Source: Escherichia coli
GTDB lineage: Bacteria > Pseudomonadota > Gammaproteobacteria > Enterobacterales > Enterobacteriaceae
DNA length: 64,000 bases
Strand: one strand, 5' to 3'
Assembly: GCF_003018235.1 (NCBI RefSeq)
Contig: NZ_CP027437.1
Shown: piece by piece, positions 1 through 64,000 of the stretch
How the letters are laid out: the number at the start of each line of letters is the position of its first letter
Numbering within the stretch: the first letter of the stretch is position 1
Program-made: the position numbers and the translations under genes
The notes under the pieces: generated by a model
The model's input: the letters and a program-made list of their open reading frames with translations, nothing else
The model's database searches: none
Told to the model about the DNA's origin: nothing

Positions 1-203
<203 letters not shown>

Positions 204-211
204 GAGAAAGT

Positions 212-1432
212 ATGACACCAGGCGGACAAGCTCAGATAGGTAATGTTGATCTCGTAAAACAGCTTAACAGCGCGGCGGTTTATCGCCTGATTGACCAGTA
301 TGGGCCAATCTCGCGGATTCAGATTGCCGAGCAAAGCCAGCTTGCCCCCGCCAGCGTAACCAAAATTACGCGTCAGCTTATCGAACGCGGGCTGATCAAA
401 GAAGTTGATCAGCAGGCCTCCACCGGGGGCCGCCGCGCTATCTCTATCGTCACCGAAACCCGCAATTTCCACGCAATCGGCGTACGGCTTGGTCGTCACG
501 ACGCCACCATCACTCTGTTTGATCTCAGTAGCAAAGTGCTGGCGGAAGAACATTACCCGCTGCCGGAACGTACCCAGCAGACGCTGGAACATGCCCTGCT
601 GAATGCCATTGCTCAGTTTATTGATAGCTACCAGCGCAAGCTGCGCGAGCTGATCGCCATTTCCGTGATCCTGCCAGGGCTTGTTGACCCGGACAGCGGC
701 AAAATTCATTACATGCCGCATATTCAGGTAGAAAACTGGGGGCTGGTAGAAGCACTGGAAGAACGTTTTAAAGTGACCTGTTTCGTCGGTCACGATATCC
801 GTAGTCTGGCGCTGGCGGAGCACTACTTCGGTGCAAGTCAGGATTGCGAAGACTCCATTCTGGTGCGTGTACATCGCGGAACCGGGGCCGGGATTATCTC
901 TAACGGGCGCATTTTTATTGGCCGCAACGGTAACGTCGGTGAAATTGGCCATATTCAGGTCGAACCGCTGGGTGAACGCTGCCACTGCGGCAACTTTGGC
1001 TGCCTGGAAACTATCGCCGCCAATGCTGCCATTGAACAACGGGTATTGAATCTGTTAAAGCAGGGCTACCAGAGCCGTGTGCCACTGGACGACTGCACCA
1101 TAAAAACTATCTGCAAAGCTGCGAACAAAGGCGATAGCCTGGCGTCGGAAGTGATTGAGTATGTCGGTCGTCATCTGGGCAAAACCATCGCCATTGCCAT
1201 CAACCTGTTTAACCCGCAAAAAATTGTTATTGCCGGAGAAATCACCGAAGCCGATAAAGTGCTGCTCCCTGCTATTGAAAGCTGCATTAATACCCAGGCG
1301 CTGAAGGCGTTTCGCACTAATCTGCCGGTGGTACGTTCTGAGCTGGATCACCGCTCGGCAATCGGCGCTTTTGCGCTGGTAAAACGCGCCATGCTCAACG
1401 GTATTTTGCTCCAGCATTTGCTGGAAAATTAA
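212..1432 (+). CDS. nagC: ROK-family transcriptional repressor of N-acetylglucosamine utilisation
   Basis: 406-aa ORF with N-terminal HTH and ROK sugar-kinase-like fold; position between nagA and nagD. Confidence 0.95.
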   Translation: MTPGGQAQIGNVDLVKQLNSAAVYRLIDQYGPISRIQIAEQSQLAPASVTKITRQLIERGLIKEVDQQASTGGRRAISIVTETRNFHAIGVRLGRHDATITLFDLSSKVLAEEHYPLPERTQQTLEHALLNAIAQFIDSYQRKLRELIAISVILPGLVDPDSGKIHYMPHIQVENWGLVEALEERFKVTCFVGHDIRSLALAEHYFGASQDCEDSILVRVHRGTGAGIISNGRIFIGRNGNVGEIGHIQVEPLGERCHCGNFGCLETIAANAAIEQRVLNLLKQGYQSRVPLDDCTIKTICKAANKGDSLASEVIEYVGRHLGKTIAIAINLFNPQKIVIAGEITEADKVLLPAIESCINTQALKAFRTNLPVVRSELDHRSAIGAFALVKRAMLNGILLQHLLEN

Positions 1433-1479
1433 TGTGCTTTTATAGTGGCGCTTATTGTTGTCAATATTCTGGGTAGTCC

Positions 1480-2232
1480 ATGACCATTAAAAATGTAATT
1501 TGCGATATCGACGGCGTGCTGATGCACGATAACGTCGCCGTACCGGGTGCAGCGGAATTTTTGCACGGGATTATGGATAAAGGCCTGCCGCTGGTGTTGC
1601 TGACCAACTATCCTTCGCAGACCGGGCAAGATCTGGCGAACCGCTTTGCCACTGCGGGTGTCGATGTGCCGGACAGCGTGTTTTATACCTCCGCGATGGC
1701 AACCGCCGATTTCCTGCGTCGCCAGGAAGGCAAGAAAGCATATGTGGTGGGCGAAGGCGCACTGATTCATGAACTGTACAAAGCCGGTTTCACTATTACC
1801 GATGTGAACCCTGATTTTGTGATTGTTGGCGAAACGCGTTCCTACAACTGGGACATGATGCATAAAGCAGCCTATTTCGTCGCTAACGGTGCACGCTTTA
1901 TCGCCACCAACCCGGACACCCATGGGCGCGGTTTTTATCCGGCCTGTGGCGCGCTATGCGCGGGGATCGAAAAAATCTCCGGACGTAAACCGTTCTATGT
2001 TGGTAAGCCGAGTCCGTGGATCATCCGCGCAGCATTAAACAAAATGCAGGCGCATTCGGAAGAAACGGTGATTGTCGGCGATAACCTGCGTACCGATATT
2101 CTGGCGGGCTTCCAGGCCGGTCTGGAGACGATTCTGGTACTCTCCGGTGTTTCGTCGCTCGACGATATCGACAGTATGCCATTCCGCCCCAGCTGGATTT
2201 ACCCATCGGTCGCCGAAATCGACGTTATCTGA
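1480..2232 (+). CDS. nagD: HAD-superfamily ribonucleotide monophosphatase
   Basis: 250-aa ORF beginning MTIKNVICDIDGVL (HAD motif I DxDG). Confidence 0.93.
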   Translation: MTIKNVICDIDGVLMHDNVAVPGAAEFLHGIMDKGLPLVLLTNYPSQTGQDLANRFATAGVDVPDSVFYTSAMATADFLRRQEGKKAYVVGEGALIHELYKAGFTITDVNPDFVIVGETRSYNWDMMHKAAYFVANGARFIATNPDTHGRGFYPACGALCAGIEKISGRKPFYVGKPSPWIIRAALNKMQAHSEETVIVGDNLRTDILAGFQAGLETILVLSGVSSLDDIDSMPFRPSWIYPSVAEIDVI

Positions 2233-2237
2233 ATAGC

Positions 2238-2268
2238 AACCACGCCTCAGGGCGTGGTTTCTTATTTT
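2238..2268 (+). terminator. Intrinsic terminator after nagD
   Basis: Hairpin aaccacgcc-tcag-ggcgtggtt followed by T-rich run. Confidence 0.6.
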
Positions 2269-2488
2269 TACCCATCACTAAAATTCGCCCATTCAATAAA
2301 ACCCGCCAAAAATTATCGATTCATCAATAAATACACCTCTACACCCTACCCTTTTTCATTAATCAGCAATCATCATTACGTTTTTTATTTACCCCCTGCC
2401 AAATCGCTTGCGCACAGTGCTGCTTTGCGGCATTTTTTTAAACAAGCAAACACAACAAGCAACAAATACCAGGTTAACGGAGAAGGTT

Positions 2489-4153
2489 ATGTGTTCAATT
2501 TTTGGCGTATTCGATATCAAAACAGACGCAGTTGAGCTGCGTAAGAAAGCACTCGAGCTGTCACGCCTGATGCGTCATCGTGGCCCGGACTGGTCCGGTA
2601 TTTATGCCAGCGATAACGCCATTCTCGCCCACGAACGTCTGTCCATTGTTGACGTTAACGCGGGGGCGCAACCTCTCTACAACCAACAAAAAACTCATGT
2701 GCTGGCGGTAAACGGTGAAATCTACAACCACCAGGCACTGCGCGCCGAATATGGCGATCGTTATCAGTTCCAGACCGGGTCTGACTGTGAAGTGATCCTC
2801 GCGCTGTATCAGGAAAAAGGGCCGGAATTTCTTGACGACTTGCAGGGCATGTTTGCCTTTGCCCTGTACGACAGCGAAAAAGATGCCTACCTGATTGGTC
2901 GCGACCATCTGGGGATCATCCCACTGTATATGGGCTATGACGAACATGGTCAGCTGTATGTGGCCTCAGAAATGAAAGCCCTGGTGCCGGTATGCCGCAC
3001 GATTAAAGAGTTCCCGGCGGGGAGCTATTTGTGGAGTCAGGACGGCGAAATCCGTTCTTATTATCACCGCAACTGGTTCGACTTTGATGCAGTGAAAGAT
3101 AACGTGACCGACAAAAACGAGCTGCGTCAGGCACTGGAAGATTCCGTTAAAAGCCATCTGATGTCTGATGTGCCTTACGGTGTGCTGCTTTCTGGTGGTC
3201 TGGATTCCTCAATTATTTCCGCGATCACCAAGAAATACGCCGCCCGTCGCGTGGAAGATCAGGAACGTTCTGAAGCCTGGTGGCCGCAGTTACACTCCTT
3301 TGCTGTAGGTCTGCCGGGTTCACCAGATCTGAAAGCAGCCCAGGAAGTGGCAAACCATCTGGGTACGGTGCATCACGAAATTCACTTCACTGTACAGGAA
3401 GGTCTGGACGCCATCCGCGACGTGATTTACCACATCGAAACCTATGATGTGACCACTATTCGCGCTTCAACACCGATGTATTTAATGTCGCGTAAGATCA
3501 AAGCGATGGGCATTAAAATGGTGCTGTCCGGTGAAGGTTCTGATGAAGTGTTTGGCGGTTATCTTTACTTCCACAAAGCACCGAATGCCAAAGAACTGCA
3601 TGAAGAGACGGTGCGTAAACTGCTGGCCCTGCATATGTATGACTGCGCGCGTGCCAACAAAGCGATGTCAGCCTGGGGCGTGGAAGCACGCGTTCCGTTC
3701 CTCGACAAAAAATTCCTTGATGTGGCGATGCGCATTAACCCACAGGATAAAATGTGCGGTAACGGCAAAATGGAAAAACACATCCTGCGTGAATGTTTTG
3801 AAGCATATCTGCCCGCAAGCGTGGCCTGGCGGCAGAAAGAGCAGTTCTCCGATGGCGTCGGTTACAGTTGGATTGACACCCTGAAAGAAGTAGCGGCGCA
3901 GCAGGTTTCTGATCAACAGCTGGAAACTGCCCGCTTCCGCTTCCCGTACAACACGCCGACGTCCAAAGAAGCGTATCTGTACCGGGAGATCTTTGAAGAA
4001 CTGTTCCCGCTTCCGAGCGCCGCTGAGTGCGTGCCGGGCGGCCCTTCCGTCGCGTGTTCTTCCGCTAAAGCGATCGAGTGGGATGAGGCGTTCAAGAAAA
4101 TGGACGATCCGTCTGGTCGTGCGGTTGGTGTTCACCAGTCGGCGTATAAGTAA
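2489..4153 (+). CDS. asnB: Asparagine synthetase B (glutamine-hydrolysing)
   Basis: 554-aa protein starting MCSIFGVFD (N-terminal Cys nucleophile), SGGLDSS PP-loop; the ORF-track start at 2408 is a TTG extension; GGAGAAGG SD precedes ATG 2489. Confidence 0.95.
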   Translation: MCSIFGVFDIKTDAVELRKKALELSRLMRHRGPDWSGIYASDNAILAHERLSIVDVNAGAQPLYNQQKTHVLAVNGEIYNHQALRAEYGDRYQFQTGSDCEVILALYQEKGPEFLDDLQGMFAFALYDSEKDAYLIGRDHLGIIPLYMGYDEHGQLYVASEMKALVPVCRTIKEFPAGSYLWSQDGEIRSYYHRNWFDFDAVKDNVTDKNELRQALEDSVKSHLMSDVPYGVLLSGGLDSSIISAITKKYAARRVEDQERSEAWWPQLHSFAVGLPGSPDLKAAQEVANHLGTVHHEIHFTVQEGLDAIRDVIYHIETYDVTTIRASTPMYLMSRKIKAMGIKMVLSGEGSDEVFGGYLYFHKAPNAKELHEETVRKLLALHMYDCARANKAMSAWGVEARVPFLDKKFLDVAMRINPQDKMCGNGKMEKHILRECFEAYLPASVAWRQKEQFSDGVGYSWIDTLKEVAAQQVSDQQLETARFRFPYNTPTSKEAYLYREIFEELFPLPSAAECVPGGPSVACSSAKAIEWDEAFKKMDDPSGRAVGVHQSAYK

Positions 4154-4464
4154 GAAATGCGGTACTGCCCCGGAGAAATCCGGGGCTGTTTCAGTTATTG
4201 AGCTGCTTGTTGATTCTGATATGCAGTAAGGAAATGTTCCGGTTTTGCCACATCACTGTTTGACAATTCATCACTGTAGGCCAGTACTTCATAGATTAAT
4301 TTCCCACCACTATTGTTGAATTCCGAATTTCATCCTGTATGACAAAAGAATGGCTGTAGGGTGGGGAAAAAACACAAAGTAAACAATAATTGACGAATAT
4401 AGCGCCACGCTGTTCGCAACCTAACCAAACAGTCACTTTCGAGCAATTTTCCTTGAAAAAGAGG

Positions 4465-4493
4465 TTGACGCTGCAAGGCTCTATACGCATAAT
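4465..4493 (+). promoter_or_regulatory. Sigma70 promoter of the tRNA operon (stringent-type)
   Basis: -35 TTGACG (4465-4470), 17-bp spacer, -10 CATAAT (4488-4493), GC-rich discriminator GCGCCCC, about 35 bp upstream of first tRNA. Confidence 0.6.
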
Positions 4494-4533
4494 GCGCCCC
4501 GCAACGCCGATAAGGTATCGCGAAAAAAAAGAT

Positions 4534-4610
4534 GGCTACGTAGCTCAGTTGGTTAGAGCACATCACTCATAATGATGGGGTCACAGGTTCGAATCCCGTC
4601 GTAGCCACCA
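4534..4610 (+). tRNA. metT: tRNA-Met (elongator, anticodon CAU)
   Basis: 77-nt cloverleaf GGCTACGTAGCTCAGTTGG...CCA; anticodon loop CTCATAA. Confidence 0.93.
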
Positions 4611-4620
4611 TCTTTTTTTT

Positions 4621-4705
4621 GCGGGAGTGGCGAAATTGGTAGACGCACCAGATTTAGGTTCTGGCGCCGCAAGGTGTGCGAGTTCAAGTCTCGCCTCCCG
4701 CACCA
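4621..4705 (+). tRNA. leuW: tRNA-Leu (anticodon UAG)
   Basis: 85-nt class II tRNA GCGGGAGTGGCGAAATTGGTAGACGC...; anticodon loop TTTAGGT; ends CCA. Confidence 0.92.
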
Positions 4706-4728
4706 TTCACCAGAAAGCGTTGTACGGA

Positions 4729-4803
4729 TGGGGTATCGCCAAGCGGTAAGGCACCGGTTTTTGATACCGGCATTCCCTGGTTCGAATCCAGGTACCCCAG
4801 CCA
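4729..4803 (+). tRNA. glnU: tRNA-Gln (anticodon UUG)
   Basis: 75-nt TGGGGTATCGCCAAGCGGTAAGG...; anticodon loop TTTTGAT; ends CCA. Confidence 0.92.
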
Positions 4804-4837
4804 TCTTCTTCGAGTAAGCGGTTCACCGCCCGGTTAT

Positions 4838-4912
4838 TGGGGTATCGCCAAGCGGTAAGGCACCGGTTTTTGATACCGGCATTCCCTGGTTCGAATCCAG
4901 GTACCCCAGCCA
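4838..4912 (+). tRNA. glnW: tRNA-Gln (anticodon UUG)
   Basis: Identical copy of the preceding tRNA-Gln(UUG). Confidence 0.92.
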
Positions 4913-4927
4913 TCGAAGAAACAATCT

Positions 4928-5004
4928 GGCTACGTAGCTCAGTTGGTTAGAGCACATCACTCATAATGATGGGGTCACAGGTTCGAATCCCGTCGTAGCC
5001 ACCA
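4928..5004 (+). tRNA. metU: tRNA-Met (elongator, anticodon CAU)
   Basis: Identical copy of the tRNA-Met at 4534..4610. Confidence 0.92.
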
Positions 5005-5051
5005 AATTCTGAATGTGTCGAATATGTTCGGCAAATTCAAAAACCAATTTG

Positions 5052-5126
5052 TTGGGGTATCGCCAAGCGGTAAGGCACCGGATTCTGATTCCGGCATTCC
5101 GAGGTTCGAATCCTCGTACCCCAGCC
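5052..5126 (+). tRNA. glnV: tRNA-Gln (anticodon CUG)
   Basis: 75-nt tRNA-Gln variant with anticodon loop TTCTGAT. Confidence 0.92.
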
Positions 5127-5164
5127 AATTTATTCAAGACGCTTACCTTGTAAGTGCACCCAGT

Positions 5165-5239
5165 TGGGGTATCGCCAAGCGGTAAGGCACCGGATTCTGA
5201 TTCCGGCATTCCGAGGTTCGAATCCTCGTACCCCAGCCA
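5165..5239 (+). tRNA. glnX: tRNA-Gln (anticodon CUG)
   Basis: Identical copy of the preceding tRNA-Gln(CUG). Confidence 0.92.
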
Positions 5240-5247
5240 CATTAAAA

Positions 5248-5272
5248 AAGCTCGCTTCGGCGAGCTTTTTGC
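5248..5272 (+). terminator. Intrinsic terminator of the tRNA operon
   Basis: AGCTCGC-TTCG-GCGAGCT hairpin followed by TTTTT. Confidence 0.8.
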
Positions 5273-5309
5273 TTTTCTGCGTATATTCAATGTCGAATGC
5301 GATGTTGAC

Positions 5310-5370
5310 ACGTCTTATCCTTCAAAGTCGGATGCGACGCTGATGCGTCTTATCCGACCTACAGTTGGCA
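5310..5370. repeat. REP/BIME-like palindromic unit cluster
   Basis: cggatgcgacgctgatgcgtcttatccgacctaca and a partial upstream copy resemble the enterobacterial REP consensus. Confidence 0.5.
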
Positions 5371-5392
5371 TGCATCCGGCAATGTTGTAAGG

Positions 5393-6568
5393 CTACAACC
5401 CTAACGCATATTTCAGCGCCTGACGTTTCAACATGCCAGCACGCTCCGCCGCCATCAAACCAAGATTACGCACAAAACGCAGCGGCGGCAGATTATTACT
5501 GAATCCGGCATAAAACAGATCCATACCACTTTGCATAATGAAGTTATCCGCCATGCGCCGCATCTGGTAACGCTTGAGGACAGGATAACTGGCCCACGCT
5601 TCGCCGTAGCTGCGAGCGTTGACCAGAACGTCAATCAGGGTATCGACATCACGATAACCAAGATTCACCCCCTGCCCCGCCAGCGGATGGATGGTGTGCG
5701 CGGCATCACCCACCAGCGCAAGCCCCGGCTGCACATACTGCAACGCATGGCGGCGTGTCAGCGGAAACGCACCAGCGGCAAGCGGTGTCACGTAACCCAG
5801 ACGCGACGGGAAATGCTTCGCGATTTCTGCCTGTAGCTGCGCCATATTCATATTCTGCAACTGGCGAATGCGCGCCGGAGAGTCATACCACACCAGCGAT
5901 GCCCAGTTATCAAACAACGGCAGAAACGCACGCGGTCCGTCCGGGGTAAATTGCTGCCAGGTGCTGTCGCCGGGATCGTTCTCACACTGGACGCTAATCA
6001 ACATACACGACTGTGCATACTGCCAGGCATGAACGCCAATTCCCGCCATCTGCCGCACCTGCGAATTTGCGCCGTCGGCACCAATCACCAGCTTCGCGCG
6101 GATCGTTTCACCGCCCTTCAGTTCCAGCTCCTGAAGATCATTATGGCGATGCAGCGCAATCAGCGAGCCTGGCACACGTAACGTTACTTTCGGATGTGCT
6201 TCCAGCGCCTGCCACAGCGCCTGTTGCAGGACTGTGTTTTCCACCATATAGCCAAGCAGCGGCAGCTTAAGTTCAGCGGCATCAAACACCACATGCGCCG
6301 TTTCCCACTCCCACGTTTCCAGTCTGCGGTAAGGATGGCAACGCATAGCCTGTACTGCATCCCAGACCCCTAACCCTTTAAGCAATGATACCGAAGCAGC
6401 GCTGATCGCCGAGATCCGCACGTCCGGTTGGCTATCAGCGACAAACGGCGCTGGTTCTGCGTGCTCGATCACCGTTACCGCAAATCCATGCTGTGCCAGC
6501 CCCAGCGCCAGTGCGCCGCCGACCATTCCTCCGCCGACAATGGCAATTTCCGTTGGTTGATTTGTCAT
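5393..6568 (-). CDS. ubiF: FAD-dependent 2-octaprenyl-3-methyl-6-methoxy-1,4-benzoquinol hydroxylase
   Basis: 391-aa protein MTNQPTEIAIVGGGMVGG (Rossmann GxGxxG); track start at 6574 is a TTG two codons upstream of the ATG. Confidence 0.92.
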   Translation of the reverse strand: MTNQPTEIAIVGGGMVGGALALGLAQHGFAVTVIEHAEPAPFVADSQPDVRISAISAASVSLLKGLGVWDAVQAMRCHPYRRLETWEWETAHVVFDAAELKLPLLGYMVENTVLQQALWQALEAHPKVTLRVPGSLIALHRHNDLQELELKGGETIRAKLVIGADGANSQVRQMAGIGVHAWQYAQSCMLISVQCENDPGDSTWQQFTPDGPRAFLPLFDNWASLVWYDSPARIRQLQNMNMAQLQAEIAKHFPSRLGYVTPLAAGAFPLTRRHALQYVQPGLALVGDAAHTIHPLAGQGVNLGYRDVDTLIDVLVNARSYGEAWASYPVLKRYQMRRMADNFIMQSGMDLFYAGFSNNLPPLRFVRNLGLMAAERAGMLKRQALKYALGL

Positions 6569-6713
6569 GGTCAATCATCCTGTTAGCAATATGCTTTAAG
6601 TTTACAGGATTTTTACCCCCAAGGGCTGATAACGCTCATACTGGTCACAACGGCAGCAAAGCATTACACTATGCGCCCTGCATTCCTGGCTACTATTTCG
6701 CAAGAGCAAGTCG

Positions 6714-8138
6714 ATGACCAAAAAACTCCATATTAAAACCTGGGGCTGTCAGATGAACGAGTACGATTCATCGAAGATGGCCGATCTGCTGGATGCCACC
6801 CACGGCTATCAACTGACCGACGTGGCGGAAGAAGCGGATGTGCTGCTGCTGAACACCTGCTCAATCCGCGAGAAGGCTCAGGAAAAAGTCTTCCATCAGT
6901 TGGGTCGCTGGAAACTGTTAAAAGAGAAGAATCCAGACCTGATTATCGGCGTCGGCGGCTGCGTGGCATCGCAAGAAGGTGAGCACATTCGCCAGCGCGC
7001 CCACTATGTCGATATTATTTTTGGGCCGCAAACGCTGCACCGTCTGCCGGAGATGATCAACTCCGTGCGCGGCGACCGCAGCCCGGTTGTAGATATCAGC
7101 TTCCCGGAAATCGAGAAGTTTGACCGTCTGCCGGAACCGCGTGCCGAAGGGCCGACCGCGTTTGTCTCCATCATGGAAGGCTGCAATAAATATTGTACCT
7201 ACTGCGTAGTGCCTTACACCCGTGGTGAAGAGGTAAGCCGTCCGTCCGACGATATTCTGTTTGAGATCGCCCAGCTTGCGGCTCAGGGCGTGCGTGAAGT
7301 CAACCTGCTCGGTCAGAACGTGAACGCCTGGCGTGGTGAAAACTACGACGGCACCACCGGATCGTTTGCCGATCTGCTGCGTCTGGTTGCTGCGATCGAC
7401 GGGATCGATCGTATTCGCTTTACCACCAGCCATCCGATCGAATTCACCGACGATATCATCGAAGTGTACCGCGACACGCCGGAGCTGGTGAGCTTCCTGC
7501 ATCTGCCGGTGCAGAGCGGTTCCGATCGCATTCTGAACCTGATGGGACGTACCCATACAGCGCTGGAGTACAAAGCGATCATCCGTAAGCTGCGTGCGGC
7601 GCGTCCGGATATTCAGATCAGTTCTGACTTCATCGTTGGCTTCCCTGGCGAAACCACCGAAGACTTCGAGAAAACGATGAAGCTGATTGCCGACGTCAAT
7701 TTCGACATGAGCTACAGCTTTATCTTCTCCGCTCGTCCAGGTACACCAGCCGCCGACATGGTTGATGATGTTCCGGAAGAAGAGAAGAAGCAGCGTCTGT
7801 ATATTCTGCAAGAACGCATTAATCAGCAAGCGATGGCATGGAGCCGCCGAATGCTCGGCACCACCCAGCGTATTCTGGTAGAAGGTACATCGCGTAAGAG
7901 CATCATGGAGCTTTCCGGTCGCACTGAAAATAACCGCGTGGTTAACTTCGAAGGTACACCGGATATGATCGGTAAATTCGTCGATGTAGAAATTACCGAC
8001 GTCTACCCGAACTCTCTGCGCGGTAAAGTGGTGCGAACTGAAGATGAAATGAGTCTGCGCGTGGCAGAAACACCGGAATCGGTGATTGCCCGTACCCGCA
8101 AAGAAAACGACCTTGGCGTGGGTTATTATCAGCCGTAA
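6714..8138 (+). CDS. miaB: tRNA i6A37 methylthiotransferase (radical SAM)
   Basis: 474-aa ORF with CxxxCxxC radical-SAM motif ([10 protein letters not shown]) and C-terminal TRAM domain. Confidence 0.95.
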
Positions 8139-8144
8139 TTCTCA

Positions 8145-8176
8145 GGCCCGCCGTTCCGGTGGGCCTTGTTTTTTCT
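8145..8176 (+). terminator. Intrinsic terminator after miaB
   Basis: GGCCCGCCGTTCCGGTGGGCC hairpin followed by TTGTTTTTT. Confidence 0.7.
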
Positions 8177-8290
8177 CTCTTTATCCCCATCTTTATCGCA
8201 ATGCTTGCGCCTTTTTCCTGTGGCGTGAATAATTTCCTTATAGGCCGGTGAATGTTCAGCTTCCGGCGGCATACAGATAAGAGGAACGGT

Positions 8291-9331
8291 TTGAACATAG
8301 ACACTCGCGAAATCACCCTGGAGCCAGCAGACAACGCGCGTCTGTTGAGCCTGTGCGGCCCGTTTGATGACAACATCAAGCAGCTCGAACGCCGTCTCGG
8401 CATCGAGATCAATCGCCGCGATAACCACTTTAAACTGACCGGCCGTCCGATTTGCGTCACCGCTGCGGCAGACATTCTGCGTAGCCTGTATGTCGATACC
8501 GCCCCGATGCGCGGTCAGATTCAGGATATCGAACCGGAACAGATCCACCTTGCGATTAAAGAAGCGCGGGTACTGGAGCAAAGCGCGGAGAGCGTGCCGG
8601 AGTACGGCAAAGCGGTCAATATCAAAACCAAACGCGGCGTAATCAAGCCGCGCACGCCAAACCAGGCGCAGTACATTGCCAATATTCTCGACCATGACAT
8701 CACCTTCGGCGTTGGCCCGGCGGGTACGGGTAAAACCTACCTGGCAGTGGCTGCGGCAGTTGATGCCCTGGAGCGTCAGGAAATTCGCCGTATTCTGCTG
8801 ACTCGTCCGGCGGTCGAAGCCGGTGAGAAACTGGGCTTCCTGCCTGGCGATTTAAGCCAGAAAGTAGACCCGTATCTGCGCCCACTGTACGACGCGCTGT
8901 TTGAAATGCTGGGCTTTGAGAAAGTCGAGAAACTGATTGAGCGCAACGTTATTGAAGTCGCGCCGCTGGCCTATATGCGTGGTCGTACGCTGAACGACGC
9001 GTTTATCATTCTCGATGAGAGCCAGAACACCACCATCGAACAGATGAAGATGTTCCTGACCCGTATCGGTTTTAACTCAAAAGCGGTTATCACCGGCGAC
9101 GTCACACAGATCGACCTGCCGCGTAATACCAAGTCAGGCTTGCGTCACGCCATCGAAGTGCTGGCCGATGTTGAAGAGATCAGCTTTAACTTCTTCCACA
9201 GCGAAGACGTGGTTCGTCACCCGGTGGTGGCGCGTATCGTTAACGCTTATGAAGCCTGGGAAGAAGCAGAACAAAAACGTAAAGCGGCGCTGGCAGCAGA
9301 ACGCAAGCGCGAAGAACAGGAACAAAAATGA
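8291..9331 (+). CDS. ybeZ: PhoH-like ATPase
   Basis: Walker A GPAGTGKT; likely TTG start at 8291 preceded by AAGAGGAA SD (346 aa); track ORF 8252 is a 13-codon extension. Confidence 0.9.
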
Positions 9332-9795
9332 GTCAGGTGATCCTCGATTTACAACTGGCATGTGAAGATAATTCCGGGTTACCGGAAGAGAGCCAGTTTC
9401 AAACATGGCTGAATGCGGTGATCCCGCAGTTTCAGGAAGAGTCGGAAGTGACGATTCGCGTGGTCGATACCGCCGAAAGCCACAGTCTGAATCTGACCTA
9501 TCGCGGTAAGGATAAGCCGACCAACGTGCTCTCCTTCCCGTTTGAAGTACCGCCTGGCATGGAAATGTCGCTACTGGGCGATCTGGTTATCTGCCGTCAG
9601 GTGGTTGAGAAGGAAGCACAGGAGCAAGGCAAACCACTGGAGGCGCACTGGGCGCATATGGTGGTGCACGGCAGTCTGCATTTGTTAGGTTACGATCACA
9701 TCGAAGATGACGAAGCAGAAGAAATGGAAGCCCTCGAAACAGAGATTATGCTTGCTCTGGGCTATGAGGATCCGTACATTGCCGAGAAAGAATAA
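9328..9795 (+). CDS. ybeY: Endoribonuclease YbeY (16S rRNA 3' maturation)
   Basis: 155-aa ORF with [11 protein letters not shown] zinc-binding motif; 4-bp overlap with ybeZ. Confidence 0.95.
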
Positions 9796-9884
9796 TTTGC
9801 CAGGCATTTGACTGGCAGACGTCCCCGCCGTTGGTGATTAACGACGGCGTTTTGATTAACTAACATGAGAACCCATACGACGCC

Positions 9885-10763
9885 ATGAGCGACGACAATT
9901 CACACAGTAGTGACACGATAAGCAACAAGAAGGGATTTTTCTCCCTGTTACTCAGCCAACTTTTCCACGGTGAACCGAAAAACCGTGACGAACTGCTGGC
10001 GCTGATCCGTGATTCCGGGCAGAACGACCTTATCGACGAAGATACGCGCGATATGCTCGAAGGGGTGATGGACATCGCAGACCAACGCGTCCGCGACATC
10101 ATGATCCCCCGCTCCCAGATGATTACCCTGAAACGCAACCAGACGCTGGACGAATGCCTTGATGTCATCATCGAGTCCGCCCACTCACGTTTCCCGGTGA
10201 TTAGCGAAGACAAAGATCACATTGAAGGGATTCTGATGGCGAAAGACTTGCTGCCGTTTATGCGCAGCGATGCTGAAGCCTTCAGCATGGACAAAGTGTT
10301 ACGTCAGGCAGTTGTCGTTCCTGAAAGTAAGCGCGTAGACCGGATGCTGAAAGAGTTTCGCTCTCAGCGTTACCACATGGCGATCGTCATTGACGAATTC
10401 GGTGGGGTTTCCGGTCTGGTGACCATTGAAGACATCCTGGAACTGATTGTTGGTGAGATTGAAGACGAGTATGACGAAGAAGATGATATCGACTTCCGTC
10501 AGCTGAGTCGTCATACCTGGACCGTGCGCGCACTGGCTTCCATTGAAGACTTCAACGAAGCGTTCGGCACCCACTTTAGCGATGAAGAGGTTGACACTAT
10601 CGGTGGTCTGGTGATGCAGGCATTTGGGCATCTTCCGGCGCGTGGCGAAACCATCGACATCGACGGTTACCAGTTCAAAGTGGCGATGGCCGACAGTCGG
10701 CGTATTATTCAGGTTCATGTCCAAATCCCGGATGACTCACCCCAGCCGAAGCTGGATGAATAA
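9885..10763 (+). CDS. corC: CBS-domain Mg/Co efflux-associated protein
   Basis: 292-aa ORF with tandem CBS and C-terminal CorC/HlyC domains. Confidence 0.93.
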
Positions 10764-10787
10764 AACCGAAACTGGATAGATAACTAC

Positions 10788-12326
10788 ATGGCTTTTGCCT
10801 CATTAATTGAACGCCAGCGCATTCGCCTGCTGCTGGCGTTATTATTCGGTGCCTGCGGAACGCTGGCCTTCTCTCCTTACGACGTCTGGCCTGCGGCGAT
10901 TATTTCGCTGATGGGGCTTCAGGCGCTGACCTTTAACCGCCGTCCACTCCAGTCTGCCGCTATTGGCTTTTGCTGGGGATTTGGCCTCTTTGGCAGCGGT
11001 ATTAACTGGGTCTATGTCAGCATCGCGACCTTTGGCGGAATGCCTGGCCCGGTTAACATCTTCCTGGTGGTACTGCTGGCGGCGTATTTGTCGCTGTATA
11101 CCGGATTATTTGCTGGCGTGCTGTCGCGTCTGTGGCCGAAAACCACCTGGCTGCGCGTGGCGATTGCCGCCCCTGCTCTCTGGCAAGTGACCGAGTTTCT
11201 GCGCGGTTGGGTGCTGACTGGTTTCCCGTGGTTACAGTTCGGCTATAGCCAGATTGATGGCCCGTTAAAAGGGCTGGCACCGATAATGGGCGTGGAAGCC
11301 ATTAACTTCCTGCTAATGATGGTTAGCGGCCTGCTGGCACTGGCGTTGGTTAAACGCAACTGGCGTCCGATGGTGGTGGCCGTCGTGCTGTTCGCCCTTC
11401 CCTTCCCGCTGCGTTACATCCAGTGGTTTACCCCGCAACCGGAGAAAACCATTCAGGTTTCGATGGTTCAGGGCGATATTCCGCAATCGCTGAAGTGGGA
11501 CGAAAGCCAGCTTCTTAATACGCTGAAAATTTATTACAACGCGACGGCACCGCTGATGGGCAAATCGTCGCTGATTATCTGGCCGGAGTCGGCGATAACC
11601 GATCTGGAAATTAATCAGCAACCGTTCCTCAAAGCACTGGACGGTGAGTTGCGTGATAAAGGTAGCTCGCTGGTAACCGGGATTGTCGACGCGCGTCTCA
11701 ATAAGCAGAACCGCTACGATACCTACAACACCATCATCACGCTGGGTAAAGGTGCACCGTACAGCTACGAATCAGCCGATCGCTATAACAAAAACCATCT
11801 GGTGCCGTTTGGCGAGTTTGTCCCGCTGGAGTCGATTCTGCGTCCGTTAGCGCCGTTCTTTGATCTGCCGATGTCGTCGTTCAGCCGTGGGCCATATATC
11901 CAGCCACCGCTGTCGGTAAACGGTATTGAGCTTACTGCGGCTATTTGCTACGAGATCATTCTTGGCGAGCAAGTGCGTGATAACTTCCGCCCGGATACCG
12001 ATTATCTGCTGACTATCTCCAACGATGCATGGTTTGGTAAGTCTATTGGTCCATGGCAGCACTTCCAGATGGCGCGAATGCGTGCGCTGGAGCTGGCGCG
12101 CCCGCTGCTACGCAGCACCAACAACGGCATTACGGCGGTGATTGGCCCGCAGGGTGAGATTCAGGCGATGATCCCGCAATTCACCCGCGAGGTGTTAACC
12201 ACTAACGTGACACCGACCACCGGACTCACACCGTACGCACGTACCGGCAACTGGCCGCTGTGGGTACTGACGGCACTGTTTGGTTTTGCTGCTGTGCTGA
12301 TGAGCCTGCGTCAACGACGTAAATAA
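10788..12326 (+). CDS. lnt: Apolipoprotein N-acyltransferase
   Basis: 512-aa ORF with N-terminal multi-TM region and C-terminal nitrilase-like domain. Confidence 0.95.
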
Positions 12327-12372
12327 TCCCTTCTTATCGTGCCGGAATACATCCCGTATTTCGGCACGCTCA

Positions 12373-12408
12373 CCGGATGCGGCATCAGTGCGTTATCCGG
12401 ATTACAAA
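12373..12408. repeat. REP-like palindromic element
   Basis: accggatgcggcatcagtgcgttatccggattac resembles the REP consensus GCCGGATGCGGCG...TTATCCGGCCTAC. Confidence 0.45.
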
Positions 12409-12722
12409 ATTCCCCTATCCAACTTTGGCACATCTATTGCTTTGTTATACAAGGCAAAGCTTGAACCAGCATCAGTACAACCCGGTTGCACCACAGCAAT
12501 CCACGGGTAGCACCAAAAGAGTGCATTTTAAGAATTTTGCTTCGGAATGGTGCGGCGCATCTCGCAAAAACAAACAATAAAACAGCAATATCTTTACATT
12601 TAGCCAAACTAAATGTTACCTAACAAGCACAACACTGCACAATAAAGTTGCAGATGATAACAACACAAACACTCACAACGGGTATCCATGCGTTCTTAAC
12701 GCAGAAGATAAAGGAGTTGGAT

Positions 12723-13631
12723 ATGCAATTACGTAAACCTGCCACAGCAATCCTGGCCTTGGCGCTTTCCGCAGGACTGGCACAGGCAGATGACGCCGCC
12801 CCGGCAGCGGGCAGTACGCTGGACAAAATCGCCAAAAACGGTGTGATTGTCGTCGGTCACCGTGAATCTTCAGTACCTTTCTCTTATTACGACAATCAGC
12901 AAAAAGTGGTGGGTTACTCGCAGGATTACTCCAACGCCATTGTTGAAGCAGTGAAAAAGAAACTCAACAAACCGGACTTGCAGGTAAAACTGATTCCGAT
13001 CACCTCACAAAACCGTATTCCACTGCTGCAAAACGGCACTTTCGATTTTGAATGTGGTTCTACCACCAACAACGTCGAACGCCAAAAACAGGCGGCTTTC
13101 TCTGACACTATTTTCGTGGTCGGTACGCGCCTTCTGACCAAAAAGGGCGGCGATATCAAAGATTTTGCCGACCTGAAAGGCAAAGCCGTAGTCGTCACTT
13201 CCGGCACTACCTCTGAAGTTTTGCTCAACAAACTGAATGAAGAGCAAAAAATGAATATGCGAATTATCAGCGCCAAAGATCACGGTGACTCTTTCCGTAC
13301 CCTGGAAAGCGGTCGTGCCGTTGCCTTTATGATGGATGATGCTCTGCTGGCTGGTGAACGTGCGAAAGCGAAGAAACCAGACAACTGGGAAATCGTCGGC
13401 AAGCCGCAGTCTCAGGAAGCCTACGGTTGCATGTTGCGTAAAGACGATCCGCAGTTCAAAAAGCTGATGGATGACACCATCGCGCAGGTGCAGACCTCCG
13501 GTGAAGCGGAAAAATGGTTTGATAAATGGTTCAAAAATCCAATTCCGCCGAAAAACCTGAACATGAATTTCGAACTGTCAGACGAAATGAAAGCACTGTT
13601 CAAAGAACCGAATGACAAGGCACTGAACTAA
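12723..13631 (+). CDS. gltI: Periplasmic glutamate/aspartate-binding protein
   Basis: 302-aa protein starting MQLRKPATAILALALSAGLAQA (signal peptide) after AAGGAG SD; track ORF 12648 is an N-terminal extension. Confidence 0.93.
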   Translation: MQLRKPATAILALALSAGLAQADDAAPAAGSTLDKIAKNGVIVVGHRESSVPFSYYDNQQKVVGYSQDYSNAIVEAVKKKLNKPDLQVKLIPITSQNRIPLLQNGTFDFECGSTTNNVERQKQAAFSDTIFVVGTRLLTKKGGDIKDFADLKGKAVVVTSGTTSEVLLNKLNEEQKMNMRIISAKDHGDSFRTLESGRAVAFMMDDALLAGERAKAKKPDNWEIVGKPQSQEAYGCMLRKDDPQFKKLMDDTIAQVQTSGEAEKWFDKWFKNPIPPKNLNMNFELSDEMKALFKEPNDKALN

Positions 13632-13788
13632 TTACAAGAACCAGGGGCGGAAATTCCAGCCCTCTCGATTGTTACGTAGCACGGACAGACTATACGCCTG
13701 ATGGTCGTTCCCCATCGGGCCTGAAAACCGCAATACGCTGGGTAACAATCTTCGAGGGTAGCAGTTAACGCTGCTACCCTCTTTTTTC
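13632..13788 (+). ncRNA. sroC: SroC-like small RNA from the gltI-gltJ spacer
   Basis: Location between gltI stop and gltJ start; 9-bp stem hairpin GGGTAGCAG/CTGCTACCC (13756-13779) followed by TCTTTTTT; 5' end is approximate. Confidence 0.55.
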
Positions 13789-13800
13789 TGGAGTAGATTT

Positions 13801-14541
13801 ATGTCTATAGACTGGAACTGGGGTATTTTTTTACAACAAGCCCCGTTCGGCAACACCACCTATCTTGGTTGGATCTGGAGTGGTTTTCAGGTGACGATCG
13901 CTTTGTCGATCTGCGCCTGGATTATCGCTTTCCTCGTCGGTTCATTTTTCGGCATTTTACGTACCGTTCCAAACCGTTTTCTCTCCGGTCTGGGTACGTT
14001 GTATGTCGAACTGTTCCGCAACGTGCCGTTGATTGTGCAATTCTTTACCTGGTATCTGGTGATCCCGGAGTTGCTGCCAGAGAAAATCGGCATGTGGTTT
14101 AAGGCCGAGCTGGATCCCAATATTCAGTTTTTCCTTTCATCCATGCTCTGCCTTGGGCTGTTTACCGCCGCCCGTGTTTGCGAACAGGTACGCGCCGCGA
14201 TTCAGTCGCTGCCGCGTGGGCAGAAGAATGCCGCGCTGGCGATGGGTCTGACACTACCGCAGGCTTACCGCTACGTACTGCTGCCTAATGCTTATCGCGT
14301 TATCGTCCCGCCGATGACCTCAGAGATGATGAACCTGGTGAAAAACTCCGCCATCGCCTCGACTATCGGTCTGGTGGATATGGCGGCGCAGGCGGGTAAA
14401 TTGCTCGATTACTCGGCCCACGCCTGGGAGTCGTTTACCGCCATTACGCTGGCGTATGTATTGATTAACGCTTTTATCATGCTGGTGATGACGCTGGTTG
14501 AACGTAAAGTTCGCCTGCCCGGCAACATGGGGGGCAAATAA
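13801..14541 (+). CDS. gltJ: Glutamate/aspartate ABC transporter permease
   Basis: 246-aa polytopic membrane ORF downstream of gltI. Confidence 0.93.
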
Positions 14542-15215
14542 TGTACGAGTTTGACTGGAGTTCCATTGTCCCTTCCCTGCCATATCTGCTGGATGGGCTG
14601 GTGATCACCCTGAAAATCACCGTCACGGCAGTGGTGATTGGTATTTTATGGGGCACCATGCTGGCGGTGATGCGCTTATCCAGCTTTGCGCCCGTAGCGT
14701 GGTTTGCCAAAGCCTACGTTAACGTATTCCGCTCGATTCCTTTAGTTATGGTTTTGCTGTGGTTTTACCTGATCGTGCCGGGTTTTCTGCAAAACGTGCT
14801 GGGATTATCGCCAAAAAATGATATCCGTTTAATTTCGGCAATGGTGGCGTTTTCGATGTTTGAAGCGGCCTACTATTCAGAGATTATCCGTGCCGGTATT
14901 CAAAGTATTTCCCGTGGTCAGTCGAGCGCCGCGCTGGCGTTGGGGATGACTCACTGGCAGTCGATGAAACTGATTATTCTGCCGCAGGCGTTCCGCGCGA
15001 TGGTGCCGCTGCTGCTCACTCAGGGCATCGTACTGTTCCAGGATACCTCACTGGTGTATGTGTTATCTCTGGCCGATTTCTTCCGTACCGCTTCAACCAT
15101 TGGTGAGCGTGATGGTACGCAGGTCGAGATGATCCTGTTTGCCGGATTTGTTTATTTCGTTATTAGCCTTAGCGCGTCGTTGTTGGTCAGCTACTTGAAA
15201 AGAAGGACAGCATAA
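14541..15215 (+). CDS. gltK: Glutamate/aspartate ABC transporter permease
   Basis: 224-aa membrane ORF; start overlaps gltJ stop. Confidence 0.93.
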
Positions 15216-15940
15216 TGATTACCCTGAAAAATGTTTCAAAATGGTATGGTCACTTTCAGGTGCTGACCGACTGCTCAACCGAAGTGAAAAAAGGCGAAGT
15301 GGTGGTGGTTTGCGGCCCGTCTGGTTCCGGCAAATCAACGCTGATTAAAACCGTCAACGGCCTCGAACCGGTGCAGCAAGGTGAAATTACCGTCGATGGT
15401 ATCGTGGTTAACGATAAGAAAACCGATCTGGCAAAGCTGCGTTCCCGCGTCGGGATGGTGTTCCAGCATTTCGAGTTGTTCCCCCATTTGTCGATTATCG
15501 AAAACCTGACCCTGGCGCAGGTGAAAGTGCTTAAACGCGATAAAGCGCCCGCTCGTGAAAAAGCATTGAAATTGCTGGAGCGCGTGGGACTTTCCGCACA
15601 TGCCAATAAATTTCCGGCGCAGCTTTCCGGCGGTCAGCAGCAGCGTGTGGCGATCGCTCGCGCATTGTGTATGGATCCTATTGCCATGCTGTTCGACGAA
15701 CCGACATCGGCGCTGGATCCGGAGATGATCAACGAAGTGCTGGACGTGATGGTGGAACTGGCGAACGAAGGAATGACCATGATGGTGGTGACCCACGAAA
15801 TGGGCTTTGCCCGTAAAGTGGCGAATCGGGTGATCTTTATGGATGAGGGTAAAATTGTCGAAGACTCGCCGAAAGATGCGTTCTTCGATGATCCGAAATC
15901 GGACCGCGCAAAAGACTTCCTCGCGAAAATCCTGCATTAA
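15215..15940 (+). CDS. gltL: Glutamate/aspartate ABC transporter ATP-binding protein
   Basis: 241-aa ORF with Walker [13 protein letters not shown] signature LSGGQQQR, Walker [12 protein letters not shown]. Confidence 0.95.
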
Positions 15941-16057
15941 TCACTCTGGCGCGCATACCCAAGTGCGCGCCATCTCACGCTTTATCGTTTCGCTCCTCGT
16001 ATCTGTTACATCCTGGCGTTACCCTTGTCGCAAAGAAGCACACAACAAGGAGCAACA

Positions 16058-16993
16058 ATGGCACTGCCAATTCTGTTAGATTGCGACCCAGGTCATGATG
16101 ACGCTATCGCAATAGTTCTCGCCCTCGCCTCACCAGAGCTTGATGTCAAAGCAATTACGTCTTCCGCCGGAAACCAGACACCAGAAAAAACCTTACGCAA
16201 TGTTCTGCGTATGCTGACCTTGCTTAATCGCACCGATATTCCGGTGGCAGGCGGCGCGGTAAAACCGTTAATGCGTGAGTTGATTATCGCGGACAATGTG
16301 CACGGTGAAAGCGGTCTCGACGGCCCGGCATTACCGGAACCGACGTTCGCACCGCAAAACTGTACGGCGGTGGAGCTGATGGCGAAAACGCTGCGTGAAA
16401 GTGAGGAACCTGTCACGATTGTGTCTACCGGACCGCAAACTAACGTTGCCTTGCTGCTCAATAGCCATCCGGAACTGCATAGCAAAATCGCCCGTATCGT
16501 GATTATGGGCGGCGCAATGGGGCTTGGTAACTGGACGCCAGCCGCCGAGTTTAATATTTATGTTGACCCGGAAGCGGCAGAAATTGTTTTCCAGTCAGGG
16601 ATCCCGGTGGTGATGGCCGGTCTGGATGTTACTCATAAAGCGCAAATCCACGTTGAAGACACCGAGCGTTTCCGCGCGATTGGCAACCCTGTTTCAACCA
16701 TTGTTGCCGAACTGCTGGATTTCTTCCTCGAATATCATAAAGACGAAAAATGGGGTTTTGTCGGCGCACCGCTGCATGACCCATGCACCATCGCCTGGCT
16801 GTTGAAACCGGAGTTGTTTACCACTGTTGAGCGCTGGGTTGGCGTGGAAACACAAGGGAAATATACCCAGGGTATGACGGTTGTTGATTATTATTATCTG
16901 ACTGGCAATAAACCGAATGCCACTGTAATGGTCGATGTTGATCGTCAGGGCTTTGTTGATTTACTGGCTGATCGTCTGAAATTTTACGCTTAA
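16058..16993 (+). CDS. rihA: Pyrimidine-specific ribonucleoside hydrolase
   Basis: 311-aa protein [16 protein letters not shown] (nucleoside hydrolase DxDxxxDD motif); AAGGAG SD; track ORF 16025 is an extension. Confidence 0.93.
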
Positions 16994-16997
16994 TCAC

Positions 16998-17023
16998 TCG
17001 CCGGATGACATCACGCCATCCGG
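16998..17023. terminator. Bidirectional hairpin between convergent rihA and ybeL
   Basis: GCCGGATGACATCACGCCATCCGGC inverted repeat in the 44-bp spacer. Confidence 0.5.
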
Positions 17024-17037
17024 CACCACTCATTTCA

Positions 17038-17520
17038 TTACGGCTCGAACGGGCGTCTCTGGAACTGGTCATGACCACATTTCGGGCATAGCGTCAGCAC
17101 TTCCGGTGTATAGATCGGGAGATGGAAATGACATTTCTCGCAGACCAGATTACCCAGCCCTACCACTTCTCCGCTGTGATAAACCCCGTGATGATTGAGG
17201 TCCTGGAAAACTTCGCGCCATTCAAGCTGCGTTTTATCGGTGATGTCTGCCAGCTCCTGCCACAAGCTTTCTTTAATCACCCGCATAAAGACGCTGTCAG
17301 ACTCTTCTTTCAGGCTCTCTTCATAGCTCATGGCGAACTCTTCCAGGTCACGTCTGACAGCTCGCGTCAGCTCATCGACTTCGGTTCGCGTTAACTCCCC
17401 TGTTTTTATTACGCGCTCGCGCGCCTGTTCCACCAGTGCGTCGATATCACGTTCGCCATTGCGCAGGCGTTCGCTCAGTGACGCGACCAGTTCACGGTAA
17501 TATTGAGCAACCTTGTTCAT
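17038..17520 (-). CDS. ybeL: DUF1451 protein with C-terminal zinc-ribbon (CxxC...CxxC)
   Basis: 160-aa ORF MNKVAQYYRELVASLSERLRNGERDIDALVEQ...; cysteine pairs CEKCHFH and CPKCGH. Confidence 0.85.
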   Translation of the reverse strand: MNKVAQYYRELVASLSERLRNGERDIDALVEQARERVIKTGELTRTEVDELTRAVRRDLEEFAMSYEESLKEESDSVFMRVIKESLWQELADITDKTQLEWREVFQDLNHHGVYHSGEVVGLGNLVCEKCHFHLPIYTPEVLTLCPKCGHDQFQRRPFEP

Positions 17521-17754
17521 CGTTTCATCTCCCGGGTCGTTAACTGACTATAATAATAGACGTTCTTTGTTCCTTGCTTTGCTAATACGCCCACAAACTC
17601 TGTAAATTAATGTATGAATAATCCGGGCATCATTTCAACGTCGAATGCGCGAAAGGCTGTTTTGACGCGGACGTTTGGGCTATGCTATGCGGATCTGAAA
17701 AACCACCTCAACGCTACATTTGTAGCCGTATTGAAAACAGGACCACTGGCTGCC

Positions 17755-20337
17755 ATGCAAGAGCAATACCGCCCGGAAGAGATAGAATCCAAAGTACAGC
17801 TTCATTGGGATGAGAAGCGCACATTTGAAGTAACCGAAGACGAGAGCAAAGAGAAGTATTACTGCCTGTCTATGCTTCCCTATCCTTCTGGTCGACTACA
17901 CATGGGCCACGTACGTAACTACACCATCGGTGACGTGATCGCCCGCTACCAGCGTATGCTGGGCAAAAACGTCCTGCAGCCGATCGGCTGGGACGCGTTT
18001 GGTCTGCCTGCGGAAGGCGCGGCGGTGAAAAACAACACCGCACCGGCACCGTGGACGTACGACAACATCGCGTACATGAAAAACCAGCTCAAAATGCTGG
18101 GCTTTGGTTATGACTGGAGCCGCGAGCTGGCAACCTGTACACCGGAATACTACCGTTGGGAACAGAAATTCTTCACCGAGCTGTATAAAAAAGGCCTGGT
18201 ATATAAGAAGACTTCTGCAGTCAACTGGTGCCCGAACGACCAGACCGTACTGGCGAACGAACAAGTTATCGACGGCTGCTGCTGGCGCTGCGATACCAAA
18301 GTTGAGCGTAAAGAGATCCCGCAATGGTTTATCAAAATCACCGCTTACGCTGACGAGCTGCTCAACGATCTGGATAAACTGGATCACTGGCCAGACACCG
18401 TTAAAACCATGCAGCGTAACTGGATTGGTCGTTCCGAAGGCGTAGAAATCACTTTCAACGTTAACGACTATGACAACACGCTGACCGTTTACACTACCCG
18501 CCCGGACACCTTTATGGGTTGTACCTACCTGGCGGTAGCGGCAGGTCATCCGCTGGCGCAGAAAGCGGCGGAAAATAATCCTGAACTGGCCGCCTTTATT
18601 GACGAATGCCGTAACACCAAAGTTGCCGAAGCTGAAATGGCAACGATGGAGAAAAAAGGCGTCGATACTGGCTTTAAAGCGGTTCACCCATTAACGGGCG
18701 AAGAAATTCCCGTTTGGGCAGCAAACTTCGTATTGATGGAGTACGGCACGGGCGCAGTTATGGCGGTTCCGGGTCACGACCAGCGCGACTACGAGTTTGC
18801 CTCTAAATACGGCCTGAACATCAAACCGGTTATCCTGGCAGCTGACGGCTCTGAGCCAGATCTTTCTCAGCAAGCCCTGACTGAAAAAGGCGTTCTGTTC
18901 AACTCTGGCGAGTTCAACGGTCTTGACCATGAAGCGGCCTTCAACGCTATCGCCGATAAACTGACTGCGATGGGCGTTGGCGAGCGTAAAGTGAACTACC
19001 GCCTGCGCGACTGGGGTGTTTCCCGTCAACGTTACTGGGGCGCGCCGATTCCGATGGTGACGCTGGAAGACGGTACCGTAATGCCGACCCCGGACGACCA
19101 GCTGCCGGTGATCCTGCCGGAAGATGTGGTGATGGACGGTATTACCAGCCCGATTAAAGCAGATCCGGAGTGGGCAAAAACTACGGTTAACGGTATGCCA
19201 GCGCTGCGTGAAACCGACACTTTCGACACCTTTATGGAGTCCTCCTGGTACTATGCGCGCTACACTTGCCCGGAGTACAAAGAAGGTATGCTGGATTCCA
19301 AAGCGGCTAACTACTGGCTGCCGGTGGATATCTACATTGGTGGTATCGAACACGCCATTATGCACCTGCTCTACTTCCGCTTCTTCCACAAACTGATGCG
19401 TGATGCAGGCATGGTGAACTCTGACGAACCAGCGAAACAGTTGCTGTGTCAGGGTATGGTGCTGGCAGATGCCTTCTACTATGTTGGCGAAAACGGCGAA
19501 CGTAACTGGGTTTCCCCGGTTGATGCTATCGTTGAACGTGACGAGAAAGGCCGTATCGTGAAAGCGAAAGATGCGGCAGGCCATGAACTGGTTTATACCG
19601 GCATGAGCAAAATGTCCAAGTCGAAGAACAACGGTATCGACCCGCAGGTGATGGTTGAACGTTACGGCGCGGACACCGTTCGTCTGTTTATGATGTTTGC
19701 TTCTCCGGCTGATATGACTCTCGAATGGCAGGAATCCGGCGTGGAAGGGGCTAACCGCTTCCTGAAACGTGTCTGGAAACTGGTTTACGAGCACACAGCG
19801 AAAGGTGATGTTGCGGCACTGAACGTTGATGCGCTGACTGAAGATCAGAAAGCGCTGCGTCGCGATGTGCATAAAACGATCGCTAAAGTGACCGATGATA
19901 TCGGCCGTCGTCAGACCTTCAACACCGCAATTGCGGCGATTATGGAGCTGATGAACAAACTGGCGAAAGCACCGACCGATGGCGAGCAGGACCGCGCCCT
20001 GATGCAGGAAGCGCTGCTGGCGGTAGTCCGTATGCTTAACCCGTTCACCCCGCACATCTGCTTCACGCTGTGGCAGGAACTGAAAGGCGAAGGCGATATC
20101 GACAACGCACCGTGGCCGGTTGCTGACGAAAAAGCGATGGTGGAAGACTCCACGCTGGTCGTGGTGCAGGTTAACGGTAAAGTCCGTGCAAAAATCACCG
20201 TTCCGGTGGACGCAACGGAAGAACAGGTTCGCGAACGTGCTGGCCAGGAACATCTGGTAGCAAAATATCTTGATGGCGTTACCGTGCGTAAAGTGATTTA
20301 CGTACCCGGTAAACTCCTCAATCTGGTCGTTGGCTAA
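17755..20337 (+). CDS. leuS: Leucyl-tRNA synthetase
   Basis: 860-aa protein from [15 protein letters not shown]; HMGH and KMSKS class I motifs; track ORF 17614 has a 47-codon upstream extension. Confidence 0.96.
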
Positions 20338-20351
20338 GCGCGGGAGGAAGC

Positions 20352-20933
20352 GTGCGATATCTGGCAACATTGTTGTTATCTCTGGCGGTGTTAATCACCG
20401 CCGGGTGTGGCTGGCATCTGCGTGATACCACGCAGGTTCCTTCCACTATGAAGGTCATGATCCTGGACTCAGGCGATCCGAACGGGCCATTAAGCCGTGC
20501 GGTGCGTAACCAGTTACGTCTGAATGGTGTCGAGTTGCTTGATAAAGAAACCACGCGTAAGGACGTTCCATCCCTGCGTTTGGGTAAAGTGAGCATCGCG
20601 AAAGATACCGCATCGGTATTCCGTAACGGTCAAACAGCAGAGTATCAGATGATCATGACGGTCAATGCGACCGTGTTGATCCCCGGCCGTGACATCTACC
20701 CGATTAGCGCCAAAGTCTTCCGTTCGTTCTTCGATAACCCGCAAATGGCGTTAGCGAAAGATAACGAACAAGACATGATCGTAAAAGAGATGTACGACCG
20801 TGCTGCCGAACAGCTGATTCGTAAGCTGCCAAGCATCCGTGCTGCGGATATTCGTTCCGACGAAGAACAGACGTCGACCACAACGGATACTCCGGCAACG
20901 CCTGCACGCGTCTCTACCACGCTGGGTAACTGA
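20352..20933 (+). CDS. lptE: LPS assembly lipoprotein LptE
   Basis: 193-aa ORF, GTG start, lipobox LITAGC; directly downstream of leuS. Confidence 0.93.
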
Positions 20934-21964
20934 TGATTCGGTTGTACCCGGAACAACTCCGCGCGCAGCTCAATGAAGGGCTGCGCGCGGCGTATCTTTT
21001 ACTTGGTAACGATCCTCTGTTATTGCAGGAAAGCCAGGACGCTATTCGTCAGGTCGCTGCGGCGCAAGGGTTCGAAGAACACCACACTTTTTCCATTGAT
21101 CCCAACACCGACTGGAATGCGATTTTTTCGTTATGCCAGGCCATGAGCCTGTTTGCCAGTCGACAAACGCTATTGCTGTTGTTACCCGAAAACGGACCGA
21201 ATGCGGCGATCAATGAACAACTTCTCACACTCACCGGACTTCTGCATGACGACCTGCTGTTGATCGTCCGCGGTAATAAATTAAGCAAAGCGCAAGAAAA
21301 TGCCGCCTGGTTTACTGCTCTTGCGAATCGCAGCGTGCAGGTGACCTGTCAGACACCGGAGCAGGCTCAGCTTCCCCGCTGGGTTGCTGCGCGTGCAAAA
21401 CAGCTCAACTTAGAACTGGATGACGCGGCAAACCAAGTGCTCTGCTACTGTTATGAAGGTAACCTGCTGGCGCTGGCTCAGGCACTGGAGCGTTTATCGC
21501 TACTCTGGCCAGACGGCAAACTGACATTACCTCGCGTTGAACAGGCGGTGAATGATGCCGCGCATTTCACCCCTTTTCATTGGGTTGATGCTTTGTTGAT
21601 GGGAAAAAGTAAGCGCGCGTTGCATATTCTTCAGCAACTGCGTCTGGAAGGCAGCGAACCGGTTATTTTGTTGCGCACATTACAACGTGAACTGTTGTTA
21701 CTGGTTAACCTGAAACGCCAGTCTGCCCATACGCCACTGCGTGCGTTGTTTGATAAGCATCGGGTATGGCAGAACCGCCGGGGCATGATGGGCGAGGCGT
21801 TAAATCGCTTAAGCCAGCCGCAGTTACGTCAGGCCGTGCAACTCCTGACACGAACGGAACTCACCCTCAAACAAGATTACGGTCAGTCAGTGTGGGCAGA
21901 GCTGGAAGAGTTATCTCTTCTGTTATGCCATAAACCCCTGGCGGACGTATTTATCGACGGTTGA
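20933..21964 (+). CDS. holA: DNA polymerase III delta subunit
   Basis: 343-aa ORF; start overlaps lptE stop. Confidence 0.93.
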
Positions 21965-21965
21965 T

Positions 21966-22607
21966 ATGAAATCTTTACAGGCTCTGTTTGGCGGCACCTT
22001 TGATCCGGTGCACTATGGTCATCTTAAACCCGTGGAAACGCTGGCGAATTTGATTGGTCTGACGCGGGTCACAATCATCCCTAATAATGTTCCTCCGCAT
22101 CGTCCCCAGCCGGAAGCGAACAGCGTGCAGCGTAAACACATGCTTGAACTGGCGATTGCCGACAAGCCATTATTTACTCTTGATGAACGCGAGCTAAAGC
22201 GCAATGCCCCCTCTTACACTGCGCAAACACTGAAAGAGTGGCGGCAGGAACAAGGGCCGGACGTGCCGCTGGCGTTTATTATTGGTCAGGATTCACTGCT
22301 GACCTTTCCGACCTGGTACGAATACGAAACGATACTCGACAATGCACATTTGATCGTCTGTCGGCGTCCAGGTTACCCACTTGAAATGGCGCAACCGCAA
22401 TACCAGCAATGGCTGGAAGATCATTTGACACATAACCCGGAAGATCTTCACCTTCAGCCTGCCGGTAAAATTTATCTGGCTGAAACGCCGTGGTTTAACA
22501 TCTCCGCGACCATCATCCGCGAACGTTTGCAAAACGGTGAATCGTGTGAGGATTTATTGCCGGAACCGGTACTGACTTACATTAACCAACAAGGCTTGTA
22601 TCGCTGA
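21966..22607 (+). CDS. nadD: Nicotinate-nucleotide adenylyltransferase
   Basis: 213-aa ORF with [11 protein letters not shown] nucleotidyltransferase motif. Confidence 0.95.
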
Positions 22608-22627
22608 TACCTGTCGTTACGGAGGGC

Positions 22628-23242
22628 ATGATGCGACTGTGGTTAATTCGTCATGGTGAAACGCAAGCGAATATCGATGGTCTGTACAGCGGTCATGCTC
22701 CCACACCCCTGACTGCGCGCGGTATTGAGCAAGCGCAAAATCTGCATACGCTGCTACATGGTGTTTCCTTTGACCTGGTTTTATGCAGTGAACTGGAACG
22801 GGCACAGCATACCGCGCGACTGGTTATCAGTGATCGCCAGCTCCCCGTGCAAATCATCCCTGAACTCAACGAAATGTTTTTTGGCGACTGGGAGATGCGA
22901 CATCATCGCGACCTCATGCAAGAAGATGCCGAAAACTATAGCGCGTGGTGCAATGACTGGCAGCATGCTATCCCCACGAACGGTGAAGGATTTCAGGCAT
23001 TTTCACAACGTGTGGAACGGTTTATCGCAAGGCTTAGTGAATTTCAGCACTATCAGAATATTTTAGTCGTCAGCCATCAGGGTGTACTGAGTCTGTTAAT
23101 CGCCCGTTTAATTGGTATGCCTGCCGAAGCTATGTGGCATTTTCGCGTTGACCAGGGGTGTTGGAGCGCCATTGATATCAACCAAAAATTCGCGACGCTA
23201 CGCGTCCTCAATAGCCGTGCCATCGGGGTCGAGAATGCATGA
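22628..23242 (+). CDS. cobC: Histidine-phosphatase-family alpha-ribazole phosphatase
   Basis: About 203-aa ORF with RHGET catalytic motif; start may be ATG 22631. Confidence 0.9.
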   Translation: MMRLWLIRHGETQANIDGLYSGHAPTPLTARGIEQAQNLHTLLHGVSFDLVLCSELERAQHTARLVISDRQLPVQIIPELNEMFFGDWEMRHHRDLMQEDAENYSAWCNDWQHAIPTNGEGFQAFSQRVERFIARLSEFQHYQNILVVSHQGVLSLLIARLIGMPAEAMWHFRVDQGCWSAIDINQKFATLRVLNSRAIGVENA

Positions 23243-23483
23243 CTTTTCTGTTTTTTTACGGGCAAGCCGCAACGACCATTGACAGCCCCGGGCAGGCTGA
23301 TATTCTCCGCAGCCAGACTTTTTTCGCCAGACACGACTTTGTAGAAATTGTTTTACAAAAATGGCGATGCAATCTGCGGCTCGGGGTGGGATGATAGCCC
23401 ACTTTCGAAAGCCGATTCGGCGACAATTGTCCCGAAATCGCCTCTGGTTCAGGTATACTGACAGACCATTTTTATCTATTTGA

Positions 23484-23819
<336 letters not shown>

Positions 23820-23822
23820 TGC

Positions 23823-24290
23823 GTGAAGCTGCAACTTGTCGCCGTGGGAACGAAAATGCCGGACTGGGTACAAACTGGTTTTACCGAGTACCTGCGTCGT
23901 TTTCCGAAAGATATGCCCTTCGAGCTGATTGAAATTCCGGCCGGAAAACGCGGCAAGAATGCGGACATCAAGCGCATACTCGACAAAGAGGGTGAGCAGA
24001 TGTTGGCGGCCGCAGGCAAAAACCGCATTGTCACCCTCGATATTCCAGGCAAGCCCTGGGATACGCCGCAGTTAGCCGCTGAGCTGGAACGCTGGAAGCT
24101 GGATGGTCGCGACGTCAGTCTACTGATTGGCGGGCCTGAAGGGTTGTCGCCTGCCTGTAAAGCGGCGGCGGAGCAGAGCTGGTCGCTGTCGGCGCTTACC
24201 CTTCCCCATCCGCTGGTTCGCGTGCTGGTCGCAGAGAGTCTGTACCGGGCGTGGAGCATCACCACCAACCATCCTTATCACCGTGAGTGA
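23823..24290 (+). CDS. rlmH: 23S rRNA m3-pseudouridine1915 methyltransferase
   Basis: 155-aa SPOUT-family ORF, GTG start, 3 bp after rsfS. Confidence 0.92.
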
Positions 24291-24320
24291 TAAGGGAGCT
24301 TTGAGTAGAAAACGCAGCGG

Positions 24321-26222
24321 ATGAAACTACAGAACTCTTTTCGCGACTATACGGCAGAGTCCGCGCTGTTTGTGCGCCGGGCGCTGGTCGCCTTTTTGGG
24401 GATTTTGCTGCTGACCGGCGTGCTTATCGCCAACCTGTATAATCTGCAAATTGTTCGCTTTACCGATTACCAGACCCGCTCTAATGAAAACCGCATTAAG
24501 CTGGTGCCTATCGCACCCAGCCGCGGCATTATCTACGACCGTAACGGTATCCCTCTGGCACTTAACCGCACTATCTACCAGATAGAAATGATGCCGGAGA
24601 AAGTCGATAACGTGCAGCAAACGCTGGACGCTTTGCGCAGCGTGGTTGATCTGACCGATGACGATATTGCTGCATTCCGAAAAGAGCGCGCACGTTCACA
24701 CCGTTTCACCTCCATTCCGGTGAAAACTAACCTGACCGAAGTACAAGTGGCGCGCTTTGCCGTCAATCAGTACCGTTTTCCGGGTGTTGAAGTTAAAGGC
24801 TATAAACGTCGTTACTATCCTTACGGTTCGGCGTTGACCCACGTCATCGGCTATGTGTCGAAAATCAACGATAAAGACGTCGAACGCCTGAATAATGACG
24901 GCAAACTGGCCAACTATGCGGCAACGCATGATATAGGTAAGCTGGGCATTGAGCGTTACTATGAAGACGTGCTGCACGGTCAGACTGGTTATGAAGAGGT
25001 TGAAGTTAACAACCGTGGGCGTGTTATCCGCCAGTTAAAAGAAGTACCACCGCAAGCCGGACACGATATTTACCTGACGCTGGATCTCAAACTCCAGCAA
25101 TATATTGAAACGCTGCTGGCGGGTAGCCGCGCAGCTGTGGTAGTCACCGATCCGCGTACAGGTGGGGTGCTGGCGCTGGTTTCCACGCCTAGTTATGACC
25201 CAAACCTATTTGTTGACGGTATCTCCAGCAAAGATTATTCCGCCTTGCTGAACGACCCGAATACACCGCTGGTGAACCGCGCCACACAGGGGGTTTATCC
25301 TCCCGCGTCTACAGTTAAACCCTATGTGGCGGTTTCGGCATTGAGCGCCGGAGTGATCACGCGCAATACGACGCTGTTTGACCCAGGCTGGTGGCAACTG
25401 CCAGGTTCGGAAAAACGTTATCGTGACTGGAAAAAATGGGGCCACGGGCGTCTGAATGTCACAAGATCGCTGGAAGAATCTGCGGATACCTTCTTCTATC
25501 AGGTGGCCTACGATATGGGAATCGATCGCCTCTCCGAATGGATGGGTAAATTCGGTTATGGTCATTACACCGGTATCGACCTGGCGGAAGAACGTTCCGG
25601 CAACATGCCTACCCGCGAATGGAAACAGAAACGCTTTAAAAAACCGTGGTATCAGGGTGACACCATTCCGGTTGGTATCGGTCAGGGTTACTGGACAGCG
25701 ACCCCAATCCAGATGAGTAAGGCACTGATGATCCTGATTAATGACGGTATCGTGAAGGTTCCGCATTTGTTGATGAGCACCGCCGAAGACGGCAAACAGG
25801 TGCCATGGGTACAACCGCATGAACCGCCCGTCGGCGATATTCATTCCGGTTACTGGGAGCTGGCAAAAGACGGTATGTACGGTGTTGCTAACCGCCCTAA
25901 CGGTACGGCGCATAAATACTTTGCCAGCGCACCGTACAAAATTGCGGCGAAATCTGGTACAGCTCAGGTCTTCGGTCTGAAAGCGAACGAAACCTATAAT
26001 GCGCACAAAATTGCCGAGCGTTTACGTGACCACAAACTGATGACTGCCTTTGCGCCATACAACAATCCGCAAGTGGCTGTCGCCATGATTCTGGAGAACG
26101 GTGGCGCGGGTCCAGCGGTTGGTACGCTGATGCGCCAGATCCTCGACCACATTATGCTGGGTGATAACAACACCGATCTGCCTGCGGAAAATCCAGCGGT
26201 TGCCGCAGCGGAGGACCATTAA
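24321..26222 (+). CDS. mrdA: Penicillin-binding protein 2 (elongasome transpeptidase)
   Basis: 633-aa ORF with transpeptidase motifs STVK and KSGTA. Confidence 0.96.
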
Positions 26223-26224
26223 TC

Positions 26225-27337
26225 ATGACGGATAATCCGAATAAAAAAACATTCTGGGATAAAGTCCATCTCGATCCCACAATGCTGCTGATCTTACTGG
26301 CATTGCTGGTTTACAGCGCCCTGGTTATCTGGAGCGCCAGCGGTCAGGATATTGGCATGATGGAGCGTAAAATCGGCCAAATCGCGATGGGTCTGGTCAT
26401 CATGGTGGTGATGGCGCAAATTCCTCCACGCGTTTATGAAGGCTGGGCCCCCTATCTCTATATCATCTGTATTATTTTGCTGGTGGCAGTAGATGCTTTT
26501 GGTGCCATCTCTAAAGGCGCTCAACGCTGGCTGGACCTCGGTATCGTTCGTTTTCAGCCGTCGGAAATTGCCAAAATAGCCGTACCACTGATGGTAGCGC
26601 GCTTTATCAACCGCGACGTTTGCCCGCCATCGTTGAAGAACACTGGCATCGCGCTGGTGCTGATATTTATGCCCACGCTGCTGGTGGCTGCACAGCCTGA
26701 CCTGGGAACATCAATCCTCGTTGCGCTTTCCGGTCTGTTTGTACTGTTCCTCTCTGGCCTTAGCTGGCGTCTGATTGGCGTCGCAGTAGTGCTGGTAGCG
26801 GCGTTCATTCCGATTCTGTGGTTCTTCCTGATGCATGATTACCAGCGCCAGCGCGTAATGATGCTCCTGGACCCGGAATCAGACCCACTCGGCGCGGGCT
26901 ATCACATTATTCAGTCTAAAATTGCTATTGGCTCCGGCGGATTACGCGGCAAAGGCTGGCTGCACGGCACTCAGTCACAACTTGAATTTCTCCCCGAACG
27001 CCATACCGACTTTATCTTCGCGGTACTGGCGGAAGAGCTGGGATTAGTGGGCATTTTGATTCTGCTCGCTCTCTACATTCTGCTGATCATGCGCGGGCTG
27101 TGGATAGCCGCCAGAGCGCAAACCACCTTTGGTCGCGTCATGGCTGGCGGCTTAATGCTGATATTATTCGTTTATGTCTTCGTAAATATTGGTATGGTAA
27201 GCGGTATTCTGCCGGTTGTAGGGGTTCCGCTCCCACTGGTCAGTTATGGAGGATCGGCGCTAATTGTGCTGATGGCTGGGTTCGGGATTGTAATGTCAAT
27301 CCACACCCACAGGAAAATGTTGTCGAAAAGCGTGTAA
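26225..27337 (+). CDS. mrdB: SEDS-family peptidoglycan glycosyltransferase RodA
   Basis: 370-aa polytopic membrane ORF immediately after mrdA. Confidence 0.95.
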
Positions 27338-27347
27338 GAGGTGCGCA

Positions 27348-28436
27348 ATGCGTAAGCTGTGGCTCGGGATCTGCATCGCGGCAGGAATGCTCGCGGCATG
27401 TACAAGCGATGATGGTCAGCAACAGACGGTAAGTGTACCGCAGCCTGCGGTATGTAACGGCCCCATAGTTGAAATTAGCGGGGCGGACCCGCGTTTCGAA
27501 CCACTGAACGCGACGGCAAATCAGGATTACCAGCGCGACGGTAAAAGCTACAAAATCGTGCAGGATCCGTCTCGATTTAGCCAGGCGGGACTGGCGGCAA
27601 TCTATGATGCCGAACCCGGCAGTAACCTGACGGCCTCTGGCGAAGCTTTCGATCCGACACAGCTGACGGCGGCCCATCCAACGCTTCCGATCCCCAGCTA
27701 CGCCAGAATCACTAACCTGGCTAACGGGCGAATGATCGTGGTGCGCATTAATGATCGCGGTCCTTACGGCAACGACCGCGTTATTTCGCTTTCTCGCGCG
27801 GCAGCTGACCGTCTTAACACGTCAAACAACACCAAAGTTCGTATCGATCCGATTATTGTCGCCCAGGATGGTTCGCTTTCTGGTCCTGGTATGGCCTGTA
27901 CCACAGTTGCTAAACAGACTTACGCCCTGCCTGCACCTCCCGATTTAAGCGGTGGCGCGGGAACAAGTTCAGTGTCTGGCCCGCAGGGTGACATTCTTCC
28001 GGTCAGTAATTCGACGCTAAAAAGCGAAGATCCGACCGGCGCGCCGGTAACCAGCAGCGGTTTCCTCGGTGCACCAACGACCTTAGCGCCTGGAGTTCTG
28101 GAAGGCAGCGAACCAACACCTGCGCCACAGCCCGTTGTTACAGCTCCGTCGACAACGCCTGCAACCTCGCCTGCAATGGTGACACCGCAAGCCGCCTCGC
28201 AAAGCGCCAGCGGCAACTTTATGGTGCAAGTTGGGGCCGTAAGCGATCAGGCGCGTGCGCAACAGTACCAACAGCAACTGGGACAGAAGTTCGGCGTCCC
28301 CGGTCGCGTAACTCAAAATGGCGCGGTCTGGCGGATCCAGCTTGGCCCATTCGCCAGCAAAGCCGAAGCCAGTACCTTGCAGCAACGTTTGCAAACCGAA
28401 GCCCAATTACAGTCATTTATTACCACCGCGCAGTAG
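27348..28436 (+). CDS. rlpA: Rare lipoprotein A (lytic transglycosylase-like, C-terminal SPOR domain)
   Basis: 362-aa ORF with lipobox LAAC, Pro/Ala/Thr-rich linker and C-terminal SPOR-like region. Confidence 0.93.
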   Translation: MRKLWLGICIAAGMLAACTSDDGQQQTVSVPQPAVCNGPIVEISGADPRFEPLNATANQDYQRDGKSYKIVQDPSRFSQAGLAAIYDAEPGSNLTASGEAFDPTQLTAAHPTLPIPSYARITNLANGRMIVVRINDRGPYGNDRVISLSRAAADRLNTSNNTKVRIDPIIVAQDGSLSGPGMACTTVAKQTYALPAPPDLSGGAGTSSVSGPQGDILPVSNSTLKSEDPTGAPVTSSGFLGAPTTLAPGVLEGSEPTPAPQPVVTAPSTTPATSPAMVTPQAASQSASGNFMVQVGAVSDQARAQQYQQQLGQKFGVPGRVTQNGAVWRIQLGPFASKAEASTLQQRLQTEAQLQSFITTAQ

Positions 28437-28575
28437 CGTAAAGCAGGCATCTGATGTGTCAATTTCTGTAAATGACGTTAACAAAGTCACGCGGAAAGTC
28501 AGATGCCTGCCGGTAGTGCATTTGCTATAGTAGGGCACTTTTTTTAATTCCATCACGGATGTCGTAGTTCAGACC

Positions 28576-29787
28576 ATGAATACCATTTTTTCCGCTCGTA
28601 TCATGAAGCGCCTGGCGCTCACCACGGCTCTTTGCACAGCCTTTATCTCTGCTGCACATGCCGATGACCTGAATATCAAAACTATGATCCCGGGTGTACC
28701 GCAGATCGATGCGGAGTCCTACATCCTGATTGACTATAACTCCGGCAAAGTGCTCGCCGAACAGAACGCAGATGTCCGCCGCGATCCTGCCAGCCTGACC
28801 AAAATGATGACCAGTTACGTTATCGGCCAGGCAATGAAAGCCGGTAAATTTAAAGAAACTGATTTAGTCACCATCGGCAACGACGCATGGGCCACCGGTA
28901 ACCCGGTATTTAAAGGTTCTTCGCTGATGTTCCTCAAACCGGGCATGCAGGTTCCGGTTTCTCAGCTGATCCGCGGTATTAACCTGCAATCGGGTAACGA
29001 TGCTTGTGTCGCCATGGCCGATTTTGCCGCTGGTAGCCAGGACGCTTTTGTTGGCTTGATGAACAGCTACGTTAACGCACTGGGCCTGAAAAATACCCAC
29101 TTCCAGACGGTACATGGTCTGGATGCTGATGGTCAGTACAGCTCCGCGCGAGATATGGCGCTGATCGGCCAGGCGTTGATCCGTGACGTACCGAATGAAT
29201 ACTCGATCTATAAAGAAAAAGAATTTACGTTTAACGGTATTCGCCAGCTGAACCGTAACGGTCTGTTATGGGATAACAGCCTGAATGTCGACGGCATCAA
29301 AACCGGACACACTGACAAAGCAGGTTACAACCTTGTTGCTTCTGCGACTGAAGGCCAGATGCGCTTGATCTCTGCGGTGATGGGCGGACGTACTTTTAAA
29401 GGCCGTGAAGCCGAAAGTAAAAAACTGCTGACCTGGGGCTTCCGTTTCTTCGAAACCGTTAACCCACTGAAAGTAGGTAAAGAGTTCGCCTCTGAACCGG
29501 TTTGGTTTGGTGATTCTGATCGCGCTTCGTTAGGTGTTGATAAAGACGTGTATCTGACCATTCCGCGTGGCCGCATGAAAGATCTGAAAGCCAGCTATGT
29601 GCTGAACAGCAGTGAATTGCATGCGCCGCTGCAAAAGAATCAGGTCGTCGGTACTATCAACTTCCAGCTTGATGGCAAAACGATCGAACAACGCCCGCTG
29701 GTTGTGCTGCAAGAAATCCCGGAAGGCAACTTCTTCGGCAAAATCATTGATTACATTAAATTAATGTTCCATCACTGGTTTGGTTAA
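28576..29787 (+). CDS. dacA: D-alanyl-D-alanine carboxypeptidase PBP5
   Basis: 403-aa ORF with signal peptide and SxxK (SLTK), SGN and KTG motifs. Confidence 0.95.
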
Positions 29788-29841
29788 AAATCGAACACTT
29801 GAAAGTGTAATTTCCGTCCCCATATACTAAGCATCAGTAAA

Positions 29842-29875
29842 AAACTCCCGCCTTCTGGCGGGAGTTGCTATTTAA
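29842..29875 (+). terminator. Intrinsic terminator after dacA
   Basis: ACTCCCGCC-TTCT-GGCGGGAGT hairpin followed by T-rich tract. Confidence 0.6.
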
Positions 29876-29896
29876 TTACGTTACGCCGGAGCTGAC

Positions 29897-30160
29897 ATGA
29901 AAACCAAACTTAACGAACTGCTTGAATTCCCTACTCCTTTTACTTACAAAGTTATGGGGCAGGCGTTACCTGAGCTGGTTGATCAGGTGGTTGAAGTGGT
30001 ACAGCGCCATGCGCCAGGTGACTACACCCCAACGGTAAAACCAAGCAGCAAAGGCAACTACCACTCGGTATCTATCACTATCAACGCTACTCATATCGAG
30101 CAGGTTGAAACACTGTATGAAGAACTGGGCAAAATCGATATTGTCCGCATGGTTCTGTAA
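29897..30160 (+). CDS. ybeD: UPF0250-family small protein
   Basis: 87-aa ORF immediately upstream of lipB. Confidence 0.9.
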
Positions 30161-30259
30161 CTCGCTTCTCCGTTACCCGGCTCCTGGTCGGGTAACTCCC
30201 CTCTCCTCGCTGTGATATACTTTTCCCCACTTTTACTCATTCTCCACGGAGATGCCGTT

Positions 30260-30901
30260 TTGTATCAGGATAAAATTCTTGTCCGCCAGCTCGGTCTTCA
30301 GCCTTACGAGCCAATCTCCCAGGCTATGCATGAATTCACCAATACCCGCGATGATAGTACCCTTGATGAAATCTGGCTGGTCGAGCACTATCCGGTATTC
30401 ACCCAAGGGCAGGCAGGAAAGGCGGAGCACATTTTAATGCCGGGTGATATTCCGGTGATTCAGAGCGATCGCGGTGGGCAGGTGACTTATCACGGGCCGG
30501 GGCAACAGGTGATGTATGTGTTGCTTAACCTGAAACGCCGTAAACTCGGTGTGCGTGAACTGGTGACCTTGCTTGAGCAAACAGTGGTGAATACCCTGGC
30601 TGAACTGGGTATAGAAGCGCATCCTCGGGCTGACGCGCCTGGTGTCTATGTCGGGGAAAAGAAAATTTGCTCACTGGGTTTACGTATTCGACGCGGTTGT
30701 TCATTCCACGGTCTGGCATTAAACGTCAATATGGATCTTTCACCATTTTTACGTATTAATCCTTGTGGGTATGCCGGAATGGAAATGGCTAAAATATCAC
30801 AATGGAAACCCGAAGCGACGACTAATAATATTGCACCACGTTTACTGGAAAATATTTTAGCGCTACTAAACAATCCTGACTTCGAATATATTACCGCTTA
30901 A
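30260..30901 (+). CDS. lipB: Octanoyl-[ACP]:protein N-octanoyltransferase
   Basis: 213-aa protein from TTG 30260 ([12 protein letters not shown]...); track ORF 30212 is an extension. Confidence 0.92.
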
Positions 30902-31160
30902 TTCCATACATCAATGGCCCAATTTACACTGGGTCATTACTCATAATACCTGCTAATGCTTTACATCTCCTTCGCGTTTGTATATTTTCTTTATCACTTG
31001 CAGAAATGCGATGCTACGCCTTGCTCCGTAACTCACCCCATTGATTAACTTATTGAAATAGTTGATTATGGTGAGCAAAAGCGTTCCGTTCCAATTAGAC
31101 ATAAGATTATTGTAATTTTTTTAAATATTATTTTTCCATGAATAAAATTGGAGTAAGTGC

Positions 31161-32114
31161 GTGGATAGTAATAATCAAATTGAAACCTGTTTAAGCAGAA
31201 AGTCGTCAGAAGGTAAACCACAAATATTTACAACCTTACGAAATATTGATCTTAACCTTCTGACTATTTTTGAAGCTGTATATGTACATAAAGGGATCGT
31301 TAATGCAGCGAAAGTGCTTAATCTGACACCCTCGGCAATCAGTCAGTCTATTCAGAAACTGCGCGTTATATTCCCTGACCCATTGTTTATTCGCAAAGGC
31401 CAGGGTGTCACTCCTACCGCATTTGCGATGCATCTACATGAGTATATCAGTCAGGGCCTTGAGTCCATTCTTGGCGCGCTGGATATCGAAGGAAGCTATG
31501 ATAAGCAACGAACGATAACTATTGCGACCACCCCCTCAGTCGGAGCCTTGGTCCTTCCTGTCATCTATCGGGCGATTAAAACTCACTATCCGCAGCTTTT
31601 ACTGCGCAACCCGCCCATCAGCGACGCGGAAAACCAACTCAGTCAGTTTCAAACCGATCTCATCATCGATAACATGTTTTGCACCAATCGTACGGTGCAA
31701 CATCATGTTCTGTTCACCGACAATATGGTGTTAATTTGCCGTGAGGGAAATCCACTACTCTCTTTAGAAGATGACAGGGAGACTATCGACAACGCTGCGC
31801 ATATACTCCTGTTACCGGAAGGGCAAAATTTCAGCGGTCTGCGGCAGAGAGTTCAAGAGATGTTTCCGGACCGGCAAATCAGTTTCACCAGCTACAACAT
31901 TTTGACAATCGCTGCACTGGTTGCCAACAGTGACATGTTAGCGATTATTCCCAGCCGTTTTTATAACCTGTTTAGCCGTTGTTGGCCGCTGGAAAAACTG
32001 CCTTTTCCGTCCTTAAATGAGGAGCAAATAGATTTCTCTATCCACTACAACAAATTCAGCCTGCGTGATCCCATCCTGCACGGGGTAATAGATGTTATCC
32101 GTAATGCATTTTGA
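31161..32114 (+). CDS. ybeF: LysR-family transcriptional regulator (AT-rich gene)
   Basis: 317-aa ORF with N-terminal LysR HTH (TPSAISQSIQKLR); GTG start; lower GC than neighbours. Confidence 0.85.
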   Translation: MDSNNQIETCLSRKSSEGKPQIFTTLRNIDLNLLTIFEAVYVHKGIVNAAKVLNLTPSAISQSIQKLRVIFPDPLFIRKGQGVTPTAFAMHLHEYISQGLESILGALDIEGSYDKQRTITIATTPSVGALVLPVIYRAIKTHYPQLLLRNPPISDAENQLSQFQTDLIIDNMFCTNRTVQHHVLFTDNMVLICREGNPLLSLEDDRETIDNAAHILLLPEGQNFSGLRQRVQEMFPDRQISFTSYNILTIAALVANSDMLAIIPSRFYNLFSRCWPLEKLPFPSLNEEQIDFSIHYNKFSLRDPILHGVIDVIRNAF

Positions 32115-32322
32115 AAAAGTATTGTTACAGCCAGATCACAGCGAAGAGCGAAAAAATGGCACAATCCAACAACAATTTTACATTTTCGCGACCGCTTTGG
32201 CTGCTTTCAGGTCCGTTTCAATGATATACTGCCAGTCGTTAATTCAAAAATAGTTGATAATTACAACAATCTATTGAATTGAAACGCTTTCCTTCGTAAT
32301 TCGCAACTGGAACACGCACGCT

Positions 32323-33288
32323 ATGAGTAAACCCATTGTGATGGAACGCGGTGTTAAATACCGCGATGCCGATAAGATGGCCCTTATCCCGGTTAAAAAC
32401 GTGGCAACAGAGCGCGAAGCCCTGCTGCGCAAGCCGGAATGGATGAAAATCAAGCTTCCAGCGGACTCTACACGTATCCAGGGCATCAAAGCCGCAATGC
32501 GCAAAAATGGCCTGCATTCTGTCTGCGAGGAAGCCTCCTGCCCTAACCTGGCGGAATGCTTCAACCACGGCACAGCAACGTTTATGATCCTCGGCGCTAT
32601 TTGTACCCGCCGTTGTCCGTTCTGTGACGTTGCCCACGGTCGCCCGGTAGCTCCGGATGCCAATGAACCAGTGAAACTGGCGCAGACCATTGCCGATATG
32701 GCGCTGCGTTATGTGGTTATCACCTCCGTTGACCGTGATGACCTGCGCGATGGCGGTGCCCAGCACTTTGCGGATTGCATTACTGCCATTCGGGAAAAAA
32801 GCCCGCAAATCAAAATTGAAACTCTGGTGCCGGATTTCCGCGGTCGTATGGATCGTGCTCTGGATATTCTGACCGCCACACCACCAGATGTGTTCAACCA
32901 TAACCTGGAAAACGTACCGCGTATTTACCGTCAGGTACGGCCTGGTGCAGATTACAACTGGTCGCTGAAGCTGCTGGAACGCTTTAAAGAAGCGCATCCG
33001 GAAATCCCGACCAAGTCTGGTCTGATGGTGGGTCTGGGTGAAACCAATGAAGAAATTATTGAGGTAATGCGCGACCTGCGCCGTCATGGTGTGACGATGC
33101 TAACGCTGGGGCAATATTTGCAGCCAAGCCGCCATCACCTGCCGGTTCAACGTTACGTTAGCCCGGATGAGTTCGACGAAATGAAAGCCGAAGCGCTGGC
33201 GATGGGCTTTACCCATGCTGCATGCGGTCCGTTTGTCCGCTCGTCTTACCACGCCGATTTGCAGGCGAAAGGGATGGAAGTTAAGTAA
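32323..33288 (+). CDS. lipA: Lipoyl synthase (radical SAM)
   Basis: 321-aa ORF with CPNLAEC and CTRRCPFC cluster motifs. Confidence 0.96.
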
Positions 33289-33316
33289 TCCTGTAATAAT
33301 TACTTACATCTGTCTG

Positions 33317-33349
33317 ATAAAAAACCCGCTTTTTGAAGCGGGTTTTTTG
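33317..33349. terminator. Bidirectional intrinsic terminator between convergent lipA and tatE
   Basis: AAAAAACCCGCTTTTTGAAGCGGGTTTTTTG: hairpin flanked by A-run and T-run. Confidence 0.75.
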
Positions 33350-33388
33350 TATCGAACAAGATATTGAGGGAGCGTCCTGCTCGCCACG

Positions 33389-33592
33389 TCACTCTTTATG
33401 AGAGAGCTTTTCAGCCTGAAGATCAACGTCTGCGCCTTTTTTCGCCGCAGCATCGTCATCATTCATCGCCTTCTTGAACCCTTTAATGGCCGCTCCAAGG
33501 TCTCCGCCCAGCGTACGTAACTTCTTAGTCCCAAACAGCAGAACGACCAGCGCCGCAACTACCAGCAGTTTGGTAATACTAATCTCACCCAT
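33389..33592 (-). CDS. tatE: Twin-arginine translocase subunit TatE (TatA paralogue)
   Basis: 67-aa [29 protein letters not shown]... Confidence 0.93.
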
Positions 33593-33720
33593 AGATACCT
33601 TCTTGACATATAACCGGCAACAGAACGCGCCTTAAAAACCAGAGAATATTAACGGTCATTCGACGCGCGCACACAATAGCAATCTGTAACAAGGTGAATC
33701 AAGCGCCGAGTAAAAAAACA

Positions 33721-34515
33721 TCATAATAATTGCGGCGGCGCAAAGCGACGGTTGTTTAAGACGGGCAGTTGCGCGCGCACCTGACGCACACGTTCGGGCG
33801 TCACTTCCGCCATAATGAGTGCAGGCATTTCTGACGCTGCCGCAATGGTGACGCCAAAGGGATCTATAATCCGGCTTTGCCCGATATTTTTGTTCCCGCA
33901 CTCCCCCGCCGCCACCATATAACAGGTGGTATCCAGCGCACGAGCGGCAAGCAACGTTGACCAGTGATGCTCTTTGAGCGGCCCGCGAACCCAGGCGGCA
34001 GGAAGTACCAGGATTTCAGCTCCCTGTAATGCCTGTGCCAGCGCCAGCTCTGGAAAGCGTAAGTCATAACAGGTCATCAGACCGACCTTCATCCCTTCCA
34101 CCTCCAGTAACGGAGCTATTTCATTACCAGCATCAACATGGCGTGATTCCTGAATGGCAAATGCATCATAGAGATGCAGTTTGGCATAACGGGCGACGAT
34201 GTTTCCTGCCTGAAGTGCCACCAGCATATTCCATGCGCGCCCCGGCGTTGAAGGAACATGAATCGTCAGAATTGTCGTCATCATGTTACGTTTACTTTCT
34301 CGCCGTAAACGTCCGAGGAATTCGCCTTCCAGCAGCTGCGCTGATTTAACCGATAGATCTGCATCATGATCATCACGCGCCAACAATGCTTCCGGCAGGA
34401 CAAACAGCGAAACGTCGTTTTCCGCCGCCTGCGCCATCAACGAGGCACAAATCTCAGCGTTCTTTTCCCACACAGATGTAACAGCAAACTGTCCTGCGGC
34501 AACCAGCATTGCCAC
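33721..34515 (-). CDS. ybeM: Nitrilase-superfamily carbon-nitrogen hydrolase, apparently intact
   Basis: 264-aa uninterrupted ORF with C-N hydrolase fold; upstream of tatE on the same strand. Confidence 0.8.
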
Positions 34516-34604
34516 CTCCTCCTGTCAGAGTCGTAAAATTCGCCAACGGCGATTATTCGGCGTTACACTTATCACTCATACAAATCAAATAGCAGGATTT
34601 TGCA

Positions 34605-34988
34605 GTGTTACAACTTCTTTTAGCAGTTTTTATTGGCGGTGGTACGGGAAGCGTGGCGAGATGGCTGTTAAGTATGCGATTTAACCCGCTGCATCAAGCG
34701 ATTCCGTTGGGGACGCTGGCTGCAAACCTGATTGGGGCATTCATCATAGGAATGGGATTCGCCTGGTTTAGCAGGATGACGAACATTGATCCAGTGTGGA
34801 AAGTATTAATCACCACCGGATTTTGTGGCGGTCTAACAACCTTCTCAACATTTTCGGCAGAAGTGGTGTTTTTGTTACAAGAGGGCCGCTTTGGCTGGGC
34901 GTTACTGAACGTTTTCGTCAACCTTTTGGGGTCTTTTGCCATGACCGCACTGGCTTTCTGGCTGTTTTCCGCCTCAACCGCACACTAA
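34605..34988 (+). CDS. crcB: Fluoride channel CrcB/Fluc
   Basis: 127-aa four-TM ORF, GTG start, [12 protein letters not shown] signature. Confidence 0.92.
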
Positions 34989-34993
34989 AGACC

Positions 34994-35026
34994 AAAAAAA
35001 ACCCGCTGATTAAGCGGGTTTTGAAT
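34994..35026. terminator. Bidirectional intrinsic terminator between convergent crcB and cspE
   Basis: AAAAAAAACCCGCTGATTAAGCGGGTTTTG hairpin flanked by A- and T-runs. Confidence 0.75.
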
Positions 35027-35041
35027 TCTTGCTGACGTATC

Positions 35042-35251
35042 TTACAGAGCGATTACGTTTGCAGCAGAAGGGCCTTTGGCACCGTTAGTGATTTCGAACT
35101 CTACGCGCTGACCTTCAGCAAGAGTTTTAAAACCATTAGTCTGGATTGCAGAGAAGTGTACGAACACGTCTTTGCTGCCGTCTTCCGGAGTAATGAAACC
35201 GAATCCTTTGGACTCATTAAACCACTTAACGTTACCTTTAATCTTAGACAT
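35042..35251 (-). CDS. cspE: Cold-shock-domain protein CspE
   Basis: 69-aa protein [20 protein letters not shown] (RNP1 motif); track ORF extends 28 codons upstream. Confidence 0.95.
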
Positions 35252-35425
35252 CAAAATTACCTTTACATGAAAAATAGACACAAATGCTGTGTCGGTTACC
35301 AGTACACCAATTGTGGTACGCTTTGTCCAGTGCAACTTTACTAAAAAGTGATAAAAGTCGCGTTATTTTTGATGTTAATTATTTTACTCATTGATTTTAA
35401 AGAGTTTACTAAAATTTCATTTGTC

Positions 35426-35986
35426 TCAAAACTGAAAGCGCATCCAGGCAAAGTACACATTGCCATTGTTATAGGTACCCGGAATGTAGGTCATCTGAAA
35501 AGTCACTGGACCATAACCCACAGAGGCCAATGGCAGTAGAACCGGGAGAGGGATGTAATTCCAGTTATCGCGTGCCGTTACGCCAGCGGTGAATCCCAGT
35601 CCTAAATGAAAATTTTCATCTGCCAGCGGTCGCCAGGTACTTTCCCATCCGTATCCGGCAATCGGTTCCCATTTGTTCCACGAGTCCTTAAATGCCATGG
35701 CATACAGGCCATGCCAGTTTCCTTTTTCATCCCATCGCGACTGACCAAAACCGCCCCCCCACGGTCGCTCGTTATAGCGATCGGTTTTTTCTTTGTCGTA
35801 AGCGAAACGTGCATGCCAGGTGATGGCAGGAATATATAAATCATAATGTTCAGGCTGTTGCCAGGTTTGTGCAATATTTTCTCTAAACGTTGTCATCCAC
35901 TCATCTGCGTTAGCAAAAACTTTACCAACGCTGATTAACTGAATAAAAACAAAGGAAAAGATAGCGACATATTTACTCACGTTCAT
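35426..35986 (-). CDS. pagP: Lipid A palmitoyltransferase PagP (outer-membrane beta-barrel)
   Basis: 186-aa protein [25 protein letters not shown]... with C-terminal FAWMRFQF. Confidence 0.93.
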
Positions 35987-36576
35987 TTGTGACCATAAAA
36001 CATTTATCAAAAATCTACTACTAGCATAGCAAAGCTACAATTAACATAACCTTAATAGCCCCAACATAAAGAACAATCTGAATAGCTGCTCTATTTATTT
36101 CCGCTTGTTTAAGTTAAATATTTCCGCGCATCGATTAAAGATGATGCGTCGTTTTCTGCGATGGGAATAGTCAAAAAAGAAAAACCAAGTCTTTTTTGAT
36201 GACAAAATGCAACCAAGAAAAAATTACTTTATTTTTTAATGAGATACAAAAAAAATTCCTTAACGAAAAATATATTATATATCGTCAACCCATGATCATG
36301 GTAGATTATTTTTTGAGCGCACACCCGCGGCTAACACCATTGCAATTAACAAATTTGCATCAATCCACCATCAATTTACACACATTATTATGTGATAATT
36401 GCCAACCGCTAAATATGCGTTTTGTTATCTATGTATAAAAACAGCAACTTCAATGTCTTAATGGCAGTTTTTCTTGATTTTAATCAGCATTCACCGCCAA
36501 TTTATTGGGCATATTTTTTCCTTAAGCTTTAGGAATTTTTTATTATTTACTTTGGGGCCTGGAGACAGGAAAAATT

Positions 36577-37962
36577 ATGCTGACATTCATTGAACTCCTT
36601 ATTGGGGTTGTGGTTATTGTGGGTGTAGCTCGCTACATCATTAAAGGGTATTCCGCCACTGGCGTGTTATTTGTCGGTGGCCTGTTATTGCTGATTATCA
36701 GTGCCATTATGGGGCACAAAGTGTTACCGTCCAGCCAGGCTTCAACAGGCTACAGCGCCACGGATATCGTTGAATACGTTAAAATATTGCTAATGAGCCG
36801 CGGCGGCGACCTCGGCATGATGATTATGATGCTGTGTGGCTTTGCCGCTTACATGACCCATATCGGCGCTAATGATATGGTGGTCAAGCTGGCGTCAAAA
36901 CCATTGCAGTATATTAACTCCCCTTACCTGCTGATGATTGCCGCCTATTTTGTCGCCTGTCTGATGTCTCTGGCCGTCTCTTCCGCGACCGGTCTGGGTG
37001 TTTTGCTGATGGCAACCCTGTTTCCGGTGATGGTAAACGTTGGTATCAGCCGTGGTGCAGCTGCTGCTATTTGTGCCTCCCCGGCGGCGATTATTCTCGC
37101 ACCGACTTCAGGGGATGTGGTGCTGGCGGCGCAGGCTTCCGAAATGTCGCTGATTGACTTCGCCTTCAAAACAACGCTGCCTATCTCAATTGCTGCAATT
37201 ATCGGCATGGCAATCGCCCACTTCTTCTGGCAACGTTATCTGGATAAAAAAGAACACATCTCTCATGAAATGTTAGATGTCAGTGAAATCACCACCACTG
37301 CCCCTGCGTTTTATGCCATTTTGCCGTTCACGCCGATCATCGGAGTGCTGATTTTTGACGGCAAATGGGGTCCGCAATTACACATCATCACTATTCTGGT
37401 GATTTGTATGCTGATTGCCTCCATTCTGGAGTTCATCCGCAGCTTTAATACCCAGAAAGTTTTCTCTGGTCTGGAAGTGGCTTATCGCGGGATGGCAGAT
37501 GCATTTGCAAACGTGGTGATGCTGCTGGTTGCCGCTGGGGTATTCGCTCAGGGGCTTAGCACCATCGGCTTTATTCAAAGTCTGATTTCTATCGCTACCT
37601 CGTTTGGTTCGGCGAGCATCATCCTGATGCTGGTATTGGTGATCCTGACAATGCTGGCGGCAGTCACGACCGGTTCAGGCAATGCGCCGTTTTATGCGTT
37701 TGTTGAGATGATCCCGAAACTGGCGCACTCTTCCGGCATTAACCCGGCGTATTTGACTATCCCAATGCTGCAGGCGTCAAACCTCGGCCGTACCCTGTCA
37801 CCCGTTTCTGGCGTAGTCGTTGCGGTTGCCGGGATGGCGAAAATCTCACCATTTGAAGTCGTAAAACGCACCTCGGTGCCGGTGCTTGTTGGGCTGGTGA
37901 TTGTTATCGTTGCTACAGAGCTGATGGTGCCAGGAACGGCAGCCGCGGTCACAGGCAAGTAA
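36577..37962 (+). CDS. dcuC: Anaerobic C4-dicarboxylate carrier
   Basis: 461-aa polytopic membrane ORF. Confidence 0.93.
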   Translation: MLTFIELLIGVVVIVGVARYIIKGYSATGVLFVGGLLLLIISAIMGHKVLPSSQASTGYSATDIVEYVKILLMSRGGDLGMMIMMLCGFAAYMTHIGANDMVVKLASKPLQYINSPYLLMIAAYFVACLMSLAVSSATGLGVLLMATLFPVMVNVGISRGAAAAICASPAAIILAPTSGDVVLAAQASEMSLIDFAFKTTLPISIAAIIGMAIAHFFWQRYLDKKEHISHEMLDVSEITTTAPAFYAILPFTPIIGVLIFDGKWGPQLHIITILVICMLIASILEFIRSFNTQKVFSGLEVAYRGMADAFANVVMLLVAAGVFAQGLSTIGFIQSLISIATSFGSASIILMLVLVILTMLAAVTTGSGNAPFYAFVEMIPKLAHSSGINPAYLTIPMLQASNLGRTLSPVSGVVVAVAGMAKISPFEVVKRTSVPVLVGLVIVIVATELMVPGTAAAVTGK

Positions 37963-37970
37963 ATAGTCAT

Positions 37971-37999
37971 GCCGGAGGCAAGTTTCCTCCGGCTTTATC
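37971..37999. terminator. Hairpin between convergent dcuC and dpiA
   Basis: GCCGGAGG-CAAGTTT-CCTCCGGC followed by TTTATCA. Confidence 0.55.
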
Positions 38000-38002
38000 A
38001 TG

Positions 38003-38683
38003 TCACCCACTGTGGTATATGCGTTGCGGTCTGCCAACTTTGCCGTGAACAATTTCAGCAATAATCAGATGGCGGCTGGCGCAATATTCAAGATAACGTC
38101 TGGCAGTGGTGCGGCTGATAGTCAGTGCCTGCGCCACCGTTTCTGCCGTATGTTGCACACCAGGCTCTTTAAACAGTTTTCGCACTGCGTTTAGCGTCAA
38201 GGGGTCAATGCCGGTCGGCAGTTCGTCTTTGGGTTCACCGCGAGCATAGGCATTAAACATCTCATCAATTTGCTTCTGGCTGGCGCTATCAATACTTTCC
38301 AGCATATGTTTACGCTGGCGGAAGCGGGTTAGCGTTTGCCCCAGCCGTTCATAGGCAATTGGCTTAATGAGATAATCAAATACACCACAACGTACGGCTT
38401 CAGACACCGTTTCCATATCACTGGCTGCAGTGGTAAACACCACGTCGCCGGGATAATGCGCCTGCACCAGTTCATGCAGTAAATTAATCCCTCTACCGTC
38501 AGGAAGATAGTTATCAAGCAAGATTAGCCCCGGCTTAAAACGCTCGATCATCATTCGGGCCTGCGCCAGGTTTCCCGCCAGTAATATCTGACTGAATCCG
38601 GGAATGTGACGAATATATTCCGCATGCATCTCTGCCAGCGGCGTTTCGTCCTCAACGATCAATAGGGTTAATGGAGCTGTCAT
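38003..38683 (-). CDS. dpiA: Two-component response regulator DpiA (CitB)
   Basis: 226-aa ORF with receiver domain (LLIVEDETPL, conserved Asp) and C-terminal HTH. Confidence 0.93.
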   Translation of the reverse strand: MTAPLTLLIVEDETPLAEMHAEYIRHIPGFSQILLAGNLAQARMMIERFKPGLILLDNYLPDGRGINLLHELVQAHYPGDVVFTTAASDMETVSEAVRCGVFDYLIKPIAYERLGQTLTRFRQRKHMLESIDSASQKQIDEMFNAYARGEPKDELPTGIDPLTLNAVRKLFKEPGVQHTAETVAQALTISRTTARRYLEYCASRHLIIAEIVHGKVGRPQRIYHSG

Positions 38684-40310
38684 TAGGTTTCACTTTCGGA
38701 ATATAGATTGAAAATAAGGTACCGCAGGGATCATTATCTTCGAGAGTGATAACACCACCGCAGCGCGTTACGTAGCTGGCAATCAAGTACAACCCAATGC
38801 CATGTTCGCCGGGCTCGTCAGCACGCGTACTGACACCCTGCTCAAATATTTTGTCTCGTAGAGACTCTGGAACGCCGCAGCCCTGATCGGCGACTTCAAT
38901 CACCACATCATCGCCTTCATCGCTGAGGAATAATTCAACGATCTTGTTTCCTTCATCGCTACGCAGGCTGGCTTCGAAGGCGTTATCAAGTAAATTGCCC
39001 ACAATGGCTGCAAACTCGGTGCTGTCCAGTCCTGGCGGCAGTTGCGAAAGCTGACTTCCGGGGACGATGACCATTTTTAGCCCCAGTTCGCGGGCGCGCT
39101 GCACTTTACCAAAAAGCAGCCCCGCCACCTGGCGATCGGCAAACGCCTCGCGCAGGCTATCAATAAGCTGTTGCTGGGCCTGAGACTCCCCCTGCACCAT
39201 CGCCAACACGCGATCATACTCTTTCATCTGCAACAGACCATTGAGCGTCGACATCCAATTGAGATGCTCGTGTCGCAATGTGCGCAGGCTCTCGACGTAT
39301 TGTTTAATTTGCGTCAGTTGCGCATTGAGGGTGGATATTTCGTCTTTACTACGAAAGCTGATAATGGCCCCCAGCAAATCATCACCAGAACGAATAGCTT
39401 CCCGGTTGGCAATAACGCTCAGACCGTTAAAGTTCGCCACCACATCCTGACGTTTTTCATCAATCTGTTCGGTAAAGAAATCGGCGGGCCTGACCACTTC
39501 AGCAATGGGTTTACCCAACCATTGCCGTCCGGGGGAACTCAGACCCAGCATCTTTCTTGCGTTACGATTGATGGCGGTAATGTAACCATGCGGATCCACC
39601 GCAATGAGCCCTTCATAAACCGAACTAAACAGCGCCTCTTGCTGACGGACCACGCGTGCGATTTGCTTTGGCTCCATGCCCATCATCTGCCGACGGATAT
39701 GCGCGGCCAGGAACCACGATAGCAACATCAGAATCCCTAACAGCACGACAAACACGCCAGCCATCGGTAATAAAAACTCAGCCCGCCAGCTATCGATTTT
39801 ACTCACCAGGTAGCCAATCGACACCACGCCGATGACTTTTCCATCGTCATCAAAGATTGGCGTTTTGGCACGCATCGCCATGCCAATTGACCCTTTCCCG
39901 GTGATGAAGTAGCTCTCCCCTTTCTCCAGCGCGCCCGGTTTGGTGAACTGCATAGGATAACCAATTTTCTCCGGATTAGGATGGTAAAGACGAATCGAGT
40001 GGCGATCGCCAATCACCACATAATCGAAATCAGTATCTCTTTGTAATTTATCAGCGATGGTCGCCAGCCTCTTGTAGTCACGCGTTTTCACTGCGCTGAT
40101 GATACTGTCATTAGAAGCAATAATTTTTGCCTGATTCATTGCCATGTCGCGCACATGAAGCGTTAAATAGTCCTCAAAACTGGCCGTAAAATATTGCGCC
40201 AGGGCTGCAATGACAAATATTGAGAACACCAGAATCAGCAAAAAGATACGCAGCGGAAATGCCAGTCTTTGGAAAAATGCAAACTGTTTATTCTCGTTAA
40301 GCTGCAACAT
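38652..40310 (-). CDS. dpiB: Citrate-sensing histidine kinase DpiB (CitA)
   Basis: 552-aa protein from MLQLNENKQFAFFQRL; two TM segments, periplasmic sensor, PAS and kinase core; track ORF has a 20-codon extension. Confidence 0.93.
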   Translation of the reverse strand: MLQLNENKQFAFFQRLAFPLRIFLLILVFSIFVIAALAQYFTASFEDYLTLHVRDMAMNQAKIIASNDSIISAVKTRDYKRLATIADKLQRDTDFDYVVIGDRHSIRLYHPNPEKIGYPMQFTKPGALEKGESYFITGKGSIGMAMRAKTPIFDDDGKVIGVVSIGYLVSKIDSWRAEFLLPMAGVFVVLLGILMLLSWFLAAHIRRQMMGMEPKQIARVVRQQEALFSSVYEGLIAVDPHGYITAINRNARKMLGLSSPGRQWLGKPIAEVVRPADFFTEQIDEKRQDVVANFNGLSVIANREAIRSGDDLLGAIISFRSKDEISTLNAQLTQIKQYVESLRTLRHEHLNWMSTLNGLLQMKEYDRVLAMVQGESQAQQQLIDSLREAFADRQVAGLLFGKVQRARELGLKMVIVPGSQLSQLPPGLDSTEFAAIVGNLLDNAFEASLRSDEGNKIVELFLSDEGDDVVIEVADQGCGVPESLRDKIFEQGVSTRADEPGEHGIGLYLIASYVTRCGGVITLEDNDPCGTLFSIYIPKVKPNDSSINPIDR

Positions 40311-40370
40311 TGTTTTCCTTGCGGGTTGTCCCGAGCCTCTTTGACGAATGTAATTAAAATGTTGAATCAA

Positions 40371-40689
40371 AATACATAGATATTAAATATAATCGTGGCA
40401 AATTTTATTCATTAAATCAATTAAATCACTTAAAACTGCGGGTCATTTCGTAATTACATTAATTAAAAAACTTAAAACCATTAAATAAATAAAAAACCAC
40501 TAACTCTATGTGAAATAAATCAAAATTTCACGCTGCAATACTCCTTAGGATGTATAGCGAAAGGAGAAAAAGATATACCTCGATCGCCCCCCTTTCTCCC
40601 AAGTAAAAATAAAAGGTTATCAGTTTGCAACATCGAACAACATTCGTTGCAAATCGATAACAACATGCACCTTCAGGATACTATTTATT
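40371..40689. promoter_or_regulatory. Divergent dpiB / citC control region (AT-rich, motif-repeat laden)
   Basis: 319-bp spacer with iterated TTAAAT/CATTAAAT motifs and a 22-bp palindrome GTGAAATAAATCAAAATTTCAC (40510-40531). Confidence 0.5.
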
Positions 40690-41748
40690 ATGTTCGGCAA
40701 TGATATTTTCACCCGTGTAAAACGTTCAGAAAATAAAAAAATGGCGGAAATCGCCCAATTCCTGCATGAAAATGATTTGAGCGTTGACACCACAGTCGAA
40801 GTATTTATTACCGTAACCCGCGATGAAAAGCTTATCGCGTGCGGTGGAATTGCCGGAAATATTATTAAATGCGTTGCTATCAGTGAATCCGTTCGCGGTG
40901 AAGGACTGGCGCTGACATTAGCCACCGAGCTAATTAACCTCGCCTATGAGCGGCACAGCACGCATCTGTTTATTTATACCAAAACCGAATACGAGGCGCT
41001 GTTCCGCCAGTGCGGTTTTTCCACGCTGACCAGCGTACCCGGCGTGATGGTGCTGATGGAAAACAGCGCCACGCGACTGAAACGCTATGCCGAATCGCTG
41101 AAAAAATTTCGTCATCCAGGGAACAAGATTGGCTGCATTGTGATGAACGCCAATCCCTTTACGAATGGTCACCGTTATCTGATTCAACAGGCTGCAGCAC
41201 AGTGCGACTGGTTGCATCTGTTTTTAGTTAAAGAAGATTCTTCACGCTTTCCCTATGAAGACCGGCTGGATCTGGTGTTAAAAGGCACCGCCGATATTCC
41301 ACGCCTGACTGTGCATCGCGGCTCCGAATACATCATCTCCCGCGCTACGTTCCCTTGCTACTTCATTAAAGAACAGAGCGTCATTAACCATTGTTACACC
41401 GAAATTGATCTGAAGATTTTCCGTCAGTACCTCGCTCCCGCGCTGGGTGTAACTCACCGCTTTGTCGGTACTGAACCCTTTTGTCGCGTTACCGCCCAGT
41501 ACAACCAGGATATGCGCTACTGGCTGGAAACGCCGACTATCTCCGCACCGCCCATCGAACTGGTTGAAATTGAGCGGCTGCGTTACCAGGAGATGCCGAT
41601 ATCCGCTTCCCGGGTACGTCAACTGCTGGCGAAAAACGATCTCACGGCTATCGCGCCGCTGGTCCCTGCAGTCACGCTGCATTATTTGCAGAACCTGCTT
41701 GAGCACTCCCGCCAGGACGCGGCAGCTCGTCAAAAGACCCCCGCATGA
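40690..41748 (+). CDS. citC: [Citrate lyase] ligase (acetate:SH-citrate lyase ligase)
   Basis: 352-aa ORF; first gene of the cit cluster. Confidence 0.93.
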   Translation: MFGNDIFTRVKRSENKKMAEIAQFLHENDLSVDTTVEVFITVTRDEKLIACGGIAGNIIKCVAISESVRGEGLALTLATELINLAYERHSTHLFIYTKTEYEALFRQCGFSTLTSVPGVMVLMENSATRLKRYAESLKKFRHPGNKIGCIVMNANPFTNGHRYLIQQAAAQCDWLHLFLVKEDSSRFPYEDRLDLVLKGTADIPRLTVHRGSEYIISRATFPCYFIKEQSVINHCYTEIDLKIFRQYLAPALGVTHRFVGTEPFCRVTAQYNQDMRYWLETPTISAPPIELVEIERLRYQEMPISASRVRQLLAKNDLTAIAPLVPAVTLHYLQNLLEHSRQDAAARQKTPA

Positions 41749-41762
41749 GAAACAGGTGAAAA

Positions 41763-42059
41763 ATGAAAATAAACCAGCCCGCCGTTGCAGGCACCCTTGA
41801 GTCTGGGGATGTGATGATACGCATCGCCCCACTCGATACGCAGGATATCGACCTGCAAATCAACAGCAGCGTTGAGAAACAGTTTGGCGATGCCATTCGC
41901 ACCACCATTCTGGACGTTCTCGCCCGCTACAACGTGCGCGGCGTACAGCTGAATGTCGATGACAAAGGCGCACTGGACTGCATTTTACGTGCACGACTGG
42001 AAGCCCTGCTGGCACGCGCCAGCGGTATCCCGGCTCTGCCATGGGAGGATTGCCAATGA
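41763..42059 (+). CDS. citD: Citrate lyase acyl carrier protein (gamma subunit)
   Basis: 98-aa ORF; prosthetic-group serine in ...TLESGDV... Confidence 0.93.
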
Positions 42060-42964
42060 TTTCCGCTTCGCTGCAACAACGTAAAACTCGCACCCGCCGC
42101 AGCATGTTGTTTGTGCCTGGTGCCAATGCCGCGATGGTCAGCAACTCCTTCATCTACCCGGCTGATGCCCTGATGTTTGACCTCGAAGACTCCGTGGCTT
42201 TGCGTGAAAAAGACACCGCCCGCCGCATGGTTTACCACGCGCTGCAACATCCGCTGTATCGCGATATTGAAACCATTGTGCGTGTCAACGCGCTGGATTC
42301 CGAATGGGGTGTCAACGACCTGGAAGCCGTCGTTCGCGGTGGTGCGGACGTTGTGCGTCTGCCGAAAACCGATACCGCTCAGGATGTTCTGGATATCGAA
42401 AAAGAGATCCTGCGTATCGAAAAAGCCTGTGGTCGTGAACCCGGCAGCACCGGCCTGCTGGCGGCGATTGAATCTCCGCTGGGGATTACCCGCGCAGTGG
42501 AAATCGCTCACGCTTCCGAGCGTTTGATCGGTATCGCCCTCGGTGCAGAAGACTATGTGCGCAACCTGCGTACAGAACGCTCCCCGGAAGGAACTGAACT
42601 GCTGTTCGCTCGCTGCTCCATTTTGCAGGCCGCGCGCTCTGCGGGTATTCAGGCGTTCGATACCGTCTATTCCGACGCTAACAACGAAGCCGGATTCCTG
42701 CAAGAAGCCGCCCACATCAAACAGCTGGGCTTTGACGGCAAATCGCTGATCAACCCGCGTCAGATTGATCTGCTGCACAACCTCTACGCACCGACCCAGA
42801 AAGAAGTGGATCACGCCCGCCGCGTCGTAGAAGCCGCTGAAGCCGCCGCTCGCGAAGGCCTCGGCGTAGTTTCCCTGAACGGCAAGATGGTGGACGGTCC
42901 GGTTATCGATCGCGCCCGTCTGGTGCTCTCCCGCGCAGAACTTTCCGGCATCCGCGAAGAATAA
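42056..42964 (+). CDS. citE: Citrate lyase beta subunit (citryl-ACP lyase)
   Basis: 302-aa protein from ATG 42056 ([10 protein letters not shown]...); 4-bp overlap with citD. Confidence 0.93.
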
Positions 42965-42974
42965 GGCAATCAAA

Positions 42975-44507
42975 ATGACGCAGAAAATTGAACAATCTCA
43001 ACGACAAGAACGGGTAGCGGCCTGGAATCGTCGCGCTGAATGCGATCTTGCCGCTTTCCAGAACTCGCCAAAGCAAACCTACCAGGCTGAAAAAGCGCGC
43101 GATCGCAAACTGTGCGCCAACCTGGAAGAAGCGATTCGTCGCTCTGGTTTACAGGACGGCATGACGGTTTCCTTCCATCACGCTTTCCGTGGCGGTGACC
43201 TGACCGTCAATATGGTGATGGACGTCATCGCGAAGATGGGCTTTAAAAACCTGACTCTGGCCTCCAGCTCCCTGAGTGATTGCCATGCGCCGCTGGTAGA
43301 ACACATTCGCCAGGGCGTGGTTACCCGCATTTATACCTCTGGCCTGCGCGGTCCACTGGCGGAAGAAATCTCCCGTGGTCTGCTGGCGGAACCGGTGCAA
43401 ATCCACTCTCACGGCGGACGTGTGCATCTGGTACAGAGCGGCGAACTGAATATCGACGTGGCTTTCCTCGGCGTCCCGTCCTGTGATGAATTCGGCAATG
43501 CCAACGGCTACACCGGTAAAGCCTGCTGCGGCTCCCTCGGCTATGCAATGGTTGATGCCGACAACGCGAAACAGGTTGTGATGCTCACTGAAGAACTGCT
43601 GCCTTATCCGCATAATCCGGCAAGCATTGAGCAAGATCAGGTTGATCTGATCGTCAAAGTTGATCGCGTTGGCGATGCCGCGAAAATCGGCGCTGGCGCG
43701 ACCCGTATGACCACTAACCCGCGCGAACTGCTTATTGCCCGTAGCGCTGCGGATGTGATTGTCAACTCTGGCTACTTCAAAGAAGGTTTCTCCATGCAGA
43801 CCGGCACCGGCGGCGCATCGCTGGCGGTAACCCGTTTCCTGGAAGACAAAATGCGTAGCCGCGATATTCGCGCCGACTTCGCCCTTGGCGGTATTACCGC
43901 AACGATGGTTGATCTGCACGAAAAAGGGCTGATCCGCAAACTGCTGGATGTACAGAGCTTTGACAGCCACGCTGCACAATCGCTGGCCCGTAACCCCAAT
44001 CACATCGAAATCAGCGCCAACCAGTACGCTAACTGGGGTTCAAAAGGCGCATCGGTTGATCGTCTCGACGTGGTGGTACTGAGCGCGCTGGAAATTGACA
44101 CCCAGTTCAACGTTAACGTGCTGACCGGCTCTGACGGCGTACTGCGTGGTGCTTCCGGTGGTCACTGCGATACCGCGATTGCCTCTGCGCTTTCCATCAT
44201 CGTCGCGCCGCTGGTACGCGGTCGTATTCCGACTCTGGTGGATAACGTGCTGACCTGCATCACCCCGGGCTCCAGTGTCGATATTCTGGTCACTGACCAC
44301 GGTATCGCAGTTAACCCGGCACGTCCGGAGCTGGCAGAACGTCTGCAGGAAGCGGGGATCAAAGTGGTTTCTATTGAGTGGCTGCGTGAACGTGCGCGTC
44401 TGCTGACCGGTGAACCACAGCCGATTGAATTCACCGACCGCGTCGTTGCCGTTGTGCGTTACCGCGATGGCTCGGTGATCGATGTTGTGCATCAGGTGAA
44501 GGAATAA
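42975..44507 (+). CDS. citF: Citrate lyase alpha subunit (citrate CoA-transferase)
   Basis: 510-aa ORF downstream of citE. Confidence 0.94.
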   Translation: MTQKIEQSQRQERVAAWNRRAECDLAAFQNSPKQTYQAEKARDRKLCANLEEAIRRSGLQDGMTVSFHHAFRGGDLTVNMVMDVIAKMGFKNLTLASSSLSDCHAPLVEHIRQGVVTRIYTSGLRGPLAEEISRGLLAEPVQIHSHGGRVHLVQSGELNIDVAFLGVPSCDEFGNANGYTGKACCGSLGYAMVDADNAKQVVMLTEELLPYPHNPASIEQDQVDLIVKVDRVGDAAKIGAGATRMTTNPRELLIARSAADVIVNSGYFKEGFSMQTGTGGASLAVTRFLEDKMRSRDIRADFALGGITATMVDLHEKGLIRKLLDVQSFDSHAAQSLARNPNHIEISANQYANWGSKGASVDRLDVVVLSALEIDTQFNVNVLTGSDGVLRGASGGHCDTAIASALSIIVAPLVRGRIPTLVDNVLTCITPGSSVDILVTDHGIAVNPARPELAERLQEAGIKVVSIEWLRERARLLTGEPQPIEFTDRVVAVVRYRDGSVIDVVHQVKE

Positions 44508-44510
44508 GCC

Positions 44511-45915
<1,405 letters not shown>

Positions 45916-45965
45916 TTATTTAAGCACTTGATAAATTTGGAAATATTAATTTTCGGAGAACCCGT

Positions 45966-47429
45966 ATGTCTTTAGCAAAAGATAATATATGGAAACTATT
46001 GGCCCCACTGGTGGTGATGGGCGTCATGTTTCTTATCCCTGTCCCCGACGGTATGCCACCGCAGGCATGGCATTACTTCGCTGTGTTTGTGGCAATGATT
46101 GTCGGCATGATCCTCGAGCCAATTCCGGCAACAGCGATCAGTTTTATTGCGGTTACTATTTGCGTTATTGGCAGTAATTACCTGCTCTTTGATGCCAAAG
46201 AATTAGCTGACCCAGCGTTTAATGCGCAAAAACAGGCGCTGAAATGGGGTCTGGCTGGTTTTTCCAGCACCACGGTATGGCTGGTATTTGGCGCATTTAT
46301 TTTTGCATTAGGGTATGAAGTTTCCGGGTTAGGCCGTCGTATTGCCCTTTTCCTGGTGAAATTCATGGGCAAACGCACGCTGACGTTGGGTTATGCGATT
46401 GTCATTATCGACATTCTGCTGGCACCGTTTACACCGTCCAACACCGCGCGTACCGGGGGTACGGTTTTTCCGGTCATTAAAAACCTGCCGCCGCTGTTTA
46501 AATCATTCCCGAACGATCCGTCCGCGCGTCGTATTGGCGGCTATTTGATGTGGATGATGGTCATTAGTACCAGTCTGAGTTCGTCCATGTTTGTCACCGG
46601 TGCGGCACCAAACGTGCTGGGTCTGGAGTTCGTCAGCAAAATTGCCGGTATCCAGATTAGCTGGTTGCAGTGGTTCCTCTGCTTCCTGCCGGTTGGGGTT
46701 ATCTTGCTTATCATTGCGCCGTGGCTTTCCTACGTGCTGTACAAACCGGAAATCACACACAGTGAAGAAGTGGCAACCTGGGCGGGTGATGAACTAAAAA
46801 CCATGGGTGCGCTGACACGCAGAGAGTGGACGCTGATTGGCCTTGTATTGCTCAGCTTAGGTTTGTGGGTATTTGGCAGTGAAGTCATTAATGCTACTGC
46901 GGTAGGTCTGCTGGCAGTTTCGCTAATGCTGGCCCTGCACGTTGTGCCGTGGAAAGACATTACCCGCTATAACAGCGCGTGGAACACACTGGTCAACCTG
47001 GCAACTCTGGTTGTGATGGCTAATGGCCTGACTCGTTCTGGTTTTATTGACTGGTTCGCCGGTACCATGAGTACGCACCTGGAAGGATTCTCACCAAACG
47101 CAACGGTGATTGTACTGGTTCTGGTGTTCTACTTTGCACACTACCTGTTTGCCAGCCTGTCTGCGCACACCGCAACCATGCTGCCGGTTATTCTGGCCGT
47201 CGGTAAAGGTATTCCGGGCGTACCAATGGAACAACTGTGTATTCTGCTGGTGCTGTCTATCGGTATCATGGGCTGTCTGACGCCGTATGCAACCGGTCCT
47301 GGGGTGATTATTTACGGCTGTGGCTATGTGAAATCAAAAGATTACTGGCGACTTGGTGCAATCTTCGGGGTGATTTACATCTCTATGCTGCTGTTGGTTG
47401 GCTGGCCGATTCTCGCCATGTGGAACTAA
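45966..47429 (+). CDS. citT: Citrate:succinate antiporter (DASS family)
   Basis: 487-aa polytopic membrane ORF at the end of the cit cluster. Confidence 0.93.
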   Translation: MSLAKDNIWKLLAPLVVMGVMFLIPVPDGMPPQAWHYFAVFVAMIVGMILEPIPATAISFIAVTICVIGSNYLLFDAKELADPAFNAQKQALKWGLAGFSSTTVWLVFGAFIFALGYEVSGLGRRIALFLVKFMGKRTLTLGYAIVIIDILLAPFTPSNTARTGGTVFPVIKNLPPLFKSFPNDPSARRIGGYLMWMMVISTSLSSSMFVTGAAPNVLGLEFVSKIAGIQISWLQWFLCFLPVGVILLIIAPWLSYVLYKPEITHSEEVATWAGDELKTMGALTRREWTLIGLVLLSLGLWVFGSEVINATAVGLLAVSLMLALHVVPWKDITRYNSAWNTLVNLATLVVMANGLTRSGFIDWFAGTMSTHLEGFSPNATVIVLVLVFYFAHYLFASLSAHTATMLPVILAVGKGIPGVPMEQLCILLVLSIGIMGCLTPYATGPGVIIYGCGYVKSKDYWRLGAIFGVIYISMLLLVGWPILAMWN

Positions 47430-47460
47430 TACGTTCGCCAAACGCTGAATAAATCATCAC

Positions 47461-47496
47461 GCCCGCCAGGTAAGCCCACCTGGCGGGCTTTTTTAT
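47461..47496 (+). terminator. Intrinsic terminator after citT
   Basis: GCCCGCCAGGTAAGCCCACCTGGCGGGC followed by TTTTTTAT. Confidence 0.8.
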
Positions 47497-47542
47497 GATT
47501 TAATAGATAGTATTCAGTATATGTATGAGTTCCACACCCATT

Positions 47543-48349
47543 ATGAAAGCATTCTGGCGTAACGCCGCGTTGCTCGCGGTTTCTCTGCTTCCCTTCTCTT
47601 CTGCCAACGCCGTGGCGTTGCAGGCAAAACAGTATGGCGATTTTGATCGCTATGTCCTGGCCCTCTCCTGGCAAACCGGATTTTGCCAGAGTCAACACGA
47701 TCGAAATCGTAACGAACGAGATGAATGTCGCCTGCAAACCGAAACGACCAACAAAGCTGATTTTCTGACCGTACATGGTCTGTGGCCAGGATTGCCTAAA
47801 TCGGTTGCTGCCCGTGGTGTTGATGAACGCCGCTGGATGCGCTTCGGTTGCGCTACCCGCCCAATCCCGAATCTACCAGAAGCGCGCGCCAGCCGAATGT
47901 GTTCATCGCCGGAAACTGGGTTATCGCTGGAAACGGCAGCTAAACTAAGTGAAGTCATGCCAGGAGCTGGCGGACGTTCCTGCCTGGAACGCTACGAATA
48001 TGCCAAACACGGTGCCTGCTTTGGTTTTGATCCAGACGCATACTTCGGCACGATGGTACGCCTGAATCAAGAAATTAAAGAGAGCGAAGCCGGAAAATTC
48101 CTTGCGGATAATTACGGTAAAACAGTGAGCCGCCGTGACTTTGACGCCGCCTTTGCCAAAAGCTGGGGAAAAGAGAACGTGAAAGCAGTTAAGCTAACGT
48201 GCCAGGGTAACCCTGCGTATTTGACTGAAATTCAGATCTCGATCAAAGCTGACGCCATCAACGCTCCGCTTTCTGCCAACTCATTCTTGCCACAACCACA
48301 CCCAGGCAACTGTGGCAAAACCTTTGTGATTGATAAAGCAGGTTATTAA
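47543..48349 (+). CDS. rna: Periplasmic ribonuclease I (RNase T2 family)
   Basis: 268-aa protein MKAFWRNAALLAVSLLPFSSANA (signal peptide); T2 motifs HGLWP and KHGAC. Confidence 0.93.
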   Translation: MKAFWRNAALLAVSLLPFSSANAVALQAKQYGDFDRYVLALSWQTGFCQSQHDRNRNERDECRLQTETTNKADFLTVHGLWPGLPKSVAARGVDERRWMRFGCATRPIPNLPEARASRMCSSPETGLSLETAAKLSEVMPGAGGRSCLERYEYAKHGACFGFDPDAYFGTMVRLNQEIKESEAGKFLADNYGKTVSRRDFDAAFAKSWGKENVKAVKLTCQGNPAYLTEIQISIKADAINAPLSANSFLPQPHPGNCGKTFVIDKAGY

Positions 48350-48496
48350 TCCTCTGATTTACAAAACACGCTAATTCGTCTTCCATAAACCATGACGATT
48401 AAGATTTATACATAATGCGCTACATTGAGGAATTCCCTGAATGTGACGCAAATCACTTCAAAGAGTGAGCAACAGTCAGTATCATCATGTGAGTTA

Positions 48497-48530
48497 AACC
48501 CTCGCCGCCTGACGGTGAGGGTTTTCTTTT
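48497..48530 (+). terminator. Hairpin plus T-run in the rna-rnk spacer
   Basis: AACCCTCGCC-GCCTGAC-GGTGAGGGTT followed by TTCTTTTG, about 50 bp upstream of rnk ATG. Confidence 0.55.
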
Positions 48531-48578
48531 GGGTATGTTTATCTGCGACACTCGCAGTACCGACGACATGGAGTAAAA

Positions 48579-48989
48579 ATGTCCAGACCAACTATCATCA
48601 TTAACGACCTGGATGCCGAACGCATCGATATTCTGCTGGAGCAACCCGCCTATGCTGGTTTGCCAATCGCCGACGCGTTAAACGCAGAGTTGGATCGCGC
48701 CCAAATGTGTTCGCCAGAAGAGATGCCACACGACGTGGTGACAATGAACAGCCGGGTTAAATTCCGCAATCTTAGCGATGGCGAAGTGCGTGTGCGCACG
48801 CTGGTGTATCCGGCAAAAATGACCGACAGCAATACTCAGCTTTCCGTTATGGCTCCGGTAGGTGCCGCACTGCTGGGGCTGCGCGTTGGCGATTCCATTC
48901 ACTGGGAACTTCCGGGCGGCGTTGCAACCCACCTTGAAGTACTGGAACTCGAATACCAGCCAGAAGCTGCTGGCGACTACCTGCTTTAA
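48579..48989 (+). CDS. rnk: Regulator of nucleoside diphosphate kinase (GreA/GreB-like)
   Basis: 136-aa [25 protein letters not shown]... Confidence 0.92.
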
Positions 48990-49024
48990 TCCCATCTGCA
49001 CAAGCGATAACTCGCTTTGCCCAG

Positions 49025-49048
49025 AGGATGCACTCGCATCCTCTTTCC
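49025..49048 (+). terminator. Intrinsic terminator after rnk
   Basis: GAGGATGC-ACTC-GCATCCTC followed by TTTCC. Confidence 0.55.
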
Positions 49049-49131
49049 GCTCAAATATCAACCAGATTTATCATTTTGCTCTTAAGCGCAGCATTCTAAT
49101 CTGAACTGGTTATTCATCTGCGGAACCTCAT

Positions 49132-49221
49132 ATGAGCGAAGCTCTCGGTATCACTGCATTTTATATATTCATAGCAGCAATTATTGTTGCTGCAGTGCTA
49201 TACCTTGAACAACGCTGGTAG
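49132..49221 (+). CDS. Candidate 29-codon hydrophobic small ORF (single predicted TM helix); speculative
   Basis: ATG 49132 to TAG 49219: MSEALGITAFYIFIAAIIVAAVLYLEQRW; weak SD; not in supplied ORF track because under 60 aa. Confidence 0.2.
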   Translation: MSEALGITAFYIFIAAIIVAAVLYLEQRW

Positions 49222-49344
49222 CGCCTGGTTTTATTTATTTTCCAGCTCAATAGCAAATTCAGATCAAATCAGCCTCGCAAATCATAGATTCATAACCAAT
49301 AATGTGCTGTTATGTATACATGCAAAAACAAGGAGAGAATGCTT

Positions 49345-49773
49345 ATGTACAAAACAATCATCATGCCAGTGGATGTTTTCGAAATGGAATTGAGCGACAA
49401 AGCGGTTCGCCACGCTGAATTCCTCGCCCAGGATGACGGAGTTATTCATCTACTTCACGTACTACCGGGGTCAGCCAGCCTGAGCCTGCACCGTTTTGCC
49501 GCTGATGTACGTCGTTTTGAAGAGCATCTGCAACATGAAGCAGAAGAACGTTTGCAAACGATGGTCAGCCACTTCACCATCGATCCTTCCCGCATTAAAC
49601 AACATGTCCGTTTTGGTAGCGTGCGGGATGAAGTCAATGAGTTGGCAGAAGAACTGGGGGCTGATGTTGTCGTTATCGGTTCGCGCAACCCATCGATTTC
49701 GACCCATCTGTTAGGTTCTAACGCCTCAAGCGTTATCCGCCACGCCAATCTGCCGGTGCTGGTTGTGCGTTAA
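49345..49773 (+). CDS. uspG: Universal stress protein G
   Basis: 142-aa UspA-fold protein from [20 protein letters not shown]; AGGAG SD 9 nt upstream. Confidence 0.92.
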
Positions 49774-49787
49774 TTGCCAGAATAAAT

Positions 49788-49828
49788 ATCCCGCCCTGCC
49801 CGGAGCCATCCCGGCGGGGCTTTTTATT
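49788..49828 (+). terminator. Intrinsic terminator after uspG
   Basis: CCCGCC...GGCGGGG hairpin followed by CTTTTTA. Confidence 0.65.
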
Positions 49829-49833
49829 GCCAT

Positions 49834-49863
49834 AAAAAAGCCGCCAGGTTTGACCCCGGCGGC
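49834..49863 (-). terminator. Intrinsic terminator after ahpF (minus strand)
   Basis: GCCGCC...GGCGGC hairpin with T-run on the minus strand. Confidence 0.6.
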
Positions 49864-49893
49864 TAAGCAATTGCAGGTGAATCTTACTTCTTC

Positions 49894-51459
49894 TTATGCA
49901 GTTTTGGTGCGAATCAGGTAGTCAAAAGCACTCAGAGAGGCTTTGGCACCTTCGCCAGTGGCGATGATGATCTGCTTGTACGGAACCGTCGTACAGTCAC
50001 CCGCTGCGAACACGCCTTTCACGTTGGTTTCGCATTTCGCATCAATGATAATCTCGCCCATGCGGTTACGTTCGACTGCGCCTTCGAGCCAGTTGGTGTT
50101 CGGCAGCAGACCAATCTGCACGAAAATACCGGCCAGTTCGATGTTGTGAATATCGCCGCTGACACGATCTCGATATTCCAGACCTACGACTTTGCTACCG
50201 TCGCCTTTCACTTCCGTGGTTTGCGCATTCAGAATAATGTCGACGTTTTTCAGGCTGCGCAGTTTGTCCTGCAGAACCTGGTCGGCTTTCATTTCTGGCG
50301 CAAATTCCAGCAGCGTTACGTGCTCAACGATACCCGCCAGGTCAATTGCCGCTTCCACGCCGGAGTTACCGCCGCCGATAACCGCTACGCGTTTACCTTT
50401 AAACAGCGGGCCGTCGCAGTGCGGGCAGTAGGTCACGCCTTTGGTGCGATACTGATCTTCGCCCGGAACGTTCATGTTGCGCCATTTTGCACCGGTCGCC
50501 ACGATAATGCTGCGTGCTTTCAGTACCGCGCCAGAAGCTGTTTCAATCTGATGCAGGCCACCTTCAACCGCTGCCGGGATCAGTTTGCTGGCGCTCTGGC
50601 TGTCGATCACATCAACGTCGTATTCATCAACGTGAACTTTCAGCGCACCTGCCAGTTTCTGGCCTTCGGTCTTCGGTACAGAAATGTAGTTTTCGATATC
50701 AACGGTATCGAGGATCTGACCACCAAAACGTTCGCCCATCAAACCAGTACGGATACCTTTACGTGCGGAGTAAATTGCTGCCGCTGCACCCGCCGGGCCG
50801 GAACCGACGATTAATACGTCATAAGCATCACGCTTGTTCAGCTCTTCTGCCGCACGTTTTTCCGCGCCAGTATCAATTTTGGCGACGATTTCAGTCAACG
50901 TCATGCGACCCTGACCAAACTCTTTCCCGTTTACGAACACTGCCGGAACGCCCATCACGTTGCGATCGGTGATTTCGTTCTGGAAGGTGCCGCCGTCAAT
51001 TGCAGTGTGCTTGATGCGCGGGTTCAGTACGCTCATCAGATTCAGCGCCTGCACCACATCCGGGCAGTTGTGGCAAGAGAGCGAGTAATAGGTTTCGAAT
51101 TCAAAATCACCGTCAATATGGCGAATCTGCTCCAGCAGAGACTGCGCTTCTTTCGACGGATGACCACCGGTCCACAACAACGCCAGTACCAGCGAGGTAA
51201 ACTCGTGGCCCAGCGGGGAACCTGCAAAACGTGGCCCCTGGTTGGAACCTGGGTTAGTGATCAGGAAAGACGGCTTACGCACCGGCAAGCTGTTATCTTC
51301 TTTAAAGGTGACTTTGTCTGACAGTTCTGCGATTTCAGCCAACAGTTCCTTGATTTCTGCCGATTTAGCGCTGTCATCCAGCGTGGCAATTAACTCAACA
51401 GGCTTGGTCAATTTCTCAAGGTAAGCCTTGAGTTGAGTTTTCATATTTGTGTCGAGCAT
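49894..51459 (-). CDS. ahpF: Alkyl hydroperoxide reductase subunit F
   Basis: 521-aa protein from [17 protein letters not shown]; redox CHNC and CPHC motifs and FAD/NAD Rossmann folds. Confidence 0.95.
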
Positions 51460-51629
51460 GTTTATCTCCTGGGCTTTAAACATCATCATGCAAGCGGCCT
51501 CTGCGGCTACCTGGATGCAGCTTGCATCATGGTGCGGGGAAGAAAATCGGGTGCCGCAGCACCCGAAGAATTAGGTGAATTTCCGAAGTATTTCGCGCCG
51601 GAGTTGGTAGCGCGAAAGACGAAGGAAAT

Positions 51630-52193
51630 TTAGATTTTACCAACCAGGTCCAGAGACGGAGCCAGAGTTGCTTCACCTTCTTTCCATTTAGCCGGGCAAA
51701 CTTCACCTGGGTGAGAAGCTACGTACTGTGCTGCTTTGATTTTACGCAGCAGGTCAGACGCGTCACGGCCAATGCCTTCAGCGGTAACTTCGATTGCCTG
51801 GATGATACCCTGCGGGTCAACAACGAAGGTCGCACGGTCAGCCAGACCTTCATCTTCACGCATGTTGTCGAAGTTACGGGTCAGGGCGCCAGTCGGGTCG
51901 CCGATCATCGCATATTTGATTTTAGCGATGGTTTCAGAGCTGCTGTGCCATGCTTTGTGGGTGAAGTGAGTATCGGTAGATACTGCGTATACGTCTACGC
52001 CCAGTTTCTGCAGTTCTTCGTAGTGGTCAGCAACGTCACCCAGTTCGGTCGGGCATACGAAAGTAAAGTCAGCCGGGTAGAAGAAGAAGACGCTCCAGCG
52101 GCCTTCGGTATCTTTTTCGGTGATTTCGATGAATTCGCCGTTTTTGAATGCCTGGTTTTTAAAAGGTTTAATTTTGGTGTTAATCAAGGACAT
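51630..52193 (-). CDS. ahpC: Alkyl hydroperoxide reductase subunit C (2-Cys peroxiredoxin)
   Basis: 187-aa ORF with peroxidatic Cys in FTFVCPTEL and resolving Cys near C-terminus. Confidence 0.96.
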
Positions 52194-52494
52194 CTATACT
52201 TCCTCCGTGTTTTCGATGAGATGTAAGGTAACCAATTTTTGCCGATTCGGCTAATGCGTTTCCATTATCAAATCGATAAGTTTTACCTTACAACCTTCGT
52301 AAGACAACTTTGTGAACTTTGCACCGCCAGCGGCGATAAAAAGTAAAATGGCCCCCTTTCCAGGTGACCGTGTAATCTGAACTACCCTTTGGTATCTTCA
52401 GCGCCTGCCTGCAGGCTGAGGTGTTGCCCTTACAAATGCAACAACGACATGGATTACAACACCCTCATAAACAAAGGGCAATCACCTGATCTAA

Positions 52495-52530
52495 GCTCTT
52501 ACCTATGACAGTGATAGGTTATGCCTTTTA
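52495..52530. promoter_or_regulatory. Candidate OxyR-type operator in the ahpC / dsbG divergent region
   Basis: CTAT-N7-ATAG core (ACCTATGACAGTGATAGGTTATG) matches the centre of the OxyR tetrad consensus; exact site not verified. Confidence 0.35.
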
Positions 52531-52564
52531 CCCGACTTTTGCACTGACTGAAAAGGACAAATTA

Positions 52565-53311
52565 ATGTTAAAAAAGATACTTTTACTGGCTCTGCTTCCT
52601 GCAATCGCCTTCGCAGAGGAACTTCCTGATCCAGTAAAAGCGATTGAAAAACAGGGCATTACAATCATCAAAACGTTCGATGCTCCCGGAGGAATGAAAG
52701 GTTATCTCGGCAAGTATCAGGATATGGGCGTCACCATCTACCTGACTCCAGATGGTAAGCACGCTATCTCCGGTTACATGTACAACGAGAAAGGTGAAAA
52801 CCTGAGTAACACACTTATCGAAAAAGAAATTTACGCACCAGCCGGGCGCGAAATGTGGCAACGGATGGAACAATCCCACTGGCTCCTCGACGGTAAAAAA
52901 GACGCGCCGGTCATTGTCTACGTCTTCGCCGATCCGTTCTGCCCATATTGTAAACAGTTCTGGCAGCAGGCTCGCCCGTGGGTTGATTCTGGCAAAGTGC
53001 AATTAAGAACATTGTTGGTTGGCGTTATCAAGCCAGAAAGCCCGGCGACAGCAGCGGCAATTCTTGCCTCCAAAGATCCCGCAAAAACCTGGCAAGAATA
53101 TGAAGCCTCTGGTGGCAAGCTTAAGCTAAACGTGCCTGCAAACGTAAGTACAGAGCAAATGAAAGTGTTAAGCGACAACGAGAAACTGATGGACGATCTG
53201 GGGGCAAATGTCACACCAGCTATCTACTACATGAGTAAGGAAAATACGCTGCAACAGGCCGTGGGGTTGCCCGATCAGAAAACGCTTAATATCATTATGG
53301 GGAATAAATAA
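52565..53311 (+). CDS. dsbG: Periplasmic thiol:disulfide oxidoreductase DsbG
   Basis: 248-aa protein from [17 protein letters not shown] (signal peptide) with CPYC active site. Confidence 0.92.
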
Positions 53312-53518
53312 AAGATAATTCATGGATGGTTGAAATATATCCCTGTTTTTCAACCATCCTAAAAAAGCATGAATTGCTCGCTCTGCCCTAAGTGGCTGTG
53401 CTATTTTAGAAAAACTTAATTCTGAGTTAAGCAAAAAAATATAATACAAATAAATACAACAGCAACATTATTGAACAAATGAATGATTTATAGAAGAGAT
53501 AATATAACGGAGTATGTT

Positions 53519-54421
53519 ATGGCGAATCTTTATGACCTAAAAAAATTTGATCTGAATTTACTGGTCATATTTGAGTGCATTTATCAACACCTCAGCATTA
53601 GCAAAGCAGCAGAATCATTATATATAACGCCCTCTGCTGTTAGTCAGTCGTTACAACGTTTACGCGCGCAATTTAATGACCCGTTATTCATCCGCTCAGG
53701 GAAAGGTATCGCGCCGACTACGACAGGGTTAAACCTGCATCACCATCTTGAGAAGAATCTCCGAGGCCTTGAACAAACGATCAATATTGTTAATAAGTCT
53801 GAGCTAAAGAAAAATTTTATTATCTACGGTCCTCAGCTTATTTCTTGTACTAATAACAACATGCTAATCTGCTGTCTTAGACAAGATACTTCAATCGATA
53901 TAGAATGCCATGACATACTGCTTTCAGCTGAAAATGCCGAAGAACTGTTGGTTCAACGCAAAACTGACCTGGCAATTACACTACAACCAGTAATTAGCCG
54001 CTCTGTCATCTGCATGCCGTTACATACTATTCGCAATTCTCTTATATGTAGCAATAAACATCCTCGTATTACCGATACCAGTAACTATGAACAAATTATC
54101 GCCGAAGAATTCACCTTGTTGATATCTAAATCAGCAGGGATTGACGAAATTCAAATGGACATAGATGAACGTTTTATGAACCGTAAAGTTTCATTTCGCA
54201 GTTCTTCTTTGTTGACGATAATTAATAGTATTTCTGTTACTGACTTATTGGGCATTGTGCCCACCGAACTGTACGATTTACATCGTGATTTTTTGAAGTT
54301 ACAAGAGATAAAACTGGAACGACCACTTCCTGCGGTTAAACTTTATATTTCCTATAACAAGGCTTCGTTGAACAACCTTGTCTTCTCACGATTCATAGAT
54401 CGTTTAAATGATAGCTTCTGA
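53519..54421 (+). CDS. ybdO: LysR-family transcriptional regulator (AT-rich gene)
   Basis: 300-aa protein MANLYDLKKFDLNLLVIFECIY... with LysR HTH (TPSAVSQSLQRLR). Confidence 0.88.
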   Translation: MANLYDLKKFDLNLLVIFECIYQHLSISKAAESLYITPSAVSQSLQRLRAQFNDPLFIRSGKGIAPTTTGLNLHHHLEKNLRGLEQTINIVNKSELKKNFIIYGPQLISCTNNNMLICCLRQDTSIDIECHDILLSAENAEELLVQRKTDLAITLQPVISRSVICMPLHTIRNSLICSNKHPRITDTSNYEQIIAEEFTLLISKSAGIDEIQMDIDERFMNRKVSFRSSSLLTIINSISVTDLLGIVPTELYDLHRDFLKLQEIKLERPLPAVKLYISYNKASLNNLVFSRFIDRLNDSF

Positions 54422-54460
54422 TTTATTACCACGGATAAATGTTATATTACGCATCAATTG

Positions 54461-54475
54461 ATTCATTGTGTGAAT
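54461..54475. promoter_or_regulatory. Candidate LysR-type T-N11-A box upstream of ybdN
   Basis: ATTCATTGTGTGAAT dyad (TTCA-N5-TGAA) about 95 bp upstream of ybdN start, adjacent to LysR gene ybdO. Confidence 0.3.
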
Positions 54476-54567
54476 ATAAAATAATGTGCTCTATCTTGCT
54501 TCGTTTACCCTATAATTAACGGATTCATCTCACGAGTCACCCCGTAACGTTCAGAGAGCGTTTTCAG

Positions 54568-55788
54568 ATGTCTATTTATAAAATCCCGCTTCCACTGAAT
54601 ATTCTGGAAGCTGCAAAAGAACGTATTACCTGGACACTTAACACCCTACCCCGCGTCTGCGTTTCTTTTTCGGGTGGTAAAGATTCCGGATTAATGCTGC
54701 ATCTGACCGCCGAACTTGCCCGACAAATGGGCAAAAAAATTTGTGTTTTATTTATCGACTGGGAAGCTCAGTTCTCTTGCACCATTAACTATGTTCAGTC
54801 TCTGCGCGAGTTGTACACCGATGTCATCGAAGAGTTTTACTGGATTGCGCTCCCGCTTACAACGCAAAATTCCCTATCACAATACCAACCCGAATGGCAG
54901 TGCTGGGAACCTGATGTCGAATGGGTACGTCAGCCCCCGCAAGATGCGATAACCGATCCTGACTTTTTCTCCTTTTACCAGCCTGGCATGACCTTCGAAC
55001 AATTTGTGCGTGAGTTTGCCGAATGGTTTTCGCAAAAACGTCCGGCGGCGATGATGATCGGCATCCGTGCGGATGAGTCCTACAACCGTTTTGTCGCCAT
55101 CGCCAGTTTAAATAAACAACGTTTTGCCGATGATAAGCCCTGGACTACTGCCGCACCAGGCGGTCATAGCTGGTACATTTACCCCATCTACGACTGGAAA
55201 GTCGCTGATATCTGGACCTGGTATGCTAGCCATCAACGCCTCTGTAACCCACTGTATAATATAATGTATCAGGCAGGCGTTCCTCTACGTCATATGCGAA
55301 TTTGCGAACCTTTTGGTCCGGAACAACGGCAAGGATTATGGCTCTATCACGTTATCGAACCGGATCGCTGGGCTGCTATGTGCGCACGAGTCAGCGGGGT
55401 AAAAAGTGGCGGCATTTACGCCGGACATGACAACCATTTTTATGGTCATCGGAAAATCCTCAAGCCCGAACATTTAGACTGGCAGGAGTATGCATTATTG
55501 CTACTCAACAGCATGCCGGAGAAAACAGCTGAGCATTATCGCAATAAAATCGCCATTTATTTGCACTGGTATCAGAAAAAAGGCATCGAGGTTCCACAAA
55601 CCCAGCAAGGGGACATTGGCGCGAAAGATATCCCCTCCTGGCGGCGAATATGCAAAGTTTTACTCAATAACGATTACTGGTGTCGGGCATTATCATTTAG
55701 CCCGACCAAAGCGAAGAACTATCAGCGTTATAACGAACGAATAAAAGGAAAACGTCAGGAATGGGGGATACTATGCAACAACGATTAA
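54568..55788 (+). CDS. ybdN: PAPS-reductase-like PP-loop ATP pyrophosphatase family protein (IbrA-like)
   Basis: 406-aa ORF with PP-loop motif SFSGGKDSG near N-terminus. Confidence 0.85.
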   Translation: MSIYKIPLPLNILEAAKERITWTLNTLPRVCVSFSGGKDSGLMLHLTAELARQMGKKICVLFIDWEAQFSCTINYVQSLRELYTDVIEEFYWIALPLTTQNSLSQYQPEWQCWEPDVEWVRQPPQDAITDPDFFSFYQPGMTFEQFVREFAEWFSQKRPAAMMIGIRADESYNRFVAIASLNKQRFADDKPWTTAAPGGHSWYIYPIYDWKVADIWTWYASHQRLCNPLYNIMYQAGVPLRHMRICEPFGPEQRQGLWLYHVIEPDRWAAMCARVSGVKSGGIYAGHDNHFYGHRKILKPEHLDWQEYALLLLNSMPEKTAEHYRNKIAIYLHWYQKKGIEVPQTQQGDIGAKDIPSWRRICKVLLNNDYWCRALSFSPTKAKNYQRYNERIKGKRQEWGILCNND

Positions 55789-56390
55789 CGCAGGATTTAA
55801 CCCAATTTCTCGCCAGCTTGCCGGAAGACGATCGCATCAAAGCGATTAATGAAATCCGCATGGCGATCCATCAGGTTAGCCCCTTTCGAGAAGAGCCAGT
55901 GGATTGCGTTCTGTGGGTTAAAAACAGCCAACTTATGCCTAATGATTACAACCCAAACAACGTGGCACCACCCGAAAAAAAACTGCTGAAAAAATCCATT
56001 GAAATAGATGGTTTTACCCAACCCATTGTGGTCACGCATACGGATAAAAATGCCCTGGAAATCGTGGATGGTTTTCACCGCCATGAAATTGGTAAAGGCT
56101 CATCATCGTTAAAATTACGCTTAAAAGGTTATTTGCCGGTGACCTGTCTGGAAGGTACGCGTAATCAACGCATCGCCGCGACTATTCGTCATAACCGCGC
56201 TCGTGGACGTCACCAAATCACTGCCATGTCAGAAATCGTCCGTGAACTCAGCCAGTTGGGATGGGACGATAATAAAATTGGCAAAGAGCTGGGAATGGAC
56301 AGCGACGAAGTGCTACGCCTGAAGCAAATTAACGGCCTGCAAGAGTTGTTTGCCGACCGTCAATATTCCCGCGCCTGGACGGTTAAATAG
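55761..56390 (+). CDS. ybdM: ParB/sulfiredoxin-like domain protein (IbrB-like)
   Basis: 209-aa ORF with DGFHRH motif; 28-bp overlap with ybdN. Confidence 0.85.
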   Translation: MGDTMQQRLTQDLTQFLASLPEDDRIKAINEIRMAIHQVSPFREEPVDCVLWVKNSQLMPNDYNPNNVAPPEKKLLKKSIEIDGFTQPIVVTHTDKNALEIVDGFHRHEIGKGSSSLKLRLKGYLPVTCLEGTRNQRIAATIRHNRARGRHQITAMSEIVRELSQLGWDDNKIGKELGMDSDEVLRLKQINGLQELFADRQYSRAWTVK

Positions 56391-57551
56391 CTAAAGCTGG
56401 CGCAGGCGTTCAGCTGCTGCCAGCAACGTCGATTCCTTCTTGGCAAAACAGAGACGAATCAGTTTATGTGGGAAGGGATCGGCGCAAAACACCGATAGCG
56501 GAATCGCCGCTACGCCGTGCTCCTGCGTCAGCCACTGGCAAAACTCAACGTCATCCAGGGTAGATACGGCGCTGTAATCCACCAGCAAAAAGTATGTACC
56601 TTCGCACGGTAAAATCTCCAGCCGGCTTTCATTTAAGGCATTCACCAGAATATCGCGCTTCTGGCGATAAAAGTCCGGTAACGCAAGATAATGCTCAGGT
56701 TCTGCACGTAGCATATCGGCAAGCGCCAGCTGTGCCGGGGTATTCACCGAAAAGGTCAGATACTGATGTACCTTGCGAATTTCGGCACTGATGGGCGCTG
56801 GCGCAACGCAATAACCCACTTTCCAGCCGGTCATATGATAGGTCTTGCCAAACGATGACACCGCCACCGCCCGCTCACGCAGCTGCGGATGCGCCTGCAC
56901 GCTGGCATGGCCCTGTTGTGAAAAGTTGATGTGCTCGTAAACTTCATCGCTAATGACAAAAATCTCGTGCCCGGCAATTGCCTGCCACAAAGCGGCGAAA
57001 TCAGCCTGCTGCCAGACAGTTGCACTGGGGTTATGCGGGGTGTTGAGGATCACCAGTCGGGTGCGCTCGCTTAACAATGCGGCAAATTCCTGCCAGTCCA
57101 CGCGAAAATGCGGTGGTTGCAGTGCAATACGTTTCACTATTCCCCCCGAAAGCGCGATGGCGGGCGCGTAACTGTCATAGCTGGGATCAAAGCAGATCAC
57201 TTCATCACCATTGCGCACCAATGCGGTAATCGCTGCATATAACGCTTCCGTCGCCCCTGCCGTTACGGTGATATCACTATCGGCATCCGGTTGATAGCCA
57301 TACAGACGTTCCGTTTTCTGAGCAATCGCCTCGCGCAAGGCCTGCACGCCAGTCATAGGCGCGTATTGGTTTGCCCCCTGGTCAACATGGTACGCCAGCC
57401 GCTCCTGCAAATAGCGCGGACCATCAAAATCAGGAAAGCCTTGCGAAAGGTTAATCGCCTGGTGTTGCTGCGCCAGCGCGCTCATCTGGGTGAAAATAGT
57501 GGTGCCAAGTTGTGGAAGTTTGCTTTGTGGAATCAGAGGGTTATTTGTCAT
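56391..57551 (-). CDS. ybdL: PLP-dependent aminotransferase (methionine aminotransferase family)
   Basis: 386-aa ORF with fold-type I aminotransferase features and PLP-lysine context SSFGKTYHMTGWKVG. Confidence 0.9.
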   Translation of the reverse strand: MTNNPLIPQSKLPQLGTTIFTQMSALAQQHQAINLSQGFPDFDGPRYLQERLAYHVDQGANQYAPMTGVQALREAIAQKTERLYGYQPDADSDITVTAGATEALYAAITALVRNGDEVICFDPSYDSYAPAIALSGGIVKRIALQPPHFRVDWQEFAALLSERTRLVILNTPHNPSATVWQQADFAALWQAIAGHEIFVISDEVYEHINFSQQGHASVQAHPQLRERAVAVSSFGKTYHMTGWKVGYCVAPAPISAEIRKVHQYLTFSVNTPAQLALADMLRAEPEHYLALPDFYRQKRDILVNALNESRLEILPCEGTYFLLVDYSAVSTLDDVEFCQWLTQEHGVAAIPLSVFCADPFPHKLIRLCFAKKESTLLAAAERLRQL

Positions 57552-57658
57552 TTTTTATTGTGCCTGACGAAGTTGTGTTGAAGGCACTATAACACGATGC
57601 TAGTATTTGGCGATCAAGACGTTTAGATGTCTAAATAAAACAATAAGGACAACACAAC

Positions 57659-58747
57659 ATGCCTCACAATCCTATCCGCGTGGTCGTCGGCCCGGCTAAC
57701 TACTTTTCACATCCCGGCAGTCTCAATCACCTGCACGATTTTTTCACTGATGAACAACTTTCTCGCGCGGTGTGGATCTACGGCGAACGCGCCATTGCTG
57801 CGGCGCAAACAAAACTTCCGCCAGCGTTTGAACTGCCAGGGGCAAAGCATATTTTGTTTCGCGGCCATTGCAGCGAAAGCGATGTACAACAACTGGCGGC
57901 TGAGTCCGGTGACGATCGCAGCGTGGTGATTGGCGTCGGCGGCGGCGCACTGCTCGACACCGCGAAAGCCCTCGCCCGCCGTCTCGGTCTGCCGTTTGTT
58001 GCCGTTCCGACGATCGCCGCCACCTGCGCCGCCTGGACACCGCTCTCCGTCTGGTATAACGATGCCGGACAGGCGCTGCATTATGAGATTTTCGACGACG
58101 CCAATTTTATGGTGCTGGTGGAGCCAGAGATTATCCTCAATGCGCCGCAAGAATATCTGCTGGCGGGGATCGGTGACACGCTGGCGAAATGGTATGAAGC
58201 GGTGGTGCTGGCCCCGCAACCAGAAACGTTGCCGCTAACCGTGCGACTGGGGATCAATAATGCGCAGGCCATTCGCGACGTCTTGTTAAACAGTAGCGAA
58301 CAGGCGCTTGCCGATCAGCAAAATCACCAGTTAACGCAATCATTTTGCGATGTGGTGGATGCGATTATCGCCGGAGGTGGAATGGTCGGTGGTCTGGGCG
58401 ATCGTTTTACGCGTGTGGCGGCGGCCCATGCCGTGCATAACGGTCTGACCGTGCTGCCGCAAACCGAGAAGTTTCTTCACGGCACCAAAGTCGCCTACGG
58501 AATTCTGGTGCAAAGCGCCTTGCTGGGTCAGGATGATGTGCTGGCGCAATTAACAGAGGCGTATCAGCGTTTTCATCTGCCGACTACGCTGGCGGAGCTG
58601 GAAGTGGATATCAATAATCAGGCGGAGATCGACAAAGTGATTGCCCACACCTTGCGCCCGGTGGAATCCATTCATTACCTGCCGGTCACGCTGACACCGG
58701 ATACGTTGCGTGCAGCGTTCGAAAAAGTGGAATCGTTTAAAGCCTGA
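57659..58747 (+). CDS. ybdH: Iron-containing alcohol/glycerol dehydrogenase-family oxidoreductase
   Basis: 362-aa ORF with GVGGGALLDTAKA NAD-binding motif. Confidence 0.88.
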   Translation: MPHNPIRVVVGPANYFSHPGSLNHLHDFFTDEQLSRAVWIYGERAIAAAQTKLPPAFELPGAKHILFRGHCSESDVQQLAAESGDDRSVVIGVGGGALLDTAKALARRLGLPFVAVPTIAATCAAWTPLSVWYNDAGQALHYEIFDDANFMVLVEPEIILNAPQEYLLAGIGDTLAKWYEAVVLAPQPETLPLTVRLGINNAQAIRDVLLNSSEQALADQQNHQLTQSFCDVVDAIIAGGGMVGGLGDRFTRVAAAHAVHNGLTVLPQTEKFLHGTKVAYGILVQSALLGQDDVLAQLTEAYQRFHLPTTLAELEVDINNQAEIDKVIAHTLRPVESIHYLPVTLTPDTLRAAFEKVESFKA

Positions 58748-58756
58748 CGTACATAT

Positions 58757-58954
58757 TTAGCAGCAGCGCGCGCCGCCTTTTCCACCGTAGCGCGCGTCCT
58801 GCCGCTCACGGAAAAACTCCTCGTAGGTCATCGGCGTTTGATCGGGATGGTTAACCCGCATATGTTCGACATAGTTGTCGTAATCAGGCATACCAATCAT
58901 CAGTTTCGCCGCCTGACCTAAATATTTTCCGGCTTTTGCCAGTGAATCAAACAT
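58757..58954 (-). CDS. ybdD: Small DUF466-family protein downstream of cstA
   Basis: 65-aa [61 protein letters not shown]... Confidence 0.88.
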
Positions 58955-59066
58955 CTAAACCTCCGGTAATACAAATGCCCTCCTGAATTAAGAGGGCTTA
59001 ATTGCTATCAACACGCTCGGGCTGAGAGTAAGGGGAACGCTCAGCACATCCCCCCTCACTCTGACT

Positions 59067-61039
59067 TTAGTGCGCGCCTTTCGCCTGCGCCACGATCTCT
59101 TCGACATTTTCCGGCATCGGCTCATATGGCGTTTCTTTCGCCGTTGGCTTCGGCTCTTTCAATGCCGCCAGTGCCGTCTTAATCGAGAACAGCGCCAGAA
59201 CCACCACGACCACCATAAAGAAGATGGTTAACCCGGCATCAAGACGGTTGTTGAATACCAGTTGCGCCAGCTGTGACTCAGTATACTGCGACGGAATATT
59301 GCCGCTGTCGATCATTGCCTGGAACTTATTAGCAATCGCCTGGAAGCCGACTTTCGCATCCGGGCTAAACGCTTTCTGCCAGCCTGCGGTCAGGGTACAA
59401 ATCAGCAGCCAGGCCGTTGGTACCAGCGCCACCCAGGCGTAACGTTGACGTTTCATTTTGAACAGCACCACAGCACAGAGCATCAGCGCCATCCCTGCCA
59501 GCATCTGGTTGGCAATACCAAACAGCGGCCACAAGGTGTTAATACCGCCCAGCGGATCGACCACACCCTGATGGAGGAAGTAGCCCCACGCCAGTACGCA
59601 CAGCGCCGTTGCCAGCAGGTTAGCAGGCAGTGAATCGGTCCGTTTCAGGCCCGGAGACACCACGCCCAGCAGATCCTGCAACATAAAGCGCGCAGCACGC
59701 GTACCTGCATCCACCGCCGTCAGAATAAACAGTGCTTCAAACAAAATGGCGAAGTGATACCAGAACGCCACATCCATCATGCCGCCCAGCGCGCCGTGCA
59801 GAATGTAGGCCATCCCCACCGCCAGCGTCGGCGCACCGCCCGCACGGGAAATGATCGACTGTTCACCCACTTCGCTGGCAATCTGGTTGAGCGTATCTGG
59901 TGTAATGCTAAATCCCCAGCTACTCACCACCTGCGCGGCAGAAGCAACCACATCCGCCGTACCTGCCGGAGCCAGCACCGCCATCGGGCTGTTCATAGCG
60001 AAGTACACACCCGGATCGATGATACAGGCGGAAACCAGCGCCATAATCGCTACGAAGGATTCCATTAACATCCCGCCGTAGCCGATAAAACACGCCTGCC
60101 CTTCGTTCGCCAGCATCTTCGGCGTGGTACCGGAAGAGATCAGCGCATGGAAGCCAGACACCGCGCCACAAGCGATGGTGATAAACAGGAACGGGAACAG
60201 GTTACCGGTCCATACCGGGCCTGTGCCATCGACAAATTTAGTTAGCGCAGGCATGGTCAGCGTCGGGCGCATAATCAAAATGCCTACCGCCAGACCGACG
60301 ATAGTCCCGATTTTCAGGAAGGTTGAGAGGTAGTCACGCGGAGCCAGCAGCAGCCACACCGGCAGCACCGCCGCCACAAAACCGTAACCCACCAGCATCC
60401 AGGTCAGCTGCACGCCGGTAAAGTCAAAGTACGGTGCCCAGGTCGGGCTTTCTGCCACCCAGCCGCCAGAGATAATGGCGAAAATCAGGAACACCAGACC
60501 AATCACCGACACTTCGCCAATACGCCCCGGACGCAGATAACGCAGGTAGATCCCCATAAACAGCGCCAGCGGAATGGTGAACGCAACGGTATACGTTCCC
60601 CACGGGCTATGGGTCAGGGCTTTCACCACGATCATCGCCAGCACGGCAAGGATAATGACCATGATCATAAAGCAGGCCACCAGCGCAATCACCCCGGCAG
60701 GTAACCCATTTGCGCCGCCAGCACCGGCCCCACCAGCGGGCCTGCTCCGGCAATGGCCGCAAAATGGTGACCGAACAGCACTTTTTTGTCCGTCGGCACA
60801 TAGTCCAGCCCGTCGTTATGGCGCACCGCTGGCGTCATACGCGTCGGGTCAACCGCCAGCACATTTTTGGCGATATACAGGCCATAAAAACGGTAAGCGA
60901 TCAGATAGATACAGACCGACGCCACCACAATCCACAGCGCGTTGATCTGTTCCCCACGATTTAAAGCAATGTATCCCAGAGCAAATGCTCCCATTACAGA
61001 GAGCACTGTCCAGACGAGGTATTTCCCTGATTTGTTCAT
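59067..61039 (-). pseudogene. cstA: cstA (CstA-family peptide/pyruvate transporter) split into two reading frames
   Basis: N-terminal ORF 60689..61039 (116 aa, ends ...AAQMGYLPG then TGA) and C-terminal ORF 59067..60692 (541 aa, begins GVIALVACFMIMVIIL) are in different frames and overlap by 4 bp; combined length is roughly 44 residues short of the ~700-aa full-length protein I recall. Confidence 0.6.
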
Positions 61040-61158
61040 AGTTGTTATCCGTGTGCGTGTCCATAGAGATGTTACATTTTGTTTCTATAACATCTTTGCG
61101 CAATTTAACAACACAGCAACCATGTAAATCGGAGTTGAAACCAATATTTAACTTAACA

Positions 61159-61176
61159 ATGTTAACTCGATCACTC
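61159..61176. promoter_or_regulatory. Candidate CRP-like site upstream of cstA
   Basis: Minus-strand GTGATCGAGTTAACA resembles TGTGA-N6-TCACA, about 120 bp upstream of the cstA start. Confidence 0.3.
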
Positions 61177-61219
61177 CGTTAACCGAGTTTTCCTGCAATC
61201 TCATTTAATTCTGTCGGGT

Positions 61220-62381
<1,162 letters not shown>

Positions 62382-62382
<1 letters not shown>

Positions 62383-63239
62383 TATTTCACCTCGCGGGAA
62401 AGTAGCTTCCACCAGGCGTCGATGGTCGGGTTTTTCGCCAGCATGACAAAGTCGATATCGCCATGCACTTTGCGCCAGCGCGCCGCCAGCGCCATCATCC
62501 GCACCGAATCCAGACCGTAGTCGATCAGGTTGTCGTCATCGAACGGTTCATCGGACTCGTCCAGCAACGGCAGGATCACCTCACGCAGCGCCGCTTTGCT
62601 GGCGGGGATAGGTGCTGGCAGTAATTCTTCGGTCATCACCACCCGGCCAGAACGTCCGGCCACATATTTCAGCGACATCAAATGCTCGTCACGGCTGAAA
62701 TCGGCCAGCGCATCTGCCACCATAAACGGTTTAATATCGCGCATAAATGCGTCGGTTGCGGTGGTCATACAGCCAATGTGGGCATATACCCCGGTAATAA
62801 TCAGCTGGTTACGTCCACTCTCTTTCAGCATTTGCTCCAGCGGGGAACGATGAAACGCGCTATAGCGCCACTTCACCAGCACCGTGTCGTCGGCATCTGG
62901 CGTCAGGCTATCCACCACCTTTTGCTGTTCCGGCGAACGGGTCAGGCCAGGCCCCCACATATCATTCAACAGCGCCCGATCTTCATCGCTCTGCTCTTTC
63001 GGCTGGGCGGTGTAATAAACCGGGATATTGTGCTGTTTGCAGTAGTCGCGTAGTGCCGCAATATTCGCGATCACCTGCTCCATCATCGGGCAGTTCTCGC
63101 CCCAGAAGCTGACAAAATAGTCCTGCATATCATGGATTAACAACGCGGCACGTTGCGGTTCAAAGGCCCAGTCGACTTTATTCTGCGGAATATCGTGAGA
63201 CTCCGGCAGTGCGTAAGCCTGTAATTTTGGAATAGCCAT
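62382..63239 (-). CDS. entB: Isochorismatase / aryl carrier protein
   Basis: 285-aa ORF with N-terminal isochorismatase domain and C-terminal ArCP (LIDYGLDSVRMMAL phosphopantetheine site). Confidence 0.94.
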
Positions 63240-63252
63240 CGTGTTCTCTCCT

Positions 63253-64000
63253 TCAGGCTGATGCGCGTGACGCCAGCCACTGACGTAATTGTTTTTTATC
63301 GACTTTCCCGACCGCCGTCAGCGGAAGTGAATCCACACACTCCACGCGATCCGGTAATTTAAATTCGGCAATACCCTGTTCACGCAGGAAACGACGCACC
63401 TGCACCGCGCGTAGAGGCTCTTTTACCACCAGATAAGCACAGCTTTTTTCGCCCATCAGCTCATCTTCCATGCTCACCAGTGCGGCGTAGATCACCGCCG
63501 GATGGCGCAGCAGCAGGTTTTCGATCTCTTCGGCAGCGATCTTCTCGCCGCCACGGTTGATCTGATCTTTCTCGCGCCCCTGCACGGTGATGTACCCCTC
63601 TGGATCAATAGAGATCAGATCGCCGGAACAGTAAAAACCGTTGGCATCAAAGGCGCTGGCATTGTGCTGCGGGCTTTTGTAATAGCCACGGAAGGTGTAC
63701 GGACCGCGCGTCATCAGGCGTCCAACTTCTCCTTGCGGTAGTGGATTTCCTTCAGCATCGGCAACCCACACTTCATCGTCCGGACACATTGGATAGCCCT
63801 GGGTATGGATAATTTTCTCCGCGCTATCATCAAGACGGGTGTAGTTCACCAGCCCTTCCGCCATGCCAAACACCTGCTGCAACTGGCAGCCAATCTCAGC
63901 GGGAATACGCGCCGCAAGCGTGGCAGAAAGACGTGCGCCGCCGACCTGTAACAGTTTTAGCGAGGCAAGCTGCGCCTGGCTTTCGCCTTCGGTCAGCGCC
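63253..64000 (-). CDS. entE: 2,3-dihydroxybenzoate-AMP ligase, C-terminal part (gene continues beyond window end)
   Basis: ORF 63253..63882 plus open frame to window edge; adenylation-domain C-terminal motifs ([24 protein letters not shown]). Confidence 0.88.

Follow-up and report, generated by a model that had tools for sequence, protein, structure and literature searches.

Here we report that a 29-codon open reading frame in the spacer between the rnk and uspG genes of Escherichia coli is yldA, a genuine gene present in single copy that encodes a predicted inner-membrane protein of 29 residues and lies 3' of rnk in many Enterobacteriaceae, and that the analysed locus is a 'short' haplotype of this interval without ybdR; we assign this reading a probability of about 0.85. 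The locus lies within a 64,000-nucleotide stretch of E. coli DNA (the window, to whose first letter all positions refer). By comparison with other enterobacterial genomes we established the identity of yldA, the purifying selection acting on its peptide, the absence of ybdR, and the frequency of this arrangement in the E. coli population. The short haplotype is one of two old haplotypes coexisting in E. coli. Comparison of YldA with the EnvZ-binding small protein YoaI further pointed to a probable distant relationship between the two peptides and provided a tentative model of YldA action.

Results

Organization of the rnk-uspG interval

The region 48579-49773, covering rnk, uspG and the spacer between them, is 100% identical to that of E. 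coli strain ST2747 and was matched in 5422 of 5426 complete E. coli genomes. On its left flank, the rnk gene for the regulator of nucleoside diphosphate kinase occupies 48579-48989 on the plus strand (taken from the list of open reading frames; WP_000089731.1 in the 100%-identical record) and is preceded by the rnk leader RNA RF01771 at 48425-48533 (Rfam, 124.9 bits). On the right flank, the uspG gene for universal stress protein G is annotated at 49345-49773 on the plus strand (WP_000278505.1), with a Shine-Dalgarno sequence, AAGGAG, read from the sequence at 49330-49335 on the same strand. In the list of open reading frames, the uspG frame reaches an upstream ATG at 49312 (153 aa, compared with 142 aa from the annotated start); the start at 49345 is the one that has AAGGAG 5' of it and is kept in all other species.

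The spacer thus spans 355 bp (48990-49344), from the end of the rnk coding sequence at 48989 to the annotated uspG start at 49345, in line with the figure of about 350 bp given in the original prediction. The order of elements in the short haplotype is rnk, a terminator hairpin, yldA, a putative uspG promoter, and uspG. The yldA coding sequence itself (49132-49221, plus strand) consists of 29 codons from ATG 49132 and the stop codon TAG at 49219-49221, exactly as predicted originally, and encodes MSEALGITAFYIFIAAIIVAAVLYLEQRW. It starts 142 bp after the rnk stop codon on the same strand, an arrangement common to 37 loci. No alternative in-frame start besides ATG 49132 was found in the stop-to-stop frame 49105-49218. 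Upstream of the gene, 7 nt 5' of the ATG, we read from the sequence a Shine-Dalgarno-like GGAA (49122-49125, plus strand), which is weak, as had been noted.

Identification of the 29-codon frame as yldA

The list of open reading frames contains several others of 20-30 codons in the same 355 bp, so the presence of such a frame is by itself no more than expected by chance, and it is conservation that distinguishes yldA. In RefSeq the frame is labelled as the small membrane protein YldA (WP_001287361.1; records 97.6-100% identical). The window peptide passes the NCBIfam equivalog model NF041476 with 59 bits against a cutoff of 45 (E-value 3.2e-16), and the match is full-length, with residues 1-29 on profile positions 1-29. 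The Pfam family PF23689 (YldA-like) was not reached by the window allele, which scored 22.9 bits against a gathering threshold of 27; the K-12 allele scored 73.6 bits, and the Pfam model appears to have been built around the K-12 allele class. Pfam-based annotation would consequently miss the YldA allele class of a third of E. coli genomes, and surveys resting on the K-12 sequence will under-count yldA.

The window peptide carries all six residues that are invariant in the family (M1, E3, A21, V22, L25, and E26). The 22 residues 4-25 between the invariant E3 and E26 are uncharged and are followed by a basic/aromatic tail, from which a single transmembrane helix is predicted. The original description of the product as a small single-helix membrane protein therefore holds; the alternative of a type I toxin-like peptide found no support, as discussed below.

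In E. coli K-12, yldA is b4734 (643330-643419), its product is MAEAFYILIGFLIMAAIIVMAVLYLENHS, and it matches both NF041476 and PF23689. Like the window protein, K-12 YldA is 29 aa long, is encoded directly 3' of the rnk terminator, has the same six invariant residues, and exceeds the NCBIfam equivalog cutoff. Only 15 of the 29 residues (52%) are identical between the two, with the N-terminal half of the helix almost wholly replaced and the C-terminal half the same, and with tails that differ (QRW and NHS). The two loci also differ in their neighbours: in K-12, yldA is convergent with ybdR, their stop codons lying 3 nt apart, whereas in the window ybdR is absent and uspG comes next on the same strand. 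Since K-12 has yldA too, adjoining ybdR, the gene is no by-product of a short spacer.

In a published survey of small proteins, K-12 YldA is one of those that a chromosomal SPA tag made detectable in cells grown in rich medium (VanOrsdel et al. 2018, PMC6001520 Table 1). A list of convergent genes with overlapping transcripts, or 'excludons', includes ybdR-yldA (PMC12288877), and a table of genes upregulated by NaF includes yldA (PMC10100675). In the literature searched we found no paper assigning a function to YldA. The evidence for synthesis comes from the K-12 allele, 52% identical to that of the window, and the membrane location is a prediction. With a tagged orthologue in K-12 and, as described next, changes that are confined to third codon positions within Escherichia, the doubt raised originally about whether the frame is translated at all is largely removed, even if its Shine-Dalgarno sequence is weak.

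Purifying selection on the YldA peptide

For a family-wide comparison we used 80 rnk loci from species-representative genomes, in each of which Rnk, YldA, YbdR, UspG, and AhpF were located. A YldA frame follows rnk in 34 of the 80 loci; together with the window, ST2747, and K-12 this makes 37 frames from many enterobacterial genera, encoding 34 distinct peptides. Every one of the 37 is exactly 29 codons long. Among 33-34 distinct orthologues, M1, E3, A21, V22, L25, and E26 are invariant, and I7, A16, V19, L23, and Y24 vary very little; the C-terminal half, AIIVxAVLYLE, is the most constrained part.

Nucleotide differences follow the codon frame. Pairwise differences per site average 0.28, 0.21, and 0.50 at codon positions 1, 2, and 3, respectively, and the pooled pN is 0.24 against a pS of 0.62 (0.125 against 0.55 for codons 15-26). 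Between the window and K-12, pS is 0.80 over the whole gene, and for codons 15-26 it is 0.90 with a pN of 0.09. All six differences between the window and E. albertii yldA fall at third positions, as do all 12 differences of the window-class gene across three other Escherichia species, 11 of them synonymous. The fixed length of 29 codons, the invariant residues, and the third-position bias together identify yldA as a gene under purifying selection, and the frame that had been predicted from one sequence is thus conserved across genera.

Two old haplotypes of the rnk-uspG interval in E. coli

In K-12, yldA and uspG are separated by a 1239-bp ybdR gene on the opposite strand, in agreement with the roughly 1.2-kb gene given in the original prediction. 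Its absence from the window, also claimed there, was borne out by three comparisons. The alignment of the window with K-12 extends to 49050 at 98.7% identity and resumes at 49327 with 97.8%, leaving an unaligned middle of 276 bp in the window (49051-49326, the haplotype-specific block, with breakpoints taken from this alignment) versus 1611 bp in K-12; the same short spacer is therefore not seen in K-12, where ybdR occupies the interval. A tblastn search with K-12 YbdR gave no match in the window region. Likewise, no ybdR remnant was detected in 49222-49344 by blastn-short against 22 ybdR-bearing loci. At the level of blastn, the 276-bp block shares no homology with the 1611-bp K-12 block, in which the K-12-type yldA, ybdR, and the region upstream of uspG are found.

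The 276-bp block was found at 95-100% identity in 1816-1818 of 5426 complete E. coli genomes, including Nissle 1917, ATCC 11775, and an APEC O2:K1:H4 strain, and the K-12 block in 3598-3605 of the 5426, including O157:H7. E. albertii and two further Escherichia species have the short form as well; their spacers measure 353-355 bp, and their YldA peptides match that of the window exactly or almost so. Divergence between the two forms stays elevated over roughly the first 60 bp of uspG (49331-49404 contains 11 mismatches) and then drops to background, so that the divergent block reaches from 49051 to about 49404. Synonymous sites of yldA and of the 5' part of uspG are saturated between the window and K-12, indicating that the two forms parted long ago. 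Each YldA class is more similar to certain Citrobacter sequences (76% and 79% identity) than to the other E. coli class (52%), and a matching uspG upstream sequence travels with each class. A recent import of the K-12 ybdR block was considered and rejected, because K-12 ybdR is about 80% identical to its Salmonella and Citrobacter counterparts, as are the flanking rnk and uspG.

Scoring the contents of the interval across 80 species revealed yldA alone in 21 species, both yldA and ybdR in 12, ybdR alone in 10, and neither gene in 34, the interval not being assessable in the remaining 3. This distribution points to a long-standing site of gene gain and loss. In Enterobacter asburiae TN152 (locus L057, 967-1226) and Lelliottia nimipressuralis 51 (locus L058, 4551-4797), whose short spacers measure 388-399 bp, remnants of the ybdR 3' end follow yldA, which proves that ybdR was lost independently in those lineages. 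The short form of the window may have arisen through an old deletion of ybdR.

A one-off hybrid of both haplotypes was observed in E. coli HH97 (NZ_CP116409; locus L003, 2962-3493). Its first 27 yldA codons are of the K-12 type; about 75 bp of window-type sequence (the yldA 3' end and what lies downstream) come next, followed by codons 67 to 1 of K-12 ybdR with many substitutions to G. The outcome is a 46-aa YldA and a ybdR pseudogene. The junction lies at an 18/21 microhomology with window positions 49283-49303, and assembly errors may contribute to this structure. The same 21 positions were also considered as decayed ybdR codons 58-64, as 18 of the 21 bases equal K-12 and the segment aligns with the HH97 hybrid. 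This reading was rejected, since the segment lines up with the promoter region of uspG in K-12, Citrobacter, and Enterobacter, and blastn-short of the spacer against all ybdR-bearing loci gave no ybdR match.

Candidate transcription signals in the spacer

Downstream of rnk, a terminator-like hairpin, AGAGGATGC-ACTC-GCATCCTCT followed by TTCCG, occupies 49023-49044 on the plus strand, with a predicted folding energy of -15.5 kcal/mol (z = -5.0). It also marks the left edge of the haplotype-specific block, as homology to K-12 ends at 49050, six bases past the hairpin. The palindrome, GAGGATGC-N4-GCATCCTC, is conserved in its sequence, and not merely in its structure, in 69 of the 84 rnk loci, which represent many genera, with a variable loop and a short T tract; an ordinary intrinsic terminator would not need so much sequence constraint. 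Because its T tract is short, the rnk hairpin failed the terminator scan, and read-through into yldA is possible.

The promoter scan found no consensus sigma-70 promoter in the spacer. A -10-like TATCAT (49069-49074) and the GGAA at 49122-49125 are conserved within the Escherichia/Citrobacter allele class, and an alignment of the upstream regions of 18 species shows a GG kept across genera some 8-11 nt 5' of the yldA ATG. A fold scan detected no stable hairpin after the yldA stop codon. Further downstream, a putative uspG promoter at 49274-49303 (plus strand), composed of a -35-like CTCGCA (49274-49279), an 18-nt spacer, and a -10-like AATAAT (49298-49303), was proposed from a by-eye alignment with cAGACA-18 nt-TATAAT of K-12 and the corresponding CTGACA... 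of Citrobacter and Enterobacter; it did not pass the consensus promoter scan. In blastn-short searches the matches to Citrobacter covered only the promoter-proximal part of the spacer. An Rfam match to snoZ223 on the minus strand (49044-49126) reached 27 bits, short of its gathering score of 45, and we discounted it as a chance hit.

Taken together with the lack of a consensus promoter of its own in the scan, these features suggest that yldA may be transcribed partly through read-through of the weak rnk terminator and, in the short haplotype, may be co-transcribed with uspG.

Probable relationship of YldA to YoaI

Among 18950 NCBIfam models, the only other significant match of the window peptide was to the YoaI model NF041475 (E-value 4e-7, 30 bits). 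The score is below the equivalog cutoff of 45 bits, and YldA is therefore not a YoaI orthologue. From 1.84 billion representative proteins we collected orthologues of YoaI and built an alignment of 17, in which M1, E8, L10, I12, F16, S26, V27, and E31 are invariant. Its comparison by hhalign with the alignment of 33 YldA sequences gave a probability of 96.7% (E-value 3.7e-10) over 27 columns, pairing YldA E3 with YoaI E8, V22 with V27, and E26 with E31. Against the YldA profile YoaI scored 18.9 bits, which was reached by none of 5000 fully shuffled YoaI sequences (best 12.6 bits) and by none of 5000 sequences in which only the helix core was shuffled (best 18.7 bits). Conversely, when the YoaI profile was run on 1845 six-frame peptides of the 64-kb window, it retrieved only the yldA frame (E-value 4.7e-6; next best 3.4).

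YoaI (b1788), a 34-aa inner-membrane protein, resembles YldA in having a single helix of 22 uncharged residues bounded by two invariant glutamates and followed by R/K. The E8...E31 of YoaI and the E3...E26 of YldA define a common E-x22-E frame, and the small residues A21 (YldA) and S26 (YoaI) align. YoaI differs in its N-terminal MNDQM, which YldA lacks, and in its locus; control by PhoB, a response to Mg2+, and EnvZ binding belong to the YoaI side of the comparison. We consider it probable that the two peptides are homologous, their similarity covering 27 mostly hydrophobic alignment columns; a score of 30 bits below a cutoff of 45, the narrow distance between 18.7 bits for the best core shuffle and 18.9 bits for YoaI, and the hydrophobic nature of these columns make the homology probable rather than proven. 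A shared function does not follow from it. The papers that could be searched make no mention of a relationship between YldA and YoaI.

The K-12 yoaI and yldA genes are both arranged tail-to-tail with a larger convergent gene (yeaK-yoaI and ybdR-yldA), with 0-3 nt between the ends of the coding sequences; this common layout may be a coincidence.

Discussion

The interpretation of the frame as yldA has to be weighed against explanations in which the peptide is a toxin or has no function, and against a trivial origin of the short spacer. Type I toxin peptides such as Ibs, Ldr, TisB, ShoB, and Hok are, like YldA, small, hydrophobic, single-helix products of intergenic genes, and the weak Shine-Dalgarno sequence of yldA would suit a peptide that damages membranes and is kept from being translated by an antisense RNA. 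Such loci are patchy in distribution and often multi-copy, whereas yldA is single-copy, syntenic across many genera, and under strong purifying selection. The listing of the K-12 ybdR-yldA pair among overlapping-transcript 'excludons' (PMC12288877) would fit this view, but this convergent partner is absent altogether from the window. Nor did the window reveal another candidate: no Rfam antitoxin or small RNA family reached its threshold in 48000-50500, PADLOC returned no match to a defence system, and the minus strand of the spacer has no promoter-like site and folds no better than shuffled sequences. Overexpression of the related YoaI lengthens the lag phase, which could be taken as a sign of toxicity; K-12 YldA, on the other hand, accumulates to a detectable level during growth in rich medium. 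Lacking a cognate antisense RNA in these searches, unduplicated, conserved in a syntenic position, and with a protein detectable in growing cells, yldA differs from type I toxin genes, and we regard this reading as very unlikely.

We give similarly little weight to the view that the frame is a chance open reading frame or a purely regulatory element, such as an upstream or leader frame of uspG or a part of the rnk 3' untranslated region, with a functionless peptide. The presence of other frames of 20-30 codons in the spacer and the weak ribosome-binding sequence would fit this view, as would the position of yldA in the short form, where it is co-directional with uspG, 123 bp 5' of it, and not set apart by a convincing terminator. 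What is conserved, however, is the amino-acid sequence and not merely an open frame, as shown by six invariant residues, a pN much lower than pS, and a bias of changes toward third positions. Moreover, yldA is no general uspG leader, since 12 species and two thirds of E. coli genomes have an oppositely oriented ybdR between the two genes, and neither rnk nor uspG needs yldA in cis, because 34 species have rnk-uspG without it. As for the missing ybdR, independent recent deletions of this gene do exist (a partial one in HH97, and those of TN152 and L. nimipressuralis 51, which keep 3'-end remnants), and one could ask if the window shows another strain-specific deletion or an assembly artefact. 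This is refuted by the spread of the same 276-bp block, at 95-100% identity, through 1816 complete E. coli genomes and by the 353-355-bp spacers of E. albertii and two other Escherichia species; the window in addition contains no detectable ybdR remnant, and the synonymous sites of yldA and of the uspG 5' part inside the block are saturated relative to K-12.

The preferred reading therefore remains that of yldA as a conserved small-protein gene within an old short haplotype. As such the observation is real but ordinary: yldA was already named, annotated, and experimentally detected, the lack of ybdR is a common variant of E. coli, visible as presence or absence in thousands of public genomes, and the original observation adds nothing new. 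A modest new lead is the coexistence in E. coli of two deeply divergent YldA allele classes, with only 52% identity between them.

A second lead comes from YoaI, which binds and activates the sensor kinase EnvZ and requires for this E31 in its cytoplasmic tail (PMC11429745). By analogy with YoaI, the N-terminus of YldA would face the periplasm and its C-terminus the cytoplasm, and, given the alignment and the common E-x22-E frame, YldA may bind a larger membrane protein; this partner in the inner membrane, possibly a sensor kinase, would be contacted through the helix and the juxtamembrane E26. That YldA is a distant YoaI paralogue with a YoaI-like mechanism is a possibility to which we give clearly less than even odds. 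More speculative still is the proposal that YldA and YoaI form one unrecognised family of 'E-x22-E' inner-membrane peptides of about 30 residues, in which YldA, like YoaI, would modulate a sensor kinase or another membrane partner through its invariant juxtamembrane glutamate and the two allele classes could differ in affinity or specificity. The YldA-YoaI link, itself a modest new lead, gives the uncharacterised YldA a testable mechanism, namely the binding of a partner via E26.

Follow-up and report, generated by a model that had tools for sequence, protein, structure and literature searches.

Two OxyR sites in the ahpC-dsbG spacer of Escherichia coli and a conserved promoter and STnc70-family RNA candidate beside the distal site

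The DNA analyzed here is a stretch of 64,000 nucleotides from Escherichia coli, which is referred to as the window throughout. It contains the divergent ahpC/dsbG locus of the E. coli chromosome. A 1.8-kb stretch around the intergenic spacer is 100% identical to several E. coli chromosomes, and the stretch around the spacer was found in 5422 of the 5426 complete E. coli genomes. The two genes that border the spacer are as follows.

51630-52193, minus strand: ahpC coding sequence, alkyl hydroperoxide reductase subunit C (RefSeq annotation of an identical genome, list of open reading frames)

52565-53311, plus strand: dsbG coding sequence, periplasmic thiol:disulfide interchange protein / sulfenic acid reductase (RefSeq annotation)

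According to the RefSeq annotation of the identical genome, ahpF lies downstream of ahpC on the minus strand; the genes that come after dsbG are citR (ybdO), ybdN and ybdM. The first-pass annotation of this DNA, made from the sequence alone, had described a spacer between divergently transcribed genes, and RefSeq bears out both the arrangement and the extent (52194-52564, 371 bp). Compared with the spacer of K-12 MG1655, the spacer is of equal length and ungapped, and 2 of the 371 bases differ (52402 and 52532), neither of which is located in an OxyR site or in any other described element. Since the two spacers are nearly identical, experiments performed in K-12 transfer directly to the window, and published MG1655 coordinates were carried over by means of the ungapped identity.

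The first-pass annotation had drawn attention to a CTAT-N7-ATAG element near 52500-52520, and an exact match to this core, CTATGACAGTGATAG, is indeed present at 52503-52517. On its own, the bare pattern of 8 specified bases is weak evidence: it has two matches in 64 kb against 0.38 expected, two or more matches were obtained in 10 of 100 shuffles, and the other match (24571-24585) lies inside an ORF of 633 amino acids. Every position of the window was also scored against the 37-bp consensus for oxidised OxyR, ATAGnTnnnAnCTAT-N7-ATAGnTnnnAnCTAT, which has 20 specified positions and reportedly goes back to Toledano et al. in 1994. The single top score among the ~64,000 positions belongs to the following site.

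52492-52528, centre 52510, no strand: OxyR site 2 (dsbG-proximal), TAAGCTCTTACCTATGACAGTGATAGGTTATGCCTTT (16/20 consensus positions, conservation, literature)

Among 300 dinucleotide-preserving shuffles of the window, only one reached a score of 16; among 5000 shuffles of the spacer, one did. The central half-sites CTAT and ATAG are perfect and near-invariant across genera. In a tetrad test with 11-bp spacing and dyad symmetry, the outer half-sites showed 2/4 and 3/4 matches in E. coli and were poorly conserved. The palindrome had been proposed to be the centre of an OxyR tetrad, and the motif scan upholds this proposal, as the core is embedded in a full 37-bp site that ranks first in the window, is conserved and has been published.

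Other explanations of the palindrome, namely a chance occurrence, a site of another LysR-type regulator such as CitR/YbdO, or an N-terminally extended DsbG reading frame, appear very improbable to us. The recurrence of the bare pattern in shuffled sequence speaks for chance, but the full 37-bp match is very unlikely to arise in this way and is conserved across genera, and chance was rejected on the shuffle statistics together with this conservation. LysR-family sites share a dyad T-N11-A architecture, which would also suit another member of the family. However, we found no evidence for such a regulator at site 2, and published work, in a passage of PMC6389858, assigns the site to OxyR. Finally, an in-frame ORF of 268 amino acids does begin at an ATG inside the OxyR core (52505), adding 20 residues (52505-52564) to DsbG, but among 59 loci this frame stays open in just 8, all of them Escherichia-like, and an extended DsbG was likewise rejected.

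The shared OxyR region was only partly captured by the first-pass annotation, which located site 2 but missed the classical ahpC site. The elements on this side of the spacer are listed below.

52254-52290, centre 52272, no strand: OxyR site 1 (ahpC-proximal, classical), ATGCGTTTCCATTATCAAATCGATAAGTTTTACCTTA (13/20 consensus positions, conservation, literature)

52217, minus strand: proximal transcription start of ahpC (p1), 24-nt leader (TSS-seq in MG1655, NC_000913.2 638144(+), PMC3415461)

52225-52254, minus strand: putative weak p1 promoter, -35-like TTAGCC (52254-52249), 18-nt spacer, -10-like TACCTT (52230-52225)

Considered alone, the score of site 1 is unexceptional (12 such positions were counted across the window where 6.4 would be expected); two positions scoring at least 13 within the spacer were obtained in 0.7% of shuffles. 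Relative to the start that Kim et al. (2012) mapped by TSS-seq in MG1655, 24 nt upstream of the ahpC ATG (PMC3415461, supplementary file 2), the centre of site 1 is located at -55 and the site spans -37 to -73, abutting the weak -35 element. This placement is the classical geometry of an OxyR activator site. The p1 hexamers are a putative assignment, read from the sequence at the appropriate distance from the mapped start; the promoter region is 84-89% conserved. A promoter reported by a generic scan inside site 1 (TTGTAA-18-GATAAT, minus strand, 52293-52264) was rejected, as such matches are at chance level (1 found, 0.9 expected).

The dsbG-proximal site is already known. In the abstract of their 2001 study (J Bacteriol 183:4571), Zheng and colleagues reportedly described a newly footprinted site with its centre 54 bp ahead of dsbG, at a distance of 238 bp upstream of the ahpC site that was already known. 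OxyR bound to the dsbG-proximal site is said to have induced a second ahpC transcript, and OxyR bound to the ahpC-proximal site is said to have induced both dsbG and ahpC. In the window, 54-55 bp separate the centre of site 2 from the downstream dsbG ATG, and the two site centres are 238 bp apart (52510 - 52272). These distances agree with the reported ones, and we take site 2 to be the dsbG-proximal site of that study. On the MG1655 chromosome, site 2 corresponds to NC_000913.3 638610-638646 and site 1 to 638848-638884. The finding is thus a correct re-discovery of a published element at the same locus as in K-12, of which the window carries a strain variant with nothing of substance different. 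The OxyR element itself, reportedly footprinted in 2001, adds no new biology, and what was found again is a textbook case, in which OxyR controls AhpCF, the main scavenger of peroxide, and DsbG, the periplasmic thiol-repair protein encoded beside it. That a true transcription-factor site was located from raw sequence to within a few bases makes it a useful positive control. What goes beyond the K-12 description is the footprint across genera, together with the connection drawn here between the distal site and three further features, namely a conserved promoter, the STnc70 RNA and a 3' end mapped by Term-seq.

The footprint comes from a DsbG search in which each species was represented by a single genome and which yielded 70 loci. 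In 58 of these, ahpC and dsbG are adjacent and divergent, including loci from Escherichia, Citrobacter, Salmonella, Klebsiella, Raoultella, Kosakonia, Pluralibacter, Yokenella, Trabulsiella, Franconibacter and others. Every one of the 58 adjacent-gene loci has the centre of site 1 at a distance of 78-79 nt from the ahpC ATG, and site 2 lies ~120 nt before the codon of DsbG residue 23 (~54 nt before the ATG) in 57 of them, its core CTATGnnTGTGATAGG being near-invariant. Column conservation, expressed relative to E. coli, is as follows for the two sites and for the end of the spacer.

52254-52290: site 1, 84%

52495-52520: core of site 2, 81%

52529-52564: last 36 bp before dsbG, 47%

The centre-to-centre distance of the two sites ranges from 129 to 307 bp and shows no preference for helical phase among the loci. 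Since the distances vary freely, phase-constrained looping between the sites was rejected. A further short element, TTGTGAAC at 52309-52316 on the plus strand (GTTCACAA on the ahpC strand), is 70-80% conserved across genera and is located between site 1 and the STnc70 terminator described below. Two records in the set carry unexpected names: one titled Chryseobacterium sp. 18061 contains an enterobacterial ahpC-dsbG locus that is near-identical to that of Citrobacter sp. 18056, and a 2.2-kb contig of a 'Lachnospiraceae' MAG contains a dsbG that is 98% E. coli. Both labels probably reflect contamination or mislabelling.

Beside site 2, a conserved promoter was identified that points towards ahpC.

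52453-52481, minus strand: distal promoter p2, towards ahpC, -35 TTGCCC (52481-52476), 17-nt spacer, extended -10 TGtTGTAAT (52461-52453)

52482-52491: stretch between p2 and site 2, 40% conserved

The pattern TTGnnn-17-T[G/C]TAAT is present in 57 of 59 loci, with an invariant TG at -15/-14 and a constant spacer of 17 nt, and the hexamers are 88-91% conserved compared with 54% for the sequence between them. In 57 loci, a distance of 29-30 nt separates the start of the -35 element from the site 2 centre; the consensus of site 2 ends ~10 bp before this element, leaving a larger gap than at p1. Judging from the position of these hexamers, transcription from p2 would start at ~52446, ~253 nt upstream of the ahpC ATG and equivalent to NC_000913.3 ~638692, which would place the centre of site 2 at ~-64, about one helical turn further upstream than the corresponding centre at p1. 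A start at p2 is missing from the list of transcription starts of unstressed MG1655 (PMC3415461), which fits OxyR dependence but does not prove it. A generic promoter and terminator scan missed both p2, because its -10 TGTAAT has no A at position 2, and the STnc70 terminator, because its stem is bulged. Both calls therefore rest on conservation and on published ends.

Downstream of p2, on the ahpC strand, the spacer contains a structured RNA of the STnc70 family, which closes with a hairpin resembling an intrinsic terminator.

52338-52431, minus strand: STnc70-family structured RNA (Rfam RF02069; covariance model, synteny, covariation)

52338-52369, minus strand: intrinsic-terminator-like hairpin GGUCACCUGGAAAGGGGGCC (52369-52350) followed by the U-run AUUUUACUUUUU (52349-52338)

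The E. coli copy is barely above the threshold of the covariance model (44.1 bits, gathering score 40, E = 1e-7). In 13 of the 20 relatives searched, STnc70 was found in the same spacer and on the ahpC strand, with scores of 57-80 bits in Klebsiella, Raoultella, Citrobacter and Kosakonia and of 186 bits in Salmonella. An alignment of 54 copies contains three hairpins with 23 pairs, in which 96.3% of the cells are paired and 9 pairs show compensatory changes. These values were reached by none of 500 shuffles, and slid controls were 31-53% paired. The folding energy of the single E. coli sequence is no better than that of shuffled sequences (z = -0.55); the structure is thus backed by covariation and not by thermodynamics alone. 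The terminator stem also covaries across genera. In most genera, the last hairpin consists of a GC-rich stem and then a U-run, GGCC(G/A)CC...GG(U/C)GGCCUUUUUAC; the E. coli hairpin has CCAUUUUACUUUUU where Klebsiella and Salmonella have GGCCUUUUUAC. The E. coli copy and the Salmonella RNA of Rfam share the spacer, the strand, the hairpins and the terminal stem with its U-run. In contrast to the Salmonella RNA, the E. coli copy has no 59-nt insertion, its first hairpin is shorter by 16 nt, and it has an interrupted U-run; the 16-nt deletion and the interrupted U-run are features of Escherichia STnc70. The insertion of ~59 nt was observed in the second stem-loop in Salmonella enterica subsp. arizonae and diarizonae (loci L017 and L018, ~1704-1852), where it forms an extra hairpin with an inverted repeat of its own relative to all other genera.

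A published transcript end is consistent with termination at this hairpin. Adams et al. (2021) listed an "orphan" 3' end obtained by Term-seq at NC_000913.3 638796(+), 149 nt upstream of ahpC (PMC7815308, supplementary file 3), which corresponds to window position 52342 and falls within the U-run of the STnc70 terminator. It was classified as not Rho-dependent (score 0.27), with an intrinsic-terminator score of 5.17, and goes undiscussed in the main text of that paper (PMC7815308). In Salmonella, STnc70 was listed as a predicted, unprobed sRNA of the dsbG/ahpC spacer on the ahpC strand; its cDNA reads numbered 5 and 7, and its Hfq enrichment was 1.4 (PMC2515195, supplement). The E. coli transcript would accordingly extend from ~52446 to 52342, with a predicted 5' end and a mapped 3' end. 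Literature searches for STnc70 returned matches to STnc700 only, searches for names of the dsbG-ahpC spacer returned none, and no link between STnc70 and OxyR was found in the literature examined.

Loci with a different arrangement bear on the question of which gene site 2 serves. In seven Pectobacterium loci, in which dsbG is located apart from ahpC, the region upstream of dsbG contains no OxyR-like site (best scores 9-11/20, without the exact core). In Enterobacter sp. ENT03, in which the adjacency is kept and the spacer is short, site 2, p2 and STnc70 have been lost together. Both cases fit the idea that site 2, p2 and STnc70 form a module of the ahpC side rather than a dsbG promoter. In another strain, Enterobacter sp. 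kpr-6, site 2 and p2 are kept and most of STnc70, including the terminator, is absent, so that p2 would read straight into ahpC.

The position of the dsbG start is of particular importance for the role of site 2.

52407, plus strand: transcription start of dsbG, 158-nt leader (TSS-seq in MG1655, NC_000913.2 637954(-), PMC3415461, supplementary file 2)

This start, which comes from one data set with 25 reads (PMC3415461), places site 2 within the dsbG leader, at +85 to +121, and not upstream of the dsbG promoter. For dsbG, site 2 is thus no conventional activator site. Nonetheless, the shared core implied by the first-pass annotation would have site 2 directly activate a dsbG promoter within the 36 bp before the dsbG ATG. 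The location of the site 2 centre 54-55 bp upstream of this ATG and the fixed distance in 57 of the 58 adjacent-gene loci are what such a model has in its favour, although a fixed distance is also expected if a short leader has no room to vary. The model is at odds with the mapped start, which lies 158 nt upstream of the ATG and to the left of site 2, with the poor conservation (47%) of 52529-52564, where no promoter-like match is present, with the opposite orientation of the conserved promoter adjoining site 2, and with the lack of the site at Pectobacterium dsbG. We consider direct activation improbable. Next to site 1, inspection by eye did not reveal convincing hexamers of a dsbG promoter, and the reported induction of dsbG from site 1 is not explained by the sequence.

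Co-regulation of both genes by peroxide, as put forward by the first-pass annotation, stands as far as a shared, OxyR-controlled divergent region is concerned: in the passage that cites Zheng et al., PMC6389858 describes two OxyR sites in the ahpC-dsbG spacer that activate ahpC and dsbG. The response of dsbG itself is contested. Transcriptomic data are taken to suggest that oxidised OxyR represses dsbG in one review (PMC8115020), and in one RNA-seq study dsbG was unchanged after sublethal H2O2. Thus, the literature is clear for ahpC, and the regulation of dsbG by peroxide is weak or contested. A second role proposed for site 2 takes up this point, namely that it acts mainly as a repressor or roadblock, OxyR at +85 to +121 and/or head-on transcription from p2 lowering dsbG expression under peroxide. 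Several observations agree with it: the dsbG start puts site 2 within the leader, p2 and the dsbG promoter face each other with transcripts that would overlap over 52407-52446, the review mentioned above suggests repression, and a lowering of dsbG would also fit the lack of a dsbG response in the RNA-seq study. That same lack of response can, however, be held against repression, as can the activation of dsbG given in the passage of PMC6389858 and the small basis of the dsbG start. We regard a mainly repressive role as possible but doubtful; it is compatible with the explanation that we favor.

Taken together, we consider it very likely that the spacer is the known OxyR-controlled ahpC-dsbG region with two tetramer sites, that site 2, p2 and STnc70 act together as proposed in the following, and that dsbG is affected indirectly. 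The motifs, their conservation, that of the promoters and the RNA, and the positions of the published ends were computed here; OxyR binding and OxyR-dependent expression are taken from the literature, and the assignment of outputs to the two sites draws in part on what Zheng et al. reportedly stated in their 2001 abstract. Hydrogen peroxide oxidises OxyR, and the tetramer at site 1 recruits RNA polymerase to p1, whereby ahpCF is induced. At the distal site, OxyR would activate p2, which its position marks as the probable promoter of site 2. Part of the p2 transcripts would stop at the intrinsic terminator of STnc70, at ~52342, giving an RNA of ~105 nt, and the remainder would read through site 1 and p1 into ahpC and would represent the reported OxyR-dependent "second ahpC transcript". 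Termination and read-through would thereby partition the output of p2, and the 16-nt deletion and interrupted U-run of Escherichia may favor read-through into ahpC. The dsbG gene, starting at 52407 between the two sites, would be transcribed head-on through p2 and site 2. For this reason, its response to OxyR would be indirect and of uncertain sign. Site 2 therefore most likely drives the long second ahpC transcript and STnc70 rather than dsbG. That site 2, the conserved promoter p2, the STnc70 candidate and the Term-seq 3' end can be read together as a single transcription unit provides a modest new angle on a known region.

A more far-reaching version, in which the conserved primary output of site 2 is not an mRNA but the discrete terminated sRNA STnc70 (~105 nt in E. 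coli, ~165 nt in Salmonella), is a tentative suggestion that we would not expect to hold. If it were true, STnc70 would be a second OxyR-dependent small RNA beside OxyS, and with its first ~40 nt it would be antisense to the dsbG mRNA at the 5' end of the latter. Induction of STnc70, or head-on transcription, could then modulate dsbG and explain the conflicting reports of activation and repression, and in Escherichia, with its weakened terminator, a larger share of the transcripts would read through into ahpC.

The proposed arrangement invites comparison with the divergent oxyR-oxyS region, where an OxyR site activates the small RNA OxyS and autorepresses oxyR. Both regions have an OxyR tetrad in a divergent spacer, and the likeness may extend further, in that the output on one side of the ahpC-dsbG spacer would be a short, terminator-ended RNA and the effect on the opposite gene is possibly negative. 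However, one site serves both back-to-back promoters at oxyR-oxyS, whereas the ahpC-dsbG spacer has two sites, each with an adjacent promoter that points towards ahpC, and the start of the opposite gene lies between the two sites. Moreover, OxyS is a validated Hfq-dependent regulator, whereas STnc70 is a predicted sRNA.

Further observations concern the region downstream of dsbG. At 53304-53340, where an AT-rich spacer separates the dsbG stop codon from citR/ybdO, the window has its second-highest score against the OxyR consensus (15/20). This match lacks significance, as 26 of 300 shuffled windows reach a score of 15. At 53324-53359, 13 nt past the dsbG stop codon, a perfect 12-bp inverted repeat (GGATGGTTGAAA / TTTCAACCATCC, 12-nt loop) was found, which is probably the terminator hairpin of dsbG. 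This repeat also accounts for a sub-threshold match to the Rfam family 'Plastid-psbM'.

Follow-up and report, generated by a model that had tools for sequence, protein, structure and literature searches.

PP-loop enzymes of the PAPS-reductase, FMN-adenylyltransferase and CysD kind convert ATP to AMP and pyrophosphate and adenylate their substrate. Other PP-loop enzymes, such as TilS and TtuA, act on tRNA. In IbrA/IbrB pairs, a gene encoding PAPS_reduct and DUF3440 domains lies directly upstream of, and overlaps, a gene for a ParB-fold protein with a helix-turn-helix (HTH) motif, and IbrAB of E. coli ECOR-9 reportedly serve as co-activators of the prophage eib genes, which encode immunoglobulin-binding proteins. 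The DndC/DndB pair of the DNA phosphorothioation system also joins a PAPS-reductase-fold PP-loop enzyme to a ParB-superfamily protein, and the working model for DndC is ATP pyrophosphatase chemistry on DNA (PMC10853773). In DpdA/DpdB, a ParB-fold NTPase works with a DNA-modifying module that inserts 7-deazaguanine into DNA (PMC12839542). Fusions of ParB domains to a methyltransferase or an acetyltransferase bind either ATP or GTP in vitro, and a published survey found that the NTP bound by a ParB fold is not predictable from sequence (bioRxiv 10.1101/2025.10.10.680097).

Positions 53519-56390 of the 64-kb stretch of E. coli DNA analysed here (the window) contain three genes on the plus strand, as an earlier note on this DNA had observed. 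They are citR, also named ybdO (53519-54421, 300 aa), which encodes a LysR-type repressor of ybdNM; ybdN (54568-55788, 406 aa), a predicted PP-loop ATP-pyrophosphatase-like enzyme; and ybdM (55761-56390, 209 aa), predicted to carry a ParB-fold nucleotide-binding domain and a HTH. This is the already-known citR(ybdO)-ybdN-ybdM locus of E. coli. It is annotated in 5,422 of 5,426 complete E. coli genomes (99.9%), and the gene order dsbG-citR-ybdN-ybdM-ybdL, common to the Enterobacteriaceae, is held in more than 60 species of the family. The locus is therefore not a new element, in line with its earlier description as conserved and not newly inserted. Published experiments establish that the repressor gene and the two-gene operon ybdN-ybdM are kept almost silent by CitR and H-NS in laboratory conditions. 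H-NS binds and represses ybdO (PMC4720273, PMC9141747). CitR represses ybdNM; upon deletion of citR, no gene is induced more than ybdN (+5.5 log2), and ybdM rises by 2.5 log2 (PMC9068703). The literature searched contains no defined biochemical function for ybdN-ybdM, as the earlier note had stated, and no substrate, product or enzymatic activity for their relatives.

The best explanation that we can offer, to which we give a little less than an even chance, is that a YbdN-YbdM complex uses ATP to adenylate and modify DNA, and that it descends from the mobile IbrAB module. YbdN would be an ATP-binding PP-loop enzyme of the PAPS-reductase/FMN-adenylyltransferase/CysD fold, but not a PAPS reductase. 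YbdM would be a nucleotide-binding protein with a ParB fold and a HTH domain that binds DNA and works stoichiometrically with YbdN. Together, the two proteins would act on DNA, the likeliest reaction being covalent modification of a base or backbone activated by adenylation.

Residues 1-235 of YbdN form the PAPS-reductase/FMN-adenylyltransferase/CysD fold, and residues 236-406 a helical DUF3440 domain, in which no recognisable DNA-binding fold was found. Pfam matches are to PAPS_reduct (E 1.7e-6 and 3.9e-5), DUF3440 (E 5e-23 and 2e-6) and the PP-loop family ATP_bind_3 (E 8e-4). The architecture is that of the PAPS reductase-like fold (PF01507, adenine nucleotide alpha-hydrolase superfamily), Rossmann-like alpha/beta with an N-terminal nucleotide-binding loop. 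The PP-loop motif SGGKDS, which had been noticed before, is present at residues S35-S40 (54670..54687, +, read from the translation). Across 34 homologues that are 28-84% identical, G37, K38 and S40 are invariant, S35, G36 and D39 are kept in at least 90%, and about 40 further residues are strictly conserved. The closest folds are CysH, APS reductase and CysD, and the motifs around the nucleotide site align with those of CysH, CysD and eukaryotic FMN adenylyltransferase. Unlike this group, YbdN has no catalytic cysteine, carries the extra 170-residue DUF3440 domain and lies in an unrelated genomic context. A Cap9 complex is also among its structural matches.

YbdN could in principle belong to sulfur metabolism, as a PAPS/APS reductase, a PAPS sulfotransferase or a CysD-like sulfate-activating enzyme. 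Its Pfam family, RefSeq product name and closest folds would agree with this, and in virome studies the DUF3440 clade is classed among the cysH auxiliary metabolic genes. The whole CysB regulon is also up in the citR mutant, where ybdN is de-repressed (cysH +3.2; cysDNC, cysJI and cysAUW +2 to +2.8 log2; PMC9068703), although this induction is a correlation only. We consider such a role very improbable. The 34 family members share no invariant cysteine: the best columns hold one in 27/34 and 25/34 sequences, with alanine in E. coli YbdN at the first. The C-terminal ECGLH motif with its catalytic cysteine and the CC...CxxC Fe-S motif of APS reductases are both absent from the family. Scores fall far below the cut-offs of the curated models for the PAPS reductase CysH, EC 1.8.4.8 (TIGR02057, 34 bits against 254; NF002537, 33 against 154; TIGR00434, 23.6 against 165) and of the CysD models. 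The loop is of the canonical ATP type, and E. coli has its own cysH and cysDN at other sites. Nor does sulfur assimilation account for the obligate ParB partner or for the SNF2 helicases and recombination genes around the family. 'PAPS reductase' is probably a misnomer: the family lacks an invariant cysteine, retains the ATP-type PP-loop and has a ParB-like gene alongside in at least 86% of 85 loci.

We also considered YbdN as a DndC and rejected the assignment. It scores 21.7 bits against the DndC model TIGR03183 (cut-off 290), lacks the cysteine dyad and the Fe-S cysteines, and carries a C-terminal DUF3440 domain that DndC does not have. DndA, DndD and DndE are missing from the neighbourhood, which consists of dsbG, citR and ybdL. 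The likeness to PAPS reductase and DndC put forward in the earlier note thus stands for the fold and fails for the chemistry.

YbdM gives a weak match to Pfam ParB_N (E 2.8e-4) and a strong one to the PHROGs family phrog_2159, 'ParB-like partition protein' (E 3.9e-69), which bears out its earlier description as ParB-like; its RefSeq name is 'IbrB-like domain-containing protein'. The AlphaFold model (pLDDT 81.5) consists of an N-terminal helical hairpin followed by a ParB-fold domain and a HTH, after which the protein ends with a disordered tail (residues 197-209). The best structural matches are the N domain and HTH of Noc, ParB and KorB, with TM scores of about 0.5 (0.50-0.54 over 148-172 aligned columns to Noc, 7nfu, and KorB, 8qa9, in Foldseek). 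The DGFHR motif, also correctly noted before, spans D103-R107 (56067..56081, +) and aligns with the GERR box of ParB and Noc; D103, G104, H106 and R107 are invariant in 23 family members. A second signature of the family, TIRHNRARGRH (T141-H151; 56181..56213, +), appears to correspond to the ParB ENxxR box. In the same 23 sequences T141, N145, A147, R148, G149 and H151 are invariant, and I142, R143, H144 and R146 are kept in at least 90%. G104 and R107 would thus sit at GERR and N145 and R148 at ENxxR, so that the invariant D-G-x-H-R and N145/R148 probably fall at the nucleotide-binding positions of ParB.

YbdM differs in several respects from ParB, Noc and KorB, which are CTP-dependent DNA clamps. 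It has DGFHR(HE) instead of GERRxRA and the additional N-terminal hairpin, and it lacks the C-terminal dimerisation domain. Its scores are below the ParB-family cut-offs (TIGR00180, 15.8 bits against 58; TIGR04285, 20.4 against 315). The locus contains neither ParA nor parS, and the partner of YbdM is a predicted enzyme. A ParB domain like that of YbdM is found fused to phage DNA methyltransferases (phrog_498, E 1e-10; PADLOC MTase_II). With DpdA/DpdB and the ParB-methyltransferase fusions, the family shares the association of a ParB fold with a catalytic module, DNA-modifying in those systems, and SNF2 helicases in the neighbourhood. The catalytic partner is different, YbdN being a PP-loop enzyme and not a DpdA-type transglycosylase or SAM methyltransferase, and no preQ0 pathway genes lie nearby.

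The 28-bp overlap between ybdN and ybdM (55761..55788, +) described in the earlier note is confirmed, and an overlap is kept in the orthologues. It measures 28 bp in Citrobacter and Enterobacter, 40 bp in S. arizonae and 16 bp in the plasmid and island paralogues. A YbdM-like gene lies on the same strand no more than four genes away at 73 or more of 85 family loci (86%), directly adjacent in 72. Among these adjacent pairs, 70/72 are spaced by 20 bp or less and 46/72 overlap. Tight translational coupling of ybdN and ybdM, as the earlier note suggested, is plausible, and this arrangement characterises the family as a whole. At 23/85 loci the pair is joined by phrog_62, a compact SNF2 helicase, in the order SNF2-IbrA-IbrB; this helicase often accompanies the pair in phages, in whose genomes the pair is also common. 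Other neighbours include RecE-like exonucleases, GNAT enzymes, a glutamine amidotransferase (GATase) and a SAM methyltransferase. If the pair modifies DNA, the GATase, GNAT acetyltransferases and methyltransferase could supply the incoming group in these relatives, and the SNF2 translocase could provide access to DNA. The enterobacterial pair has no SNF2, GNAT or GATase partner, so its chemistry may differ from that of the phage versions or be incomplete.

Since PP-loop enzymes act on tRNA, small molecules and proteins as well, a DNA target cannot be deduced from the fold by itself. YbdN might adenylate and modify a tRNA or rRNA base, like TilS and TtuA, or attach a group to a protein, like the QueC-like Cap9, with YbdM as the subunit that confers specificity or senses a nucleotide. 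The ParB/Srx fold does occur in enzymes with protein or small-molecule substrates (sulfiredoxin, SbnI and free serine kinase). We nevertheless regard an RNA or protein target as quite unlikely: YbdM has a HTH of the ParB type, SNF2 helicases and nucleases of recombination recur in the neighbourhood, DNA methyltransferases are found fused to this kind of ParB domain, and profile searches detected no tRNA-binding domain.

Modification of DNA could serve Dnd-type defence against phages or plasmids, in which the pair would mark the cell's own DNA and unmarked incoming DNA would be restricted. Like DndC and DndB, the two proteins combine a PP-loop enzyme with a ParB fold, and DGFHR resembles the DGQHR motif of DndB. 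YbdM protein is up 29-fold in the presence of a foreign plasmid (PMC8764527). PADLOC-DB v2 gave only weak partial matches of 16-22 bits to DndC (21.7 bits, E 2e-5), to BrxP of BREX type 4 (E 1.7e-4) and to MTase_II, none at the level of a family or system, and none for CitR. No DndB model matched YbdM, either in NCBIfam up to E 10 or in PADLOC. No nuclease or restriction partner is encoded nearby, and DndA, DndD and DndE are absent. The genes form a syntenic core set and not a variable island, they are silent under normal growth, and pairs of this type are common in phage genomes themselves. A defence function is thus highly unlikely in our estimation.

In base composition, the citR region stands apart from the operon. 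The GC content is 0.295 in the dsbG-citR intergenic region, 0.380 in citR and 0.356 in the citR-ybdN intergenic region, compared with 0.513 for the whole window. The stretch 53312-54611 (GC 0.363) is among the lowest 0.08% of 1.3-kb windows in the 64 kb (z = -3.6). The proposal of an AT-rich cassette is therefore correct, and non-random, for citR and its flanks (0.30-0.38), but does not extend to ybdN (0.472) and ybdM (0.471). An AT-rich block at 53276..54774, covering the dsbG-citR intergenic region, citR, the citR-ybdN intergenic region and roughly the first 200 nt of ybdN, is also hyper-divergent. Its sliding identity to a K-12-like allele is 72-86%, against 93-100% in the flanks. Two haplogroups of citR about 21% apart are present in E. 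coli, and dS is saturated in citR compared with 0.1-0.3 in the flanking genes.

While citR evolves fast, ybdN and ybdM change about as slowly as the housekeeping neighbour ybdL. Between genera, dN is 0.095-0.17 for ybdN and 0.09-0.11 for ybdL; within E. coli, dN/dS is 0.02-0.06 for ybdN and 0.04-0.11 for ybdM. The substitution rates point to vertical inheritance of ybdNM and do not support a foreign origin. Of the earlier suggestion that the region is foreign or silenced, silencing is borne out by the published work on H-NS and CitR, and foreignness is not for ybdNM.

CitR itself is a clear member of its family, scoring 451.1 bits against the NCBIfam equivalog NF047710 (cut-off 400), with Pfam HTH_1 (E 1.7e-18) and LysR_substrate (E 4.9e-10) domains. 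A longer open reading frame begins at 53483, but the start MANLYDL at 53519 is kept across genera. A candidate citR promoter with the extended -10 element TG-C-TATTTT lies at 53399..53407 (+), and its core GTGCTAYTTTAG is shared by Escherichia, Citrobacter and Salmonella. The start sites of K-12 and SE15 citR map 107 and 106 nt upstream of the start codon (PMC4720273), which by homology would place transcription initiation in the window near 53412-53415. The inverted repeat CTTAA-N7-TTAAG at 53415..53431 (+), at about +1 to +18, is a candidate operator for CitR autoregulation. Its half-sites are invariant in eight sequences from three genera, it occurs once in the window, and a CitR ChIP-exo peak lies upstream of citR (PMC9068703). 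The citR-ybdN intergenic region (54422..54567), expected to hold the ybdN promoter, contains a possible -10 element TATAAT (54511-54516), a candidate palindrome ATCAATTGAT (54453-54462) and the candidate repeat TTATATT-N24-AATATAA (54442-54479). The sequence TATAATTAA in this region is kept within Escherichia, but not between genera. These assignments are tentative, because promoter-like matches in the region are no commoner than in shuffled sequence.

The relationship to IbrA/IbrB proposed in the earlier note is well founded. The ybdNM proteins are 55-58% identical to the RefSeq 'IbrB-like' island and plasmid pairs (57-58% for the A and 55-57% for the B proteins), and ybdNM has the gene arrangement of the IbrA/IbrB type. 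It differs in being core chromosomal and syntenic with a dedicated LysR repressor and is not known to have an eib-like target, whereas the ibrAB-type pairs are accessory and lack citR. Such pairs, in up to four copies, are present on islands and plasmids in 2,131 of 5,426 E. coli genomes (39%). Their neighbours there are a PerC-family regulator and cah, a gene for a TonB-dependent receptor, and the iro and iuc loci for siderophores. The chromosomal ybdNM could be an old, vertically inherited copy of the IbrAB module that is mobile on phages, plasmids and pathogenicity islands.

The main rival to DNA modification is a regulatory, anti-silencing role, which we judge unlikely overall. YbdM/IbrB would be a nucleotide-switched DNA binder, similar to KorB or VirB, that alters the expression of H-NS-silenced, horizontally acquired genes without covalent modification, with YbdN/IbrA driving loading or remodelling at the expense of ATP. 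Counting against DNA modification, the one experimental phenotype known for close paralogues, the reported activation of eib, is transcriptional and needs no modified DNA. The best structural matches of YbdM are DNA-binding units including the HTH, and the accessory pairs reside on islands and virulence plasmids beside a regulator, cah and siderophore genes. Deletion of citR shifts the flagellar, cys and cit regulons without detected CitR binding there, and the involvement of ybdNM in this is putative (PMC9068703). Against a purely regulatory complex, the strict conservation of the PP-loop and some 40 other YbdN residues points to an enzyme. ParB clamps also need a GERR arginine patch and a C-terminal dimerisation domain, and YbdM has neither. 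In phages, the pair is found not beside regulators but within replication and recombination modules that include SNF2 helicases.

DNA modification by YbdN-YbdM may be part of a wider pattern. It is possible, though we think it doubtful, that YbdN/YbdM and IbrA/IbrB represent a new, widespread class of two-component, ATP-dependent DNA-modifying systems that does not involve sulfur transfer. In such systems, a ParB-fold protein acting as a nucleotide switch would load the adenylating PP-loop subunit, and in phages the module would work with a SNF2 translocase and interchangeable donors (GATase, GNAT or methyltransferase). The Enterobacteriaceae would then hold a silenced core copy together with island copies whose DNA mark alters the expression of horizontally acquired genes. 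If this is true, many phage genes annotated as 'cysH + DUF3440' would be DNA-modification genes and not sulfur auxiliary metabolic genes.

The ORF table places three genes on the plus strand, citR (ybdO; 53519-54421, 300 aa), ybdN (54568-55788, 406 aa) and ybdM (55761-56390, 209 aa), flanked by ahpC (-) and dsbG (+) on the left and by ybdL (-) on the right. A longer citR reading frame from 53483 exists; the MANLYDL start is kept across genera. CitR passes its curated NCBIfam equivalog with 451 bits, against a cut-off of 400. The segment was found by megablast in 5,422 of 5,426 complete E. coli genomes, where the genes are annotated as citR, as a 'phosphoadenosine phosphosulfate reductase' (ybdN) and as an 'IbrB-like domain-containing protein' (ybdM), and the order dsbG-(citR)-ybdN-ybdM-ybdL is maintained in more than 60 Enterobacteriaceae species. 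The ybdO-ybdN-ybdM cassette described in the earlier note is correct in every particular, its 28-bp ybdN/ybdM overlap included, and the genome counts and synteny confirm a known conserved locus with no new insertion. In about 17 of the syntenic loci, including those of Citrobacter amalonaticus, Phytobacter, Kosakonia and Pluralibacter, citR was not detected.

Loss of the locus can be observed in E. coli ET120 (L002, 8221-9806). An ISKpn26 element cuts citR after 108 nt, the entire ybdN-to-entF interval is missing and entF is the next intact gene. Contigs L093 and L154, from metagenome-assembled genomes labelled 'uncultured Bacteroides sp.' and 'Lachnospiraceae', carry citR-ybdN, with a K-12-type citR allele and a ybdN that is 98-99% identical to that of the window; almost certainly both are E. 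coli sequence placed in the wrong bin. At the right end of the locus, the convergent ybdM and ybdL, listed as an 'excludon' in K-12 (PMC12288877), have abutting stop codons (TAG/CTA, 56388-56393), with no spacer and no terminator-like hairpin at the junction. On the left, a perfect 12-bp inverted repeat, GGATGGTTGAAA-N12-TTTCAACCATCC (53324-53359), lies 13 nt past the dsbG stop codon, is kept within Escherichia and is probably the dsbG terminator hairpin. An Rfam search over 52000-58000 found nothing within the locus, only a sub-threshold hairpin and, upstream in the ahpC-dsbG intergenic region, the STnc70 sRNA (52338-52431, minus strand; 44.1 bits, gathering score 40). Two segments, in the ahpF-ahpC (~51550-51625) and ybdD-cstA (58823-59194) intergenic regions, are shared with strain CD306; the K-12-like genome L001 lacks them or cannot be aligned there.

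AT-richness in the cassette is limited to citR and the intergenic regions on either side of it (GC 0.30-0.38), as the earlier note had seen for ybdO and its flanks; ybdN and ybdM have a GC of 0.47, vs 0.513 for the whole window. No other 1.3-kb stretch of the window is as AT-rich as 53312-54611 (z = -3.6). The sole other strongly AT-rich tract, 35000-36500 (GC 0.375-0.40), contains cspE-like and pagP-like ORFs, followed by a long intergenic region before a dcuC-like ORF; these names derive from translations, not searches.

Divergence is similarly localized. Against the K-12-like genome, identity drops to 72-86% over ~53276-54774, compared with 93-100% in the flanks. The two citR alleles share 79% DNA and 88% protein identity, and synonymous change between them has reached saturation (pS 0.65 over codons 1-110, 0.76-0.79 in the rest; dN 0.067). 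Among genomes the alleles are sharply bimodal: 1,771 genomes have at least 95% identity to the allele of the window, 3,545, including K-12 and O157:H7, form another haplogroup at 78.5-79.4%, and only 28 are intermediate. Between the haplogroups the HTH domain of CitR is 100% identical and the effector domain 83%. Higashi et al. 2016 (PMC4720273) had already reported the high substitution rate of ybdO (top 50 genes) and its binding by H-NS; the split into two discrete haplogroups and the synonymous saturation are added here.

Between genera, dN reaches 0.35-0.45 for citR, 0.15-0.26 for ybdM and 0.095-0.17 for ybdN, with 0.09-0.11 for the housekeeping neighbour ybdL. Fast evolution within the locus is thus confined to the regulator. 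Since synteny is kept and dN is housekeeping-like, the ybdNM pair is ancient, inherited vertically and under purifying selection, and a recent foreign insertion is rejected for it. The earlier suggestion of a 'foreign or silenced' origin therefore stands for silencing, in view of repression by CitR and H-NS, and is not supported for a foreign origin of ybdNM.

CitR binds upstream of its own gene, and its deletion induces ybdN more than any other gene (+5.5 log2) and ybdM by +2.5 log2 (PMC9068703). H-NS represses ybdO via upstream and downstream elements, and transcription starts 107 nt before the start codon (PMC4720273). In E. coli K1, acid pH relieves H-NS repression, and YbdO also activates capsule genes there (PMC9141747). 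YbdM protein increases 29-fold in MG1655 carrying plasmid pUUH239.2 with blaCTX-M-15 (PMC8764527). An extended -10 element, TGCTATTTT (53399-53407), and the inverted repeat CTTAA-N7-TTAAG shortly after it (53415-53431) are kept from Escherichia to Salmonella, at positions that agree with the published ybdO start site; the repeat constitutes a candidate operator. The citR-ybdN intergenic region is weakly conserved between genera. Matches in a promoter and terminator scan were no commoner than in shuffled sequence, so it is conservation and the published start that support the promoter assignments.

In Pfam, YbdN has two PAPS_reduct segments and a DUF3440 match (E 5e-23), as the earlier note had anticipated for such a check, and also hits the PP-loop family. 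Among 1.84 billion cluster representatives searched, 1,682 clusters are related at E <=1e-3 and 217 at E <=1e-30. The PP-loop, SGGKDS at residues 35-40 of YbdN, is conserved across the 34 aligned family members (28-84% identical), and R19, G37, K38, S40, D64, E66, T72, W113, W119, S171, P206, D214, Y230 and R274 are invariant. The 34 sequences share no invariant cysteine, and the best-conserved cysteine column holds an alanine in E. coli YbdN. Scores with the curated CysH, CysD and DndC models are far below the cut-offs. From these features we conclude that YbdN is a predicted ATP-using adenylating enzyme with a PAPS-reductase fold. Of the earlier description as a PAPS-reductase- or DndC-like enzyme, the motif and the fold remain; identity with either enzyme is not supported, given the lack of an invariant cysteine and the low CysH and DndC scores.

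The DUF3440 C-terminal helices match nothing. The extensions of longer family members proved to be frameshift or assembly artefacts or low-complexity tails, and were rejected as informative domain fusions. PDB searches with single sequences returned no meaningful relative; family profiles returned generic CysD/FADS/CysH and ParB/Noc relationships only, apart from spurious hits on designed helical-repeat proteins.

The only fresh support for a role in sulfur metabolism is the citR mutant, in which the entire CysB sulfate-assimilation regulon is induced along with ybdN (up 1.8-3.2 log2; PMC9068703 Table 1), and we consider it most improbable. The product name 'phosphoadenosine phosphosulfate reductase' is probably wrong, whatever the mechanism. 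Virome work has treated the DUF3440 clade as cysH, among the sulfur auxiliary metabolic genes. This phage clade is the IbrA family; it has no conserved cysteines and is paired with ParB and SNF2 genes, and the sulfur-metabolism label is probably wrong here as well.

The ParB-like domain expected in YbdM is detected weakly by Pfam (ParB_N) and strongly in PHROGs (phrog_2159, E 4e-69). YbdM also matches the N-terminal part of the phage DNA-methyltransferase family phrog_498 (E 1e-10). Its invariant residues include N61, N64-N66, E72, D103, G104, H106, R107, T141, N145, A147-G149 and H151, and the family signatures are NDYNPN, VDGFHR and TIRHNRARGxH. The predicted structure (pLDDT 81.5) opens with a helical hairpin at the N-terminus and also contains a ParB-type nucleotide-binding domain and an HTH. 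It best matches the N-domain-plus-HTH units of Noc, ParB and KorB (TM ~0.5), with weaker matches to sulfiredoxin, SbnI and a serine kinase. Unlike true ParB clamps, YbdM contains neither the GERR patch nor the C-terminal dimerisation domain.

We examined the surroundings of 85 YbdN-family loci, 80 of them from IMG/VR. In 73, a YbdM-like gene is no more than four genes away and on the same strand, an undercount, as the ParB gene of phage locus L012 fell outside the cluster. The partner is nearly always directly adjacent (39 downstream, 33 upstream); 70 of these 72 pairs are spaced by 20 bp or less and 46 overlap. A compact SNF2 helicase (phrog_62) is added in 23 of the 85 loci, usually in the order SNF2-IbrA-IbrB and with a short ParB partner (median 175 aa). 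Streptococcus thermophilus phage CHPC1148 and Flavobacterium phages carry this trio, and so does the Listeria chromosome, where a SAM methyltransferase follows. RecE-like exonucleases are further recurrent neighbours; GNAT acetyltransferases recur too (Ralstonia, L010, cluster 17), and lie between IbrA and IbrB in Ralstonia and a metagenome contig. In L012, a class II glutamine amidotransferase (GATase_6) adjoins the terminase. A core with interchangeable accessory enzymes can be seen in L012 (1651-6006), L010 (2735-6598), L008 (7977-10256) and L007 (6803-10571).

Our preferred reading, which falls somewhat short of probable, is that YbdNM acts on a nucleic acid, most likely DNA, and would modify it covalently through an adenylated intermediate. 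It is based on the strict conservation of the enzyme subunit, on the obligate, tight coupling of YbdN to a ParB-fold/HTH partner, on the recurrence of DNA translocases, recombination nucleases and group-donating enzymes nearby, and on the fusion of the same ParB domain to DNA methyltransferases elsewhere. An RNA or protein target is distinctly unlikely and ranks below both DNA modification and a regulatory role. Dnd-like defence is very unlikely: PADLOC gave weak partial matches of the locus proteins to DndC, BrxP and a type II methyltransferase and recognised no defence system at the locus, and DndB models do not match YbdM. A toxin-antitoxin reading was prompted by one Listeria survey that has DUF3440 among its terms; the strong catalytic-motif conservation and the helicase context speak against it.

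The main rival to DNA modification is a regulatory anti-silencing complex that leaves no mark on DNA. IbrAB is reportedly able to switch on prophage (eib) genes, an old observation. This IbrAB-eib phenotype, taken from citations, the KorB/Noc-like predicted structure of YbdM and the island contexts of ibrAB-like pairs all speak for regulation, which we consider unlikely. A second, mobile enterobacterial pair, 55-58% identical to YbdN/YbdM, is present in 2,131 of 5,426 complete E. coli genomes (39%), in up to four copies; 854 plasmid records also contain it, next to the iro and iuc siderophore loci. In O157:H7 it adjoins a PerC-family regulator and cah. Examples (L160, 8936-10791; L161, 8999-10851; L004, 8992-10856; L005, 8989-10850) have virulence or iron-uptake loci as neighbours, these being the PerC-family regulator with cah, a TonB-dependent receptor, iroBCDN and iucABCD-iutA. 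Virulence plasmids of Klebsiella, Salmonella and E. coli carry homologues, as do hundreds of phages.

The literature or the annotation already covers the locus and its regulator, as well as H-NS silencing, the rapid evolution of ybdO and the relationship to IbrAB. The locus is therefore a known feature with a well-defined, testable question on function, and no discovery in itself. The literature searched contained no mechanistic study of the YbdN/YbdM (IbrA/IbrB, DUF3440) family; a 2022 study calls YbdM 'completely uncharacterized' (PMC8764527), and a 2025 ParB-fold survey does not mention its class (bioRxiv 10.1101/2025.10.10.680097). The description of an under-characterised system lacking a defined biochemical function was thus accurate.

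ybdN and ybdM are conserved across a whole bacterial family and evolve as slowly as a housekeeping neighbour, without an assigned function. Because deletion of citR de-represses ybdNM, the pair is directly testable in K-12. If YbdNM modifies DNA, it would represent a new enzyme class for bacterial and phage epigenetics, and would provide a mechanism by which IbrAB switches on prophage genes.

Follow-up and report, generated by a model that had tools for sequence, protein, structure and literature searches.

The cstA gene of this Escherichia coli strain is very probably a recently formed pseudogene, produced by a 133-bp internal deletion that would have followed misalignment of two copies of the heptanucleotide GCCGGGG. 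In the window, by which we mean the whole stretch of 64,000 nucleotides that was analysed, the gene is split into two ORFs, as the original prediction had proposed. Both ORFs were confirmed at the coordinates in Table 1 from the ORF list and from their matches to the same protein family model.

Table 1 Features of the disrupted cstA locus, in window coordinates.
Feature	Coordinates	Strand	Description	Source
cstA 5' fragment	60689..61039	-	116 codons, ATG start, ends ...QMGYLPG followed by the frameshift-made TGA; NF011590 positions 1-116 of 701, 255 bits; Pfam PF02554 positions 1-84	ORF list
cstA 3' fragment	59067..60692	-	541 codons, GTG start, reads (G)VIALVACF...; CstA residues 161-701; NF011590 positions 161-701, 1206 bits; Pfam PF02554 positions 130-560	ORF list
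Deletion junction	60692..60698	-	Single remaining GCCGGGG, the last G of which opens the GTG of the 3' ORF	
TGA of the 5' ORF	60691..60689	-	Directly after the junction repeat	
entH-cstA intergenic region	61040..61219	-	cstA promoter and leader; inside the stretch that aligns to 042 without large breaks	
ybdD	58757..58954	-	Intact, 65 aa, 100% identical to 042 YbdD; own strong Shine-Dalgarno (duplex -10.2 kcal/mol)	

The 5' ORF encodes CstA residues 1-116, among them the conserved GHHFAAIAGAGP motif, and the 541-codon ORF is read in a frame one base upstream of that of the 116-codon ORF. The GTG that opens the second ORF and the TGA that closes the first share bases as GTGA. The fragments were compared with NF011590, the NCBIfam equivalog model for the pyruvate/proton symporter CstA (701 positions), and with Pfam PF02554 (560 positions). 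The 3' piece alone passes the NF011590 cut-off of 1188 bits, and the gene order, entH-cstA-ybdD-hcxA, is that of E. coli SC418 and 042, with intact neighbours. Sequence and synteny thus both identify the locus as cstA. However, the two ORFs do not share a frame, neither covers profile positions 117-160, and no single ORF of ~701 aa is present. On these grounds the locus is a cstA pseudogene, and it should be annotated as such (internal 133-bp deletion, frameshift) rather than as two genes. On the promoter side, positions 60681..64000 align to 042 as one blastn HSP with 98.1% identity and three 1-nt gaps; cstA is regulated by CRP, Fis, and CsrA (PMC7730263).

Alignment to intact alleles replaces the sizes suggested at the outset, ~130 bp lost from a protein of ~700 aa, with exact values. 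Intact E. coli CstA (WP_001043157.1; 042, SC418; TC 2.A.114) has 701 aa and is encoded at the same locus. The window allele keeps residues 1-116 and 161-701 but differs in lacking exactly 133 bp, i.e., codons 117-160 and one further base, and in having two frames with no ORF that spans the profile. The loss of whole codons plus one nucleotide places the downstream part in another frame, which agrees with the one-base shift that had been predicted, and mapping onto the full-length protein identifies residues 117-160 as the ones absent. In the alignments to intact alleles, that of SC418 included, there is a single 133-bp gap and no second insertion or deletion within the 400-bp stretch around the junction. 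A match to cstA was found in 5,419 of the 5,426 complete RefSeq E. coli genomes; among the matches listed, the gene aligned in two pieces that cover 2,834 bp in the record versus 2,701 bp in the window.

The breakpoints are resolved by the 042 allele. The window is identical to 042 cstA at 344 of 344 nt before the junction and at 600 of 600 nt after it, the latter being the first 600 nt of the 3' fragment, so 042 cstA can be used as the ancestral allele. GCCGGGG occurs in 042 cstA at nt 342, 364, and 475, and in the window the left flank of the first copy is joined to the right flank of the third, 133 bp apart, giving the junction sequence TACCTGCCGGGGTGATTGCGCTGG. The prediction of a deletion between CCGGGG direct repeats was therefore borne out and slightly understated, the true repeat, found at nt 342 and nt 475, being the 7-bp GCCGGGG. 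Both flanks align without interruption up to the junction, which contains no filler, foreign, or mobile-element DNA.

A perfect repeat at both breakpoints, one copy of which is kept, together with a short span and no filler, is the classic signature of slipped mispairing or microhomology-mediated deletion. Deletions between short direct repeats reportedly received their classic description in E. coli lacI. The cstA deletion is like these events in that both ancestral breakpoints carry a perfect 7-bp repeat, one copy remains, the span is 133 bp, and nothing was inserted; it does not differ from them in kind, and there is no hairpin between the repeats here. We infer that the two GCCGGGG copies misaligned during replication or repair, which would have removed one copy and all of the DNA between them, and that translation from the native ATG would now stop at the TGA after residue 116. 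Short repeats are common in cstA, with 58 pairs of 7 bp or more no further than 200 bp apart, so no special hotspot is needed and GCCGGGG is a plausible substrate. The locus provides a clean, fully resolved case of a 7-bp direct-repeat deletion with an allele identical on both flanks at hand. The repeat length at these breakpoints varies by lineage; in other lineages such as SC418 the corresponding sites read CCAGGG and GCTGGGG.

Two other routes to the lesion were considered and rejected. Hairpin-assisted slippage was ruled out because folds of the deleted DNA were no better than those of shuffled sequences on either strand (z = +1.36 and +1.95), and thus no hairpin that would bring the repeats together was found. 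For disruption by an insertion sequence, or a decaying genome of the Shigella type, the window contains no repeats of at least 200 bp, and its two 406-aa ORFs encode NagC and YbdN rather than transposases.

The deletion allele was sought widely and is private to one strain or clone. None of the 5,426 complete E. coli genomes contains the junction as one contiguous match, and the best matches to a 91-bp junction probe in these genomes are still two pieces that lie 133 bp apart. A 24-nt junction-specific string gave no matches in 241 million metagenome records; as a control, the same string matches the window once (60680..60703) and, among the fetched loci, only two that are derived from Logan. 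The exact 541-aa product occurs in only two contigs of the public assembly index, the 5,012,557-bp NCBI chromosome and a Logan contig from SRR8930575. The nearest complete genomes are 99.2% identical over 24 kb with cstA as the sole break, and none is closer over the last 24 kb. The search also covered single-frame CstA proteins of ~657 aa with the same junction, and the 5,426 complete E. coli genomes contain none. A literature search on cstA pseudogenes in E. coli and on this deletion allele returned nothing relevant. The flanks match those of 042 exactly, and neither cstA fragment has acquired another stop or frameshift; the event is thus probably recent. The proposal of a recent inactivation is consistent with this pattern.

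The short N-terminal product is a poor guide to the distribution of the allele. In the assembly index, 196 blocks list the exact 116-aa product, and as a count of carriers this number is misleading because the loci examined arise by loss of a single G or by insertion (locus L008), not by the 133-bp deletion; carriers were counted instead by the 541-aa product and the junction string. At most of the loci examined, one G has been lost from the run CCGGGGATG (or CCAGGGATG), which likewise reads ...LPG-TGA. These single-G losses (loci L002, L004-L007, and L009-L011) lie around locus position 4345, which corresponds to window positions 60692-60696. Such alleles (e.g., L002, L004, L005, and L011) give the same 116-aa N-terminal product ending in LPG and a stop, but unlike the 133-bp deletion allele they keep all 701 codons (116 + 585 aa). 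They are probably long-read base-calling errors because most of them sit in assemblies with fragmented neighbour genes, and some could be real. Locus L008 (positions 4345-4400; ENA ERZ28624925 metagenome, scaffold_120) has an otherwise full-length cstA with a 52-bp insertion at the same GCCGGGG site. The insert, bordered by GCCGGGG on both sides, holds reverse complements of two 24-nt stretches found in intact cstA (nt 96-119 and nt 603-626); a template-switch event or a chimeric assembly could account for it.

The deletion falls within the conserved core of the protein. CstA is an inner-membrane pyruvate/H+ symporter with 18 predicted TM helices (PMC7730263). Within the lost peptide, MIWLLAGVVLAGAVQDFMVLFV-STRRDGRSLGELVKEEMGPTAG, a single hydrophobic core at approximately residues 120-131 precedes a positively charged loop, and the peptide corresponds to match positions 85-129 of the 560 in the Pfam CstA profile, inside the conserved core. 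By the positive-inside rule, it is predicted to comprise the fourth TM helix, running from the periplasm to the cytoplasm, and a cytoplasmic loop. Translation from the native start is predicted to yield only a 116-residue fragment with three helices. Because the lost helix and loop belong to the conserved core, the gene is most likely non-functional, and no product of the locus would be expected to act as an 18-helix pyruvate/H+ symporter. A search of the PDB by sequence returned no solved structure of a CstA-family protein, and loss of function is therefore deduced from sequence only.

Pyruvate uptake in E. coli is redundant, and BtsT and YhjX provide alternatives to CstA (PMC7730263). BtsT (YjiY), a high-affinity pyruvate/H+ symporter, is a paralogue in the CstA family with 61% identity, 18 TM helices, and an overlapping role (PMC7730263); unlike cstA, its gene lies elsewhere in the genome, outside the window. 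The strain would be predicted to have no CstA-dependent pyruvate uptake and probably relies on BtsT and YhjX, both of which are encoded outside the window. A lower sensitivity to toxic pyruvate analogues is also predicted while the inducible system is off.

The gene for the partner protein, ybdD, had been described as intact downstream of the break, and this holds for its full length. CstA and YbdD behave as one transport unit, in that single and double knockouts share a phenotype, and loss of either protein protects against 3-fluoropyruvate (PMC5847655). YbdD scores 70 bits against the NCBIfam 'KCU-star family selenoprotein' model, below the cut-off of 85. The protein ends in ...GGARCC and so resembles a Cys-Cys variant of a family whose members elsewhere terminate in Cys-Sec. 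The cstA-ybdD spacer (58955-59066) is 112 bp long here and in SC418 versus 181 bp in 042, and ybdD is closely preceded by a stem-loop, GCCCTCTTAATTCAGGAGGGC.

We weighed two alternatives that concern the origin of the lesion. One is that the organism still has the 133 bp and that assembly collapse removed them, a fallback already named when the split was first described. The G run at codons 115-117 is a site where base-calling tends to fail: single-G losses, which give the same 116-aa product, are frequent there in other assemblies, and those assemblies also show many frameshifted neighbour genes. A loss of 133 bp is not a homopolymer error, however, and repeats of 7 bp are much shorter than the k-mers used by assemblers. 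Contig SRR8930575_60, a 45-kb contig from the independent Logan assembly of SRA run SRR8930575, has the identical junction and matches the window at every one of the 14,934 bp that the two share, junction included. Moreover, among the 62 genes of 042 with a counterpart in the window, only cstA is broken, and the other 61 have their full length and show neither gaps nor stops; a flag on citR in this comparison is a paralogue artefact, and the gene is called intact (300 aa). An artefact is thus exceedingly improbable, and we conclude from the two assemblies that the deletion exists in the sequenced DNA, with the proviso that the Logan contig and the deposited genome may share one DNA preparation. 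It may have arisen in the sequenced laboratory culture rather than in the natural isolate. The other alternative accepts the deletion as real and attributes it to positive selection, for example by a toxic compound taken up by CstA. Deletion of cstA does shield K-12 from the toxic analogue 3-fluoropyruvate (PMC5847655), and the same site has other lesions in other assemblies. Against this, the present allele occurs in one strain only, and most of the other lesions are in visibly error-prone assemblies; selection therefore seems unlikely as an explanation.

In a further alternative, the locus has kept a useful product, either a two-piece CstA made through a restart at GTGA or a 657-aa fusion without residues 117-160 made through a -1 slip. 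The overlap of stop and start would permit termination-reinitiation, and next to the UGA the P-site tRNA-Gly could re-pair one base back on G-GGG, fusing the frames. Shine-Dalgarno pairing at the GTG (-3.1 kcal/mol, 10-nt spacing) is weak but no weaker than at the native cstA start (-3.3 kcal/mol), and a separate C-terminal piece would be predicted by the positive-inside rule to have the next helix in its native orientation. In the in-frame fusion, by contrast, the 14 helices that follow the deletion would have inverted topology, and every candidate product lacks the helix and loop at match positions 85-129 of the CstA profile. The junction was made by a strain-private deletion, so the recoding site is not conserved, and the downstream RNA shows no stimulatory structure (z = -0.31); a programmed frameshift was ruled out on these two counts. 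A simple consensus scan, which is weak evidence, found no internal promoter-like site for the 3' ORF on the coding strand upstream of it, and this candidate was set aside as well. RNA folding, Shine-Dalgarno pairing, conservation, and the promoter scan gave no sign of recoding or of a split protein that works, and we regard a useful product of the locus as most improbable. A composite reading of the sequence, in which a GTGA restart or a one-base slip would give a two-piece or Δ117-160 CstA with some transport or YbdD-dependent activity, or in which the loss of CstA would have been positively selected, is very unlikely.

The preferred reading is therefore the one given at the outset, a recent internal deletion between short direct repeats that leaves cstA one base out of frame, with three refinements of the original prediction: the length of 133 bp, the 7-bp repeat GCCGGGG, and the loss of residues 117-160. 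The function and the partner of cstA are well described, as are the gene itself and the mutational mechanism, and the case is one of ordinary gene decay that matters little outside a single strain.

The comparison with 042 revealed other differences in the window. At 17000-17036, between rihA (16058..16990) and ybeL (17041..17520), the ~7.8-kb ybeQ-ybeR-djlB-ybeT-ybeU-djlC-hscC block of 042 is wholly missing, and at 12310-12479, between lnt and gltI, a ~2-kb rhomboid-family protease gene of 042 is missing. Identity to 042 is mosaic across 51610-64000: 99.92% over 51610-58970, 99.1% over 59046-60702, a segment that includes the 042-identical 600 nt after the junction, and 98.1% over 60681-64000, which comprises the 5' part of cstA (with its 344 nt identical to 042) and entH, entA, and entB. 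This mosaic pattern suggests recombination boundaries near cstA.
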